Assembly (NCBI RefSeq): GCF_006345805.1 | Contig: NC_043005.1 | Location: forward strand, 88,288,001 to 88,352,000 | Reading direction: 5' to 3' | DNA: 64,000 bases | Origin: Octopus sinensis | Taxonomy: Eukaryota | Shown: positions 1 through 64,000 of the stretch, piece after piece | Numbering within the stretch: position 1 is the first letter of the stretch | How the letters are laid out: each line of letters begins with the position of its first letter | Program-made: the position numbers and the translations under genes | Notes under the pieces: model-generated | Told to the model about the DNA's origin: nothing | The model's input: the letters and a program-made list of their open reading frames with translations, nothing else | Database searches by the model: none

Positions 1-371
1 AAGCAAACTTCTTACTACACAGCCATGCTTGCACCTACACAATCATGCCGGAAAGATTTTACATGGTCACAGCCTTTAATTACTGTACATATGTACAACT
101 ATCATGAGAAACTCAGTATTAGATGCACACACCAATGCAATAACTGCCACATGCACGAGAAGAAAAGCGAATGTTGGAAATTAAGAGAGTAATATTTGTG
201 TCTTTATGTTTAGTATGAAATGAAGACAGCTTAAACAGTTTGGATGGGATATCAATGTTTATAAATTGGTTAGGGTTGTTATGTTCTACCAAGATCTTTT
301 TTATACACATTGCTCCTAAATTCTATTTTCAATTTAGTTGCAAGATTCTATTCGAGCGTGCGTGTGTTGCC

Positions 372-443
<72 letters not shown>

Positions 444-1127
444 GTGTGTGTACGTGAAAATGAATGTACACTGCCCCATCACAGTGAATCCGCCTGATCT
501 TTGATTTCTTCAGGAATTTCTGACTGTTGATCGCTTCGGAGTTAAAGTCATCAGACAAGCATCAGTTTGTTCTCCTGTTGGCCATTGCCATAAATATGGT
601 GACCATGTGGACGAAGGCGAAATAAGGAAGATCCTCATCTAAGTCAGGGGTTGGACAGCCCCCAGTAAGAGTATTTATAGCTGACATTGGTGGCATTAGT
701 CCCAAACAGTTGGTGAATATTGCAAGACATAATTTACCAAGAAAGACTTACAACCTACCAAATCAAGTTCCATGATGCCAGAGAAAGGGAAGATGGTTGA
801 AAAATTCTATTTCTTACTGTCTGGAACCACCAGTCACTTTACTGCTAATTAACAATCAGGAGAACTCTTTTACACAGCTCTGAAAGCTCTGCCATCCTTC
901 AAAATCCCATCAATTACAATGGTCAACAATTCAGGCCTGAACAAGAGAAATCATAGAATAAGGGACAGTTGGGACCTGAAGGTGTCATCAATTGGAATCA
1001 AAGTGGAAATGGAAAGTTGCAGGGTTATGCCTAATACCAAAGGAGTTGAGGAGAACCATGGCAACAGGCAGAATGGGTTTAGGATAATTCATACAAGACC
1101 CAAGGTTGACAAGGTCGAAGACAAAGA

Positions 1128-1399
1128 TAGACACCATCTTATCCAGGGAGATATCTGTGTATAGACACCATTTTATCCAGGGAGATGTCTGAGTACAGAC
1201 ACCATCTTATCCAGGGAGATATCTAAGTATAGACACCATCTTATCCAGGGAGATATCTGGGTACAGACACCATCTTATCCAGGGTGATATCTGGGTATAG
1301 ACACCATCTTATCCAGAGAGATATCTGGGTATAGACACCATCTTATCCAGCGAGATATCTGGGAATAGACACCATCTTATCCAGGGAGATATCTGGGTA
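1128..1399. repeat. 34-bp minisatellite, 8 copies
   Basis: Unit TAGACACCATCTTATCCAGGGAGATATCTGGGTA starts at 1128, 1162, 1196, 1230, 1264, 1298, 1332 and 1366 with few substitutions. Confidence 0.95.
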
Positions 1400-1781
1400 T
1401 ATGGAGGATGAAAGAGTGAAGAAAATGGAATAAGTTCTAGGGTTTTATTGATAGAGTTTTCTACAAAAGTACATCTCTATGATGCAATGCATGTTGGAAC
1501 TGGATATTGATTGTGGTTCCAAGACATTGTCGCCATAGCGTGAAGTGTTCTGGCAATGGTTATTGATAATCTTTCCAATATAACTCCTGGGTCAGAAAAG
1601 ATTCTGAGACTAATTCTTGAAAACAATCTTTACAACAAAGTCCCTCCACACAAAATATTCTGGGTGGCATAAGTGAAGGAATGAAATTTGCCTAGGGGTG
1701 CAAACCCAGGTCCAAAATATTTTATAAAATGAATTCAATCTTTTTTCAATCTTAATATTGAAACAAACTCAGTTATAATAA

Positions 1782-1847
<66 letters not shown>

Positions 1848-1849
<2 letters not shown>

Positions 1850-2371
1850 GAGTGAGAGAAAAGTGCATGCCATCAAAGTAACACTGGGTTAAAATATACG
1901 AAGCCCAGTATACCCATCATGACTACCCATCTGATAAGGGTACAGACACATGCATCACAACCATATGTGCGTGACATGGTGATCTCATATCAAGATAAAC
2001 AGCGCATGACCTTGCAGGTGGGGCCCAGTTAGAATTTTCTTCTGGTCGAGTAGCCCATCCCGCCGAAAAGGTGTCTGAATAAGGATTGTTTAAGGACGTT
2101 GAACGAACCACCCCTGTTTCCAAAGATGAATCCCTCTCAACACATGGCTATGATGCTCTCCCACTACTTCTGTTCGTGATCAGAGATGCACATATCGTCA
2201 GCCACTTAGAGACATGCTCAACTGGTTTAGGTCAAACAACTGACAAGCAAATTTGTGGTATTGAGCAGAATATTTGCTGTAGCCCATCTTTTATACCAAG
2301 ACAAAACAATGTACATGATAACACTTCCAATCAGTTAAGATCAGAAGCCATGAAAGCCACTGCCTGGTACA
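1848..2371. mobile_element. Interspersed non-coding repeat (about 520 bp) between (TTA)n tracts
   Basis: A near-identical copy in the opposite orientation lies at about 55655-56147, also bordered by (TAA)n. Confidence 0.8.
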
Positions 2372-2429
<58 letters not shown>

Positions 2430-2430
<1 letters not shown>

Positions 2431-2886
2431 CTTCGTAACACTGTGTAGGTAAAAATGCGCCGGAGTTTTTAGCCATCTGTCAAGTTACAACAAGGACCTC
2501 AGACAGATAATACTTTCCTTAAGGTGTGCACTGTACCCAATAAGGCTGCTTTTTGCAAAACCTTAATCTTGCATGGGATTTCCAGTTGCCTTAGGAAGTT
2601 TTGAAGTTTCAATGGGATTGAACCCACTTTTACATTACCCTTTCGCATTCCATACAGTCTTGTCGTTTCCACTTTCAATTCGGAGTACTTGGTGATATTT
2701 TTTCAACCTCTTTACTCACGACATTCTTGGCATTTGGTATGGCTAGGTTAATGATCTGACAGTATTTGTCTCTCTTATTTAATATAACGATATCCGGCCG
2801 ACGGTCTTCGATTACACGATCCGTCTGAAAATCATAGTGTCACAGTATCGTTAATTCTCCATCCTCCTGCATAACTTTACTTGGTA

Positions 2887-2887
<1 letters not shown>
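2430..2887 (-). mobile_element. R4/Dong-type non-LTR retrotransposon 3' fragment (RLE domain)
   Basis: Minus-strand remnants YDFQTDRVIEDRRPDIVI and LQKAALLGTVHTLRKVL; flanked by (TAA)n on both sides. Confidence 0.8.
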
Positions 2888-2952
<65 letters not shown>

Positions 2953-3361
2953 AGTGCATTAGTAAAATTGGATTGCTCCAATAATGGCAAATAATATCTT
3001 AAATCAATCCAAAAATGGCTCCACGTTCATTTTTTTTTTGTTCTTTTTTGGTGAAAAAGGTTTTTAGGAGGTTGTTTAAAGCCTTTTCTTTGCCCCTGCA
3101 CCACCAAATTTTAGTGGCTGTACTCTCACTGTTCCCGAGCCAATGAACAGTGGTCCCTTTGACATTGGATCCTTCCCTATTTCACAATCCATTCTGGGAG
3201 TGTCACATGACCGCTGTTCCTACAACAAAGTCCTTTGAATACACACTGACTATGAAAGGGGTTTCCAAGAAACAGTGTTTCTACATTTCCAAAGCATAAA
3301 ATTATTATTACCAAAATTATAAAATGTATACATTAAGTAATTTTCATATTTCTCATTGTAG

Positions 3362-3465
3362 CTGAATCTCGTTTGCGATGATGCGATTCTGGCAAGGCAC
3401 GCCTTTACATTTTTCTTCATGGGCTACCTTTTCGCCATGGTCGTTTGTGGAATTTCATCAGACAG
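3362..3465 (+). CDS. SLC22/organic cation transporter-like gene, internal exon A (104 nt)
   Basis: tag|CTG...GACAG|gtaag; encodes LNLVCDDAILARHAFTFFFMGYLFAMVVCGISSD(R), matching the SLC22 WxLVC...GxxSDR motif. Confidence 0.9.
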
Positions 3466-3557
3466 GTAAGTTCTGTGTATCATATCTCCACGCTGGTGTG
3501 TTTAGCGTTTGCATTATATTATATATTTTACATTTTTGCATATTTCATACATATGTT

Positions 3558-3664
<107 letters not shown>

Positions 3665-4536
3665 AGTAAATGGTGGGGTTGTATTTAACCACACGTGGAG
3701 AAATGATAGGAGAGGAAAAATTGAAAGTAAATCTTAATAAAAATGGGTGTATGAAAAATTAAAAAAGAAAAAAATAATAAATCAAACCAATTTTCATAGC
3801 AAGGCAAATTTTCAAGATTTGGAAGGGGAAAAGAATGTTTTTAGAATTGAGGAAGGGAAAAAAGAAACTTACAATGTTTTTTCAAAAAAATAATAGTACA
3901 TATATACAAAAATTAATAAATAAGTATACCAATACATTGTAGTGTCTTATGCTTTTAGAGTTCAATAATAGTCCTTGGAAAAACTTCTTTGGAGGATTAG
4001 GATGCACGTGCTTAAATGTAGTGTTTAGTTTAAAGAGTTGGGTGAAAATGTGTCAAAACAGGAAATGGGGTAGGAGTTATACAGTTCCTGTGAGTAAGGG
4101 GAGACAATTCTGTGGATTTTATGCTCTTTAATTGGGATGATTGATTTTTTGTCAAACAGGATGCTTATATCAATTTTTGTCAGATAGGACGCTAGAAAAA
4201 GGAATATGGTCACCGTGGAGTTTGCATATTAAGTCGCGTTTGGAATTTTTCAATAAAAAGATTCTCCTTGTTGATTCTTCCTTGTGTAGAGATTCTGTCT
4301 TTACATTGGTAGAAAGGGAGTATGTGAAATTTGGGATTTTTATCTCTAACGCAAGAGTCTATGTGGCTACTGAATGGAATTTGACGGTGTTGTGGGAGAT
4401 TTATCTGTTCTTTATGGACTGTTACTCTTCTGCGTAAAGGAAGAACTGATGCAGCCTATAGGTGCAGGAAGGACAGTGTGTGTTTGTGTGTATTTAATCA
4501 GGTGAATTTTAAGTTTGTCTCTTCAATCTTTTTCAG

Positions 4537-4691
4537 ATTTGGTCGCAAAAAAGTGATAATTGTGTGTTTATTTCTGCAAGGGTCAACCGGAATAGCAACG
4601 GCCTTCATCTCCAACATTTATGCCATATATGTGTTACGTTTTCTCACTGCTGTTGGTGGTGCTGGATCCTACATTCCCTCAGTTGTCTTTG
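4537..4691 (+). CDS. SLC22-like gene, exon B (155 nt)
   Basis: cag|A...G|gtaag; completes the MFS motif DRFGRKK and includes ...YVLRFLTAVGGAGSYIPSVVF; phase fits exon A. Confidence 0.92.
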
Positions 4692-4849
4692 GTAAGCAAC
4701 CAACAATAAAACACCATAAATATTCACTTTCAAATTTGAATGCAAGTTCAGTTATGTTCTGTGTTTTATTCTTTGTTTGCTTTCATCGATTAGAAGGAGC
4801 TCTTTCAGATGTTTTAATCATATCAACAACTTTGTTTTATCTCATTACG

Positions 4850-5707
4850 CAAGAAATGTTTCGTTGCTCTGAGTGGAAAGGCAACAGTCTTCATGAGGCA
4901 GTGTGCCAAGTGACATTCCTGTGTTCGCAAGTTGTAAAATTTGTGTTCTTGGGATCACGTATATGGTGTAGTCTGCTCTTTTTGACAAGGACAGGAAGTT
5001 GGAACAAAGAACCAACGTGAAATTTTTCGTCAAACTTGGCAAGTCTGCTACAGTGACATTGAGCATGCTTCAGGAATCTTACGATGATGAGGCAATGAGT
5101 TGTTCGCAGTTTCAAGTGGCACGGATGCTTCAAAAGCGGAAGAACGTCCCTGGGAGACGATGAACCTTCAGGAAGACCTGCAACGAGCGCCACCTACCGG
5201 AAATGTTGAGAGCATTGATCAGCTTGTGCCTGAGGATGGACGGATGGCAACGAACGAGGTTTTGAAGCGTTTGAGGGAGGACATTCGGCGAAAGCGATCG
5301 GATTTGTGGAGAACAAAGAATTAAAATTCTTAACGACGGTAGTGCCCCCTGTCACCGAGCTCTCCTCACCTGTGAGTTTCCCGCCAAAGCAACATGGCAT
5401 CGCTTCCACAACCGCTATATTCGCCAGATCTTGCACCTGCGCACTTCCGTTTCTTCCCACAAGATGAAAATGCAGCTCAAAGGTTGCCATTTCGACACCA
5501 TTGTCAAGATCAAGAGAGAAAGACAGAAAGTCCTCGACATGCTTACAGAAAACGACTTCCAGTCTGGATACCAAAACTGGCAGGAACACTGGGACGGGTG
5601 TATTGTTGCGTAAGGTGGCTATTTCGAAAGAGATGGTGTTTAAAACTTAGATAAGTTATTTTTTATTAAGCATAAATAGTCTGGGAAGGTCTTGATACCA
5701 CCTCGTA
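4850..5707 (+). mobile_element. Degenerate, internally deleted mariner transposon
   Basis: Remnants EQRTNVKFFVKLGKSA, LKRLREDIRRKR and PQPLYSPDLAP; right TIR ends ...GATACCACCTCGTA. Left boundary is approximate. Confidence 0.85.
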
Positions 5708-5833
5708 TACATACATATTCATGGTGGCATGCATATATACACACACACAAAAAAATACATACACATATAAACACCCACCCACACATACATATAGGTCATG
5801 ACCAAACAGAATAAAATGTAACAGGTTAAATGA

Positions 5834-5882
<49 letters not shown>

Positions 5883-7113
5883 GAAATCTCCATAAATTCA
5901 TGAAATCAGAATATAAATTCAACCATGTCATAGAATATTGTATTCAATATTTACTATTCATGTTCAAAGTTGTCGACCACACGTGTTTTGTGAGGTTGTA
6001 TACTATGTTCTTGAGACACCCAGTCTCTTACAGAACCTCCCCTTATATACAACCCCAATTTTCAGGTCCACCTATCCCCCATTTATAATTTTATCTATCA
6101 TTATATATTTCAACTTACAGGTATATCAAACTATACAGATGTATAAATAAATATCTGGTATGTCAAAATATATAGATGCGTAAATAAATTCATTGTACCC
6201 TGCAGTTTAAGCCATACTTAATTTAAGAATTTAATGTGAATTACGCCTAAAAAATATATATATAAATGAAAAATATATATATAAATGAAAAATATATACA
6301 AATGAGAAGAAAATATAAAATTATAAGAATGAAAAAATTAAAAAGATATATATGAAGGAATTAATTTAATGTTACGCGAAAATACGAATGAAGATATGAA
6401 ACGATATGAAAACATGTATGGAAAAATATAAAGAGAAAAATATTTAAAAATGAAAAAAATATATATGAAGGAATTAATTTATAAATTAATATAATTAGAA
6501 TTAATATAATAAGCTTAATTTAAAATGTAAAAGTTAGAGTGCAAAAGAAATGTATTTTCCATCTACCGCTGGATATCATCGCGCTAAATTGAGCTAGTTT
6601 CAATTTACACTGCAAGGTTCTGTGGAAGTATTTATACTCATACTGTTTCTTTTAAACTATTACGTTATTAGCATATTGCTGACAGTAGGACAGGGAATAA
6701 ATGCATTATGGGAACAATCCATCTATTCTTTCCTTTTTATTCACCCATCCGTCCTACGAACGCACAACTATCACTCCCCACACTCAAATAGTAAGTTAAA
6801 TGTAAATAATAGTATCCAATAGTAATTTTTGTTTATTTGCTTGAGGGCTAGACTTAATTAATTAACCACTTCAGTTTTAAAAATATGAGATATATCATAT
6901 TACTTGGAATTTTTTGAATTTTTGTAATATTTCCGTGATATTTTAGTACGTCCTTTTAATGTTTTATCATCTCAAATTTTTATTACACCAATATATTGTA
7001 ACTTTTACATCTAAAATTCACAGTGTTTTATGTATCATATCGATATTTATCTATTTCTTTGCATTTTTATATTTATATATTTGGAATTATTATATCAGTT
7101 TTATAAATGTAGA

Positions 7114-7145
<32 letters not shown>

Positions 7146-7339
7146 GTGTGTGGTTATTAATTATATTCCTCTAGTTTCCGCTTGCATTGCCTCCATTCAG
7201 ATTATTAAACGGTATATATACATATATATACAAGGAAAGAAATCAGATGAAAAACAGATTTGTTTAACGAGACTAAGGGATATATTTAAATTGTCATGGC
7301 AAAATTATTATACAATGTTATACAAAATAAGATTATTTT

Positions 7340-8240
7340 CCTATCACAAAATGACTGGTTTCGCCGAAGCTTTTCAAATTTTGATTGTTAGATGCGATTC
7401 GAAATGAGAAATTTTGTTTGTTAGGAGGGGATAATTGGTAAACATGGTATTTTTTCAGTGAAGAGGAGATAAATCTGTAATTTTTCAATATGCATTTATT
7501 TTAAGTTCTGGCTTATATTTTTCGATACATGGGGCCTCATTATTTAGTCGCGCTTGTGTTGAGGTCAAAATAATACATTGATATAAAGGGAAGATTAGGA
7601 ATTGTGATCGCAGCTATTCCACACATCTGTCAATGTGTACATTGAGATTATCTTGCGACATTGCGGGGAAGAGTTGTGTTGTCTGTGAACTGTACATCTA
7701 CGTCTAAGGGACATTCCTGTGGAACCTATGTAGTTTTTATGATAGCCCGAGCATCTGACAACATAAATGAAGTTTTCAGAGGCGCGAGTAAAATTGGACT
7801 TAATTTTGAATTTTTGCCATTGTTTAAAATGGAATTCTGCTCCTTCCAAAAGATTGGGACATGTTCCGCAGTTAGGTCGACCACATTTTTTATACTCTTG
7901 CGTCCGTTATTCTTCAGAGTAATTTAGCATTTGTGAGGATCTTGTTTAATGTCTTTGGTTGTTTATTGCTTTTAATGATCTTTCAGTTTGGGATCTTTAT
8001 GGAGTATTGGGAGATTTTAGCCAATAATGTTAAATGCTTCGTGGCTTCTAGTGTTTTATGTTAATACATAAGGAAGTAATTTTAGAGTAGGCGTGTTATT
8101 GTGTTCGACTTTTCTTAATGCTTTTATGTCAATCGATTTTGCACTTTTAATCCCATCATCTATGAGTTGAACTGAGTAGTGTCCGTCAGTGAGTACGTTT
8201 TTAAGCTTTGCAGTCTCAGTTCTCAGGTATTTTTTCGGAC
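7340..8240 (-). mobile_element. Penelope-like element 3' fragment (GIY-YIG), broken ORF
   Basis: FIYVVRCSGYHKNYIGSTGMSLRRRCTVHRQH is a PLE GIY-YIG motif; the ORF is frameshifted. Confidence 0.85.
7348..7382 (-). ncRNA. Minimal type I hammerhead ribozyme, U3-A8 core variant
   Basis: Minus strand AAAAU-UUGAAAA-GC(UUCG)GC-GAAA-CCAG-UC-AUUUU: 5-bp stem I, stem II capped by a C(UUCG)G tetraloop, GUC site. Confidence 0.7.
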
Positions 8241-8313
8241 AATATGGGGCAAATCCTTCTTGAGAGGTTGAAAGGGATATGTCTGGGAGGCGGGGCATGA
8301 GCTAAATAAACCG

Positions 8314-9390
8314 TTGACCAATCTTAAGTACATTAGCAAATTTAGTAATCATCCTGGAGCAATTACTAAGAATTTAGTTAAGAATATTTCATTTAGATTA
8401 TCTAAATTATCTGCTAATGTTGATATTTTCAATAATAACGCTGAATTCTATAACTCTGCCTTAATCAAAGCAGGTTATACAGAAAAAATTTTCTACATTG
8501 ATTCTGCTCAGTCTAATTGTAAATTCAATAATGTAGATAAGATTTCTAGTCGTAAAAGAATTATTGATAACAATAACTTACGCACCGATACAAAGCGAAT
8601 GAAGGCAGATAACCCTTATTTAATCCCCTATTATCGATCTAAAAGTAAATATAACACCTTCAAAAGTAATTACGCTATGAACACTAGTAAAAATATTTGG
8701 TTAATAATTCCTTACGGGAGACAAATTAAATCTAATCTCCCACTGCTGTTTCGTCAAGCTATTGCTAGGAATATTCCAAACAATTCTAGATATTACTCTA
8801 TAATTAATTCACATAAGGTTAGGATAGGTTTTTCAAACACAAAAAATCTCTTGCAAATTATATCTTCTCATAATTACAAACTGTTAAATATTAATACATT
8901 TACTAATACTAACATTAATTTAGCTAATACCATCCAACCCTCTAGAAATATTAATAACAAGGTTATTGTATCTGAAGTCAATTCCAATAGAATTAAATTT
9001 ATGTCAAGTAACTCTAAGATTAAAAATTCTATATACCAGTGTATAATCAGTACTCGTAATAAAGTACGATTTTACATTGGAAGCACATCGTTAGAGTTAT
9101 CTAAAAGAATTTCTATCCATTACTCAACATTTAGGGATAGAAATAAACGGAATAGTACCGGTCTCAGCAAACTGATTTGGGATTTAAAAGACCACAATGA
9201 ACAATTTCATTTAGAATGGTTGATCCTCTCAATTTCGATACCATATGACAAAGGCAAGAAATTCTGTCTTCTCTGCAATTCTGAGCTATTTTTCATTATT
9301 TTTTCTAAAAATACTCTAGTAAACACGGTTATAGAACGAGCATACAGATGTAAGCATTGGCAGAAACATACATTTAGTGCATATAAGTAG
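8314..9390 (+). mobile_element. Penelope-like element, 5'-truncated ORF (RT thumb plus GIY-YIG endonuclease), 358 codons open
   Basis: SNHPGAI...ISFRLSKLS thumb region; NSIYQC...FYIGST...RIxxH and CLLC motifs; RT core is missing. Confidence 0.9.
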
Positions 9391-9591
9391 TCTCTATCAT
9401 TATATATAATTTAAACTTTAATTTCCTTTATATTTAACATTCACTATTAATATCCCTACTCTTTCTGTTAGCTACTTATGACGTTATATCATATAACGTT
9501 TTTTTAAACAATATTAATAGCATTCTGTCTATCGCTATACAAATCCATCATTTTTTGCTAAAATGTCGTATTGACGAGTTTCGTTTTTTTC

Positions 9592-9677
9592 ACTTTCCCG
9601 AAGAGAAGATTGCATTGTTTATACCATTTATTCTTTTGAATAGTATCAGTGGAATTTTCGAAACATGTGTCGAAAGT
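9592..9677 (+). ncRNA. Hammerhead ribozyme-like motif in the PLE 3' region (U4C core change)
   Basis: ACUUUC-CCGAAGA-GAAGAUU...AAUUUUC-GAAA-CAUGUG-UC-GAAAGU; perfect 6-bp stem I and a GUC site. Confidence 0.7.
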
Positions 9678-9873
9678 AAAAATACTTGTTTAAACCTGCG
9701 TTACCTCCATTTTTTATTCATATTATTCAAAATATTCAACGTAAACACGAAGTTTCAACCTTTATAAACAAGGAGTTACAACATCTTTACTGGTGAGATT
9801 TTTGCTGCCCTGGTAACTATTTATTTATTTATCCGTGTTAATTGTTAACAAGGTAAAAATACACTCATCTATT

Positions 9874-9943
<70 letters not shown>

Positions 9944-10047
9944 TATACATATATATGTGTGTATATATATATATACATACATATATATACATATATATGT
10001 GTATATATATATATATACATATATATATACATATATATATGTGTATA

Positions 10048-10087
<40 letters not shown>

Positions 10088-10209
10088 AAAAAATGGTAAG
10101 ACAACAAAAGAATGAGACTTCGATATTATGTAAATAGAAGAATTTATCTGTAAATATTATATGTGGCAATTATTCGGTAGCTAGTAGAAAACTCCATTTC
10201 TTTGATGGA

Positions 10210-10276
10210 CCAATAACTGAAGAGATGCCGGCGTGGGTTTCCGCCCCGGCATTCGAAACTCGGAGTTTTATCATGG
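10210..10276 (+). ncRNA. Type I hammerhead ribozyme
   Basis: CCAAUAA-CUGAAGA-GAUGCCGG...CCGGCAUUC-GAAA-CUCGGAG-UU-UUAU(CA)UGG; canonical core and GC-rich stem II, inside a ~240-bp element between (TA)n arrays. Confidence 0.75.
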
Positions 10277-10317
10277 CTATCGAATAATTCTCACATATTA
10301 TATTTACAGACATATTA

Positions 10318-10432
<115 letters not shown>

Positions 10433-10609
10433 TCCTTTAAATTTTGTACATGTATATATATGTATGTATGTACATGTGTGTGTGTGTGTGTGTGTATGCA
10501 TACGCACGCGCTCGCGTGTGTGTGTATGTATTATAAATTCCCTCTTTATATCATCATCTTCGTAATTGTTGTCATCGTTTTTCCTCATCATCATTGTTTC
10601 AAATTCTAG

Positions 10610-10780
10610 CTTCTGAAGTGTCTTCGGCGGACAGTAGAATGAAATCTTCCATTGCCATCCAAATGGTATTTACCGTCGGACTCATGATCCTTTCTCTTCT
10701 GACTTACTTTGTGAGGACCTGGAGACTTTGATGATCATAATATCAACCCCGTCACTGGTGTTCGGTGTCGCCTATGTCTG
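10610..10780 (+). CDS. SLC22-like gene, exon C (171 nt, contains a 1-nt frameshift)
   Basis: tag|CT...TG|gtaggt; ASEVSSADSRMKSSIAIQMVFTVGLMILSLLTYFVRTWR, then TGA at 10729-10731; LMIIISTPSLVFGVAYV continues in the shifted frame. Confidence 0.85.
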
Positions 10781-11834
10781 GTAGGTATGCATGGGTGTAT
10801 GGGTGGAAGGATGGATGAGTGCATTTATACCTGTACGGTTACACAGATGTAAATATAGCTGGGTGTATATATCAATACATGCATGTATGTAATATGAGTA
10901 TATGAATTATGGATGTATGGGTAAATGAATGGAAGTGTGTGGATATGTGGGTGTATGATCAATGGATTTATGTATGTACGAATGTATGGATATCTCTGTA
11001 TATGTATGGCTGGATATGTGTATGTATATAAGTGCGTATTGATGTATGTATGTATGATAGGATGTATATATATGGCTGCGTGTATGTATCAATGTATGTA
11101 TGCACGTATGAGTAAATGAATCTATGGGTGCATGGATTTATATATACGGACGTACTTAAGAATATATGGGTGCATATATATATCTTTGGATGTATATATG
11201 GGTAGATGAATAGATATGTGCGTATGTGTACGTGTATGTATGTGTTAGTGTGCACGTATGTGTATATGTATATACAACCCGTTACATAGATGGCAACTAA
11301 ACTTGCAACCCTAACAAGTTCGTTTGGGAACGAGGGTGGGAGTGGGGTGTGTTTATATTGGACACCCTCCAGGATGAGAAGCAAAACCCGTCAAAGGACA
11401 GCTGAGGGCGAGGAACCCTTAGTCTTTGTTTAGATATCTCTCTAGGGGATGAAAACTCTGATCTAACCCCTGTACCTTCGTTTGAATCCAATTACGTAGA
11501 TTAGTTCTTCTTTTGGGGCGAAAGCATTCGATGTTTAGAGACGAGTAACTTAAGAAGCTTTAAATACAGGCTTCACCTGACTTTTAAACATCTTTATTAA
11601 CATCAAAGATACAGGCGTGGCTGTGTGGTAAGACGTTTGCTTCCCAACCACATGGTTCTGGGTTCAGTCTCACTGTATGGCATCATGAACAAATGCCTAT
11701 CTATCTACCAATCTCTGTCCGTTTGTATGTTCGTATGTATGTATGTATGTATGTATGTATGTATGTATGCATGTGCGTATGTATGTATGTATGTATGTAT
11801 GTATGTATGTATGTATGTATGTATGTATGTGTAA

Positions 11835-12090
11835 CACACCATACTAATCATATCTGTCAGGCATGTGGAAAAGAGTGTAATTCGGCAGGAGGACTTAAAC
11901 GACATGCAAAGGTACATGAAGCCCAGTTACAACTACAGCCGGCTATTACCGGTAGAGGTTTTTGTTGCCAATTCTGTACTAGACATTGTAGATCTTTACC
12001 TGGGCTAAAAAGTCACATTCGATCACAGCACCAATAACTGTTAAGCTTCATGCAATGGCCATACTTGATAACGAGGGGGCAGCCGCAATA
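11835..12090 (+). mobile_element. Probable RTE-clade LINE 3' end with two C2H2-like motifs, inserted in (ATGT)n
   Basis: CQACGKECNSAGGLKRH and CQFCTRHCRSLPGLKSHIRSQH*, then a short 3' tail; no splice context was identified. Confidence 0.6.
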
Positions 12091-12233
12091 ATGTATGTAT
12101 GTATGTATGTATGTATGTATGTATGTATGTATGTATGTATGTACGTATGTATGTATGTATGCATGTATGTATCAGAGTGTGTGTTCATATATATGTGTGT
12201 ATGTGGTTGTATTTTCCGTTTTCTATTTGCAAG

Positions 12234-12446
12234 TTTCCTAGACGAGTCTCCCCGATGGCTCCTCAATAAAAAGAGAACAAAAGATGCCAACTTAATTCTT
12301 AGCAACATCGCCAAACTGAATAAAACAGTTTTGCCTCAAACAGAAATCGTCAACATTTTCTCATCGAACAAGAAAAAAGTAGAAATCTGGAAAATGTTTA
12401 CCATTCCTCAGCTTCTAAAACGGACCCTAATTTTGATGCTAAACTG
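12234..12446 (+). CDS. SLC22-like gene, exon D (213 nt)
   Basis: aag|T...TG|gtgagt; FLDESPRWLL (PESPRWL signature) through to LLKRTLILMLNW. Confidence 0.92.
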
Positions 12447-12484
12447 GTGAGTGATATTACATTTACCATTTTCTGTGTATTCTT

Positions 12485-12706
12485 TATCTTTTATCATTTA
12501 CTCGTTTCAATCATTTGATTGCGGTCATGCTGGGGCACCGCCTTGAAAAATCATATACTTGAATTAATTGACCTCTGACTTTTTAAATCCTGGTGCTGAT
12601 TTCATTAGTTTCTTCTAAACCATTAAGTTATAGGGACATAAACAAACCACCAGAGGTTATCAGACAGTGGTAGGGAACAAGCACATAGACAAAGACCCAC
12701 ATATAG

Positions 12707-12750
<44 letters not shown>

Positions 12751-12895
12751 ATGATGGGCTTCTTTCAATTTCTATCTATCAAATCCACTCACATGGCTTT
12801 GGTCAGCCCATGATTAGGTACCGCGCACTAGGACTGAACTTGGAACCATGTGGTTGGGGAGCAAGCTTCTTACCACACAGGCATGCATGCACCTA
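12485..12895 (-). mobile_element. tRNA-derived SINE (family A), diverged copy
   Basis: Reverse-complement similarity to the copy at 62005-62371. Confidence 0.75.
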
Positions 12896-13073
12896 TACTG
12901 ATCAGAATGATGCAGATATTTGTGGAAGTTTTCTTGCAAGAAATTCATGTGGCGTCAAACTTGAGAGAATATCAAAGATACTAAGTGTGCGAGGATGCTT
13001 ACATGAAGATGAAATAAAAGAATTCTTTTTAGAGCAAAGCAAAGAAGGATAAAATGAGAAGTAAAAACTTAGT

Positions 13074-13289
13074 TGACCCTTTTGATATCAAGCCACATGA
13101 GAATGTCCCTTGTTGTATCATACAGACTTCCTGTTTGATCTCATTTGAAATTTTCCATTAAAATTTCATGTTTATTTGTGTTCCAGTCTTAATTATGGGC
13201 AACTCATTTTATTAAAGTCTTCTTTATTTTCAAAATTAATTGAAACAAACTAACATTTTTTAACAAAACCATGGTAACTAAAGGGTTAA
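13074..13289. mobile_element. piggyBac-like MITE
   Basis: Ends TTGA-CCCTTT...AAAGGG-TTAA, i.e. CCC/GGG termini with a TTAA-like target; a related piece lies at about 21877-22040. Confidence 0.5.
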
Positions 13290-14000
13290 AGCTGATCAAG
13301 CTGTCTGATGTCCCTAAATGTAGGTTTTTAAAGTATTAGCCATTCTCTGACAGGTTTGTGGTCAAGCCTGCGTCAGTGGAGACTGCCTAGCATTCTCAGG
13401 CCCTCAACCACGTCCCTGCTCACCACTATCAGGGTGGATACAGCTATCCGCAAGTGTGAGCCCTTGTGGGTCAGAGTGGCTGTTCCAGTGCATCTGGGGC
13501 AACACCTTTTCAATTTTATCTGCTGGGACCATGAGGCGAACTGACAAACCTTTTTATGTATTTTCTGTGAAAAAAAGGAAGGATATGAGAATTTAGGCAG
13601 GGCCCTTCATCAAATTTAGAAAACCATATCACTAAGAATTACCGAAGGCTAACAAGTGTCAGAAACTACAGACAAATCAGTGAATATTTTCTACTTCATA
13701 AACACTTCATGCACACATAAGCTAAAAAAGGCCGCATACACATACAAACCATCTACTCACCATTTATCCAACGAACTAAAGTTACTTTCGTTAACTGGCT
13801 CTCGTTGGCTAACTCTGTCTCAGCTGTTGAGTTGTCTTAATTGTCTATATTAGACAGTTAGTTGTATAACTTTACTTGGTCTCAATGTTAAATTATTATA
13901 ATTCTCTCTAAGAAATTACGTAGCCATCTAACCAGGGATTGGTCAGCAATTTTTGTGCATTTTTGTACGTTATATAAAATGTTTCATTTCTTTTCTATAG

Positions 14001-14227
14001 GGCGATTGTGAGTATGGTATATTTCGGCATTGCTCTTAATGTTGGCAAATTGTATGGCAATCTCTATATGAATTTCTTTTTGATTTCGATTGTCGAGTTT
14101 CCGGCCTATACTCTGTGCATCCTTCTGTTAAATCGTGTTGGAAGAAAAAAATTGCATACTAGCATGATGGTTTTGGCTGGAGTCACTTGTATCGCTGGAA
14201 TATTTCCCGTTCTCTATGGCACTAAAG
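14001..14227 (+). CDS. SLC22-like gene, exon E (227 nt)
   Basis: tag|G...G|gtaaac; AIVSMVYFGIALNVGKLYGNLYMNFFLISIVEFPAY...LNRVGRKK, the second MFS motif. Confidence 0.93.
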
Positions 14228-14288
14228 GTAAACGAATCATTATTATTGTTCTTGTTCTTGTTCTTTTTGTTATTATCATCATCATCAA

Positions 14289-14332
<44 letters not shown>

Positions 14333-14350
14333 TATTATTATTATTATTAA

Positions 14351-14438
<88 letters not shown>

Positions 14439-14439
14439 G

Positions 14440-16540
14440 CATTCTTTCTTCAAATTTTCTTCCGTTTCTCGCCGAGTGTTTTCCGTACACCTTGGGCAGA
14501 GAAGCTCATTGTATGCATTCCCATATTACAAACGCAAATTCACAGGTAAAATATGTATTTAAAAAATTAATAAATAAATTCATGAATGGATGTTGTTTTC
14601 ACAGCGATAATGCTCTTCTCAGTACATGAGCTGTTCCAGTTAACACAATTTTTTGCACTTCCTGTAGGGATGGTGAGCCTGGTATGATTTTCAAATAGGT
14701 TTCAGTATCTTTTTTATCATTCCTAGAGATCCTACAATCACTGGTACGGTAGTCGCCATGAGATACCACATTTTTTCAATTTCTATTAGCAGGTCTTTAT
14801 ATTTACTGATCTTGTCAAATTCTTTCGCCGCTATATTGTGATCACAAGGAATACTCATGTCAATTAATAAACACACCTTTTTGTCTGATTTTTTATAATA
14901 ATATCCGGTTTATTAGCTTTTATAGTTTTGTCGGTTTGTACGGGGAAGTCCCATAGAATCGACACATTTCTCCCTCAGTCACAGCTTCAGGATGGTGTTT
15001 ATATCATTTGTCAGCGGTTTTGATTTTATAATGCCGACATATTGTCCAGTGAAAATATTGGCCGACTCTGTCATGTCTTGCTTTATATTCTACAGGTGCT
15101 AAGACTCTACACCCTGAGATTAGGTGGTCTATTGTTTCAATCTCATCGTTACAGAATCGGCATTTTGGGTCAGCTCCATTTTTATCACATTGGCTTGGTA
15201 GTTCCGTGTTATAAAGTTTTAGCCTTGAGCAGCTAATATAACACCTTCACTCTCTGATTTTAGCCCTGAGATTCGTAGCCATTGGTGCGTATGTTTCCGG
15301 TCGACACCAGCTTGTTTGCTACGGGCCACATACTTGCTATGCAGAGGTTTTTGTTCCCATCTGCTAGCTAAATTTGGCATTGGATTCGAACATCTTATTT
15401 TGTTTGTAGAATTTGATTCTTTTCTCAAATCTGCGTATTCTCTGAGCTTTTGCTTGAACTTTTTGTTTAAGTGTTTCTTTCGCTGACATTAGTTCTTCTC
15501 TTGTTGAGTGTCCATATTTTCTCACAATCTTCCTGCCTTTTCTTGATCTTACATCATTTCCAGAGATTAGCTCAGTTAATATTGATATCTCTCTTCGCAA
15601 TGATTCAATTTCAGTTTCAATTCTACTCCTCCAGTTTGATTTTCTTTTCGAATTTGGTATTGTTGGCTTTTTGGGTGTTAAACAGCATCTTTCGATTACC
15701 TTAGCGACAGAGTAAATAATTTCATTTGATTTATTAAGATCGGGTTTTAGTTGGTGTATGATTTCTTGTGTAACGCAGTTGCCAATTTTTATTTGTGTTT
15801 TATGTTGGTGTGCATTTGAGAGTTTATGGAGTGGTTCCCTATCATTCATAGTTGTATGGCCTACAACTGCAAGCTCATTCAGAACATCTTGCTTCATTTC
15901 AATGATAGATTTTCTGTGTTGTTCAGCAAATATCTGGTCTTCAATTTCTGTTTCGACATCATTTTCCTGGCTGTTTTTTCTAGGGTCATTATATTTTCCT
16001 TTTTCTTCAGGATCTTGAGTCGTTTCGGCAGATGGTCGCCTTTCAGTCAATGCTTGTGCCCCAACATTCCTCTCCTCAGCTTCGTTATTTCTTTCCTGAC
16101 TTACTTTTAGGTCATTCTCTTCCACTTTTTTAATAGAAGTTAATTCTGCATCTGTGAGTCTGGTATTTCTGAAGATATCTCTTCTAACATTTGCTAATCT
16201 GTTTTCATCCAGGTTTGGTCTGCTAGCTGGATTCCGGCTCCTCCAAATTCTGTAGGAGTTTGCGGTGTGTTTCTCTTGGGTTGGCCTACTTAATGAAAAG
16301 TAATAAGCATATATTACAACTTTATATTCTTCCCGGTTCCATTTAGTTCTTTTACTTTTTGATTTTCTGGTCGTTGTGGTGGTGAACTCTGGGCTCTTAA
16401 TTTGGGACAAATCCCGTTCCAGATATTCAGCCATTTGAAAATTTTTCGCCATCAGGCCGGCAGCCTCCTAACGGGCGCGCTTCCAGTATAAACAAGCGAT
16501 TCGGTGTACTGTTAGAAATTTTCTTTTCAAGTAAAGTTAA
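14440..16540 (-). mobile_element. R4/Dong-type element with 5' ORF and 3' CCHC/RLE region but no RT
   Basis: A 362-aa N-terminal ORF (16452-15364) joins directly to QWLRISGLKSESEGVILAAQ, CRFC...HLISGC, KPDII and IVGSLG remnants; (TAA)n on both flanks. Confidence 0.85.
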
Positions 16541-16591
16541 ATTATTATTAAGTTTTCATTAATAAAAAAAATTATTATAATAATAATAATA

Positions 16592-16632
<41 letters not shown>

Positions 16633-16639
16633 CATTATT

Positions 16640-17054
16640 ATTCTCTTTACTCTTTACTCTTTTATTTGTTTCAGTCATTTGACTGTGGCTGGAGCACCGC
16701 CTTTAGTCGAGCAAATCGACCCCAGGACTTATTCTTTGTAAGCCTAGTACTTATTCTATCGGTCTCTATTGCCGAATTGCTAAGTTACGGGGATGTAAAC
16801 ACACCAGCATCTGTTGTCAAGCGATGTTGTGGGGACAAACACAGACACACAAACACATACATACGTATATATATATATATATACAAATATACGACAGGCT
16901 ACTTTCAGTTTCCGTCTACCAAATCCACTCACAAGGCTTTGGTCGGCCCGGGGCTATAGCAGAAGACACTTGCCCAAGATTGCACGCAGTGGGACTGAAC
17001 CCAGAACCATGTGGTTGGTTAGCAAGCTACTTACCACACAGCCACTCCTGTGCC
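16640..17054 (-). mobile_element. tRNA-derived SINE (family A)
   Basis: A/B-box-like head GGCTGTGTGGT...GGTTCAGTCCC on the minus strand, internal (TA)/(TG) tract and AAAGAGT-repeat tail. Confidence 0.85.
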
Positions 17055-17271
17055 TATTAGCTGGGGCGAAAGAGTACAACAGGGGTCGCCACCACCCCCC
17101 TGTCGGAGCCTCGTGGAGCTTTTAGGTGTTTTTGCTCAATAAACACACACAACGCCCGGTCTGGGAATCGAAACCGCGATCCACCGACAGCGAGTCTGCT
17201 GTCCTAACCACTGGGCCAGTGGTTGGGACATAAACCACTCAATAATAATAATAATATTTATTATTATTATT

Positions 17272-17315
<44 letters not shown>

Positions 17316-17399
17316 TATTATTATTATTATCATCATCATCATTATTATTATTGTTGTTGTTGTTGTTGTTGTTATTGTTGTTAATGTTTATACCAACCA

Positions 17400-18440
17400 T
17401 TTATTTAGTATCTATGGAGTTGAATCTATGCTTGTTAATCATATGTCGATCTTCAATTCATTATTTTTGCTATTATTTAGCTTAATTAAATAAGATTGCT
17501 TGTTGTATTTATTTTTCATTTCCATCATACTTAATATTCGATCATTTCCAGGAATTTTAATTAGTAAATTAATTCTGGATATAACAAATTTTGTCTTATA
17601 CCAAATTTCGGATAATGCGTAGTTATAGTAATTTTGATTTTGTGCAGATCCGTCCTCATTAGTAGAAAGCCTTGAAATACGATTTGATATATTTTTAACA
17701 ATAGAGTCTATGATGCTCCTAGAATGATTAGAAGTGTTACTCACTTACCTAAAGCACTCATTCGGTCTATGAAACGGTTGGTGTAGTTGAGTACTGACAT
17801 CCACAGTAACATAAAAGAAGTTAACCTTAGTATGATGATTTTCTCTCGCGATAGAGAAGGCCGAGATGATTAAAGAATTGAAGAAGTTTTTTTCAGGGAC
17901 CTTTCTAGATTAACCTTATTAGTCATACAGATAGGGAAAAGAGCGTCATTTCTATATAATCCACCCCTGATTCAGGTCATTCAAAATGAATACAGATAAG
18001 AATGTAAATACCCCCAAAATCAGTTACTTGCGCTGAGTCACTGAACCCCATAGTAATGTCGAAATAATCGGTTTATTAGTCCGAGTTCAGTACTTTCCAT
18101 CCAATTCAATTATGGTTTTCCTAGCCGTTAGTATTATATAAATTTCACGCCTGGATGAATCTGAATTCTTCATTCCAACAATTAAGGCCCTTCTAAGTTG
18201 TATAGGGTTGATAGATGAGTAGTAATTTGATATATCCAACTGAATGAATTTAGTAAGTTTTTTTCATCGCTAATATTATTGAACCACTCAATTACTTCGA
18301 ATGAATTAGACCACAAAGATAATTTAATATTTTGTCAAAGCTTATGTTTAAATATAATAAATTTACTCATCTTACCAATATCTGATTTCCATGGGTAAAG
18401 TAGACTAATTTCTGGATTAGTATAATGCAATTCTACAAAT
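17400..18440 (-). mobile_element. Penelope-like RT fragment, degenerate
   Basis: Remnants FIQLDISNYYSSI, GGLYRND (GLYRDD-like) and SNHSRSIIDSIVKNISNRISRLS. Confidence 0.8.
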
Positions 18441-18761
18441 TTTAGTAAATGCATTTGGTATTCAAAGGATAGCAACATCAAGTATGATTTAATGGGGTCC
18501 TTTATTACGCACCATCGTACAATACTGGTAATTTTAAACGTGATCTGTGCCTTGAGGTATTATATAATTACTTCTAAATATCATTGTATTATAAAGGTAA
18601 TTTTACGATGAAATGTTCTCACAAATATAGGAAAACATTTAAATACTTCAATCAGAAATAACTCATTAATTGCTTTTCACATAATATGATACGCATATTT
18701 TTTCTAAACATGTTAAGCATATTTTATAGATAGTTAACTAACTGTCGTGACGTAGGATTTT

Positions 18762-20009
18762 TATGAGGAGGTGCTGAAAAGTTCCTGGCTTTGGGTAAAA
18801 GAAAATACAGAAGGATCAGTTAATTGTAATTTTATTCAACATATTCCCCCCTCACATTCACACACATATTGCAGCGGTCCTTCAGTTTTTTAAACCCTGT
18901 AAAAAGAAATCGAAATGTTGGGCTTCCAACCAAGCGTCTGTAGCAGCGATCACATCCGAAATGGAGTGAAATTTTGTTCCCTTGAGGATTTTCTTCAGTT
19001 GGGAAAGGAGGTGCTAGTCGAATGGGGCTAAGCCAGAAGAGCAAGGAGAATGGACTACCTATTCGAAACCAAAGTCACATGTTTTCTGTAGTTTCATGTG
19101 TTGTGTATGCTGGTGCATTGTCCTGCAAAAACAGGATATTACGGCTCAGCTTTTCACGGTGTTTCTGTTTCAAATCTTCATGTATTTCGTCCAACAGAGA
19201 CATGTAGTATTCTGTATTGATAGACGACACTTTGGCTGGTATTTTATAAGGAGTGTTCCGTCTTTGTCCCAGAACACCGAGGCCATAATCTTTCCAGCTG
19301 ACCTCTGGCTCCGAAACTTCTCGGAACGCAGTTAACTTATGTGGCACCAGTCCATTGATTGCTGCTTGGCCTGGTGATTATATTGGTGATGCTAAGTTTC
19401 ATCCATGGTGACTACACGAGCCATAAAATCAGCCTCTCTCGCTGCAAACCGGTCCAAAATCGCCTTTGATATTGACGCTCTCTTGTGCTTCTGATCTGCG
19501 TTCAGGAATTTCAGCAACCATTTCGCATAAGCTTCCTCATGTCCAGAATGTTGTGGATGATGTGGCCAACATTTCGCGTGAAATCCCGAGAGTTTCAGCA
19601 ATGACTTTAGCTGAAATCTAGCGGTCCTCGAGAATCATGACGTGTACAGCGTCGGCTTTGTCCTCCTCTGTGGCCTCGGAAGGTGGTCGTCCTGATCGGG
19701 GTTCATCCGTAACCTCGAAAGGATCAGCCTAAAAGCTTGACACCCAGCAGCCATCCTTCAAGATTTCTTTCCTCTTGCCATGGATTTCCACTGCTCCTTT
19801 GCCTTGAAGAAAGAGGAACTTCATAACCACCCGTGCTTCAATTTTACCAAAATCCACCGTAGGAGCTGTCACCATGAGTTAAATGTGCAAAAACGAGAAA
19901 GATATACTGTATACCATCGAAATGTTTTGCATATATTCTCCGAAATAGTTGTCGTACTTCCCCTGTGAAGTTAAGGGCTCTACACTTTCACTTTCAGAAC
20001 CACCTCGTA
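18762..20009 (-). mobile_element. Mariner transposon fossil, near full length
   Basis: Imperfect TIRs TATGAGGAGGTGCTGAAAAGT and ACTTTCAGAACCACCTCGTA; catalytic remnants VVTMDET and FLQDNAPAY. Confidence 0.88.
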
Positions 20010-20056
20010 TACACACACACACGTGTATGTCTTTATCTAAGTGTGTGTGTATGTGT

Positions 20057-20095
<39 letters not shown>

Positions 20096-21169
20096 TTTGT
20101 CCGCCACCAATGCTTGACAACTGGTGTGGGTGTCTTTATGTCCCTGTAACTTAGCAGTTCAGATAAAGAAATCAAAATAAAAGGTGCCAAGCATAAAAAT
20201 ATAAATAAAACGAAACAGATAGAAACAAAGCATATATAAATAAATATATACATACACACGCACACACATTATGTAGGTAGGTAGGGTAAATCGCAGCTGT
20301 TTCCTCTTGAATCGCATCTGCTTATTCCATTATTACAATCCAGTATGAAGTTAGTGTTGTTGTTGTTGTTATTGTTGTTGTTGTATTAATGCAAGGTACA
20401 AATGAGTGTTGGAAATTCTGGAAATATTGTTTGCAGAGTTATATTATAACAAACCAGGAAGTTGGAACATTTCTTGGTATTATTTATTCCCCATTACACA
20501 TGTTTCGTTGGTGAATGGGAATTACAAAGTTTTACATGTTAGATAAACATGTCAGAGATTTCCTGTTAGAAAGTCTTCAGACAGAAAAGTGAATAACACA
20601 AAATTTACATTTGGTTGAAGCGTTTAAATAGATTTAATAAAAAGGAGTTTTATAGAAAGTTGGGCGAAAAGGGAGAGCAAATTAAAAAGTGAAGAAAAGG
20701 GAAGAGAGAGTTACAAACACACACACACACACACATACACACATGCAATGTCATCTCTGATGAATCCTCATTCACTCTATTTTATAGATTTGGGGTAAGT
20801 TTATATCTAGAGACAGCGCAAAGAAGCCTTCAACACTGACTGCTTAGTCCTGACTGTGAATAATGAAAGTGGCTCTGTGATTATTTAGGTAGCCAAAATA
20901 TGAAATTCTCTTGGCACGACATGGCAGATTTAAAGCCTAGGATTATCGGAGTATTTTAGCTGGTCATATCCATCCAGTGGTGTAAATATTGTTCCCTGGT
21001 GGGAGCACAATCTTCCAGGTCAGTAATGTGACAATTCACATGATTGTAATTCAGAATTGGTAAGAAGACCACAAAAATGAAGTAGACCACCCCTACAATC
21101 ATTCCACCCAAACATAACTGAACGTTTATGATGCATTTTGGTGTAACAAGCGAGAAGCTGTTTCCTTAT

Positions 21170-21365
21170 ACCATTGTTGTGGAAAGATCTAAAGAAGGTT
21201 TTATTTGAAGAATGAATCAAAATTCCCTTCATCCAGGACTTGTACACGTCAATTCCTCAACATATTAAATCTGTGATTAATGCCAAACATGGACCAATTC
21301 CATATTAAATAATACAATTTCCATTTAATCCGGTCTTTCCATTATTTTATCCAAACTCTTTTAGA
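21170..21365 (+). mobile_element. Tc1-like transposase 3' fragment
   Basis: IQDLYTSIPQHIKSVINAKHGPIPY* resembles the Tc1 C-terminus. Confidence 0.6.
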
Positions 21366-21515
21366 GAAGCCAGAGAATGGATTATTGAAATTATGTACAG
21401 ATTAGTTAGCCATTCAAAGAATCATATTAAGGGTTCACATGCCTGTGAAATACCGAAAAGGGTTTTTTTCTCTCTTTTACTAAAAACTTCTGTCTTTTCT
21501 CTTTTTCTTTTTCAG

Positions 21516-21697
21516 CCCATCGATGGATGTTAACTGCCAGTTCGATATTAGGCCGTTTGTTTATCACTGCATCTTTTGGAATCGTGTATTTATACACTTT
21601 GGAATTATATCCAACTTGTATAAGAAACGGTGCATTGGGGGCTTTGTCAACCTTTGCACGTGTTGGTGGGGCTTTGGCACCTTACACTCTCAACTTT
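21516..21697 (+). CDS. SLC22-like gene, exon F (182 nt)
   Basis: cag|CC...TTT|gtaggt; [46 protein letters not shown] carries the ELYPT and ARxG motifs. Confidence 0.93.
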
Positions 21698-22415
21698 GTA
21701 GGTATTTAGATTCTTTCAGACTTGCTATTTGTTTTGTTGTTCGTCCCTTTTGTTAGTCCATCCATCGTGGAACCAGCACAACTAGTAAAGAGACAGAGCT
21801 AGGCTTATCTTTCTATGGATTTACATAACATACGAATAAGGAAATATTATCCATCAGACCAGGCACAATGGCTATAAACCTTTTGTTACCGTATTTGGGA
21901 TGAAATACACTGTATTTGTTTCAAAGAATTTAGTAAAATAACTTAGCCATTTCTTACCACATTTCTGAAATACACAGCCTTTGTTTTAATTAATTTTGAA
22001 ATAACGAAGAATTTAGTGGAATAACTTTGTCATTATTAAGCTGCTACTTCAGGTGGCGAGCTGGCAGAATCATTAACAGATTGGAACACAGATGTCAAAT
22101 TAAGTACTTTTTCTCTAAATAATTTATTTTACTTTCAAACTTTTATGCTGGTTGTTTTTTTCCTAGCACTCCTTTACAATTCCCTTCTTGATGTTTCCAT
22201 TGATTATTTATTTCCACTCATCTGACCAAACGGTTGTCATTTTCCGATTCCACACGTATTTATTTGTATTGTTGTTTCCTGAATGAATTTGCTTGCGCCT
22301 TCTATTTATCTGTCCTATGTCTTGATTTCATTTGTCGTCTGAGATAAATTAGGTATTGTAATGGTAACTGAGAATATCCCTGCCCCCAGGTATTACTGGG
22401 TATCTCAGCTAGTAC

Positions 22416-22478
<63 letters not shown>

Positions 22479-22494
22479 TATATATATATATATG

Positions 22495-22530
<36 letters not shown>

Positions 22531-22544
22531 TGTATGTATGTATG

Positions 22545-22598
<54 letters not shown>

Positions 22599-22603
22599 AT
22601 ATA

Positions 22604-23260
22604 AGTCATACGATATAGTGTATATTTAGACCCATAATGAATCCACTTGTAGGAATTCAACACGCTAGAAAGAACAGCTAGGTTCCATAACCACAAAAAT
22701 TAGGGATAAAATTCGACAGGAACGAATTGAAAAATGAAAACATTTTACCATCTAGTTTCCTGGACCAACAGGTTTCTGATTTTAGTTTAGCGAGTCAAGG
22801 AACTCGCTAGGTGCAATCTTCTTCAGTAGGACCACCTAGGGTTAAACGTATACACACGGGACGAACAAAACTACTTGCCCTGTGTTTATACGTCATAACT
22901 TTTTCAAAATCTACTGCGCAGCCGCAGTCCTTCGCCGGCAATAAAAAAAACCGCCAACTTTTAAAACCGAAAATTATCCAAAAAACTTACAATATTTAAT
23001 CATATCAAAGGAAAATGGAAATTAATTAAAATTTACATTTCCGGTGGTCTAACGTATAAAAAATTTAGTCAAATAGACTATATATTAGTCATACGATATA
23101 GTGTATATTTAAACACATAAGGAATCCACTCATAGGAATTCAACACACTAGAAAGAACAGCTAGGTTCTATGACCACAAAAATTAGGGATAAAATTCGAC
23201 AGGAACGAATTGAAAAATGAAAAACATTTTACCATCTTGTTTCCTGAACCAATTGATTTC

Positions 23261-23264
<4 letters not shown>
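22604..23264 (-). mobile_element. HHR-bearing partial tandem element (retrozyme/pLTR-like), 483-bp period
   Basis: 22604-22780 is repeated at 23087-23264; (TA)n on both flanks; a homologous copy lies in the opposite orientation at about 38330-38615. Confidence 0.75.
22758..22831 (-). ncRNA. Type I hammerhead ribozyme with extended stem II
   Basis: UCCUA-CUGAAGA-AGAUU...UAGCGAGU/ACUCGCUA...AAUCA-GAAA-CCUGUUGG-UC-CAGGA; one A-C mismatch next to the cleavage site. Confidence 0.7.
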
Positions 23265-23313
<49 letters not shown>

Positions 23314-23510
23314 TTGCTGAAGTGTTTAACTGGATTAAATAAACAAGAGTTTTATATATATATATGCTGAAATTAGCACTGGATGAACATGGAGGGAACG
23401 ACTTTGACCATGAGTGTGCTTCTTCAGTAATGATCTGGGGTCAAATAACAACAAAATAAACAAAACATGTTTTTAATTTCCTGCTTTTTTGTGTTTTTTT
23501 TTTCTTTCAG

Positions 23511-23674
23511 TCAGATTTGGTTCCTGGCAAGGTTGGTCGAATACTGCCGATGGTTCTTATGGGAGCACTTTCCATAACCGCGGGGCTATTTTCATTGTTA
23601 TTACCCGAAACAAACAACAGGAAAATGATGGACAACTTCAATGATTTGACCAAATCTGGACAACTGGAGTTAGC
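23511..23674 (+). CDS. SLC22-like gene, exon G (164 nt)
   Basis: cag|TCA...GC|gtaggt; ILPMVLMGALSITAGLFSLLLPETNNRKM is TM12 plus the LPET motif. If the intron is not spliced, a TAG stop falls at 23676-23678. Confidence 0.88.
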
Positions 23675-24231
23675 GTAGGTGGCTCTCACATGATATAAAC
23701 ATTATAATCATCATCATTGTTAGCATTAACATCATCATAACCATCACTATCAGCAACATAGTAATTATCATCATCATCATCATCATCATTATGAACCAAG
23801 AAGTCAGCCTTTAATCGATCATTCAACTTGCTAGAAATTACACCCTGCCACCTTAAAGAAAAAGGACACGTTGAATATTGAGGCACAATGGTAAAAAAAC
23901 GAAGCAGATGGTTTAAAGGTGGAATGCTTTTGACCCTAGGTTTCCTCAGTCAGAAGTAATCTGGGTTACTTGGTGGCAGTTTTTTGTTTGGGTAAGGGTC
24001 TGAGCCCATAGCCATTGTGGAACTCTTCAACTTTGGTAAATCTGATGCCGTTAGCATTTCTCTTGTTGTGTTGTAAGTGAAAGGCCACTGGGAGAAAATG
24101 CCAGAAGAACAATGTCCAAGAGAAGAAAGATTAATTGTTGTAGTTAGCAGTGCTGTAGCATGGGCAAGACCAAAGGACAGTTGCTCTGGACTCAAAATTC
24201 TTAGAGGCACAAGATTTCAAAAGAAAAATTA

Positions 24232-24491
24232 AAGTGGCTGTCTGGTAGGAAGTCTGCTTCCCAAGCACTTGATTCCAGGTTCAGTCCCACTGCATGATAC
24301 CTTGAGAAAGTGTTTTCTATTATAGCCTCGTGCCAACCAAAGCATTATGAGTTGATTTGGTGGACAGAAACTGCATGAAGCCTGTTGTATGTATGTACAT
24401 ATAGATAGATATAGATATAATACATTTTTGTTGATTCTACCTCTATTGGATCTACAAACCACACAAACACACACATATATATACGCGTATG

Positions 24492-24551
<60 letters not shown>

Positions 24552-24795
24552 GTATGTATGTATGTATGTATGCATGAATGTATTTATGTGTGTGCGTATG
24601 CGTTTCTGTCTCAATTTGTCCCCCCTCCCCTGCTTGACAACAAGCATTGGTGTGTATATAGTCCCAGAGCTTAGTGGTTCAGCAAAAGGGCATCATCAGA
24701 ATATGTAAGACTGTAAAAAATTCTTCAAGACAGTGCTCTAGTATGGCCACAGTCTCATGCTTGAAACAAGAAATAATAGATTAAAAAGAATAAAA
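24232..24795 (+). mobile_element. tRNA-derived SINE (family A), diverged, expanded internal microsatellite
   Basis: Head GTGGCTGTCTGGTAGG...GGTTCAGTCCC and a tail similar to 62005-62371. Confidence 0.75.
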
Positions 24796-25217
24796 GTAGC
24801 ACATTTCGCCCACTTACTCACAATGTAATTGCTTCGGCCCCTTTTGTTGGCTGTCCTTGCAATGCCGGTGGGGTTTAATGTAGGGCAATGAAGGGTGGAC
24901 ACTGCATGAGTGAAAAGAGGAGGGGAAAATGAGTGAATCAGTGATATCTGGATGGATATGAGCTGAGACTAGCTAACTCCCAGGAGCAACAGCAGGCGAA
25001 GGGAAAGTTTGCGCAAGAATGACATCATTGATTTAATAAGAACCTTAATCATCATCTGCATCATCTTGCCCATCATCATCTGCATCATCAGCCGCAGCAA
25101 TATCGTTCTCCTCCTCATCATCATCATCATCACTATCATCATATTTCAACTATTAAACATTATTTTGATAAATGTCTGATTGGCTCTTCCCTCTTTTTCT
25201 TTCATTCTTTCTTCCAG

Positions 25218-25296
25218 TACTAAAAAGGATGCAATTCTAATGGAAGAAACTCACCCAATGAAACCGAGACAATCTGCAGAGGATATAAAATCTTGA
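25218..25296 (+). CDS. SLC22-like gene, probable terminal coding exon H
   Basis: Long pyrimidine tract then cag|T; phase 2 fits exon G; encodes TKKDAILMEETHPMKPRQSAEDIKS*. Confidence 0.7.
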
Positions 25297-26376
25297 TGTA
25301 CGTATGTATGTATATACTTATGTGTGTATGCATGTATGCATGTATGTATGTATGTATGTATGTGTGTATGTATGTATGTATGTATGTATGTATGTATGTA
25401 TGTATGTATGTATGTATGTATGTATGAATGTATGTATGTGAGCACACACACACAGTTAGACAGACAGACAAACAGGCAGGTCGGCAGACAGACAGAGAGA
25501 TAGATAAAAAAAAGTGGACACAAGAAATTATACTAATGCACTATAGGATTGTAAAGGCATATGCTTATATGTGTGTGTGTGTATTTATATATATACATAT
25601 ATACACACATAAATACATATATACATACATATATATATATATATATATAATAGTTTAGCTAGGTGTAAATACACCTAAGGGATATTAAGTATCCGAAGAA
25701 TTTATTGGTTTATATTACTTATATCAATAATAATGTTATTCCAACAGGTAAATAAAAAATGAAGATACAATTTATATATAAATATAAATAAAAAATGGAA
25801 AACAAAACAATAATTTGAACAATTAGAAAGTCAATACAATTTAAAAATTTTATCCAAACAAATGGCACATCTCACGAATTACAGCTGTTTCCGCTTCATT
25901 AATAAAACGAGGTTTTTCTAGAATAATCAAATCTGTTAAAATATGTAATGATGCTTCATCAGATAAATAGATATGCTTAAATATTTAAATTAAACTGAAT
26001 TTATAATTGTTCAGTTTATTGTTTTGTTTTCCATTTCATATATGTGTGGTGTGTGTGTGTGTGAGTGTGTTTGTTGAAAGACCATGGTAATATATATATA
26101 TATGATCAAATGCTTGGAGGCGTGGTGTTACGTACAAAGTCGTTGACTCAAATATCATGTTAGTTCTCTAGTCAATGTTTTTAATATATGTATATATATA
26201 TATATATATATAGGGAGAATTCACAACAAAACACATAACGACAACAGGCAGTATAATACAGATGTATTATTTTAACGCTCGGGAAGTGAAGTTACAATTA
26301 GCTCTCACTGCACACTCAGCCATGTGCTGCCATCTGTTGGCATGCTACAGAACAATTCCGGGAATTTTCTGATACT

Positions 26377-26415
<39 letters not shown>

Positions 26416-26605
26416 CATAATACATACACATAAATATATAACAAAATGTATATATTATATTTACATACATATATATATATACATATATATATAGATATAG
26501 CAATTAAGATTCAAGTGAGTCCTGTTGAATTCACATGAAATGGTACTTAACTTGGATACACCAGAAATCTATATGGTGTTAACCATACGACAAAGTGTTT
26601 TAATA

Positions 26606-26650
<45 letters not shown>

Positions 26651-26818
26651 AGGGAGAATTCACAACAAAACACAAGACGACGAGAGGCAGTATAATACAG
26701 ATGTATTATTTTAACGGTCGGGAAGTGAAGTTAGCTCTCACTGCACACTCAGCCATGTGCTGCCATCTGTTGGCATGCTACAGAACAAATCCGGGAACTT
26801 TCTGATACTACCGATATA

Positions 26819-26890
<72 letters not shown>

Positions 26891-26954
26891 CATACAGAAT
26901 ACATACACATAAATATATAACAAAATGTATATATTATATTTACATGCATATATT

Positions 26955-27260
26955 ATCACGTGATCACGTGACCGACCAGACCATCAGATGTTGTTACACA
27001 TCGCTGGTCACAATGCGTTCACATTGTTTTAGCCTTCGAATGACGCCACCCCACTGGCTAAGAGAGCAGGCCAACAGAAGAAAGAGTGGGAGAAAGAGTG
27101 GTGAAAGAGTACAGCAGGGATCACCACCTCCTGCCAGAGCCTCGTGGAGCTTTTAGGTGTTTTCGCTCAATAAACACTCACAACGCTCGGTCTGGGAATC
27201 AAAACCGCGATCCTGCGCCCACTAGTCCGCTGCCCTAACCACTAGGCCATTGCGCCTCCA
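26955..27260 (-). mobile_element. tRNA-derived SINE (family B)
   Basis: Minus-strand head GGAGGCGCAATGGCCTAGTGGTTAGGGC with a B-box-like GGTTTTGATTCCC; a partial copy lies at about 17070-17225. Confidence 0.8.
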
Positions 27261-27678
27261 CACATATATTATATATACATATATATATATATGTATATAT
27301 ATATACATATATATATATTATATATGTGTATATATAATATATATATTTTCAATACATTGGTTTGATAGTTCCAGATCAATAAGCTCTGATCTTGAGTAGC
27401 CAAGATAAAGTCTTCACTCCCTGCCTTTAGCTCTGATCTCCAGAGTCACTGATGGGTGTGCATATATTATATATACATATAATATTAAATATACATATAT
27501 AATATATACATATATATATATATATATATCCATCTGTACATATATACATATATACATATACATATACACACACGCATATATGTGTGTATATATATTTTAT
27601 ATATATAAAAGAAAGAAGTAGAAATTGAAAGTGTGCTAACAAATCACCCAGCTTGCTGCCCAAATGATGGTGATGATG

Positions 27679-27710
<32 letters not shown>

Positions 27711-27759
27711 AATGACGATAATGACGATGACGATGATGATGATGGAAGAGCAGCAACTG

Positions 27760-28812
27760 TTGTTGCAAAGACGGTGAAATCAATGGCAAAGCAAAATGCA
27801 TTTGAACAATTGGTTGATAGTTGGATAAAAAAAGCCCTCTGCAAGGCAAATATGTGGCCCTTAGTAAATAAGCTGGTGTAGACCAGAAGCACACCCTTCA
27901 GTGGCCATGGAGCACAGAGCTAAAGGCAGAGAGCAATGGCTTTATTTTAGCAGCTCAAGATCAGAGCTTATTGATCTGGAACGATCAAACCAATGTATTG
28001 AAAAATGGTGCAGACCCAAAATGTCAATAGTGCAACAATGCGATTTAAACAGTGGACCACCTTATCTCTAGGTGTAAAGTTTTAGCACCAGTAGAGTATA
28101 AATCTAAACATGACAGAGTTGGTCAATATCCACACTAGTTAACATGTCAGCATTATCAAATCAAAGCTGCTGACAAATGGTAAAAGCACCATCGTGAGGC
28201 TGGAACTGAGGGAGAAAACATAACGGTCCTTTGGGACTTTCCAGTATGTACAGACCAGACCATCAAAGCTAATTAACCAGATATTGTTGTTGAAAGACCA
28301 AAACAATAAGACCTGTTCACTGATTGACATGAGCATACCTTGTGATCATAATACCACGGCAAAAAAAGGCTTGATAAGCCCAGGAAATATTTCCAGATTG
28401 AAATTGAAAAAAATGTGGCATCTCAAGACAGTTACAATACCAGTAATTATAGGAGAACTTGAAATGATTAAAAAGGTAACTGAAAGGATTTGTGGATAAT
28501 CCCTGGCTTACCACCTTTGCAGGAAGTGCAAAAGATTGTCTTAACTGGTAATTGGTCACAAGTATTGAGAAGAAGATTGTTGCTCTTTCCTTTTCTTTTC
28601 CCCTTTTATTGTTTTTGTTTCCTCTTTTTCCCTTTTTTTCTTTATTCCCCTTCTTTTCCCTGTCTTTCTCCCCCATTTTTTCTGTCTCATGACTTTGTAA
28701 ATGAACAATCTGATGTGTTTATTTTGATGGCCTACCAATGTATACAATAAATTTCTTTGCTCTAGGTGTTGGGAAGACACAGGAAGAAATGGAAACGAAA
28801 TTGAAAGAAGAA
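27760..28812 (+). mobile_element. R4/Dong-type 3' fragment (same family as 14440-16540)
   Basis: GFILAAQDQSL, CSLIDMSIPCDHN and IPVIIGEL remnants; ends in (AAT)n. Confidence 0.8.
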
Positions 28813-28825
28813 GATAATAATAATG

Positions 28826-28865
<40 letters not shown>

Positions 28866-29401
28866 TAATAATAATAATAATAATAATGATAATAATAATG
28901 ATAATAATAATGATAATAATAATAATAATAATAATGATAATAATGATAATAATAATGATCACAATAATAATAATAATAACAATAATAATGATAATAATAA
29001 TAATGATCACAATAATAATAACAACAACTACTACTACTACTACTACAGAGAAAACAACAAGAACAATAGCAATGATAGTAATGATAATAATATAAATAGG
29101 ATAATTTCATAAGGGTTAAGTAGGTGAAGAAAACCTGTAGAGGATCTGCCAAGGGTAACTTCTCTGATATTTGTCTGAGAAGATAGGATTGGTTATCATC
29201 AACACAAACACCACCATCAACAACCACAACAACAATAATAAATAGTATGAAGAGGATAAGCAAATCCATTTCAAATAGAACCATGGGATTATAGATTATT
29301 GGAAACTTTGAAAGAAATGTCTTTGATCTTCGGTTTATGAAGACTGATTTGAGGCTAAACACCCACTACAATACAATTAGCAAGAACAATAGAACCACTA
29401 C

Positions 29402-29433
<32 letters not shown>

Positions 29434-29439
29434 ACATAC

Positions 29440-29488
<49 letters not shown>

Positions 29489-30899
29489 TTGCAAGAACTA
29501 CGTTTTGATGCACACAACAAGTGATACAGTATAGAAGAAGAGCAACAGTCAAGCTCTGACCAAGTCCACCTTTCCCATTTCACAATGGCTACCACAAGAA
29601 CATAGAGGGTAGACTGGACAGTGGAAAGAGAAAAGCATGTCCACATGGCAATATTTCACCCCTTACGTTAAACCATGTCAAATCCTGATGACCATCCAAA
29701 CAGTGTCTAGATGATTCCCATAAATGTGCCACCCAACATTTGCCAGTGACCGGCCACCTGTGTTTGTCCGTAAGAGTTGAATTAAGGGTCCAATTCAAGC
29801 ACCTTTTCACTCAACTTTTGTCCCTTCAAAGTACTTCATCAGACCCCTAAGAATTTTATTCTTCGTGTAAATAGATGAGCAGAATCCATGAGCATCAATT
29901 GAAAGAGGCTTATTTCAATAATGACTTGAAACCTGAACATCTCAGATCCACATCAATCACCCTTCTGTCAGTGCTAATACTTTCTCACTAGATGTGGATG
30001 GTATGTGCAATTGGGTACCTCACTTCATGCAAGTTCTTGGCTTAACTTACATGTAAAAACACTGACGTGCACACACCATTCCACATATCAGTTAGAAATA
30101 GTAGCTGAATCTCCCTCAAGTTACTACATAATATCTTGTGTATGTTTACATGCATTTGTTTGACAAATCTCCTTAAGCTTGGATTTCATTCAATCAATGA
30201 CCCCTATTTTACCAGATAATTTGATGTCCCTCTTGTCAGTATCTGTGCACAATCTTCCAACCGGCCACTTGTCTCACAATAAGAAATACTGAATTCCAAT
30301 GGTTAGACTACTGTGTTTCTGCAAGCCTAGCAGGCAGCTCGGATGAAACATCACATGACTGTCTTTTGTTTGTTATGTTCAGCCAATCACAACTGGAACT
30401 TTCGTTTGCCTCAAAAAGCTGAGTAAAATCTCTATAAAGACCCTTTTTTTCTATTTCAACAAACAGGAATTGTTGTCTGATGAATCCACACGAGATGATT
30501 TTTTTAGACTCTCACAAATACATAACTCACCACATCCCTTTTCTCCCTCTCCCTCCCTCTCTCTCTGTCTCTCACGCACTCATACACACACACACATTAT
30601 AAATAGACATACACATCATTCTTTGCTTGCATTGTTTGTTATTTGAAATGTTTCAGAAATTCTTCTCTCGACCATTTCTTCGAAAATATAAACAACGCCA
30701 AACATTATGATGCCATGGAATTTCTTGTAATTACTGTTGTTGTTGTTGTTTCCAATCTCTTGTTTTGTTTTGATCTGGTGTGGTCAATTTAATATTTCTA
30801 ATGGAATAAAACATCTGTTCTCGTATTTCAGTGTAATCTTCAGCATCTTTTCATTTGTGTGTGTGAATTATCTGTAAAGTATGCCCGCCTTTCCATTCA

Positions 30900-31220
30900 G
30901 ACACTACAAAACAACCTACCCCCATCAAACTATAATATCATTCGCCATCTCACAAGGAAGAATTACCCATAATGCAGAGGAAAAGGAAGATACAGGAGCC
31001 TGACCGGCCACTATCAGTTTGTACTAGTAGCAGTAGAGACCTCAGGTGTTCTCAAAGCCTGCACGGATGATTTATGCCACAAAATCAGAATAATTGTGGT
31101 CCACCTGAAAAATGAGCCCTGCTAGGTGGATTGGCTGCTGAAGCAAGTGTTGCTGGCCATTCTCCACAGCAATGCCTTTGCAATCAATTCCACAGGGCAC
31201 CGTTGAACATGCCATTTGGT
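30900..31220 (+). mobile_element. Degenerate CRE-like LINE 3' fragment
   Basis: FVLVAVETSGV and LAILHSNA remnants resemble the RLE C-terminus also seen at 58890-59520. Confidence 0.45.
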
Positions 31221-31371
31221 CTGAGGTGTACAACCCTTTGCTTCCTTCCAATCCCCATTTTCCACTGCTTAATTCTCACCATTTCCCCCCACTTATGTGT
31301 ATTGTAGTTTTGACTAGTAAAATTGGAAGACTAGCAATTTTGGTGATTTGTGTGTTGAGCATAAGCCTAAA

Positions 31372-31576
31372 CCAGAGTTCCTCAACTTTTCTCTACCCTT
31401 GGACTTTTTTGATTTCTTGTTTTACTCTGAAGGAATCTCCGAGCCATTTGATGCTTAAAAAATCTTATATTTTTATAATGAAAGTATGAGCTATTTTATT
31501 ACACATAGATTTGAATGACAAAATCTTATAGGGACCCCAAAGGATCATATGGACCCCAATTGTGAACCCCCACTGG
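31372..31576. mobile_element. hAT-like MITE
   Basis: Termini CAGAGTTCCTCAAC and GTGAACCCCCACTG; internally related to 58778-59997. Confidence 0.5.
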
Positions 31577-32494
31577 TCTAGAATGTTCAATTAGTGGAAC
31601 TTTTTGGTGACAGGATTTCATATTTGTTTTGAAATCTCATATTTATACTAGGGGATTGTTATTATGGATGTGCAGCTTTGCAGAATTTCCATTTAACTTC
31701 AGTTAATCTTGCTTGTAAACAGGGGACAAACCCTGAAATTCGAGGGAGGGTTTAGTCAATAACATCAGCCACACCCAGTTAATGACTGGTACTTTATGCA
31801 TTTTATCAATCCTGGAAGGATAAACATTTAAGTTGCCCTCACTAGGATAACTTCAACCATTATTATTTTAAATTATTGTGGCAGGGGGCAGAAGAAGAGC
31901 AATTTTAGGGGGAAGGAGGGACGGGATTAGTCAGTTACATCGACCCCAGTATTTGATTGGTACAACATTTTATCAACCTCAAAAGCATGAAAGCCAAACT
32001 TGCCCTTGGCAATATTTGAACTCAGAACATCAAGAGCCAGAAGAGATGCAGTTAAACATTTTGTCTAATTCTTGCATCTCGTTACCTGGAACTTTTACTA
32101 ATAAGGGTTTCAAATTTTGGTCAGCAATTTGGGGTGGGGGTTGTCAAATGTTCATTATTCATTTTTTTTTTTCTCTCTCCCCCATTTCTCACTCCTACAA
32201 TAGACTCCCTGCAATTTTTAACTAGGTTCCACCAACATGTTCACCTTGTTGTGGCACTTCTTGCCACTCTTACTTAAAAATGACTCCTCACCTTTTCATT
32301 CTGTTGACCCACAACATTAACAGTTACCTTCACTTTACTAATGACTACAATGGAGTCTCTGTCTCATGTCTGCTATTCTAATTTACCTGTTGAAGGTGCA
32401 TGGCTTAGTGGTCAGTGCATCTGTACCTGAATGTACAGGATGGGCAAGGATGAGGGGGCAGGGTGTAAGACTAGCAGTCAGCTCTGCATTCTAG

Positions 32495-32554
<60 letters not shown>

Positions 32555-32904
32555 TGCACCAGTGTTGTCCTGATACAACTTGGCATCCTTTTCATCTCAG
32601 AATGTCAAAACCCAACACAGACACTGCCACATCCTTTGTCTAACCCTCTAACACCACCATTTATCAACCACCCTTGGATTAGTAGAATCACAGAAAACAC
32701 ACACCCTGCATCTAGGGTCAAGCAACATCAAAATGAGATTTTTTGTAAACAATCAAAATAAAACAACCAAACAAAAAATACAATAATAAAAATCAAATTA
32801 GTTAGAATCATGCAATTTTATTTATCTGTTTTTTGGTGAATGAATTTAATCAAAATGGTTTCCTTATAAAGATAATATATGGTACATAAAAATCACCATA
32901 TGAG

Positions 32905-33124
32905 CGTGGCCGTTGCCAGTACTGCCTGACTGGCCCTCGAGCCTGTGGCACGTAAAAGCACCCACTACGCTCTCGGAGTGGTTGGTGTTAGGAAGGGCAT
33001 CCAGTTGGAGAAACTGCCAGATCAGAGTGGAGTCTGGTGCAGCCATCTGCTTTGCTAGTCCTCAGTCAAATCGTCCAACCCATGCTAGCATGGAAAGCTG
33101 ACGTTAAACAATGATGATGATGAT
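32905..33124 (+). mobile_element. SINE/LINE-tail repeat (family C) with (GAT)n tail
   Basis: Core GGAAGGGCATCCAG...CCAACCCATGCTAGCATGGAAAG; other copies at about 46560-46800, 49195-49475, 50085-50265, 52140-52350 and 53820-53990. Confidence 0.8.
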
Positions 33125-33133
33125 ATATATAAT

Positions 33134-33580
33134 TATTAATAAAAGGAATTCCAACCTTGTCTGGTTTTCACGTTTTATTTACAATCTTATAATGATATAA
33201 TATAAGATAATATAATATAATAAAATAAAATAAAATAATAGAATGTTAAATGTTCATTCTGATTGAACTAGTACTTTCATGCATTAAATTCTGCAATATT
33301 CAGGTTCATGTAGTAGTGGTGACAGTCATGTTTCACAATTGTTGACTGTAGCGAGATGATTAAATCTGTCAAAAATTGTGAAGCATGACCGTCACCACTA
33401 CTACATGAACCTGAAGATTGCAGAATTTAATGCTTGAAAGTACTAGTTCAATCAGAATGAACATTTAACATTCTATTATCTTATTTTATTTTATTATATT
33501 ATATTATATTATATTATATCATTATAAGATTGTAAATGAAACATGAAAACCAGACAAGGTTGGAATTCCTTTTATTAATA
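33134..33580. repeat. Long fold-back, about 213-bp arms and 21-nt spacer
   Basis: 33134-33346 is the reverse complement of 33368-33580 with few mismatches. Confidence 0.95.
33406..33450 (+). ncRNA. Minimal hammerhead ribozyme (right arm); mirrored copy on - at 33264-33308
   Basis: UGAAC-CUGAAGA-UUGCA...UGCUU-GAAA-GUAC-UA-GUUCA; palindromic stem III AGUACU. The mirrored copy has CUGAAUA. Confidence 0.75.
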
Positions 33581-33616
33581 TATTCTTCTATACACAATCA
33601 CACACACCCGTATATA

Positions 33617-33665
<49 letters not shown>

Positions 33666-34271
33666 GTGTAATAAATAAAATATATGCATACATACAAACA
33701 TATATGTACGTACCGACATCTACATGTATATATACATGCATATATAAATATATATATACGTACAGGACACCACAAGAAGACATAAAAATCAACAGAAACG
33801 AAAACGGAAAAGCCATTTGTTACAACAGAAGGACAGAGACGTGGAACAAGACGAAACGAAAACGGGAAAAACAATTATGTGCAGCAGAAAAACGAAGTAC
33901 AGGACATGCTGCACAAGGAAAAATCCCCTTCATCAGCTGTTGCTAGCAGACACGTGTTTTGAAGGCAGAGACAGAACACGTATGGTCATGCTAGGCCTTC
34001 CTACGAGAGAATTAAAATAAAATAACCTCGTAGAGGGGTGTAAAACGAGCAAGAAAAAAATGTAACACAAAAAGGGACGTAACAAAGAACTGTACAAAAA
34101 AATACATACAAGAAAAAATAATACAAAATTAAAGATACATGTACAAGAAAATACATAACAAGAATTAAATTACAATACGAGAAATCAAAAATAAACAAGA
34201 GACCAAACGAAAAAGACAAACGAAGGCCTTTGTTCTGGCAGGGACGAGAAGGTAACTGGCGAGCGCTGGGA

Positions 34272-34302
<31 letters not shown>

Positions 34303-34535
34303 CGGGCATGGCTGTGTGGTTAGGGAGCTTGCTTCCTAGCTACATGGTTTCGGGTTCAGTCCCACTGCGTGGCACTTTGGGTAGGTGTCTTTCACTATAG
34401 TCCCGAGCTAACCGGAGCTTTGTGATTGAATTTGGAAGTGGAAGTTACTGCCGTGTGTGTATGTGTGCGTGTAGGTGCTTGTGCCTCTCCGAATGGGAGA
34501 GAGGGGGATATATATATATATATATACATATACCA

Positions 34536-34612
<77 letters not shown>

Positions 34613-35122
34613 ATATATATATATATACATGAATAATGAAAAACCCTAATGTTTAATGATGGAAAGTTTCTCAAACCATTCCAAAATTCCCCAAAGAATG
34701 GTTTCCTCTCTTTTTATTCATTTCCCCCAAATCTTTTTGTTTTGTCTTTTGATTCTATTTTCCACACAACTTTACACTTTAATTGCACATTGGAACATAA
34801 GAATTAAAAATAAATATGAAAATAAATTTAAAAGAAAATAAATGCATAACGATACTAATAATAAAAGTAATAATAAAGATAATAACAGAGGCCTTTATAA
34901 CTTAACACCATTTAAGATAGCATGGAGATTTGAAAATGAATGGAGATCCTACCAGAAGAGAGAGAGAGAGAGAGAGAAAATTAGTGGAAGGAAATGTTGC
35001 ACAAGTATATACATAATGAAGAAAAGCTAGATTCAGTTACCTGAGGAAAATAAATATGTATGCATATATACATAACTGTACATATACACACACTTGTATA
35101 CCTATAAGTGCATAAACACCTT

Positions 35123-35161
<39 letters not shown>

Positions 35162-35203
35162 CCCATGCTAGCATGGAAAGCAGACGCTAAACGATGATGA
35201 TGA

Positions 35204-35294
<91 letters not shown>

Positions 35295-36359
35295 CATGCA
35301 CACACCTGTGTATGTATATGCACTTGGAAGAGATTCAAACCAAATAAAATGGTATTCTTGGTTGAATGAAATCCTCTTTATACATGCAAGTCTGAGAACA
35401 GGGGGTAATAATTGTAAAAAGGAAAGCAGAAGAACGACATACTAGCAGTAAGAAGTGGCAGCACTGTGAAATGGACAAGCGTTTCATTAACTTGTAGTGC
35501 CAAGTCCAATTCCAGGTGTGGTTCTAGCTTGGCAAATGTTGGCCTCAATTCAGCTGATTTGTTCTACATATACAACACAAGAAGCGCAAGTTTCCCGTGT
35601 CAGTCCTCTACAACCCAGTAATGCTGTGGCTGTTGACTGTTTATTTATAGAGAATAGCCCTAAAGATGGCAAGGGAATAAGGAAGACCTTTCGTTGGAGA
35701 AGGATAAGGGAAGTATGGTGTAACCTTAACAGATAAAAGGGTGATACTGAGATTTTTTAAATGATAAGGACTGCCTTAAAAAGCTAAAAAAGCTGTACAG
35801 GGCCTCTTTAAAAGGTAAAGGCTACATAGGACAGTTCATCCAGCAACTTTGATAACATCCTTAGAAGGTAAGCTATGGCCCTAGACAGGGAAGTATAAAG
35901 CACTGAACAAGATTCTGTAAAAGACTCAACAGGATTCACAATCCACTGTTGCTTCTTAAGTGAAAATTGTAATTGTAATTCCAGGGTGAAAAATTAAATA
36001 TAAATTGATATTTATGAATTTAGGTTTATTTTCACTTGTTTCAAAGAAAGTTTTTAAAGTATTTCAAAGAATTTTACAAAATGAAATAAAATGAAATAAA
36101 AGCAAACAAGCAAGCATGCCATCTGGCAGATTAGAATCTGTCGACAGCTTGGTGTTAGAAAGAAAGCTCCAGCCTGCTTCCAAATCGATGCTATCTTTGG
36201 TGATATTCGGTCTTTTACAAAGGCAACCATTTCATTCCTGGCAACAAGGCATAAAAAAAGCAAAACAACAAAACAAAAAAGTAAAAAATAAGACAAAACA
36301 GCAGTTGAGTTGAAATTTCCGAAAGTCAAAACATCAGACCTTGCTTCTTATTAAGGCTT

Positions 36360-37460
36360 TCTAGGTTTTAGTCTTTGCTAACTCAATTCTAAGGCCCCTT
36401 GATTCCAAACGTTGCTTCCACACCTGAAATTTCTTCTCTAGTTCTTGTAGTGATTCAGCAATAAGTTCAAAGTTATCAGCATAGAGGAGCTTTCACGAAC
36501 AACACATCTGAAATTCCTCTGTTATGGCCTGGAAGACTATGATGAACAAAAAGGGGGCTGAGAATCGCTCCTTTGTGTACACTCCTACCTATACACTGAA
36601 TTCACTGTTATACTCGTTGCCAACCTTCACCTTACAATCAGCATCTCTTTACCTGGTGGTTTCTACAGCTCTCACCAGCCACTCATTTATCTTTAGCCTT
36701 CTGCATTGCCCACCAGATAAGGGAGCAGGGGAGCCCCTCAAAGGCTTTCTCCATTTCAATAAAGCAAAGTAGAGAGGTTTGTTTTTGAACAAGTACTTCT
36801 CCTGAAGCAGCTTCACCAAGAAGATAGCATCAGTTGTGCATCTTCCTGGCACAAAACCAAACTGCATTCCATCAAGACTCTCCCTTTTTAAATTTTGACC
36901 CTCTCTGTAATTTTCATCACCTGTTCCAGCGATTTGATACCTTTGTAATTATCTCTGTCTAAAGTATCACCTTTACATTTGTAGAATTGACTATAATGTT
37001 GCTACACCAACCATTGGGTGTGTCACCTTTATGGACACCACCATGTCACCATAGGTGTGGAGAGGACTTTGCACCAGCCACAAATTTGGTCGGTGGCCTC
37101 CATTGCGTTGTCTTGTAGGAACCTCCAGTTGTCCTCTATGTTATTCATATATTACTATCTTCTCCTCCTCCTCCTCCTTGCCAAATGCTTCATTTAGAAT
37201 CTCTCTAAATCTCTGACTATTCAAAGGATCCTTAAGCTTCCAAATCCTTCTTTTCCAAACTGGTTTGCTTCTTGGCGTCTTTCTAGCCTGAACTCTGAAT
37301 TCACTATTAACTAACACATGTTGAGGTCTACACTCTTCACCTGGGAAGGGTTTTGTGTTTATAAGCAACCAGCTTTCCTGCTTTCTGGTGAAAATGTAGT
37401 CAACCTTGCTTTGTGTGGCACCAGGTGACTGGTTGGTTTCTTGAAGTCACTATTGCAAAT
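36360..37460 (-). mobile_element. RTE-like LINE fragment (RT and endonuclease-linker remnants)
   Basis: QFGFVPGRCTTDAIF and LLYADN remnants; related pieces at 41580-41830 and 43370-44330. Confidence 0.8.
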
Positions 37461-38413
37461 AATAAATTGTGCACACTCAACTAAATGCACAAACAAATAA
37501 ATATATTCATATGCACATGTGTATATGTGCACATGCAAATATGTATAAGCTATTTCTTATGCAAGTCATTCAATTCCTGCACCTGGTTTATTACAGTTGG
37601 AATGGCATTGATGTTATTCCTTTTAAATTGTTGAAATGGAATATTTTAATATCTAAAAAGAAAAAAGAGCAATAAATCACACCCGCTACGAATACTGTAC
37701 ACGTTGTGTTCAAAATAGTGAAGTTATGAAGAATTCCTTCGATTCTCGTTCGAATTCTTGGCCACCAACTGCATTTATTTTCCTGGCGATACTCTTTATT
37801 CATCCCCATCATCATCAACATCATTATCATCATCATCATCCTTTAATGTCCATGTCCCATACTCACATTTGGTATTCAAAGGATAGGAACATTAAGTGTG
37901 ATTTAATGGGGTCCTTTATTAGTTACGCACCATAGTACAATACTGGTAATTTTAAACGTGATCTTTGCCTTGAGGTATTATATAATTACTTCTAAATGTC
38001 ATTGAATTATAAAGGTAATTTTACAATGAAATGTTCTCACAAATATAGTAAAGCATTTAAATACTTCGATTCTAAATAACTCATTAATTGTAATTGCTTT
38101 TCACATAATATGATACGCATATTTTTTCTAAAAATGTTAAGCATATTTTATAGATAGGTAACTAATTGTTGTGACTACCTATTCGAAACCAAAGTCACAT
38201 GTTTTCTGTAGTTGCATGTGTTGTGTATGCTGGCGCATTGTCCTGCAAGAACAGGATATTACAGCTCAGCTTTCCACGTTTCTGTTTCAAATCTTCATGT
38301 ATTTCGACCAACAGAGACATGTAGTATTCTGCGGTAGATTTGAAAAATTAGAATGTATAAGCACGGAGCATATACTGGGTTGTCTCGTGTATATATATTT
38401 AATCTAAGGTGTA

Positions 38414-38488
38414 CCTGCTGAAGAAGACTTCATCTAGCAAATGTTTTTTTTATTTGCTATACAAAAAGTCTGAAACCATTGGTCCAGG
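38414..38488 (+). ncRNA. Type I hammerhead ribozyme with extended stem II
   Basis: CCUG-CUGAAGA-AGACUU...UAGCAAAU/AUUUGCUA...AAGUCU-GAAA-CCAUUGG-UC-CAGG; all three stems intact, GUC site. Confidence 0.85.
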
Positions 38489-38804
38489 AGTTAAATAGTA
38501 AATGTTTTTATTTTTCATTCATTTCGAAATCTTATCCCAAATAGTTGGTTTGGAATTTAACTGACCTCTCTAGCATGCAAGGAATCCTGTAATGGATACC
38601 TCTTATGTGTTTAAATGTACACTCTATATATATATATATATGTATGTATGTACGATGGACTTCTTTCAGTTCCCGTCTACCAAATCCACTCGCAAGCCTT
38701 TTCTCAGCTCGACGCTATTATGGAAGACACTTGCTCAAAATGCTATGCAATGGGACTGGCTTGGAAGCATGCTTCTTACTCCACAACCACTCCTGTGCCT
38801 ATGC

Positions 38805-38844
<40 letters not shown>

Positions 38845-39470
38845 CAACAAGGATAACCAAGGTAGAGTAGTACAATTGTTTCATGCTACTTCATTTTATT
38901 AAACACTGTAAATATTACATCAGTTTTAAAATGTCGAGCAATCTTATATATGTATAGATAGCTTATATATGTATATAAGATGGATACATTCATCTTCTCT
39001 GAGAATAAAATCTCTCCTCATATCTCCAGAAATTACACCTGCATTATTATGGATGGATTTACCTTTTCTGTGAAGCTAACAATCTTTTTTAAAAACCTTT
39101 TATAAAACTGTGCATCATTAGAGAACATTTTAAGTCTACTTACAATCTAACTTTGCTTTTCATAGAACTCTCTTCAATACTTCATGAGTGTAGCCTCACC
39201 CCCTAGGATGTTTGGAAAACTCATATGTGTTTTGGCTGATGAATACGGGACACTTGTATTTGTTGCAATATTTGCAGCTTTTAATAAATCTGTTCTTCGT
39301 ATGAAACAATTGTACTGAACAACTAATCCATTCTTGTTGCTTTTTTCTTGTTTATAATCACTCCACATTATTCTATGGTTAATACCATAAAGATTTTTGG
39401 TGCATCTAAGTTAAGTGCCACATTTATGTGAATTCATTGGAACTCACTTGAATCTTAATTGTTTTACTGA

Positions 39471-39501
<31 letters not shown>

Positions 39502-39554
39502 TATAATACATTTCTAAATATCTCAGAGAGATTTATGCAGTAGTAATACGATAA

Positions 39555-39993
39555 AGTAGTTGCATACTGTCAACTTAGTGTAACAGTCCCATGAATGGAA
39601 TCATACAACTGCTATTCAGCCCTAGGACGCAGCAACGCTTCCTGTCGGCCTTAACACGTTTCCTGTGTCCTTATGAGATAAAGAGAAATGTATTATTTCT
39701 ATTTTTGTAATCAGTGAATTTATTTCACTTGAATTCTTATGTTTACAAGAGCTAGATAGGCATCCCCAACAAGCAGGCCATGCTACTCCAGACTGATGAT
39801 GAGCAAGGACTCAGAAACTAGTCTCTGGCTGCAGGCTTAGCTGGGTGGAGGTGCTTATCTCCCCTTTGTAAACATAAAGAAACCGGAAATGTGTCAAGGC
39901 CGACAGGAAGCGTTGCTGCTTCCTAGGGCTAAGTAGCAGTAGTGTGATTCCCTTCATGGGACTGTCACATTAAATTGACAGTATACAACTACT
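39555..39993. mobile_element. Element with about 120-bp imperfect terminal inverted repeats around an HHR-containing core
   Basis: 39555-39675 is inversely repeated at 39873-39993; (TA)n tracts lie close on both sides. Confidence 0.85.
39788..39828 (+). ncRNA. Canonical minimal type I hammerhead ribozyme
   Basis: CCAGA-CUGAUGA-UGAG(CAAGGA)CUCA-GAAA-CUAG-UC-UCUGG; palindromic stem III ACUAGU, GUC site. Confidence 0.9.
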
Positions 39994-40309
39994 CTCTCTA
40001 TATATATATATATATGGCAGGCTTCTTTCAGTTTCTGTCCACTGAATCCACTCACAAGTCTTTGGCTGGCCCAAGGCTATAATAAAAGACACTTGCCCAA
40101 GGTGCCATGCAGTGGGACTGAACAAGGAACTGTGTGGTTGGGAACCAAGCTTCTTACCACACAACCATGACTGCATAGTTTTGTTGATCTTAACAACAGA
40201 AACTAATGGTTGATGAATTTTCCTGTTTTTCAGCTACTATTTTCGGTAAGTCTTGTTTGCCCCCATCCCCCTCCCCCTCCAATTTCTTCATTTTTCACTA
40301 TTTCCGTAA

Positions 40310-40412
40310 CTCTAACCCTAAAATCCCAACCCTAGCCCTAACCCTAAAACCCCAAGCCCAACCTTAATCCTAACCCTAACTCTAAAACTCAAACCCTAAC
40401 CCTAAAGCTAAA
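40310..40412. repeat. Degenerate (CCCTAA)n telomere-like tract
   Basis: Repeated TAACCC/CTAACC units with many variants. Confidence 0.75.
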
Positions 40413-41011
40413 ACCAGTACAAATGCACGAATGATGTCATAAATAACAGTGACAAGCGAAATATACACCGCCGGAAGTTGTTGTTGACAAACAACAGCAG
40501 TAATTTTATTCAGTTGTATACACCTCATTGATTCGTTGAAATTACCGAAATACGACAACTTTAACACGAAATAGCTTTGAAAATACAAACTTTTCTCAAC
40601 AACACTGAGAGTAAAAGATGTTTTATATGGAACATTCTACCAGTATACGAAGTTTGAAAGTATTTAGTTACAAAAAATTAATTTCTCGATCTTCCGTTCA
40701 AAGGGTAAAGGGCCCTAAAAAGTAGATTACTTTTATATAAAATAGAAGCTTTATAATAATTCATACTAGCCTGTAATATTAAATTCTATAAAACTGCATC
40801 CCATGGTATCCTCATCTTACTTTATTTCTTACTTTGCGTTATTAGAAATACCACGAGTGATTATTATTCATTTACTTATAATTATTTAACTTTTCATTTT
40901 CAGTTTTTTTTTAATTTTCTTATTTGTCTTATTCTTTGTTTTTGTTTTTATCTTATGTCTATTTTATCATTTTATAAATCCCTTTTGAAATTCAAGGTAT
41001 ATATGTATCTG

Positions 41012-41104
<93 letters not shown>

Positions 41105-41287
41105 TAAATAAAAAGAACGAAGAATAAACAAGAAAAAACGACAACGCGACAACGTGGTACATGCAAAGTATTAGCAGACATTTCGAGCAAAGCTCTTCGT
41201 CAGAAACAGGAGACGAGGAAGGTCAAAGAGAAAATGAAAACGGAGGAAAAAATCGCCAACGATCAACATGTGGTTCTATTTTCAAAA

Positions 41288-41321
<34 letters not shown>

Positions 41322-41333
41322 CGTTTTGAAAAT

Positions 41334-41371
<38 letters not shown>

Positions 41372-41377
41372 TTTGAA

Positions 41378-41416
<39 letters not shown>

Positions 41417-41927
41417 TTTGAAAATGTATATATATATATATACGTCTTCATATTATATTTTCATGTGATTTCTTTTAGTATACATTATATTATATCATTA
41501 AATTTTATATTTTGTATACCTATTCACCGTCGTATATACTTGTGTAACATTCTATGATTTGCGGAGGTGATTGTAACTTCTCTCTTAAGCTCCCAAATCT
41601 TTCTTTTGCAAACTGGTTTGCTTCTTGGCGTCTTTCTAGCCTGAACTCTGAAGTCACTATTAACTAACCTTTGTTGAGATTTGAACTCTTCACATGGGAA
41701 GGGTTTTGTATTTCTAAGCAACCAGCTTTTCTGCTTTCTGGTGAAAATGTAGTCAAGCTTGCTTTGTATGACCACCACATTAATAAGTGAACAGGTGAGT
41801 GGGTGGTTTCTTGAAGTCATAATCGAAGATCATAATGTTGTTTGCATTGTGCACACTCACATAAATTCACAAACAAATAAATATATACACATATGCACAT
41901 GCATATATATATATTTCTCTCTGTGTA

Positions 41928-41965
41928 TCTTTCTGTTGAAGAGCGTAGGCTCGAAACGTTAAAGA
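41928..41965 (+). ncRNA. Hammerhead-like motif with A6U core change
   Basis: UCUUU-CUGUUGA-A-GAGC(GUAG)GCUC-GAAA-CG-UU-AAAGA; stems intact. Confidence 0.6.
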
Positions 41966-44900
41966 CTTGTTTTATTTATATTTCCTGAGCGCCATACTAA
42001 TACAATTGTTTGTTTGTTTTCCACCTGCCTTCGTCTTTTGCCTATTTTCATAAAGCTTCCCGTTATATAAAAGCTATTATGCATGACATTGACCTACTTC
42101 CCCACTGGGTGTATATCATCTAGTTTGTTATGGTTGGAATGGCATTTTAAATCGAGTTGTTGAAATGGAATATTTTAAAATGTAAACAGAAAAAAGAGCA
42201 ATAAATCACACCCGCTACAAATGCTGTACACGTTGTGTTCAAAATAGTGAAGTTATGAAGAATTCCTTCGATTCTCGTTGGAATTATTGGCTACCAACGG
42301 CATTTATTTTTCTGGCAATACTCTTTATTCATCATCATCATCCTTGTGCTCACATGTTTTCAGTCGTTTGACAGGATCCAGTGGGCCCAAGAACTGCACA
42401 TACCACGTGACCTCACACACCATGGGTCATGTGACTTCTCCCAAATTACCTGTAAAGAAAGAAGTGCCAGCTTTTCTTGTTACCAAAATATATTTCTTTC
42501 TGAATAGTAAAACACTACAAAACACAGATTCAAATGATGTGATTTCTTCGTTTCATTGTAGGTCAATATATACGGCTTTTAAGTATGTACGTGTGTGTGT
42601 GAGTGCATGAGTGTGTGTGTGAGTGCGTGTGTATGTGTGTGAGTGTGTGTGACAGTGTGCGTGCATGTACACATCATGAATTGTCTTCATATCCTGTTTG
42701 TCCGAATATTACTTTTTTGCATTAACAACAGTTTCCAGAATTTACAAGGACCAAAAATCAACTGGGAATTATTTTAAGCAAAAACGATTGTGTCAAAGAA
42801 TATGAATGTGTCAATTGAAACATTTTACCATGAATACAAATTCACCAGCATCACATTTTAAGGTCCTTTTTCTTTTATGAACTGACAAGCAAGAAGGCTA
42901 CACCAAGCTCCAATGTCTGATTCGGCATGGTCTGTACAGTTTGATGCCACTCTTAACACCAACCACTTTACAGGATGTACTGGGTGCTTCCTTCATGGCA
43001 CCAGAGAGTAACTTGCAAGACGAGATCCCACAAGTGAGTGGGGTATTGTTTTGAGGGATATGAAAGTATGAGAGAAGGGCAGGAACAGGGGTCTGACTGA
43101 AGAGGGGAATATATGGCTTAGCCTTTTGGAAAAACCAGGAGAGACATGAGGTGAAGACACAAGGTGAATACATAGAAAGACAGAGGGAGAGAGAGAGAGG
43201 GGGGAGAAGAAAAGTGGGTAAATGTGCTAGATTGAGATTAGTGTGAGAGACAATTAAAGATGAGGATTGAGTTGAACACAATGGATACTGGTTTTAGGAG
43301 GGGATAGGGTCAGAAGGAAGATGACAAAGGAGAGCAGTAGTGATAGAATAGGGGATAAGAGGAATCACCTGAATGAGTAGCATCACTGACCATTGATGGA
43401 GGAGTGAGTATTAGATGAGTTGCAATGCTGGACAAGATCTCATTTTTGCTGAGATGGTTGGGTTTTCTCTAGCACAGCACTTCACCATTCATATCAGTAA
43501 TATGCTGTACCTGAGGTTTGCCAATGTTTTACAGTATGAAGAGCAAAGGTATGAGGTGTTCTGGATTGTGAGGCACTTCCTTGCCTCTTTCTTTTCAGCA
43601 TCACTAAGTGCAAAAGTACCGTTACCATTCTGTACTCACTTCTCTGCCACAACATCTTCATTTTCTCTGATACACTGGTTTGCATTCCAGAGTTTTCCAT
43701 GCTTTTTGTCCACATGCCATAAACATTGTCTAACTTCATCCTTTCTCCTTCTGCCCTCACTAAATAGATCTGTCTTCTAACATCTTCACCAGTTACCCGA
43801 TATAGCTATCTGCATCTCCAACTCTTCCAAGCCTACCTCTTTTATTGCTGTCTACTTCCCTGTTCCACCTCCACATCACCTTTAGTCCAGTTACAATTTG
43901 GCACCAGCCTCACATTTGTTCTATAGACTCAGACTGTTCTCTGTTATGCATTTCCATCACCTTCTCCTTTTCATCAAATGCTTTAATCAATATCTTCATA
44001 AATCTCTGACAGTTCAAAGGATCCTTAGGCTTCTATATCTTCCTTTTCCAAATTGGTTTGTGCTTCTGAGTCCTTCTTTCTCTAAATCTGAAGTCACTAA
44101 CTACGAAATGATGTTGTGCTGTACATTCTTCACCAGGAAAAGATTTTGCCTTTACAAGAATCTGCCAATCCTGTTTTCTTGTGAAAGTGTAGTCAGTCTT
44201 GGTGTACCCATGAAATTCTTGGCAGTCGAGCGGCAGCTAATTTTCCTGATGCTAGTGTTGCAGATCGAAAAGTCATTAGCATCAAAGAACTCCTGCAGCC
44301 TTGTTCCCTCCTCATTTCTAGAACTGAAGTAAAACAGTGGAAAATAAAGTACCAATTAGATACTATAAGCCGTCCAAGGTGACTGACATTTCTGAATTGG
44401 GATACAGAAAATAGGTTAATTAAATTTCTAATTAATATATGCAAAGCATAGATATTAATTACACGGGTGTACTGTATACTAATGAGTTAGAATGATTAAA
44501 AGCAAAAACATGAGACACAGATGTTTTTCTGCAAACTTATGGCTTCCATCATCTCAAAACACTTTGTCCTGGAGGATGTAAAACTTAGTGAAGACCAGTG
44601 GCGGACTGGGTCTAAAAATATTGGTTGCCAGGAGAATAAGGCCCACCTGCAACTACAGTGCTATCATTTATTTTTTTTTTTTTTTTGTTAAAAGTATTCT
44701 TTTCAATTGTCTACAAACACAGCCAAGCTGAAATAATTAAGGCATTCTTCCAGGAGAGAATAAAAAATTCTCAAACTTGAGGGGATGGGCCTCTTAGATA
44801 CTAACATGGGCTCCCATATATGGATTCTAATGGCGCAGGGAGCCACTTGCCATCGGGCAAGCTGGCAACATGGCCAGTCCACCACTGGTGAAGACCATCA

Positions 44901-45200
44901 TTGTATGGGTAGACATCTGTATGGGTGGATATCTGTTTGGGTTAGAATTTTTGTTGTGAATTCTCATTGTAAACACATTCTTCCCAAAGAAAATTATCAC
45001 CACATGGTTCCGGGTTCAGTCCCGTTGCCTACTATAGCCTCGGGCCGACCAAAGCCTTGTGAGTGGATTTGGTAGACGGAAACTGAAAGAAGCCCGTTGT
45101 ATATATGTATGTACATATATAGTTAAGTTCCAGATTCGATAATATTGCAAATATTACCGAATGTATACATCATCTCTTATAACCTCAACTTCTCGCTATG

Positions 45201-45231
<31 letters not shown>

Positions 45232-45389
45232 CTGTGTTTGTCCCCCCAACATCACTTGACAACCGATGCTAGTGTGTTTACGTCCCCGTAACTTAGCAGT
45301 TTGGCAAAAGAAACCGATAGAATAAGAACTAACCTTACAAAGAATAAGCCCTGAGGTCGATTTGCTCGACTAAAGGCGGTGCTCCAGCA

Positions 45390-46280
45390 TGTGAGGTCTG
45401 GTGAACACAGAGGGTATTCAACGAAACCCCTTCATCCAATCCACCTGTTTAGAAAGATCTCATCAAGGAAGGATCTAAAATCGCAATGGTAGTATGTGGG
45501 TGCCCCATCTTGCTGAAAATAAAACTCCTCATCTTCAAAGTCTTCTCTAATGCTTGGCATGACAGACTGTTGCAGCAAGTTCAAGTAAACGGGACCAGTC
45601 ATGGTAGCATCAAATAAGAATGGTTCAATTAATCCTCTTGGTGATAAAACACACCACAATGTAACTCCTGGTAAATTAACATGGTGTTCTTCCATAACAT
45701 GCGGATTTTCAGATCCCCAATAGATGCAATCGTGACGGTTAATTGAATCATTTAATTTGAATCTGGCCTCTTCACTCTACACAATCTTTATTGGAAAGTG
45801 TGAATCTTCTACACATGGTGCCAAGTGCCACTCACAATACTGCACTCTTCAGCCTGGATCATAATCATTTGTAGCATGGACACATCTTGGAACGTAACCT
45901 TTTTCATTGACAATGCTTCAAAATGTGTTGGACAGGTGATTTTGTAATACCTACCTCATGAGTCGCTTGCCACATAGATTTTCTTGGATATTGGGTATAC
46001 TCTTTCTTGCTTTGTGGGGGTTGTTGATGTTCCTGCTTTTCTGGAATGCTTCTTGTGGACATTTTGAACAGTTCTATCGGCTTCAAACTTATCTCTAATT
46101 CAAGTAATGGTAAGTCGTGTTGGTGGATCTGTTAGAAACTCGTTTTCACACTTCCAATAGCATTTTAGAATGAATTTCCTTTGTTCAAAGCTTAGTCTGA
46201 CTGCCATCATTAATTCCAATGTTTCAATTGAGTTACAGCTGTTAAAGTGAGAATACATTTTTTGTGGAGGGACACCCTGT
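45390..46280 (-). mobile_element. Tc1/mariner-superfamily fossil (DUF4817-type HTH)
   Basis: RLSFEQRKFILKCYWK...PPTRLTI, FQQDGAP and SPDLT remnants; TIR start TACAGGGTGTCCC. Confidence 0.8.
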
Positions 46281-46827
46281 ATATATACATACATACATAT
46301 ATATATATATGTTTCGTGTTTGGATTTGGTTTGCAAGCTTCCTTACTTGAGTTCATGTGTTGAAGCATATTCTGTTGTGTCTGGGGAGAGTCATTCTCTT
46401 TTTGTGCCTTATTATTTAACACACTCACCAGTAAAATTTCCACTTATTTCTTTTTTATTTTTCTAAAATTTTTCATTGTGTCTTGCAACCTTTTAAATAG
46501 TTTTCGAGTCAAAACTATATATACACAACTATATATATATATATCATCATCATCATCATCATCAACATTGTCATCATTGTTTAACATCCACCATCCATGC
46601 TGACATGTGTTGGACGATTTAACAGGAGCTGGCCAGGCAGAAAATTTCCACAGACTTCTGTGTCTGTTTTGGCATGGCTTTTACAGCTGGATGCCCTTCC
46701 TAACACCAGCCAAGAGTGGACTGAGTGTTTTTTATGTAGCACCAGCACCGGCAGGGTCACCAAGTGACTTTGCAAGCCAAAGAACTTTTGAGAAGGGAAG
46801 AGGTGATTATGTGTCAGATGACGGAAA

Positions 46828-46904
46828 GTTAGAGTATAGGTTTCGGATTTTTTTAGTAAATAAAATAAAATAAGTTAATTTACAGGCAAATCCTCTTCAG
46901 TAAC
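46828..46904 (-). ncRNA. Hammerhead-like motif downstream of a PLE fragment, stem III damaged
   Basis: GUUA-CUGAAGA-GGAUUU...AAAUCC-GAAA-CCUAUAC-UC-UAAC. Confidence 0.5.
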
Positions 46905-47429
46905 CGAGCCTTCCAAGACTAACTTATAAATATGAGACCGATAACACGTGTCTCATCTCTATATGTTATAATTTTTTTCAAAATCCACTATGCATGCGTA
47001 GTTTCAGTTCGTTTCGGCATTCTTCATTTTCTGCCAACTGAAGTTACGCGTGCGCAGTGGATTTTGAAAAAATTACTCCATAATGTTATTGCTTTTACAC
47101 CTGTTAATTAAATTTACCTGCCCATAAAAGTCAAATTTACTCAGCAAGATCAGCTAAAATTATCTATAAACCAGTGGTATATAAAGTATCCACTGACAAA
47201 ATTTCAAATCTCTGTGTAAAATATTAACAAAGCTACAAGCAAATATTGTGGACACCCTTCTTCCTTCCCTTCCCACCCCTTTCCTCTCCCTTCCTCCTTT
47301 TCCCCTTCCTCCCTCCCTTCTTCTCCTTACTCCCCTTCCTCTTCTTTCTCACTTCTTCCCACCTTCCTCTCCTTCCACCCCTTCAACCCCCCTTCCTCCC
47401 CTTGTATGGTACAGCATTATTTATAATAG

Positions 47430-48620
47430 ACCAGTGGGTCGTATGCTCTACTCCATTCTGTTTGAGCCATCAGATGAAGTTAGATAGTGATGTGGAGAGT
47501 CTTTTGTTTACATTGGAAAATGACAAAAGATGGTTGCATAGACAATTTTTCATGGTGTCTCCAGTACTACCAATGTACACATATTTCTGTGTACAAATTT
47601 CACCCAACATTTGTAAACCACATTCTTCATCATGCAGTTGTTGTTAAATCTGCGCTTGTCTATCTCTGAAGTTACATGTTCTGTTATCTTTTCCAGTTCC
47701 ATGAGCAGAGTTATTACTGATGGTTACACTAGTTCTTCCTCCTGTAATTGTGTTCTCATTTTTCTTATGTATTGATTGTAATACTAATTGTGTGATGCTG
47801 TTTGGATCTATTTTTCTTAAGCTTTTATTATTCCTATCTGCAACTATTACATCGTCGTTTATTATGCTACGAAGTGCTGTTCTTCTGTATACCTCCTCTA
47901 GTCTTATTCTATTGAGTTTTGTATTATTTAGTTAGTGTATGTGGTATTCTAGATTGTGAGAGGTCACATATGCTAATTTTACATTATGCCTATTTTGTGA
48001 TATTTGAAAAATTTTTGAAAATGCCCATCTAATGCTGAGAAGAATTTCTGACCTATTTTGGATTTTATTTTTTAATTTGGAATTAGATTAAACCAAATAA
48101 TTTCATTCCTTATTTTTCTATTTCTGTTAATATATCTATTGGGTTAATATTTCTATCTGTCGCTGAATCTTGTTTTATCTGCTTCCAATGTTTCTTGTTA
48201 TTATTTCCATCCACATTTAACAGTTCCTTTCTTTTTTTACTCCGGGTTGTTGTTTCATGGGTTCTGTTTCATATCTATCCTTTCTAGTGATAGGATTCTT
48301 TTTTCCCAATTTGCTCCCTATCATATTTACTGGGTTTTTTTTTTAGGTTCTGGTATTCTGTGGTTATTTATATTATTATCTCAGCTATTAATAATGCTCC
48401 CTGGTTATTGAGGCTTCTCTCTCCTCTTTTGTACATATACGATTCTATCCTCACATCCCATTCTAGCTAGTGCTGAGCTGTAATACTCGGCATGCATGTT
48501 GAATTTTTGTTCTATCTGTGGATAGTCTGAATATTCTGTTACTCATGCTTCTTAGGATCCTTTTCAGTATGCGTTCCGGATGGTTAGATTTGTGGTTCAC
48601 ATATTTTAAGCTTTCATTAA
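47430..48620 (-). mobile_element. Penelope-like 3' fragment, degenerate
   Basis: LKYVNHKSNHPERILK thumb remnant and KYVYIGSTG GIY-YIG remnant; partly duplicated at 51035-51550. Confidence 0.75.
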
Positions 48621-49479
48621 TGTACATAAAAGAAATAGTGAACTTTTGCTACAGTAATGAATATTCGAAAAAAAATGAATAGGAATAACTTTTGTGACAA
48701 TTTTATTCCACTTGGATGATTTGATGTTTACAAATTGTTTTGTGACTGTTTTTTTTTTTTTTCCATTCATAAAACGGGTTTTTTTATATAAAAAAAATAA
48801 GTTACTTCATTGAAAGTAATTTTGAATAATGTTTTTCTTTTGACACATTCTTTGTCCAGATGTAGGTGGGTGTCTTACGAACATACACACAAACACACAA
48901 ACGCATACACAAAGAAACACTTATACATACGCACACATATACATCCACACACACATATAGCATACATACACACACAGCACACATCCATACACATACACAT
49001 AACACACATTAAATACAAAAAATAAGAGAGCGGCACAATAAAAAGAAGAGAACAATACATACATACACATATACATATAGAGACACACTTACACACATAC
49101 ATATGTATACACACAAAAAAAACACATATATGAGTCAGTCTATGCATGTGTGCGTGTCAACATATATAGATATGTATATATATATCATCGTCATCATCAT
49201 CGTTTAACGTCCGCTTTCCATGCTGGCATGGGTTGGACGGTTTGACCGGGGTCTGAGAAACCAGGAGGCTGCACCAGGCTCCAGTCTGATCTGGCAGTGT
49301 TTCTACAGCTGGATGCTCTTCCTAACGCCAACAACTCCATGAGTGTAGTGGGTGCTTTTTACATGCCACCGGCATAGGGGCCAGAGGAGGCTGGTAACGC
49401 CCACGATTGGTAGGTGCTCTTCATGTGGCACTGGTATGGGAGCCAGCCAGTCAAGGCGGCGCTGGTATCGGCCACGTTC

Positions 49480-49860
49480 TTCACTGCCGACGCATTGATC
49501 GGGTTCCTACAGCCGGTCTTCGTCGTCGCCTGAATCTCCGGCCCTTCCCTTCGGTGCTTCTACAACGGCGCTTAAGGTGGTTCAGTCACGCAGCCCACTG
49601 TCCAGAGGGTGAGCTAATTTGCGATGTCCTCCTCCCACCTCCACTTTCCAGCTGGCGTAAACGCAAGGGCGGGCAGCTGAAGACCTGGGCGACGACAATA
49701 AAGGAGGACCTCTCCGAACTCTCAGGTCCGCAGGTGGTCGGTCTGCGCAGATGGAACTGCGAATGGCTTGCTATCTCCAGTGACCTCGCACAGGACCATG
49801 GTTCGTGATGCCATTAGGAACAGAGAAGAAACCAGCTCAATCCGCCCTGGGTGAATGCTG
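49480..49860 (+). mobile_element. RTE-like LINE 3' fragment
   Basis: LQRRLRWFSHAA...RKRKGGQLKTW is typical of the RTE C-terminal region. Confidence 0.7.
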
Positions 49861-50264
49861 TCACCCATAATGGAACAAGTACACCTCATGTGTCCATAGC
49901 TTACACTGGGTACATCTTATGGAGTTTCTACCTACACCTTTTCTACAGATCGAGCAGGGCAACCTACATAGGGGAGTGTGTGGGGTGTTCACCTTCCTAC
50001 TTACTAGAACTTTGGTCTTTGCTACATTTACTCTAAAGCCTTTTCATTCTAAACCTAGCTTCCACACCCGAAATATATATATCATCATCATCATCATTTA
50101 GGGTCCATTTTCCATGCTGGCATGGGTTGGACAGTTTGACAGGAACTGACCAGCCAAAGGAGCTGCCTAGGCTCCAATTGTCTGTTTTGGTATGGTTTCT
50201 ACAGCTGGATGCCCTTCCTAATGCCAACCACTTTACAAAGTGTACTGAGTGCTTTTACACAGCA

Positions 50265-51028
50265 CCAGCGCAGGTGCACCTATGTGGCACTGGCACAGAT
50301 GCACCTATGTGGCAATGGCACAGGTGCACCTATGTATCACTGGCACAGGTGCACCTATGTGACACTGACGCAGGTGCACCTACGTAGCACTGACACAGGT
50401 GCATTTATGTGACATTGGCACAGGTGCACCTAGGTGGAACTGGCACAGGTGCATTTATGTGGCACTGGCACAGGTGCATCATTGTGGAACTTGCACAGGT
50501 GCATCTATGTGGCACTCGCATAGGTGAACCTATGTGGAACTGGCACAGGTGCACCAATGTGGCACTGGCACAGGTGCACCTATGTGGAACTGGTGCAGGT
50601 GCACCTATGTAGCACTGACACAGGTGCATTTATGTGACATTGGCACAGGTGCACCTAGGTGGAACTCGCACAGGTGCACCTATTTGGACTGGCATGGGTG
50701 CATTTATGTGACATTGGCACAGGTGCACCAATGTGGCACTGGCACAGGTGCACCTATGTGGCACTGGCACAGGTGCATTTATGTAGCACTAGCACAGGAG
50801 AATCTGTGTGACACTGGCACAGGTGCACCTATGTGGCACTGGCACAGGTGCATTTATGTGACATTGACACAGGTGCACCTATGTGTCACTGGCAAAAGTG
50901 CACCTATGTTTCACATTCACGCAGGTGCATTTATGTGGCACTGGCACAGGTGCACCAATGTGGCACTGGCACTGGTGCATTGATGTGGTACTCTCGCAGG
51001 TGCATTTATGTGGCACTGGCACAGGTAC
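50265..51028. repeat. 25-bp minisatellite, about 30 units
   Basis: Unit GGCACTGGCACAGGTGCACCTATGT; a second shorter array lies at about 53993-54332. Confidence 0.93.
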
Positions 51029-53246
51029 AAATATTTTCATTCCTTATTTTTCTATTTCTGTTAATATATCTATTGGGTTAATATTTCTATCTGTCGCTGA
51101 ATCTTGTTTTATCTGCTTCCAATGTTTCTTGTTATTATTTCCATCCACATTTAACAGTTCCTTTCTTTTTTTACTCCTGGTTGTTGTTTCATGGGTTCTG
51201 TTTCATATCTATCCTTTCTAGTGATAGGATTCTTTTTTCCCAATTTGCTTCCTATCACATTTACTGTTTTTTTTTTTTAGGTTCTAGTATTCTGTGGTTA
51301 TTTATATTATTATCTCAGCTATTAATAATGCTCCCTGGTTATCGAGCCTTCTTTCTCCTCTTTTGTACATACACGATTCTATCCTCACATCCCATTCTAG
51401 CTAGTGCTGAGCTGTAATACTCGGCATGCATGTTGAATTTCTGTTCTATCTGTGGATAGTCTGAATATTCTGTTACTCATGCTTCTTAGGATCCTTTTCA
51501 GTATGCGTTCCGGATGGTTAGATTTGTGGTTCACATATTTTAAGCTTTCATTAATGTACATAAAAGAAATAGTGAACTTTTGCTACAGTAATGAATATTC
51601 GAAAAAAAATGAATAGGAATAACTTTTGTGACAATTTTATTCCACTTGGATGATTTGATGTTTACAAATTGTTTTGTGACTGGTTTTTTTTTTCCATTCA
51701 TAAAACGGGTTTTTTTATATAAAAATAATAAGTTACTTCATTGAAAGTAATTTTGAATAATGTTTTTCTTTTGACACATTCTTTGTCCAGATGTAGGTGG
51801 GTGTCTTACGAACATACACACAAACACACAAACGCATACACAAAGAAACACTTATACATACGCACACATATACATCCACACACACATATAGCATACATAC
51901 ACACACAGCACACATCCATACACATACACATAACACACATTAAATACAAAAAATAAGAGAGCAGCACAATAAAAAGAAGAGAACAATACATACATACACA
52001 TATACATATAGAGACACACTTACACACATACATATGTATACACACAAAAAACACACATATATACGAGTCAGTCTATGCATGTGTGTGTGTGCCTATGTGT
52101 GTGTGTCAACATATATATATATATATATATCATCATCATCATCATCGTTTAACGTCCGCTTTCCATGCTAGCATGGGTTGGACGGTTTGACCAGGGTCTG
52201 GGAAGTCAGGAGGCTGCACCAGGCTCCAGTCTGATCTGGTAGTGTTTCTACTGCTGGATGCCCTTCCTAATGCCAACAACTCCATGAGTGTAGTGGGTGA
52301 TTTTTACGTGCCACCGGCATGGATGCCAGTCAAGGCGGCGCTGGCATCGGATAGTTTTTTTACGGGTATCACAACTACAATTTCCATTGGATTTTTATTG
52401 TAATGTTTATGTACTTCACTCAGTTAGTCTCCTCAAGCACAGCAGGTTGCCCTACGACCCAAGGTAAGCACAGCATGCCACATATATGCATCCTACAATC
52501 TACTTTTCACTCTGAGCGAGAAACCCTTTGTCACCAGTAGGGGAAGAAGCTATCTAAACTTTGCCCAGGCTATTCTTATTCTAGTGGTAACACTCTCTGA
52601 GCATCCACCCACACAACTAACTTCTCGGTTAATCTTCCTTTGATGTTTTTTTTTTCAACTTATGAATGGTTTTTTTATATAAAAAAAATAACTGAGTTCC
52701 TTCATTAAAAGTAATATTAAAAACATGTTTTTCTTTTGATACATTCTTTGTCCTACACACAAGCATGCAAACACACACACATACAAACACTCATGCATAC
52801 ACACACATATATATATCCACACAATTACAGAGAAGTGAATGCAAGTTGAGGCATGTCTAATTTTTTTTTAAACTGGATTTAAGTACAAAATAAAAAACGG
52901 AGTGTCACTGAAAAATGTTATCCTTTCTTTATAGATTGTTAGCATAAAGCCTGTTTAGGTTACACTGCAATCACATCTAAAATTTTCGATACAGACATAC
53001 AAATCCACACACACACATATAGCACACATCCACATCCACACACATTAAATACAAAAAATAAGAGAGAGGCACAATAAAAAGAAGAGAACAATACATACAC
53101 ATACATGTACATATAGAGACACACTTACACACATACTTATGTATACACACACATATATACATACATGTGCATGCATATATATATATATTTACGGAGATGT
53201 ACTCGCATAGCAAGTAATTTGATCTGAGATCGTGTGCTGAAACGAA

Positions 53247-53545
53247 AACAATTGCAGCGTGGAAGGTGTTTATGAGCCATTTAAGAAACACACAAAAGCC
53301 GTTCGATTCACTTCAACATTTAAGTTTAATTTGTCAAAATATTTTCGTTGCTAAAATCCGCGACCTGTTCACTGACAAAAATCCGTGCTGCAGCACAAGA
53401 TGCAGCACGGATTTTTGTCAGTGAACAGGTCGCGGATTTTAGCAACGAAAATATTTTGACAAATTAAACTTAAATGTTGAAGTGAATCGAACGGCTTTTG
53501 TGTGTTTCTTAAATGGCTCATAAACACCTTCCACGCTGCAATTGT

Positions 53546-53546
<1 letters not shown>
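53247..53546. repeat. Apparently perfect palindrome, 146-bp arms and 8-nt spacer
   Basis: 53247-53392 is the reverse complement of 53401-53546; no mismatch seen by eye. Confidence 0.95.
53414..53463 (+). ncRNA. Hammerhead ribozyme, G3-C8 core variant; mirrored on - at 53330-53379
   Basis: UUUGUCA-GUGAACA-G-GUCGC...GCAAC-GAAA-AUAU-UU-UGACAAA; 7-bp stem I and palindromic stem III. Confidence 0.7.
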
Positions 53547-53582
<36 letters not shown>

Positions 53583-55202
53583 GGGTACAGGACGTCACCA
53601 ACTGCAAACAACATGAAGTAGGAAAACAAGTAAGTTGAATACACAAGCAATGAGAAAAGGGGAAAAACACACACACACATATGCATAAATGAACATATAT
53701 GTACTTACACACACAGAAAACACACATATATGAGTCAGTCTATGCATGTGTTTGTATCTATGTGTGTGTACATGTGTGCGTGTGTGTGTGTGTATCAGCA
53801 TATATATCATGATTACCATGATCATTTAATGTCTGTTTTTCCATGCTGGCATGGGTTGGACAGTTTGACAGGAACTGGTCAGCCAAAGGAGCTGCCATTG
53901 TCTGTTTTGGCATGGTTCCTATAGATAGATGCCCTTCCTAACATCAACCACTTTACAAAGTGTACTGGCTGCTCTTTACAGCACACCAACATGGGTGCAT
54001 TTATGTGCACTGGCACAGGAGCATGTATGTGGCACTGGCACAGGTGCACCAATGTGGCACTGACCCAGTTGCATTTATGTGACACTGACGCAGGTGCATT
54101 TATGTGGCACTGGCACAGGTGCATTTATGTGGCACTGGCACAGGTGCATTTATGTGGAACTGGCACTGGTGCAGGTGCATTTATGTGACACTGGCACAGT
54201 CACAGCTGCTATGTGGCACTGGTACAGGTGCATTTATGTGACACTGGCACATTTACATTTATGTGTCACTGGCACAGGTACATTTATGTGACACTGGCAC
54301 AGGTGCATCTATGTGACATTGGCACAGTTGCATTCTTTTAAGTGGTTTTCAGAACCATGCAAATGGCATTTTGGCCTTCTGCTTCCAGTTGTAACATGCA
54401 GCTCCACTCCATTGGGTAAGTGAATAAGATCCTTTCCACATCCTCAATTTAGATCTGGAGGGAGAATGTCCATAGGGTCCCAAATCAAAACTCCCACTCT
54501 CATGGTTTTACATCAAGGAGAATATTGTTTCCCTCCAAGACAACGGAGGCCAAGATCCACAAGACAATCTAATTCTGGTGGATCTCACTCTATCTTAATG
54601 TGACAGGTCTTTCTCTTTAAATAGGCTGGGTAGAGGGCTCTGTAGAGGAACTATTAGTGTGCTTCAGCAAAATGGCTTTACCTGTGAAAAGGACATTCAT
54701 ACTCCAAAACTGTCTTGCTCTGGTCACATGTATATCTTCCCAAATTTCTTGAGGGTCATTTTCAGCTGGATGTGTGTTGGTGCTTCTAGGCATTGAGTCT
54801 TGCTGACACACAATAATAAAGTATTGTTTTATGGTCATTGGCTCTGAAAACCTTGGCTGGGATGGCAACTCAGACTCACCTGTTCACTTTTACAAGTTGT
54901 GCCACCTGTGTCAGGTATTCTTCCTTGTTTAGGTAGAGGGAAAAATATTTCATTGATTTCACTACCATGCCCGCAAAAGATCGCCTCCCCACTGAGTAGC
55001 CCCCCCCCCCCATCATTTACTTTATTATAGTTGTTGCTTGTGTTGATGGTGTTTTGTTACAGTTGTTGTTCTCATATGTCTGTTTTTCTGTCGCTGCTAG
55101 CAATGGTGATGTTTGAGTTGAAATAAGAGATTCTTAAACGAATCATTACCTCCACCACCATTTCATACAGTTTAGTGCTCATGTTCTGCTGTGGCCATGA
55201 TT

Positions 55203-55433
55203 TTAACTCATTAAGTCCACCAGTACTTAAATTTCTGAATATTACTTATAAATTTTTACAGATGATTGAAAATAGGTTAAAATGAAAAAAATTATTATTA
55301 AGACTCCTTTGCTTCAATTAGAAATGGAAATACTCTGTGTCCTATAAATAGGACACTGAGACAATGTGATATAGCTTATTTAATGTTCACATTTAGTGTC
55401 CTATTTATAGGACAGTGGGACTTAATGGGTTAA
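55203..55433. mobile_element. piggyBac-like MITE
   Basis: TTAA-CTCATTAAGTCC...GGGACTTAATGGG-TTAA; internal inverted GTGTCCTATAAATAGGACAC motifs. Confidence 0.65.
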
Positions 55434-55654
55434 ATATTAAAATTTACATGGTGAAATTTTTATTGCGAGAAAGATGCATCTTAGGGCCTACACTTATTGC
55501 CTGGCTTTTTTACACAATGAAGTACAGATCCTTCTTTAATGAAATATACTCCTAAAATTATATCAATCAACATATTCTCAACAAGAACAATTAACCCTTT
55601 ATGAGCTGAAGCAAAGAATATCTAACACAATAATAATGATAATAATAATAATAA

Positions 55655-56147
55655 TGTCTTGGTATAAAAGATGGGCTACAGCAAATATTCTGCTCAATAC
55701 CTCAGATTTGCTTGTCAGTTGTTTGACCTTAACCAGTTGAGCATGTCCCTTAGTGGCTGACAATATGTGTATCTCTGGCCACGAGCAGAAGTAGTGGGGG
55801 AGCAGAAGTAGTGGGGGAGCATCATAGCCATGTGTTGAGAAGGATTCTTTGGGGTTGAATAATTCACATTTGGAAATATGGGTGGTTCATTCAACATCCT
55901 TAAACAATCCTTATTCAGGGACCTTTTGAGCGGGATGGGTTACTCAGCCAGAAGAAAATTCTAACTGGGCCCCACCTGCAAGGTCATGTGCTGTTTATCT
56001 TGATATAAGATCACCATCTCGCACACATATGGTTGTGATGCATGTGCCTGATGTACCCTTATCAGACGGGGAGTCATGATGGGTATACTGGGCTTCGTAT
56101 ATTTTACCCCAGTGTCACGTTGATGACAAGCACTGCTCTCTCACTCA
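55655..56147. mobile_element. Second copy of the 1848-2371 repeat, inverted
   Basis: Reverse-complement match to 1848-2310; (TAA)n on both sides. Confidence 0.8.
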
Positions 56148-56565
56148 ATAATAATAATAATAATAGAAATAAAGGGATGATGGACTCTCTTGCTGAAGAC
56201 AACATATGAGCGTTCAGCTTTTGCCAAACAACTTGTACAAAAGATTTGTTTATAGTGATCAAATGTTCATGCTGCACATAATCTCACTCCCTCCATCAAA
56301 TAGATATTTACCTGAACAGGTGCCAAAGTGATTGCAGAGCAATGTGAGATGAAGTGTTTTGTTGAAGAACACAATGCACCACCCAGTCCAGTAATTGAAA
56401 TCAGGATCTTGCGATTGTGAGTGCAAAACACTAACTTCTAGGTAATGATAACACCACCAACAATAATAATCCCTTCAGCTAAATGGACAAGGCCTGAAAT
56501 TTTGGGGAAGGTTTAGTCAATAAATTCAACTCCAGTGTGTAACTGGCCCTTATTAACCCCAAAGG

Positions 56566-56823
56566 AATAAGAAGAAGGAGGAGGAGGAGGAGGAGGAGGA
56601 GGAGGAGGAGGAGGAAGAAGAAGAAGAAGAAGAAGAAGAAGGAGGAGGAGGAGGAGGAGGAGGAGGGAAGGAGGAGGAGGAGGGGAAGAAGAAGAAGGAG
56701 GAGGAGGGGAAGAAGAAGAAGGAGGAGGAGGGGAAGAAGAAGAAAGGAGGAGGAGGAGAGGAAGAAGGAGGAGGAGGAGGAGGAGGAGGGGAAGACGAAG
56801 AAGAAGAAGACAAAGAAGAAGAA

Positions 56824-56854
<31 letters not shown>

Positions 56855-56972
56855 AAGAAGAAGAACAAGAACAAGACGAAGAAGAAGACGAAGAAGAAGA
56901 AGAAGAAGAAGAAGAAGAAGAAGAAGAAGAAGGGGAAGAAGAAGGAAAAGGGGAAGGAGAAGAATAAGAAGA
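56566..56972. repeat. (GAA/GGA)n polypurine tract
   Basis: About 400 nt of almost pure purine triplets. Confidence 0.95.
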
Positions 56973-57309
56973 ATATTGATGATGATCTGGGACAGGAAAG
57001 GTGGCCAGCAAGCATACAAGAAATGCAAAAGATTGTCTTAACAGGTAAATCACATGTATTGGGAAGAGCATTGTCACTGTGAATTTTCTTTCCTTTTTTT
57101 CCCCTCTTATTTTTTTTCTTCTTTGCTTTCTTTGTTTTCCTTTTTTTCTATTACATGACTTTATAAATGAACAATCTGATGTGTTTATTTTGATGGCCTA
57201 CCAATGTACACAGAGAGTTTCTTTGTTCTAGGTGTTGCGAAGACACTGTAGTAGTAGTAGTAGTAGTAGTAGTAGTTGCAGCAGCAGTAGCAGTAGTAGT
57301 AGTAGTAGT

Positions 57310-57680
57310 AGTAGATCAAGAGAGTAGAAAGTGCCAGATAATGACTTTACAGTTCTAAATGATGAAAACAATATGAGAAGTATAAAAAAAATAGCAAAGT
57401 ACCAGGACCTAGCTATTGATTTATTGAGACAATGGAAAGTGTTGGTAAAATGTATCCCAGTAGTTATAGGTGCATTGGGAAATATCCCTAAAGATCTGAA
57501 CAAATGGATAGAGGAAATAGGCATAAAACCCAGTTTGGTACAAGCTCCAGAAAACTGTTATTAGGGATAGCTAGGATACTTAGGAGGGTTCTTGGCATCT
57601 AAGGTTACTTGTTGTAGCCCGATGTTAGGAATTATTCTTTTCCAACAGTCTAATCTGTTGTGTGTATGAATAATAATAAT
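57310..57680 (+). mobile_element. R4/Dong-type RLE 3' fragment
   Basis: KKIAKYQDLAIDL...IPVVIGALGNIP and LLGIARILRRVL remnants; ends in (TAA)n. Another Dong 3' tail lies at 56985-57250. Confidence 0.75.
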
Positions 57681-58889
57681 TTATATTTTAATACTGAGTT
57701 GAAATCACACCCCTGTTGTTTGTCTTCAACGATAAAAATAGCAGTTAAGTATTGACGATCGATTAAATCTACTACAACACACCCCGAATTTGGGTCACCT
57801 TGTACCTATATTTTATAAATAATAAGAGAAAAATGAGGTAATATGCGAGGTCTTTTAAAAGTGTCATAAAATGTGGGTCGCGTCCCTGACACAGCTCTAA
57901 CAGAAAAAGAAAAGAAAGCGAAGTGCAAGGGAGATAATACTGCTTCGAAAATATCTTAACTTTGTTCATTTAGTAAGAGACAAAATACGTTAATCTTAAC
58001 GTTTCGGGTTGAGAGGTTTTGGGAGAAAAAAACGATCAATTAATTCATTTAAGAAATTTATAAACAAATTATTAGTATTATTTCATGACTGCACCGGACC
58101 AATAATCCGGCAAGCTTAGGACCAGAAGTGTCCCGGATTTCTAGATTTTCCGGTTTTCTGAAGACAGTTTAAGTTTATACTTTGAATAAACTATGAAAAG
58201 TCAAAAGAATTCAATTGTATTTAAGAGATTCAAAATAAATACAGTTGTAAAGCAGGGTCTCTCTGGTATTTAATAAGCCGCTCAAAATTCTTAAAATACA
58301 TTATATCGTATCATGTAGGTATATTATACAATTTAAAAGATGAGAATTGAATGAAAGTTGAGAACATGATTTTATTCAACAGATGCAGGTACAAATTAAT
58401 TAATATACTTCTAAAGCAGTGTATGTTTAATCTTTATTAATTGACTTATTGTAAATTAATAAAGATTATTATTAGTTTATAGACTTCTTTTGCGACTTCT
58501 GGAAGATATTCATTAAATATATTTACAAATTTACAGAAATATAGCGTTATAAAATAGACTGTTTTCCGTTTTACAAAATTAAATCAGAAAATTGGACAAA
58601 ACAAAACAAAACACATTTGAAAGAATTAAAAAGAACAAAAAGGGGAAAAACTATTCTTAGCACACCGTATACCAATCATCCAACTTCGCAAATAATCTAT
58701 TTGATCAATATAGGGTAGAGTTTATTGGGGATCGAAAGAGTCGAAACACTTCGTTGATGGGAGTTCTTCCTCTAAAGTTGTGGTTCTCAAACGTTTTCTA
58801 CTTATGGGCCCCTTTGGTTCCTATTTTATTCAGATGGACCCTTATAGCCATTTAATGATTAGAAAATCCTATCGTATTTTGTTATTGTC

Positions 58890-59520
58890 GCCTACTTTCA
58901 GCTAGTGCTAAATTCTCGGGGGACTGGATTGATGCCCTGCCTGTGGCCAACATTGGAGATCTTCTCAGTCTAGATGAACTGTGCACCGCCATCGCACACA
59001 GAGAGGGTACTGACGTCCATAGGAGACTGAGATATCGCTGTGGTAGGCCCCTCAATCCCACAGGTCTTCACGGTCTGTCTTACAGCCTAAATGCTGGTCG
59101 TTTCGCTCGTCACGCTGAGCTAAACCTAATCATTAAGAGGGCCATGGCTTCGATTAATATCTCCTCAGTTCTGAAGCCGGCGGGATTATCCACAAGTGGT
59201 GGAAAGAGACCAGATGGGTTAGAGGTAGGTGTCTCATCTAGGACGCCGCAGTCTGTGATTCTTTTGCTCCTTCCCACATCTTGGATGCTGCAGTAAATGA
59301 GGGGGGGGGGTCACTGCTTCCGCAGCCGAATGGAACAAAACCCCGAAGTATCGAGCCGGTAGTGTCTGAGACGTTCGGAGGGACTGGGCCACTAACCGCG
59401 AAGTTCTTGTCAGCGTTTGCTGCTCGCCTTGCAGAGGTTTTAGGAGATGCCTGTGAGGGTGCTTAACTTTCCCAACGCCTTAGTCTCGCCATCACCCGTG
59501 GGGTGAGCGGGCTGGCTCGC
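58890..59520 (+). mobile_element. CRE-like non-LTR element 3' fragment
   Basis: GLHGLS...GRFARHAELNLIIKRA...GKRPDG, VSETFGG and QRLSLAITRG remnants. Confidence 0.75.
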
Positions 59521-62004
59521 TTCGGTAGGTTCCGTTGAGCCTTATGGTATTCGACAAATGGAAGCACTTGATGCTTTTTTTCTTTCATCTTCTTTCCCTT
59601 TTTTTATCCCCCCTTTCCCATTTTCTTTGCCTTTCTCTGTGGAAACTTATATTATGGAAGAATTATGACTATTGTTTAGGGTTTATATTTTAATGTGGTT
59701 TTGTATTATTCATATATCATATATATACGTGTTATGTAATAAAAACTAAATGATCCAATGTTGTAAGAACATATTCTGGTCAACTCGTCTGGTGACATAT
59801 GGAAGCTAAAGGAAGACTGATATAAATAATTAATTGTTGTGATTTTAACATTTAAGTATTATCAGAAACTGTATTAAAAATTTTTCTAAATATTTCGTGT
59901 ATTGTAGAGGTATAATCAATTTATTGCATATAAATATTAACAACAAAACCTTGTATGAAACCCCAGCGGCCGAATGGACCTCCGTTGAGAAGCACTGGGC
60001 TGAAAGGATCTCTTGCTGTCTGCTTGGCCCGCAAGGAGTTTCCACTTTACAGAATTCCCGGATTTCTGGAAGCCGGATAATCGGTCGGTTACTGTAACGC
60101 GGCTGGTCTTGTACAAGGGAGTGAACTGTGAGTGTGTTGTTCCCCGAGCTGTTGATAAACAACAATGGCGCTACTCGGGCCCAACTTTTAATAACATTTC
60201 ATTCCCCTCAACAAACTTTCATATTCCTCACATCAATACCGCTAATCCAACGCACTCACACATACACATAAAAAAACTTTGCATCCGATCTATAGTAAGT
60301 AAAAAAAAGAATACCATTTATATATATAAGTCATATATATGTGTGTGTGTATATTCCCGTTGAACTTTTAGTACAATGTTTATTTTATATAATCCCTCCT
60401 TATCCGCATGTTTGTTTTTATTCGTATTTTTTATTCTGTTTATTTATTATTTCATCAATGTATTAGTTTAACTTTCGAGTCTCCTTGTTCGAAAGCATGA
60501 CTCTCACTTGAATTATTATTCTCAGGTAGAATATTCTCGTCAACAGAAAATTAGGATTGGCGCTTGTAAAAAGAAGCTGTACATTTATTTACTGTTTTTG
60601 CCCCGCCACTAATAAATTATTATTTCAGAGCAACAGCTATTTTTATAGAATCCCAGTTTTGGACATTTTTCTTCATAAAAATTATTTATTCTCTAACTTA
60701 TAAAAATAACCCACAACTTCTTTATATATATTTATAAAATGATATAGCAAGATGATATGGTGATTGTTTTTCAGTTATTGAATCCCATTTTCATCTTATC
60801 GATCAAATATACTCTTACTTCTGTTTTTGTTTAATTCTTTATTATTTAAAGTGGCCACCACTTTCTAAATCCACCGCCGTTCCCATCCTCGTCACTCGCT
60901 CCATATGTTTGCAAGGAGTTAAACAAACATCAACATGTGGAGTAAAACGTTTCATTTCAAGTGTTTTTGGTTTTTTATCATTATTATTTCCTTCTCTCTT
61001 TCCCTTCTATTTTTTAAACAGAGCTACGAACTGTCAGACGCCACATCCGCCTTTTATCAAAAGTTTTGCATCTACTTCAATATTTTTGTTTTGGTTTGCT
61101 TTTGAGGACTGCACAAGGCCAACTTTGCGAAGGTGAACAAGTTATGTTAGTGACACTTATCGGCTCCACCCGCACCCATCCGCAAAAGTATGATAGGCCA
61201 AGTATATACATCAGCGGGATTTGAACTTAGAACTGAAACGGACGCAACAATATCTCTATTGATACATTCATATCGACGTTTTACTATCTCCCCGCTTTCT
61301 ACTTGTTTCTTATCGGGCACCTCATAGTTTTTCGACGGACTTTCGGAATAGCTATCATTATTTCATGGAGTAGGGAAAAGAACAAGAAATTGGGTGTTTG
61401 TTTCCTTCATTATTTTACTATTCCTGTGTTTCAATGCTCCGGGAATTACGATTCTCAAAGAATTTTTTCCCAAAAAATTCAATTTTTTTTTTTCATTTTT
61501 GCTCTCTTACCCATCTCAGTTCTAATTTCTTCTTCATGGGGTAGTGGTATCTGTTCCGAAAGTCGGCCTTCCTTTCTTCTAACCAACTACAAGACCAATT
61601 CCTTTAGAGTGGGCAGGTATAATCGATCAATCAAATCGACTCCAAAATATCATCATTATTATTATCGATTTTAGATGTGATACAAATTCTATTACAGCAT
61701 GGGTTGTATTCAGTAAAGCTAGGAGCCACGTTGTAACAAAGCATTTGGTTCCATATTCCACTGTTTTTTAGCATTCTGCCTATTGACTTTGATATTGTTC
61801 AAAGTTTAATTAAATCCCAGCTAATGACTTTTGAACATCATTATAACTTTTCTGCTTTATTATTACAAGTTTAACTGCAATTATTGGCCATTTTTGCTTC
61901 GTTAAAAAAAAATTAAATCCATTAATTAAAAGGAAAGGTTCGGGTGGCAAGAAGAAATAGAGCAACATACCAAGTACCTATTGATATTTAGGGTTCAACA
62001 TATA

Positions 62005-62371
62005 GGGGCAGGCATGGCTGTGTGGTAAAAAGTTTGCTTCCCAACCACATGGTTCCGAGTTCAGTCCCACTGTGTGGCACTTTGCCCAAGTGTCTTTTAC
62101 CATAGACTCAGGCTGACCAAATCCTTGTAAGTGGATTTGGTAGATGGAAACTTTAAGAAGACTTGTGTATATAGGTATTTATGTATGTCATTGTGTCTGT
62201 GCTTGTACCCCATGACTTGGCAGTTCAGCAACTGAGACTGATAGAATAAGTACCTGACTTTAAGGAGTAACCACAATAAGCACTGTAGTCAATTCGTTTG
62301 ACTAAAATTCTTCGAGGTGGTGCCCCTGCAAGGCCACAGTCATGTGACTGAAGCAAGTGAAAGATAAAAGA
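62005..62371 (+). mobile_element. tRNA-derived SINE (family A), complete copy
   Basis: A-box GGCTGTGTGGT, B-box GTTCAGTCC and GATAAAA tail; further partial copies at about 11613, 20010, 34305, 38650, 40016 and 45000. Confidence 0.85.
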
Positions 62372-62819
62372 TCTGAGCTTGCACCCCAAAGTTGTAGACT
62401 TTGCTTTTCATCTCGCCAGGGTTAATGTCAAAATAAGTTTCAGTAAAGTAGTGAGATCAGTTTTAATTGCTTCTACTCAGAGAACAACAATTTATAAAGC
62501 CTATTAGCAACAAATTATATTGCTGTACTTTCACTCCTGGGACTCTTGTTTATACTTAAGTGTTTACATTTATTTATTTGCACAACAGTGTTATTTTACT
62601 AAGATCCCTTTTTATTTTTTCGTATATTTTTATGTGAATTCCTTGCAATTTGTTTTGAATAGTAAAATTCCTGAATTCATCATTAACATTACTAAACCTT
62701 CACAGTCCCATCTTCTGGATGGAATAATGTTGTCATGTATTGCTGTCTTTCCTTTTCTTTCCATTCACTTTCTTCCTCTCTCTCTCTCTTTCATCATCAT
62801 CCATCACTTTGAATTCAGG

Positions 62820-64000
62820 TTTTGTCCTCGTTAAAAGGAGTGGCCAGATCTACCTCAATGCCATAGCAACCACCCTCACACCATCTTGCCCAGTATTGGG
62901 CATTCCTCCCTTCTCAAGCCAACCCTCCCAATCTCCTCCTCCTTCTGTCCTCTCCACATTTTCTACAGTTCACCTGGCTTTCGCTGTCCATTTACCTCCA
63001 ACACATTCACCCTCTTCAGAACAAGCTCCTCATCCCTCCTCAACACATGCCCATACCACCTCACTCCATTCACCCTTGCCAACCATTCCACCAATTCCTC
63101 CAAACCCAGCATCCCCATCAAGTCCTCAGTCCTCCTCTTATCAAACAGCTTCACCCCACACATTTCTCTCACCATTGTTCTCTCATTCCTTCTCAAAATT
63201 GCCATCACTCTCTCGCTCAGACACCATGTCTCACTCCCATACAGCATTGCAGCTCTCACACAACTCCTCTAGACCTCTTCTTTCATCTTCAATGAGAACC
63301 TTTTCCCATGTAACAACACTCCACATTCCCAGAATCACCCAGCCAAGTCCCGCTCTTGCTGTCACAGCTGCTTCACATCCACCCTATCTCCCAAATAACA
63401 AAACACTTTCACCATCTCCACCTCATCACATAGTGTTTCCACTGACTTTGCCAGCCCTCCAGCTCCTTTCTGACATCTTCCACAAACTCTCTTACCAGTC
63501 TTGGGGTCACCTTCTTCATTTACATACATCTACCAGGAATCCATTTCTCACATCTCGTACACAACATCACATTTGCCATTACCCTCCTCCCGCATACACC
63601 ATTTGGATCCACTTTATTCACTAACACTTCTCCTTCCACCCTGCTCACCATCACCTTTGTCTTCCCAAGGTACACCTTCAAACCCTTGCTTTCAAACACC
63701 TCCTTCCATTTCCAAAACTTCTCCCTCAATCCCTCCATTGTCTCACTCATCAGAACAAGCTCATCTGCATACAGTATCTCCATCATCTTGCACTCTCCAA
63801 CACCACATCAACCACTATTGCAAACAATGATGGTGACAACACAGATCCCTGATCTGATACACACCAACTTTCACTGCAAACTCTTCCAACAGCTCTGGTC
63901 CATCTCTAACTCTTGACTTTACCCCCTCATACAAATTCATCACTGGCCTCGCTATGACCCCTAGTTCACTTCTCTTCCTCAATGTCCACTCAATCACTTT
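62820..64000 (-). mobile_element. RTE-like LINE RT fragment running off the window
   Basis: EILYADELVL, AMLYGSETW and RWYGHVLRR motifs; frameshifted. Confidence 0.88.

Follow-up and report, generated by a model that had tools for sequence, protein, structure and literature searches.

Within a 64,000-nt stretch of Octopus sinensis DNA (hereafter the window) lies, on the minus strand, a short element that carries a direct repeat and a hammerhead-like motif and is bordered by (TA)n. The question raised by this locus is how such an element came to be copied and inserted: the first-pass annotation described it as a retrozyme-like unit in an SLC22 intron, belonging to a family of non-coding monomers mobilised by the enzymes of Penelope-like elements (PLEs). 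The features of the locus are listed in Table 1.

Table 1. Features of the insertion and of its flanks, in window coordinates.
Feature	Position	Strand	Description or basis
Whole insertion	22599..23264	minus	single arm, 1.37 units (~666 nt) of the 484-nt unit
Terminal redundancy, 5' copy	23082..23264	minus	repeat comparison and BLAST
Terminal redundancy, 3' copy	22599..22780	minus	91.8-92.3% identity to the 5' copy
Complete hammerhead-like three-way junction, including extended helix I	22738..22847	minus	fold and alignment
Motif core	22758..22831	minus	sequence reading and alignment
Conserved block, first copy	23147..23181	minus	unit 66-100, TTTGTGGTYATAGAACCTAGCTGTTCTTTCTAG
Conserved block, second copy	22663..22697	minus	matches first copy, unit 66-100
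Internal 'L' end site	22985..23012	minus	CCTTTGATATGATTAAATAT (end point after its last letter), unit 255
Internal 'S' end zone, first unit	23072..23100	minus	TATATCGTATGACTAATATATA, unit 147-168
(TA)n flank, element's 5' side	23265..23310	none	sequence reading and repeat comparison
Compound (TA)n/(TG)n/(TATG)n microsatellite, element's 3' side	22412..22598	none	

The arm enters the unit at position 467, runs through one full unit and ends in the 'S' end zone (unit 151-168), the unit coordinates of the window copy being given by u = 23247 - w. On the minus strand the element starts with ATCAGAAATCAATTGGTTCAGGAA (23264-23241), a sequence corresponding to the 3' part of the motif seen in the family, in agreement with the earlier reading of this end. 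The direct repeat, described as 177 bp with a period of 483, is real, but the redundancy comprises 183 nt and the period is 483/484. Its first stretch (22599-22740 vs 23082-23223) shows 94% identity at a spacing of 483, and its continuation (22730-22780 vs 23214-23264) 84% identity at a spacing of 484; BLAST of the window element yielded one 183-nt terminal redundancy of 91.8% identity. The 5' copy of the redundancy begins within the hammerhead-like motif (ATCAGAAATCAATTGGTT and then CAGGAA), of which only the 3' part is present, and the equivalent of the predicted cut lies there between 23247 and 23246. An origin of the element's 5' end by ribozyme cleavage was rejected, the end being located 18 nt upstream of this first predicted cut, inside the motif; judged from its position, it is a truncation point.

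The (TA)n end noted previously was confirmed, with (TA)n flanking the element on both sides. The microsatellite on the 3' side is the target microsatellite, and the 3' border of the element is fuzzy by ~8 nt because its own TA-rich end merges with the microsatellite. The window copy terminates in the 'S' zone of its second unit (22595-22625), fusing with (TA)n, and its 'L' end site is unused as an end. The unit 66-100 block, the most conserved stretch outside the ribozyme motif, may be a hairpin or an enzyme-binding site.

Pfam analysis of the plus strand of the window gave weak MFS_1/Sugar_tr exon matches at 4385-5020, 11992-12450 and 21449-21709. The SLC22 identity claimed for the host gene was confirmed neither by Pfam nor by a PDB sequence search with the 211-aa ORF, which gave no match for it. 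An exon read by hand at ~23504-23600 had no Pfam match and is unsupported. For annotation purposes, the window copy counts as an old repeat, intronic or intergenic, that gives no indication of a function. The 3.66-kb locus that includes the insertion has an 88.7% identical duplicate 4.4 Mb away (C9:83.9 Mb), and by this comparison the window copy is older than the segmental duplication of its locus.

The 661-nt window element gave 2104 first-look candidates in the genome, a number beyond chance, and a sequence search of the genome returned family members as 54 scored matches on many contigs, with 78-100% identity. A 24-mer spanning the cut site occurred 184 times and a 20-mer tag (unit 78-97) 715 times, compared with 0 occurrences for the reversed control in each case. 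The 20-mer tag was exact in 51/91 occurrences within independently chosen loci; its 715 occurrences and this degree of exactness suggest a family size of ~1,300 copies. The family is spread over many chromosomes, its unit is AT-rich (34% GC), and in three tandem units no frame stays open for more than 62 aa. A dispersed 484-nt repeat family thus exists and codes for nothing, as had been proposed for a monomer of about 483 nt. The family is not young, the closest two copies being 96.7% identical and the median of the best identities being 92%.

The anatomy of the copies was analyzed in 99 of the first 100 places listed (of 715) for the 20-mer tag, comprising 94 non-redundant arms. Arm lengths were 49-801 nt, the longest corresponding to 1.65 units, and the 5' ends were variable, with a hot spot at unit 60-66. 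The 3' ends formed clusters at u151 (10 arms), u167-168 (22), u223-225 (6) and u254-260 (34). They occur where the UA-rich stretches of the unit, 147-168 ('S') and 246-255 ('L'), merge into genomic (TA)n; these two zones have the word TATGAYTAAWATAT in common. A TA run was present in the 3' flank of 68/94 arms, compared with 124/2640 control windows. The cluster at u223-225 is likely due to alignments that stop early in a diverged subfamily: 8/9 such arm ends among those listed belong to a subfamily that diverges after u223.

The unit border was crossed head-to-tail in 53/94 arms, none of which reaches 2 full units. The longer tandem arrays that the first-pass annotation had thought worth seeking elsewhere in the genome were not found, either among the 94 sampled arms or among the tag places listed (100/184 and 100/715). 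With plain tags, in the first 100 of 184 places listed, two tags on the same strand lay one unit apart in one case. Two candidate arrays were rejected, one being a local duplication (locus L131) and the other a 788-nt arm.

The duplication of the window locus, and that of a copy in L131, are what would be expected if the repeat had spread at the DNA level, as a small satellite or segmental duplicate moved by recombination rather than through RNA. Taken over the whole family, this explanation is refuted by the dispersal over many contigs, the variable 5' ends, the fixed 3' end zones and the TA-run flanks, and the head-to-head pairs with paired end types described below are not expected from recombination; we consider its probability negligible.

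The conserved hammerhead core (CUGAAGA, GAAA, U-C) is present in the window copy: CUGAAGA at 22826-22820 (CTGAAGA in the DNA), a long interrupted helix II, GAAA at 22776-22773, helix III ACCTGTTGGT at 22773-22764 (ACC-UGUU-GGU) and C17 at 22763, with the predicted cut between 22763 and 22762. The MFE fold of the 110 nt at 22738..22847 is the hammerhead fold (-25.2 kcal/mol), with a z-score of -1.56, which is not significant. The full hammerhead reported earlier at 22831-22758 is therefore to be read as a complete hammerhead-like motif, for it fails the Rfam hammerhead models and the neighbourhood of its core departs from the canonical one. Rfam returned no hammerhead match for the window at the gathering score, none at E<=10 for the element or for a locus with two motifs (L022), and none for 19 loci among the best 150 of 274 matches, where microsatellite look-alikes were abundant.

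Across the family, the core CUGANGA..GAAA..UH was intact in 39/75 aligned copies and in 30/61 copies chosen independently of the motif, and ACCAAUUGGU formed a perfect 10-nt palindrome in 40/61. The proximal helix I has 5 bp; helix II starts with 4 bp, followed by an internal loop and a hairpin of 8 bp. In the structure drawn by hand, 89.4% of pair cells were paired in 75 copies, compared with 17-41% when the partners were slid. Double changes that keep the pairs were seen at 36-83 (UA 54, CG 18) and 10-112 (UA 45, AU 12), counts that are inflated by shared descent, each subfamily-wide double change being possibly a single event. RNAalifold applied to the 75 copies predicted only the distal helix II hairpin, and in folds of single sequences the MFE structure was the hammerhead fold in 2/4 copies, with z-scores of only -1.2 to -1.6. 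Between stem II and G12 lies an invariant A (73/75), and the base opposite to it varies (A in 40, C in 28 and U in 6 of 75 copies). The resulting 1x1 loop adjoins the core, between A9/G12 and the first G-C pair, and stem II has no direct closure on the core by a 10.1-11.1 pair, which is usually G-C. For PLE hammerheads, an additional base on the 5' side only has been published (PMC4209133); no description of the 3' A, or of a 1x1 loop beside the core, was found. The essential C3 is replaced by U in 21/75 copies, which form a whole subfamily; judging from the alignment, either cutting would be dispensable or the variant would be tolerated. The motif is similar to the minimal Penelope hammerheads of the dimer type in the literature, and self-cutting is predicted.

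The window copy has an A at position 2.1 in place of the G of the family, resulting in a C.A mismatch, and has lost the family palindrome, reading ACCUGUUGGU instead. Because of its pre-duplication age, the helix I mismatch and the broken palindrome, it is likely inert, an old and decayed copy that is probably dead.

The negative Rfam results, the 1x1 loop at the core, the U3 subfamily and the weak thermodynamic signal could also be due to a motif that does not cut at all, being a decayed or co-opted structure (for example, an enzyme-binding or promoter part of a PLE terminal repeat) in a family spread through uncut read-through transcripts. The published minimal hammerheads of PLEs cleave poorly in vitro, according to the available text of PMC4209133, and Naiad PLEs are described as thriving without canonical hammerheads (accessible parts of PMC8557442). 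The conservation of the motif argues against this explanation: in the 61 rows chosen independently of the motif, the core columns are the best conserved, with a major-allele frequency of 0.94, the alignment as a whole having 0.86 and the helix II insert 0.80, and the 10-nt palindrome is kept perfect in 40 of them. G12 and A14 are invariant in 75/75 rows, and compensatory changes occur in helices I and II. We consider a non-cutting motif somewhat unlikely.

A head-to-head partner was found for 60/94 sampled arms. When all arms in the sample loci were taken, 52 pairs were head-to-head and 1 was tail-to-tail. Among the 36 pairs that could be fully classified by end type, 34 were S+L, 1 was L+L and 1 was S+S (binomial p = 2e-8), a count that leaves out 16 further pairs with one unclassifiable end. 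The identity between paired arms was 94.5% (n=38), compared with 87.8% when arms were taken at random (n=300; p = 6e-12), and a pair therefore represents one event.

A model in which the second arm is copied from the first by snap-back was rejected, the S arm being the longer one in at least 6 S+L pairs among those listed; in addition, the longer S arm does not contain the terminal 87 nt of the L arm.

The predicted cut site was passed by 53/94 arms, 3 of them passing it twice; the remaining arms either end within 5 nt of it (6/94) or stop before it (35/94). Ribozyme-made 5' ends were rejected as a class, the 6/94 arms within 5 nt of the cut representing no excess over the ~4 expected from a rough estimate based on the average stop rate. 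Since 53/94 arms read through the predicted cut, the template was an uncut or a re-ligated RNA. Repeated parts inside one arm were 92.6% alike (n=33), compared with 87.5% between loci (p = 7e-12). The predicted cut site of the window copy and of L068, a younger copy of the family, is bridged by contigs of runs X1-X4 and X18, whose status as RNA is uncertain and which carry no information on ends, strand or circularity. The junction that the first-pass annotation proposed to look for in reads is already present in the genomic copies, so that reads across it would not by themselves indicate circles.

This read-through would also be expected of a true circular-RNA retrozyme, in which the unit excised by the hammerhead is closed by a host ligase into a 484-nt circle and copied round and round by the PLE RT. 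Such a circle would account for copies longer than one unit, for a cut site crossed once or twice, and for the likeness of repeats within an arm; RNA circles have been shown for coral, mussel and axolotl retrozymes (available text of PMC7229834), and no long genomic arrays were found as a source of multimeric transcripts. Templates of more than one unit could, however, be provided by transcripts of the existing 570-800 nt arms, and the identity within arms (92.6%) is slightly lower than that between paired arms (94.5%), which is not predicted by a circle, the two samples being different. The absence of any arm over 1.65 units among those sampled also speaks against a circle but is not decisive, as the lengths decay smoothly. 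Copying round such a circle appears somewhat doubtful to us.

The source of the enzymes was sought among the PLEs of this genome. A GIY-YIG search gave 5029 candidates, of which 149 of the 150 scored were matches, with open frames of up to 883 aa. In 4/6 PLE tails examined, a shared tail sequence runs directly into (TA)n. No autonomous partner with a common 3' end was found among 12 PLEs: BLAST of the unit against the 12 PLE loci revealed no nucleotide similarity (best E 0.053, inside a coding region), and Smith-Waterman scores of the unit against four PLE tails were within those of shuffles. The mobilisation by PLE enzymes that had been put forward agrees with the published PLE footprint present in the family, but is not accompanied by a partner among the 12 loci.

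According to the accessible parts of bioRxiv 10.64898/2026.07.22.740005, most PLE insertions are 5'-truncated and keep only the terminal repeat. PLEs are very abundant in this genome, and the copies could be ordinary debris of autonomous PLEs, in which case they would be terminal repeats (pLTRs), solo or partial, left by a coding element; constant attachment to a PLE ORF as pLTRs was the case that the first-pass annotation had named against its own reading. This explanation is largely refuted and very improbable. A PLE ORF was contiguous with an arm in 0/132 loci (425 kb), the nearest gap being 104 nt; every arm that extends past unit position 1 continues into the unit end and not into an ORF; and the unit is unlike the 12 PLE loci.

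The explanation we favour, and consider likely, is that the locus is a single-armed insertion of 1.37 units of an ORF-less, hammerhead-like 484-nt family, probably produced by TPRT with PLE enzymes from (TA)n, on an RNA template unbroken at the predicted cut. In such an insertion, the (TA)n 3'-OH ends of the cut microsatellite would anneal to the UA-rich stretches of the unit, and the annealed ends would prime cDNA synthesis, with one priming per DNA end. The RNA template would be a multimer that had escaped cutting or a circle formed by re-ligation of a ribozyme-cut monomer, two possibilities that the available data do not separate. A motif with a perfectly palindromic helix III would be expected to cleave in the dimeric state, the mode of action published for PLE hammerheads.

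A more specific reading combines the S+L pairing with the overlapping content of the two arms, their high identity and the passage through the cut site: a PLE complex holding one RNA (a circle or a ribozyme-mediated dimer) may start cDNA synthesis at two fixed internal sites ~87 nt apart, one per DNA end of the cut (TA)n. We regard this as quite unlikely. If true, concerted two-ended reverse transcription would have left as its footprint both the inverted arms of Penelope insertions and their one-sided 'tail'. In LINE-1 twin priming, two cDNAs are primed from both DNA ends of one target, which produces an inverted 5' segment, with the two segments copied from neighbouring parts of a single linear RNA. 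Unlike these segments, the octopus arms overlap in content, each starting at its own fixed site.

Animal retrozymes and PLEs are poorly understood with regard to their insertion, to the template that is copied and to whether their hammerheads matter. With the octopus family, a case is added from an animal lineage in which literature searches found no published retrozyme; cephalopods and octopus have 0 mentions in PMC7229834 and bioRxiv 10.64898/2026.07.22.740005. Because the unit is short and non-coding, each insertion can be read end to end, and the family gives the Penelope footprint in clean numbers: two fixed end zones, each used once when an insertion has two arms, ends with TA microhomology, and read-through of the ribozyme site. 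The U3 subfamily, which has spread, is a natural test of the need for cutting in this process.

When compared with metazoan non-LTR retrozymes, as presented in the available texts of PMC7229834 and bioRxiv 10.64898/2026.07.22.740005, the octopus family has in common a short, AT-rich and ORF-less unit, a type I hammerhead-like motif, head-to-tail arrangement, dispersal and a proposed dependence on PLEs. Those retrozymes have RNAs of ~170-400 nt and families from dimers to 62-mers, whereas the octopus unit has 484 nt and its copies do not exceed 1.65 units among the sampled arms. Their canonical motif has loop-loop contacts and that of the octopus is of the minimal PLE type; RNA circles were shown for them in coral, mussel and axolotl, and those of the octopus family are predicted.

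The minimal hammerheads of PLE pseudo-LTRs, in the accessible parts of PMC4209133, have a long helix II, a helix I of 4-5 bp and an unpaired base 5' of stem II; their small palindromic helix III suggests that they act as dimers, and motifs lie close together on opposite strands. The octopus motif shares all of these features. It differs in that no ORF is located between or beside the repeats (132 loci), in a 30-45-nt insert of helix II that bears its own hairpin, in the extra invariant A on the 3' side of stem II and in having one U3 subfamily.

In EN+ PLE insertions, including those of Naiad, 5' truncation is strong, partial tandems occur, a second, 5'-truncated copy is inverted and joined at the 5' end, just one of the two ends has the 'tail' extension, and insertion is biased towards (TA)n (PMC8557442, available text); all of these traits are seen in the octopus family. 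In those elements the tail has 30-40 bp, whereas the difference from S to L is 87-104 nt in the octopus, and they are coding, whereas the octopus family is not. The S+L rule is quantified for the octopus family (34/36 pairs), and no such figure was found in the accessible parts of PMC8557442. The 'tail at one end only' of Penelope insertions has long been unexplained.

Plant LTR retrozymes, for which propagation through circular RNA has been proposed (available text of PMC4918200), are also non-autonomous and bear hammerheads. They have LTRs and type III hammerheads and use the enzymes of LTR retrotransposons, whereas the octopus element has no LTR, PBS or PPT. By its sequence features, the octopus element is of a known kind, a Penelope-type hammerhead retrozyme, for which self-cutting and RNA circles are predicted.

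Reading of 22300-23600 on the minus strand, together with a repeat finder, revealed a direct repeat in two parts: 22599-22740 against 23082-23223 (94%, spacing 483) and, from the repeat finder, 22730-22780 against 23214-23264 (84%, spacing 484). When the 661-nt element was compared with its own locus by BLAST, a single terminal redundancy of 183 nt with 91.8% identity emerged; the element therefore consists of 1.37 units with a period of 484 nt, in agreement with the repeat of about 483 nt described in the first-pass annotation. On the minus strand the element opens with ATCAGAAATCAATTGGTTCAGGAA, the 3' portion of a hammerhead-like motif; the complete motif lies downstream, and (TA)n is present on both sides of the element. 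The microsatellite that adjoins the element's 3' end at 22412-22598 is compound, with the structure (TA)n-(TG)n-(TA)n-(TATG)n-(TA)n, and gave many spurious microRNA-like Rfam matches. Unit coordinates are defined as u = 23247 - w, where w is the window position and u1 the base immediately 3' of the predicted cut.

The entire 3.66-kb locus (window 21104-24764), with the insertion and its microsatellites, is found a second time on this contig at a distance of 4.4 Mb (L002, G000:C9:83916536-83920196), with 88.7% identity for the locus and 93% for the element itself. The pair represents a segmental duplication, perhaps of a transporter gene region, and the insertion, present in both duplicates, is therefore older than the duplication. 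Weak MFS_1/Sugar_tr exon matches were detected on the plus strand at 4385-5020, 11992-12450 and 21449-21709; because the last of these returns to an early portion of the MFS profile, the window may contain two tandem transporter genes.

A first look with the 661 nt gave 2104 candidates in the 2.72-Gb genome, and the 54 matches scored were located on many contigs with 78-100% identity. Two tags were counted: a 24-mer spanning the cut site, with 184 occurrences, and a 20-mer at u78-97, with 715; each reversed control gave 0. Since the 20-mer was exact in just 51 of 91 occurrences at loci chosen by other means, these counts suggest roughly 1,300 occurrences genome-wide. No ORF was found when three tandem units were scanned, the longest open stretch being 62 aa, and the unit has a GC content of 34%; the predicted non-coding monomer family of about 483 nt is thus real, as a dispersed 484-nt unit. 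Among 97 arms (an arm being one stretch of unit sequence) no pair was closer than 96.7%, and the best identities had a median of 92%, so the family is not young. The best conserved block outside the motif, u66-100 (TTTGTGGTYATAGAACCTAGCTGTTCTTTCTAG; window 23147-23181 and 22663-22697), may be the recognition site of the enzyme. Short palindromes occur in this block, as does a possible AGAAC/GUUCU stem; the 20-mer counted above lies inside it, and its variation is too low for a covariation test.

Features of the hammerhead-like motif in the window copy
Feature	Position	Strand	Basis
Complete motif	22831-22758	-	sequence reading
CUGAAGA	22826-22820	-	sequence reading
GAAA	22776-22773	-	sequence reading
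Helix II, long, interrupted	between CUGAAGA and GAAA	-	sequence reading
Helix III, ACC-UGUU-GGU	22773-22764	-	sequence reading
C17	22763; predicted cut 22763/22762	-	sequence reading

Rfam identified no hammerhead in the window at the gathering score, none at E<=10 in the element or in the L022 copy with two motifs, and none among the best 150 of 274 matches for 19 loci. The conservation of the motif was followed in an alignment of 75 copies of a 110-nt region (76 BLAST hits reaching within 8 nt of both query ends, minus one L131 duplicate). As 14 of the 75 rows came from loci chosen through a 24-mer inside the motif, counts were redone on the other 61. The canonical core was intact in 39/75 rows and in 30/61 of those not picked through the motif, and G12 and A14 were invariant across aligned rows. 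The mean major-allele frequency of the core, 0.94, exceeded that of the whole alignment (0.86) and that of the helix II insert (0.80). Pairing holds in 89.4% of the cells of the hand-drawn structure and drops to 17-41% once the partners are slid. Subfamily-wide double changes were found in two pairs, columns 36-83 (UA 54, CG 18) and 10-112 (UA 45, AU 12), each of which may go back to a single inherited event. For the window copy and L038 the minimum-free-energy fold was exactly the drawn three-way junction, and for L022 and L069 it was a different one; fold stability was not above shuffles (z -1.2 to -1.6), and RNAalifold returned the distal helix II hairpin only.

The motif departs from the textbook form in three respects: an invariant A lies opposite a variable base between the core and the first stem II G-C pair; U occupies C3 in 21/75 rows, a whole subfamily; and helix III has just 3 bp. 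The sequence ACCAAUUGGU, a perfect 10-nt palindrome, occurred in 40/61 rows. PMC4209133 describes minimal, dimer-acting PLE (Penelope-like element) hammerheads that cut poorly in vitro; in these, helix II is long and helix I short, a base 5' of stem II is left unpaired, and helix III is small and palindromic. The family motif shares all four structural traits. In the window copy, A at 2.1 creates a C.A mismatch in helix I and the palindrome is broken (UGUU loop); this old copy is a degraded example and, with these changes, likely inert.

The shape of the insertions was analyzed in 99 of the first 100 listed places of the 20-mer (715 in total; C3:10477037 left out), a sample chosen neither by length nor by ribozyme, which yielded 94 non-redundant arms. 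Their lengths ranged from 49 to 801 nt and none reached two units. The 3' ends clustered at u151 (10 arms), u167-168 (22), u254-260 (34) and u223-225 (6). In the subfamily to which the ends at u223-225 belong, the sequence becomes divergent past u223 (8/9 such ends listed), so the alignment likely stops early. At the end sites the UA-rich sequence of the unit (...CACTATAT, ...CGTATGACTAATATATA, ...GATATGATTAAATAT) runs into genomic TA, and a TA run was present in the 3' flank of 68/94 arms against 124/2640 control windows. The 5' ends have a hot spot at u60-66 (window 23181-23187 and 22697-22703), just 5' of the conserved block, with 14/94 sampled arms, mostly from two-armed insertions and either short (about 105 nt) or wrapped (573-675 nt); transcription starting here, reverse transcriptase stopping here or a preference for joining at this point could each account for it.

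An inverted partner was present for 60/94 arms. Across all arms in the sampled loci there were 52 head-to-head junctions and 1 tail-to-tail. With S ends defined as u140-176 and L ends as u220-280, the 52 pairs comprised 34 S+L, 1 L+L, 1 S+S and 16 with an end outside both zones; S+L thus accounted for 34 of 36 classifiable pairs (binomial p = 2e-8). Single arms ended in L (17), S (13) or elsewhere (4), the window copy being a single S-ended arm. Since the content of the two paired arms overlaps and paired arms are more alike (94.5%, n=38) than random arms (87.8%, n=300; p = 6e-12), a pair represents one event. One arm being a plain copy of the other was ruled out: in at least six S+L pairs the S arm is the longer, without the L arm's last 87 nt.

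Of the 94 arms, 53 extend 5'-ward across the predicted cut site and continue into the terminal part of that unit, 3 of them crossing it twice; 35/94 stopped before it. The remaining 6/94 started no more than 5 nt away, and a rough estimate based on the average stop rate predicts about as many. Because of this read-through, the copied RNA was continuous across the predicted ribozyme site, either cut and re-ligated, as in a circular template, or uncut, as in a linear multimer. Repeated parts inside one arm (33 arms, >=80 nt redundancy) had an identity of 92.6%, compared with 87.5% between loci (p = 7e-12), which fits one unit copied twice as well as the copying of near-identical neighbouring units. 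Long arrays that might supply multimeric transcripts, which the first-pass annotation suggested looking for, were absent from the 94 arms and the listed tag places; however, arms of 570-800 nt could themselves act as templates. Family contigs from sequencing runs, whose RNA status is uncertain and which are silent on ends, strand and circles, bridge the cut site at the window copy and at L068. One contig in each of three such runs (X2, X3, X4) joins window 22767 to 22880 on opposite strands (word depth 122-325); the first point lies inside palindromic helix III, 4 nt from the predicted cut, and the second is u367 on the other strand. Either a two-armed family copy with high representation or an artefact of strand switching at the palindrome may explain this junction.

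According to PMC8557442, EN+ PLE insertions are strongly truncated at the 5' end, form partial tandems, have next to them an inverted copy that is also 5'-truncated, carry an extension at one end only and show a bias for (TA)n. The family shares truncation, partial tandem, inverted partner, one-ended extension and (TA)n, and because of this match it behaves as a Penelope insertion that lacks the gene. Coding PLEs occur in abundance in this genome: a GIY-YIG search gave 5029 candidates, 149 of the 150 scored matched, and open frames extended up to 883 aa. In 4/6 PLE tails examined the shared tail sequence led directly into (TA)n; in a fifth a TA run lay 829 nt past the stop. One coding family with C-terminal GIY-YIG (L139, L140, L137 and L133, at C10:27.57, C6:82.40, C6:53.25 and C4:16.21 Mb) shows open frames at two of these places (780 and 883 aa) and at many others (781 aa); it also has a common 3' tail (...CTTCTTTTTTACAAATATAT) directly abutting (TA)n, and CAN/ACC-rich repeats in the 3' UTR.

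The unit shared no sequence with 12 PLE loci by BLAST and nothing beyond shuffles with four PLE tails, and the partner PLE was not found among these. Some family loci have PLE coding pieces in their flanks, but none of these was contiguous with an arm in 132 loci (424,625 nt; nearest gap 104 nt). This largely excludes the copies as ordinary terminal repeats of a coding element, the contrary case named at first pass. At L141 a different hammerhead-like motif (CTGATGA...CGAAAC, then T before the predicted cut) occurs at 977 (+) and 2319 (-) in two inverted arms flanking a GIY-YIG remnant; it belongs to another Penelope family, which is likewise laid out in two arms. A U6 snRNA match in Rfam at L008 1303-1406 (48.3 against a gathering score of 44 bits) lies at a distance of 85 nt from one family arm; it probably reflects a U6 gene or retro-copy and has no relation to the family.

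The proposal of a retrozyme-like unit moved by PLE enzymes thus stands as to the PLE-type footprint and the dispersed, ORF-less unit, whereas neither arrays nor an Rfam hammerhead was found. A full-text literature search for octopus and hammerhead ribozyme gave nothing relevant by title among the papers listed, and PMC7229834 and bioRxiv 10.64898/2026.07.22.740005 contain 0 mentions of cephalopods or octopus. The feature is real, and the kind of repeat is itself already known. The family works like the metazoan non-LTR retrozymes of PMC7229834; unlike them, it is without arrays, its motif is of the minimal type with an extra 1x1 loop, and it holds a U3 subfamily. The S+L pairing rule provides a quantitative clue to DNA insertion by Penelope-type enzymes. 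The family fits the 2026 proposal of bioRxiv 10.64898/2026.07.22.740005 that the non-LTR retrozymes of metazoans derive, as non-autonomous elements, from PLE terminal repeats.

What the first reader, a model, noticed from the sequence alone, without database searches (positions are those of the whole stretch)
39555..39993. MITE-like inverted-repeat element whose loop holds a textbook hammerhead
Seen: about 120-bp imperfect TIRs enclose a 200-bp core containing CCAGA-CUGAUGA-UGAG/CUCA-GAAA-CUAG-UC-UCUGG. Its RNA would fold as a long stem with a self-cleaving ribozyme in the loop. Established: MITEs move as DNA and have no need for a ribozyme. Inference: this is a non-autonomous PLE derivative with an inverted pLTR, or an undescribed rod-shaped ribozyme retroelement.
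Basis: partly seen in the sequence, partly recalled or inferred. Interest (0 to 1): 0.78.

Follow-up and report, generated by a model that had tools for sequence, protein, structure and literature searches.

The report
Hammerhead retrozyme insertion with Penelope footprint
This is one inverted, two-armed insertion of a 351-base hammerhead-ribozyme repeat with hundreds of genomic copies; it is not a MITE, and its ends match the Penelope retrotransposon pattern, so it was likely copied from RNA by borrowed Penelope enzymes.

Summary
The inverted repeat and the hammerhead are real; the MITE and rod-RNA readings fail. The unit is a 351-nt type I hammerhead monomer (non-LTR retrozyme) with hundreds of dispersed, 5'-truncated copies. 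The left 'TIR' is a second, inverted, truncated copy that runs 48 bp past the right arm's end. Inverted arms occur in 84 of 175 loci, at almost all-different junctions. Outer ends fall at two sites about 54 nt apart. Where both ends could be classed, 52 of 54 insertions use one of each; a 72-75% sister family gives 36 of 36 and shows compensatory stem changes. This matches the Penelope 'tail', explained in vitro by two reverse-transcription start sites, and supports the proposed but unshown Penelope mobilisation of retrozymes, probably by priming from both ends of one break. No autonomous partner was found, and cleavage and circular RNA are untested. The window copy has one dimer-type ribozyme and is probably inert. 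Side finding: a 1.7-kb ORF1-only element inserts, with target duplications, 24-39 nt upstream of the hammerhead core in several diverged retrozyme families (20 of 30 ends); the window copy lacks it.

The parts
39503..39995 (.). Whole insertion: inverted truncated arm joined head-to-head to a forward truncated arm of the 351-nt retrozyme monomer
   Evidence: locus L001: inverted m226-~398, forward m25-348; m = position in the real monomer of L023
39503..39675 (-). Inverted 5'-truncated copy (the left 'TIR' plus tail); carries no hammerhead; ends at the long (T) site
39503..39550 (-).
39674..39995 (+). Forward 5'-truncated copy, 0.92 monomer (core plus right 'TIR'); ends at the short (S) site
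39674..39675 (.). Inversion junction with 2-nt overlap (TG)
   Evidence: overlap of 1 nt or more in 52 of 84 junctions
39788..39828 (+). Type I hammerhead, palindromic minimal stem III (ACUAGU); predicted cleavage after C39823; activity untested
39737..39879 (+). Long imperfect stem extending hammerhead stem I; intrinsic to the monomer (predicted)
39479..39502 (.). (TA)n run on the left, likely target site
   Evidence: dinucleotide runs beside 83 of 175 3' ends against 10% background
39998..40016 (.). (TA)n run on the right, followed by an unrelated host repeat (39999-40167)

Best explanation
The feature is a single, inverted two-armed insertion of a non-coding 351-nt hammerhead repeat (a non-LTR retrozyme), likely copied from RNA by the reverse transcriptase and GIY-YIG endonuclease of a Penelope-like element acting in trans. 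Shown: monomer length, dispersal, 5' truncation, partial tandems, two fixed 3' ends 54 nt apart, one of each per inverted insertion, AT-rich targets, variable target duplications. Inferred: a staggered double-strand cut in (TA)n DNA gives two 3' ends; each primes reverse transcription on retrozyme RNA, one at site S and one at site T; the two cDNAs stop at random points and are joined head-to-head through microhomology, which looks like TIRs. The template is inferred to be circular or uncleaved multimeric RNA, because most arms read through the cleavage site. The ribozyme would act as a dimer in the few tandem master copies; the window copy has one ribozyme and would not release a circle.
For: Head-to-tail period 344-357 nt in 14 of 16 loci tried. 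81 exact hits for a hammerhead 29-mer and 284 for a 3' 27-mer, reversed controls 0. Sample 1: 116 loci after removing 14 duplicates of 130; 56 inverted; 34 with both ends classed give 32 S+T, 1 SS, 1 TT, Fisher p 2.5e-7; 22 had an unclassed end. Sample 2, chosen by the 3' end: 59 new loci of 70; 28 inverted; 20 of 20 classed are S+T, 8 unclassed. Sister family B (361 nt, 72-75% identical, 853 exact hits): 14 of 14 and 22 of 22, no TT although both queries favoured T ends. In 20 of 55 inverted loci, the window's included, each arm holds 15 or more monomer positions that the other lacks, which rules out fold-back of one cDNA there. Arms share 92 of 333 minority alleles against 37.6 expected (49 loci). 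Non-simple flank repeats of 8 nt or more in 18 of 84 inverted and 13 of 91 plain loci against 1.2 and 1.6 by shuffled pairing. 46 of 51 arms read through the cleavage site. Literature: inverted 5'-truncated copy and a 30-40 bp tail at one end are Penelope features (PMC8557442, passages); Penelope protein cuts and extends both strands of AT-rich DNA and starts at two internal RNA sites that bound the tail (PMC11167929, main text). Young Penelope-type RT plus GIY-YIG families exist in this genome.
Against: No autonomous element sharing DNA with the monomer was found in the loci fetched or in two Penelope-type families checked, so the partner is unidentified. The tail is about 54 nt, longer than the 30-40 bp in print. 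30 of 84 inverted loci have an end at neither site. No significant pile-up of 5' ends at the cleavage site (5 of 49 against 2.6 expected, p 0.11), so in vivo cleavage is not shown. Only 4 of 175 loci hold two hammerheads in one arm and the longest is 2.04 monomers, whereas retrozymes are defined as tandem repeats. Shared alleles between arms could reflect one subfamily active at a time or gene conversion, not one RNA molecule. Sample 1 is enriched for inverted and hammerhead-bearing copies by its queries.
Confidence: 0.82

Rival explanations
1. A MITE (DNA transposon with TIRs) that captured a hammerhead.
For: 126-nt arms around a 197-nt core, flanked by TA runs.
Against: Left arm runs 48 bp beyond the symmetric point; junctions differ in nearly every copy; 91 of 175 loci lack a second arm; target duplications are 8-14 bp and variable.
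Confidence: 0.01
2. A rod-shaped palindromic ribozyme RNA is itself the transposing unit.
For: Very stable fold. One pair of loci with unrelated flanks shares an identical junction (L074/L075), so a palindromic copy may occasionally be re-copied.
Against: Window junction is found only in a 2.1-kb duplicate that includes flank; 55 of 56 junction bins are distinct; the rod follows from any inversion.
Confidence: 0.04
3. The copies are 5'-truncated pLTR remnants of an autonomous Penelope element acting in cis, whose coding body is lost or was not sampled.
For: Same tail and inversion footprint; hammerheads lie in pLTRs (PMC4209133, passages); retrozymes are homologous to pLTRs in Xenopus (bioRxiv 10.64898/2026.07.22.740005).
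Against: Copies longer than one unit wrap into the monomer again (46 of 116 forward arms exceed 351 nt) and never into an RT or GIY-YIG frame in the loci examined.
Confidence: 0.1
4. Post-insertion or fold-back inversion of a single copy, or mobilisation by an ordinary LINE with L1-type twin priming.
For: Arms resemble each other more than random copies (93.1% against 90.5%); microhomology at junctions.
Against: Each arm holds sequence that the other lacks in 20 of 55 loci; both outer ends are element 3' ends, unlike L1 inversions (recalled); the strict S+T pairing is unexplained.
Confidence: 0.03

Closest known systems
Non-LTR retrozymes of metazoans (Cervera and de la Pena 2020, PMC7229834; mussel repeats of 350-390 bp)
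   Same: Non-coding monomer of about 350 nt, type I hammerhead with weak palindromic helix III, strongly self-paired circular fold (z -4.5 to -7.9 in 14 monomers), head-to-tail repeats.
   Different: Mostly dispersed, truncated and often inverted copies, at most 2 monomers in 175 loci; circRNA and cleavage not shown here. Inversions and tails are not mentioned in the abstract, passages and two sections I read.
Penelope-like element insertions (Craig et al. 2021, PMC8557442; Frangieh et al. 2024, PMC11167929)
   Same: 5' truncation, partial tandems, inverted truncated copy at the 5' end, tail at one end only, two 3' start sites, AT-rich and microsatellite targets, hammerhead upstream of the start sites.
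   Different: No ORF; tail about 54 nt; no sequence link to a Penelope element found in this genome.
Retrozymes as non-autonomous PLE derivatives (Li et al. 2026, bioRxiv 10.64898/2026.07.22.740005)
   Same: Same conclusion on origin and partner.
   Different: That work rests on co-occurrence and pLTR homology in vertebrates and leaves the mechanism open; here the evidence is the integration footprint, in an invertebrate-type genome.
MITEs
   Same: Short, non-coding, inverted arms in this one copy.
   Different: Arms not terminal or fixed, no fixed target duplication, RNA-type truncation.
Target-specific Tx1 LINEs and HAL1 half-elements (for the side finding; Kojima 2015, PMC4494074, passages; HAL1 definition recalled)
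   Same: Insertion into another mobile element, tandem copies around a target duplication, ORF1 only.
   Different: Target is a fixed distance upstream of a hammerhead in several diverged retrozyme families; clade and ORF2 partner not established.

Membership tests
Non-LTR retrozyme | Type I hammerhead in each monomer | tested here: met
   Core intact in 22 of 28 loci, 330 of 335 core letters; 5 of 10 pairs change on both sides between families A and B, 91.7% paired, slid controls at most 44% (two families, so about one event per pair). No Rfam hit.
Non-LTR retrozyme | Non-coding monomer of 170-400 nt | tested here: met
   351 nt, range 344-357; no ORF of 100 aa over the feature.
Non-LTR retrozyme | Head-to-tail repeats with two or more hammerheads | tested here: met
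   Met for the family in 4 of 175 loci; not for the window copy, which has one. No long arrays seen.
Non-LTR retrozyme | Self-cleavage and circular RNA | not testable with these tools
   Only contigs of runs guessed to be RNA were available; they cannot show cleavage or circles.
Penelope-mobilised insertion | Inverted 5'-truncated copy adjacent to the 5' end | tested here: met
   84 of 175 loci.
Penelope-mobilised insertion | Two 3' start sites; tail at one end only | tested here: met
   52 of 54 in family A, 36 of 36 in family B.
Penelope-mobilised insertion | AT-rich or microsatellite targets | tested here: met
   (TA)4 in 69 of 175 3' flanks against 6.4%; AT 77% against 63%.
Penelope-mobilised insertion | Homology to the pLTR of an autonomous element | tested here: inconclusive
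   None found in two families and the fetched flanks; the search covered a small part of the genome's Penelope families.
Autonomous Penelope-like element | RT plus GIY-YIG ORF | tested here: not met
   No such ORF joined to any copy examined.
MITE | Fixed terminal inverted repeats shared by copies | tested here: not met
   55 distinct junction bins in 56 loci; asymmetric ends.
MITE | Fixed-length target duplication | tested here: not met
   8-14 bp and variable where visible; not definable in the window's (TA)n flanks.

The most novel reading that the evidence does not exclude
A three-tier parasite chain: Penelope enzymes mobilise hammerhead retrozymes by priming both ends of one break at two coordinated RNA sites, and the retrozymes are themselves the specific target of an ORF1-only LINE derivative that inserts about 35 nt upstream of the hammerhead core in at least four diverged families, gaining their transcription, ribozyme 3' processing and transport. 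I found no report of a hammerhead-repeat-targeting retroelement in the searches, which cover open-licence papers only.
Probability: 0.5. Interest if true: 0.75.

Novelty: new member of a known kind. Interest (0 to 1): 0.55.

Why it matters
Which enzyme moves animal retrozymes is proposed but not shown (PMC7229834 discussion; bioRxiv 10.64898/2026.07.22.740005). This family carries the Penelope integration footprint on a 351-nt RNA with no ORF, which gives a small defined substrate and two predicted start sites for an in vitro test. The strict one-short, one-long pairing (88 of 90 across two families) says that the two priming events at a break are coordinated, which the single-strand in vitro data did not resolve. 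It also warns that such insertions are easily annotated as MITEs. The ORF1-only element that targets these repeats may be a new target class for site-specific LINEs.

Tried and rejected
Rfam scan of the window: no hit. Autonomous partner: ORF scans of flanks, two Penelope-type protein searches with DNA comparison of their loci and widely spaced pattern pairs found none; the spaced pairs held the ORF1-only insert instead. Protein searches returned nothing; Pfam gave only sub-threshold GIY-YIG and zf-CCHC hits. Run-off at the cleavage site: not significant. Expression: no RNA holder listed on record; contigs from four runs guessed to be RNA cover the monomer and show the head-to-tail joint, but this joint exists in genomic DNA, so it is no evidence for circles. 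Empty-site allele: none seen in four DNA contig sets. An apparent cluster of 5' starts at m112-135 is partly query bias and partly the ORF1 insert site. One search used a mis-registered structure and is superseded; the stem II probabilities were off register and are not used. L002 was dropped as non-independent: it shares 2.1 kb including flank and has many single-base indels, so it may be a local duplicate or an assembly duplicate. Earlier findings: none on record. Supplements of the papers were not read; those of the bioRxiv preprint are closed and could list this family or its footprints.

Full report
Observation. The strand folds far better than shuffles (z -22). Rfam gives no hit. Helix III is one A-U pair closed by the palindrome CUAG, the form that works as a dimer (PMC4209133 passages; PMC7229834 passages). 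The genome is a 2.72-Gb animal assembly; octopus is my guess from size and repeat make-up, recalled and not shown by any search.

The unit. A search with the feature gave 3058 candidates, of which 40 were scored; most matches cover only core plus right arm. Upstream of the core many copies continue head-to-tail into the same unit, which defines a 351-nt monomer (344-357 nt in 14 of 16 loci). Exact patterns give 81 hits in the ribozyme and 284 near the 3' end, with 0 in reversed controls, so the family has several hundred to over a thousand segments (my estimate from about 94% mean identity). On this ruler the window insertion is an inverted copy of m226 to about m398 joined through a 2-nt overlap to a forward copy of m25-348. 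The left arm passes the point where the right arm stops and runs on to 39503.

Architecture. Of 130 loci were duplicates; 56 of the remaining 116 have an adjacent inverted arm, with 55 distinct junction bins. Outer ends fall at S (m340-355..CTACTCTAT) or T (m391-417..ATATTTCTAT). Of 34 inverted loci with both ends classed, 32 have one S and one T (p 2.5e-7); 22 had an unclassed end. A second sample chosen by the 3' end (70 loci, 11 already seen) gave 28 inverted of 59, 20 of 20 classed as S+T, 8 unclassed, and the whole ribozyme span in 28 of 59. Junctions overlap by 1 nt or more in 52 of 84, are blunt in 8 and have extra bases in 24. Flanks are AT-rich and show variable 8-14 bp duplications well above shuffled pairing. 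In 20 of 55 inverted loci each arm has sequence that the other lacks, and arms share minority alleles 2.4 times more than expected. One identical junction occurs at two unrelated loci, the only support for a palindromic RNA being re-copied.

Sister family. A 361-nt family, 72-75% identical, turned up beside a Penelope-type ORF and has 853 exact hits. It has the same two ends and the same pairing: 14 of 14 among 30 loci and 22 of 22 among 43 loci. Its hammerhead differs by compensatory changes at 5 of 10 pairs and keeps a palindromic helix III.

Mechanism. Craig et al. describe for Penelope-like elements an inverted 5'-truncated copy and a 30-40 bp tail often at one end only (PMC8557442, abstract and passages). 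Frangieh et al. show that purified Penelope protein cuts and extends both strands of AT-rich DNA and starts reverse transcription at two internal RNA sites that bound the tail, without need for ribozyme cleavage (PMC11167929, parts 1-2 of 4). My inference: both ends of a staggered break prime on the retrozyme RNA, one at S and one at T, and the truncated cDNAs are joined. 46 of 51 arms cross the cleavage site and there is no significant stop there, so the template is circular or uncleaved. Four of 175 loci hold two ribozymes in tandem and could be masters. The genome has young RT plus GIY-YIG families, one with 97-98% identical copies and long open frames, including a copy at window 8272-9390, but none shares DNA with the monomer. 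The partner is open.

Comparison. The family fits the non-LTR retrozymes (PMC7229834, passages plus sections 14 and 17), for which Penelope mobilisation is a proposal, supported by homology and co-occurrence in a 2026 preprint (parts 1-3 of 5). In what I read, inversions and tails are not described for retrozymes; searches found no paper on this, but cover open-licence papers only, and supplements were not seen. It fails both MITE tests.

Side finding. Some copies of both families carry a 1.6-1.9 kb insert encoding a roughly 445-aa protein with a CCHC knuckle. It is abundant (14,103 candidates, 150 scored), has unnamed relatives (408 at E 0.001) and resembles molluscan CCHC proteins and, at 0.90, ZCCHC3-like proteins, which suggests a LINE ORF1; that label is inferred. 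Among 30 loci chosen by the protein, 25 had a recognisable 3' end and 21 of these had a hammerhead core 23-38 nt downstream (some loci are neighbours in one array). Among the first 30 of 48 exact 3'-end hits, 20 had a core 24-39 nt downstream against 0.14% of random windows (8 loci overlap the first set), in at least four diverged repeat families including this one (L360). Exact target duplications of 14-19 bp are seen in 10 of 25, and in 6 of 25 the inverted arm of the same insertion shows the empty site, so it most likely inserts into genomic copies after integration. No ORF2 was seen in the 1.5 kb upstream of those 30 ends. Tx1 elements that target other transposons are known (PMC4494074, passages); searches found none that targets hammerhead repeats. 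The window copy has no such insert.

Verdict. A new member of a known kind, misread as a MITE. Its value lies in the quantified Penelope footprint and in the targeting element. Interest 0.55.

Noticed in passing
L299-L328, L359-L388, L093, L138, L279-L281 (G000 loci): ORF1-only 1.7-kb element (CCHC knuckle, about 445 aa, T-rich head, AATAAA end) inserted 24-39 nt upstream of hammerhead cores in several diverged retrozyme families, with 14-19 bp duplications and tandem arrays of 1.7 kb period.
   Followed up: partly
L202:850-1135 and L219-L298: Sister retrozyme family B, 361 nt, core CCGAYGA, 853 exact hits, same S/T rule.
   Followed up: yes
L300, L311, L313, L317, L364, L368 and others: Further hammerhead repeat families with TTGACGA, TTGATAA and CTGATGA cores, no BLAST match to families A or B in most.
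   Followed up: no
window 8272-9390 (+), element about 8306-9989: 5'-truncated copy of a young Penelope-type family (RT with YRDD, C-terminal GIY-YIG-like domain; 23,686 candidates, 97-98% identical, open frames near 780 aa); no hammerhead found in it by my pattern.
   Followed up: partly
window 10212-10275 (+): A second hammerhead-like motif (CTGAAGA, long stem II, GAAA, palindromic ACTCGGAGT) outside the Penelope copy.
   Followed up: no
window 7598-7906 (-): Fragment of another GIY-YIG family with CxxC motifs, 12,254 candidates.
   Followed up: partly
L002/L127 (G000:C9:88.92 Mb): Duplicate of window 39479-41585 starting at the left edge of the insertion, with many single-base indels; local duplication, transduction or assembly duplicate.
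   Followed up: partly
L074, L075: Identical inversion junction at two loci with unrelated flanks; a palindromic copy may have been re-copied.
   Followed up: partly
monomer m222-227: Mild hotspot for the inner end of arms, including the window copy (9 of 143 arms in a 5-nt bin; picked after looking).
   Followed up: no
window 40304-40412: Degenerate TAACCC-type repeat array 300 bp right of the insertion.
   Followed up: no
window 4385-5020, 11992-12450, 13978-14250 (+): Exon-like frames that read like an MFS or SLC22-type transporter (label recalled; no Pfam hit for the one tested).
   Followed up: no
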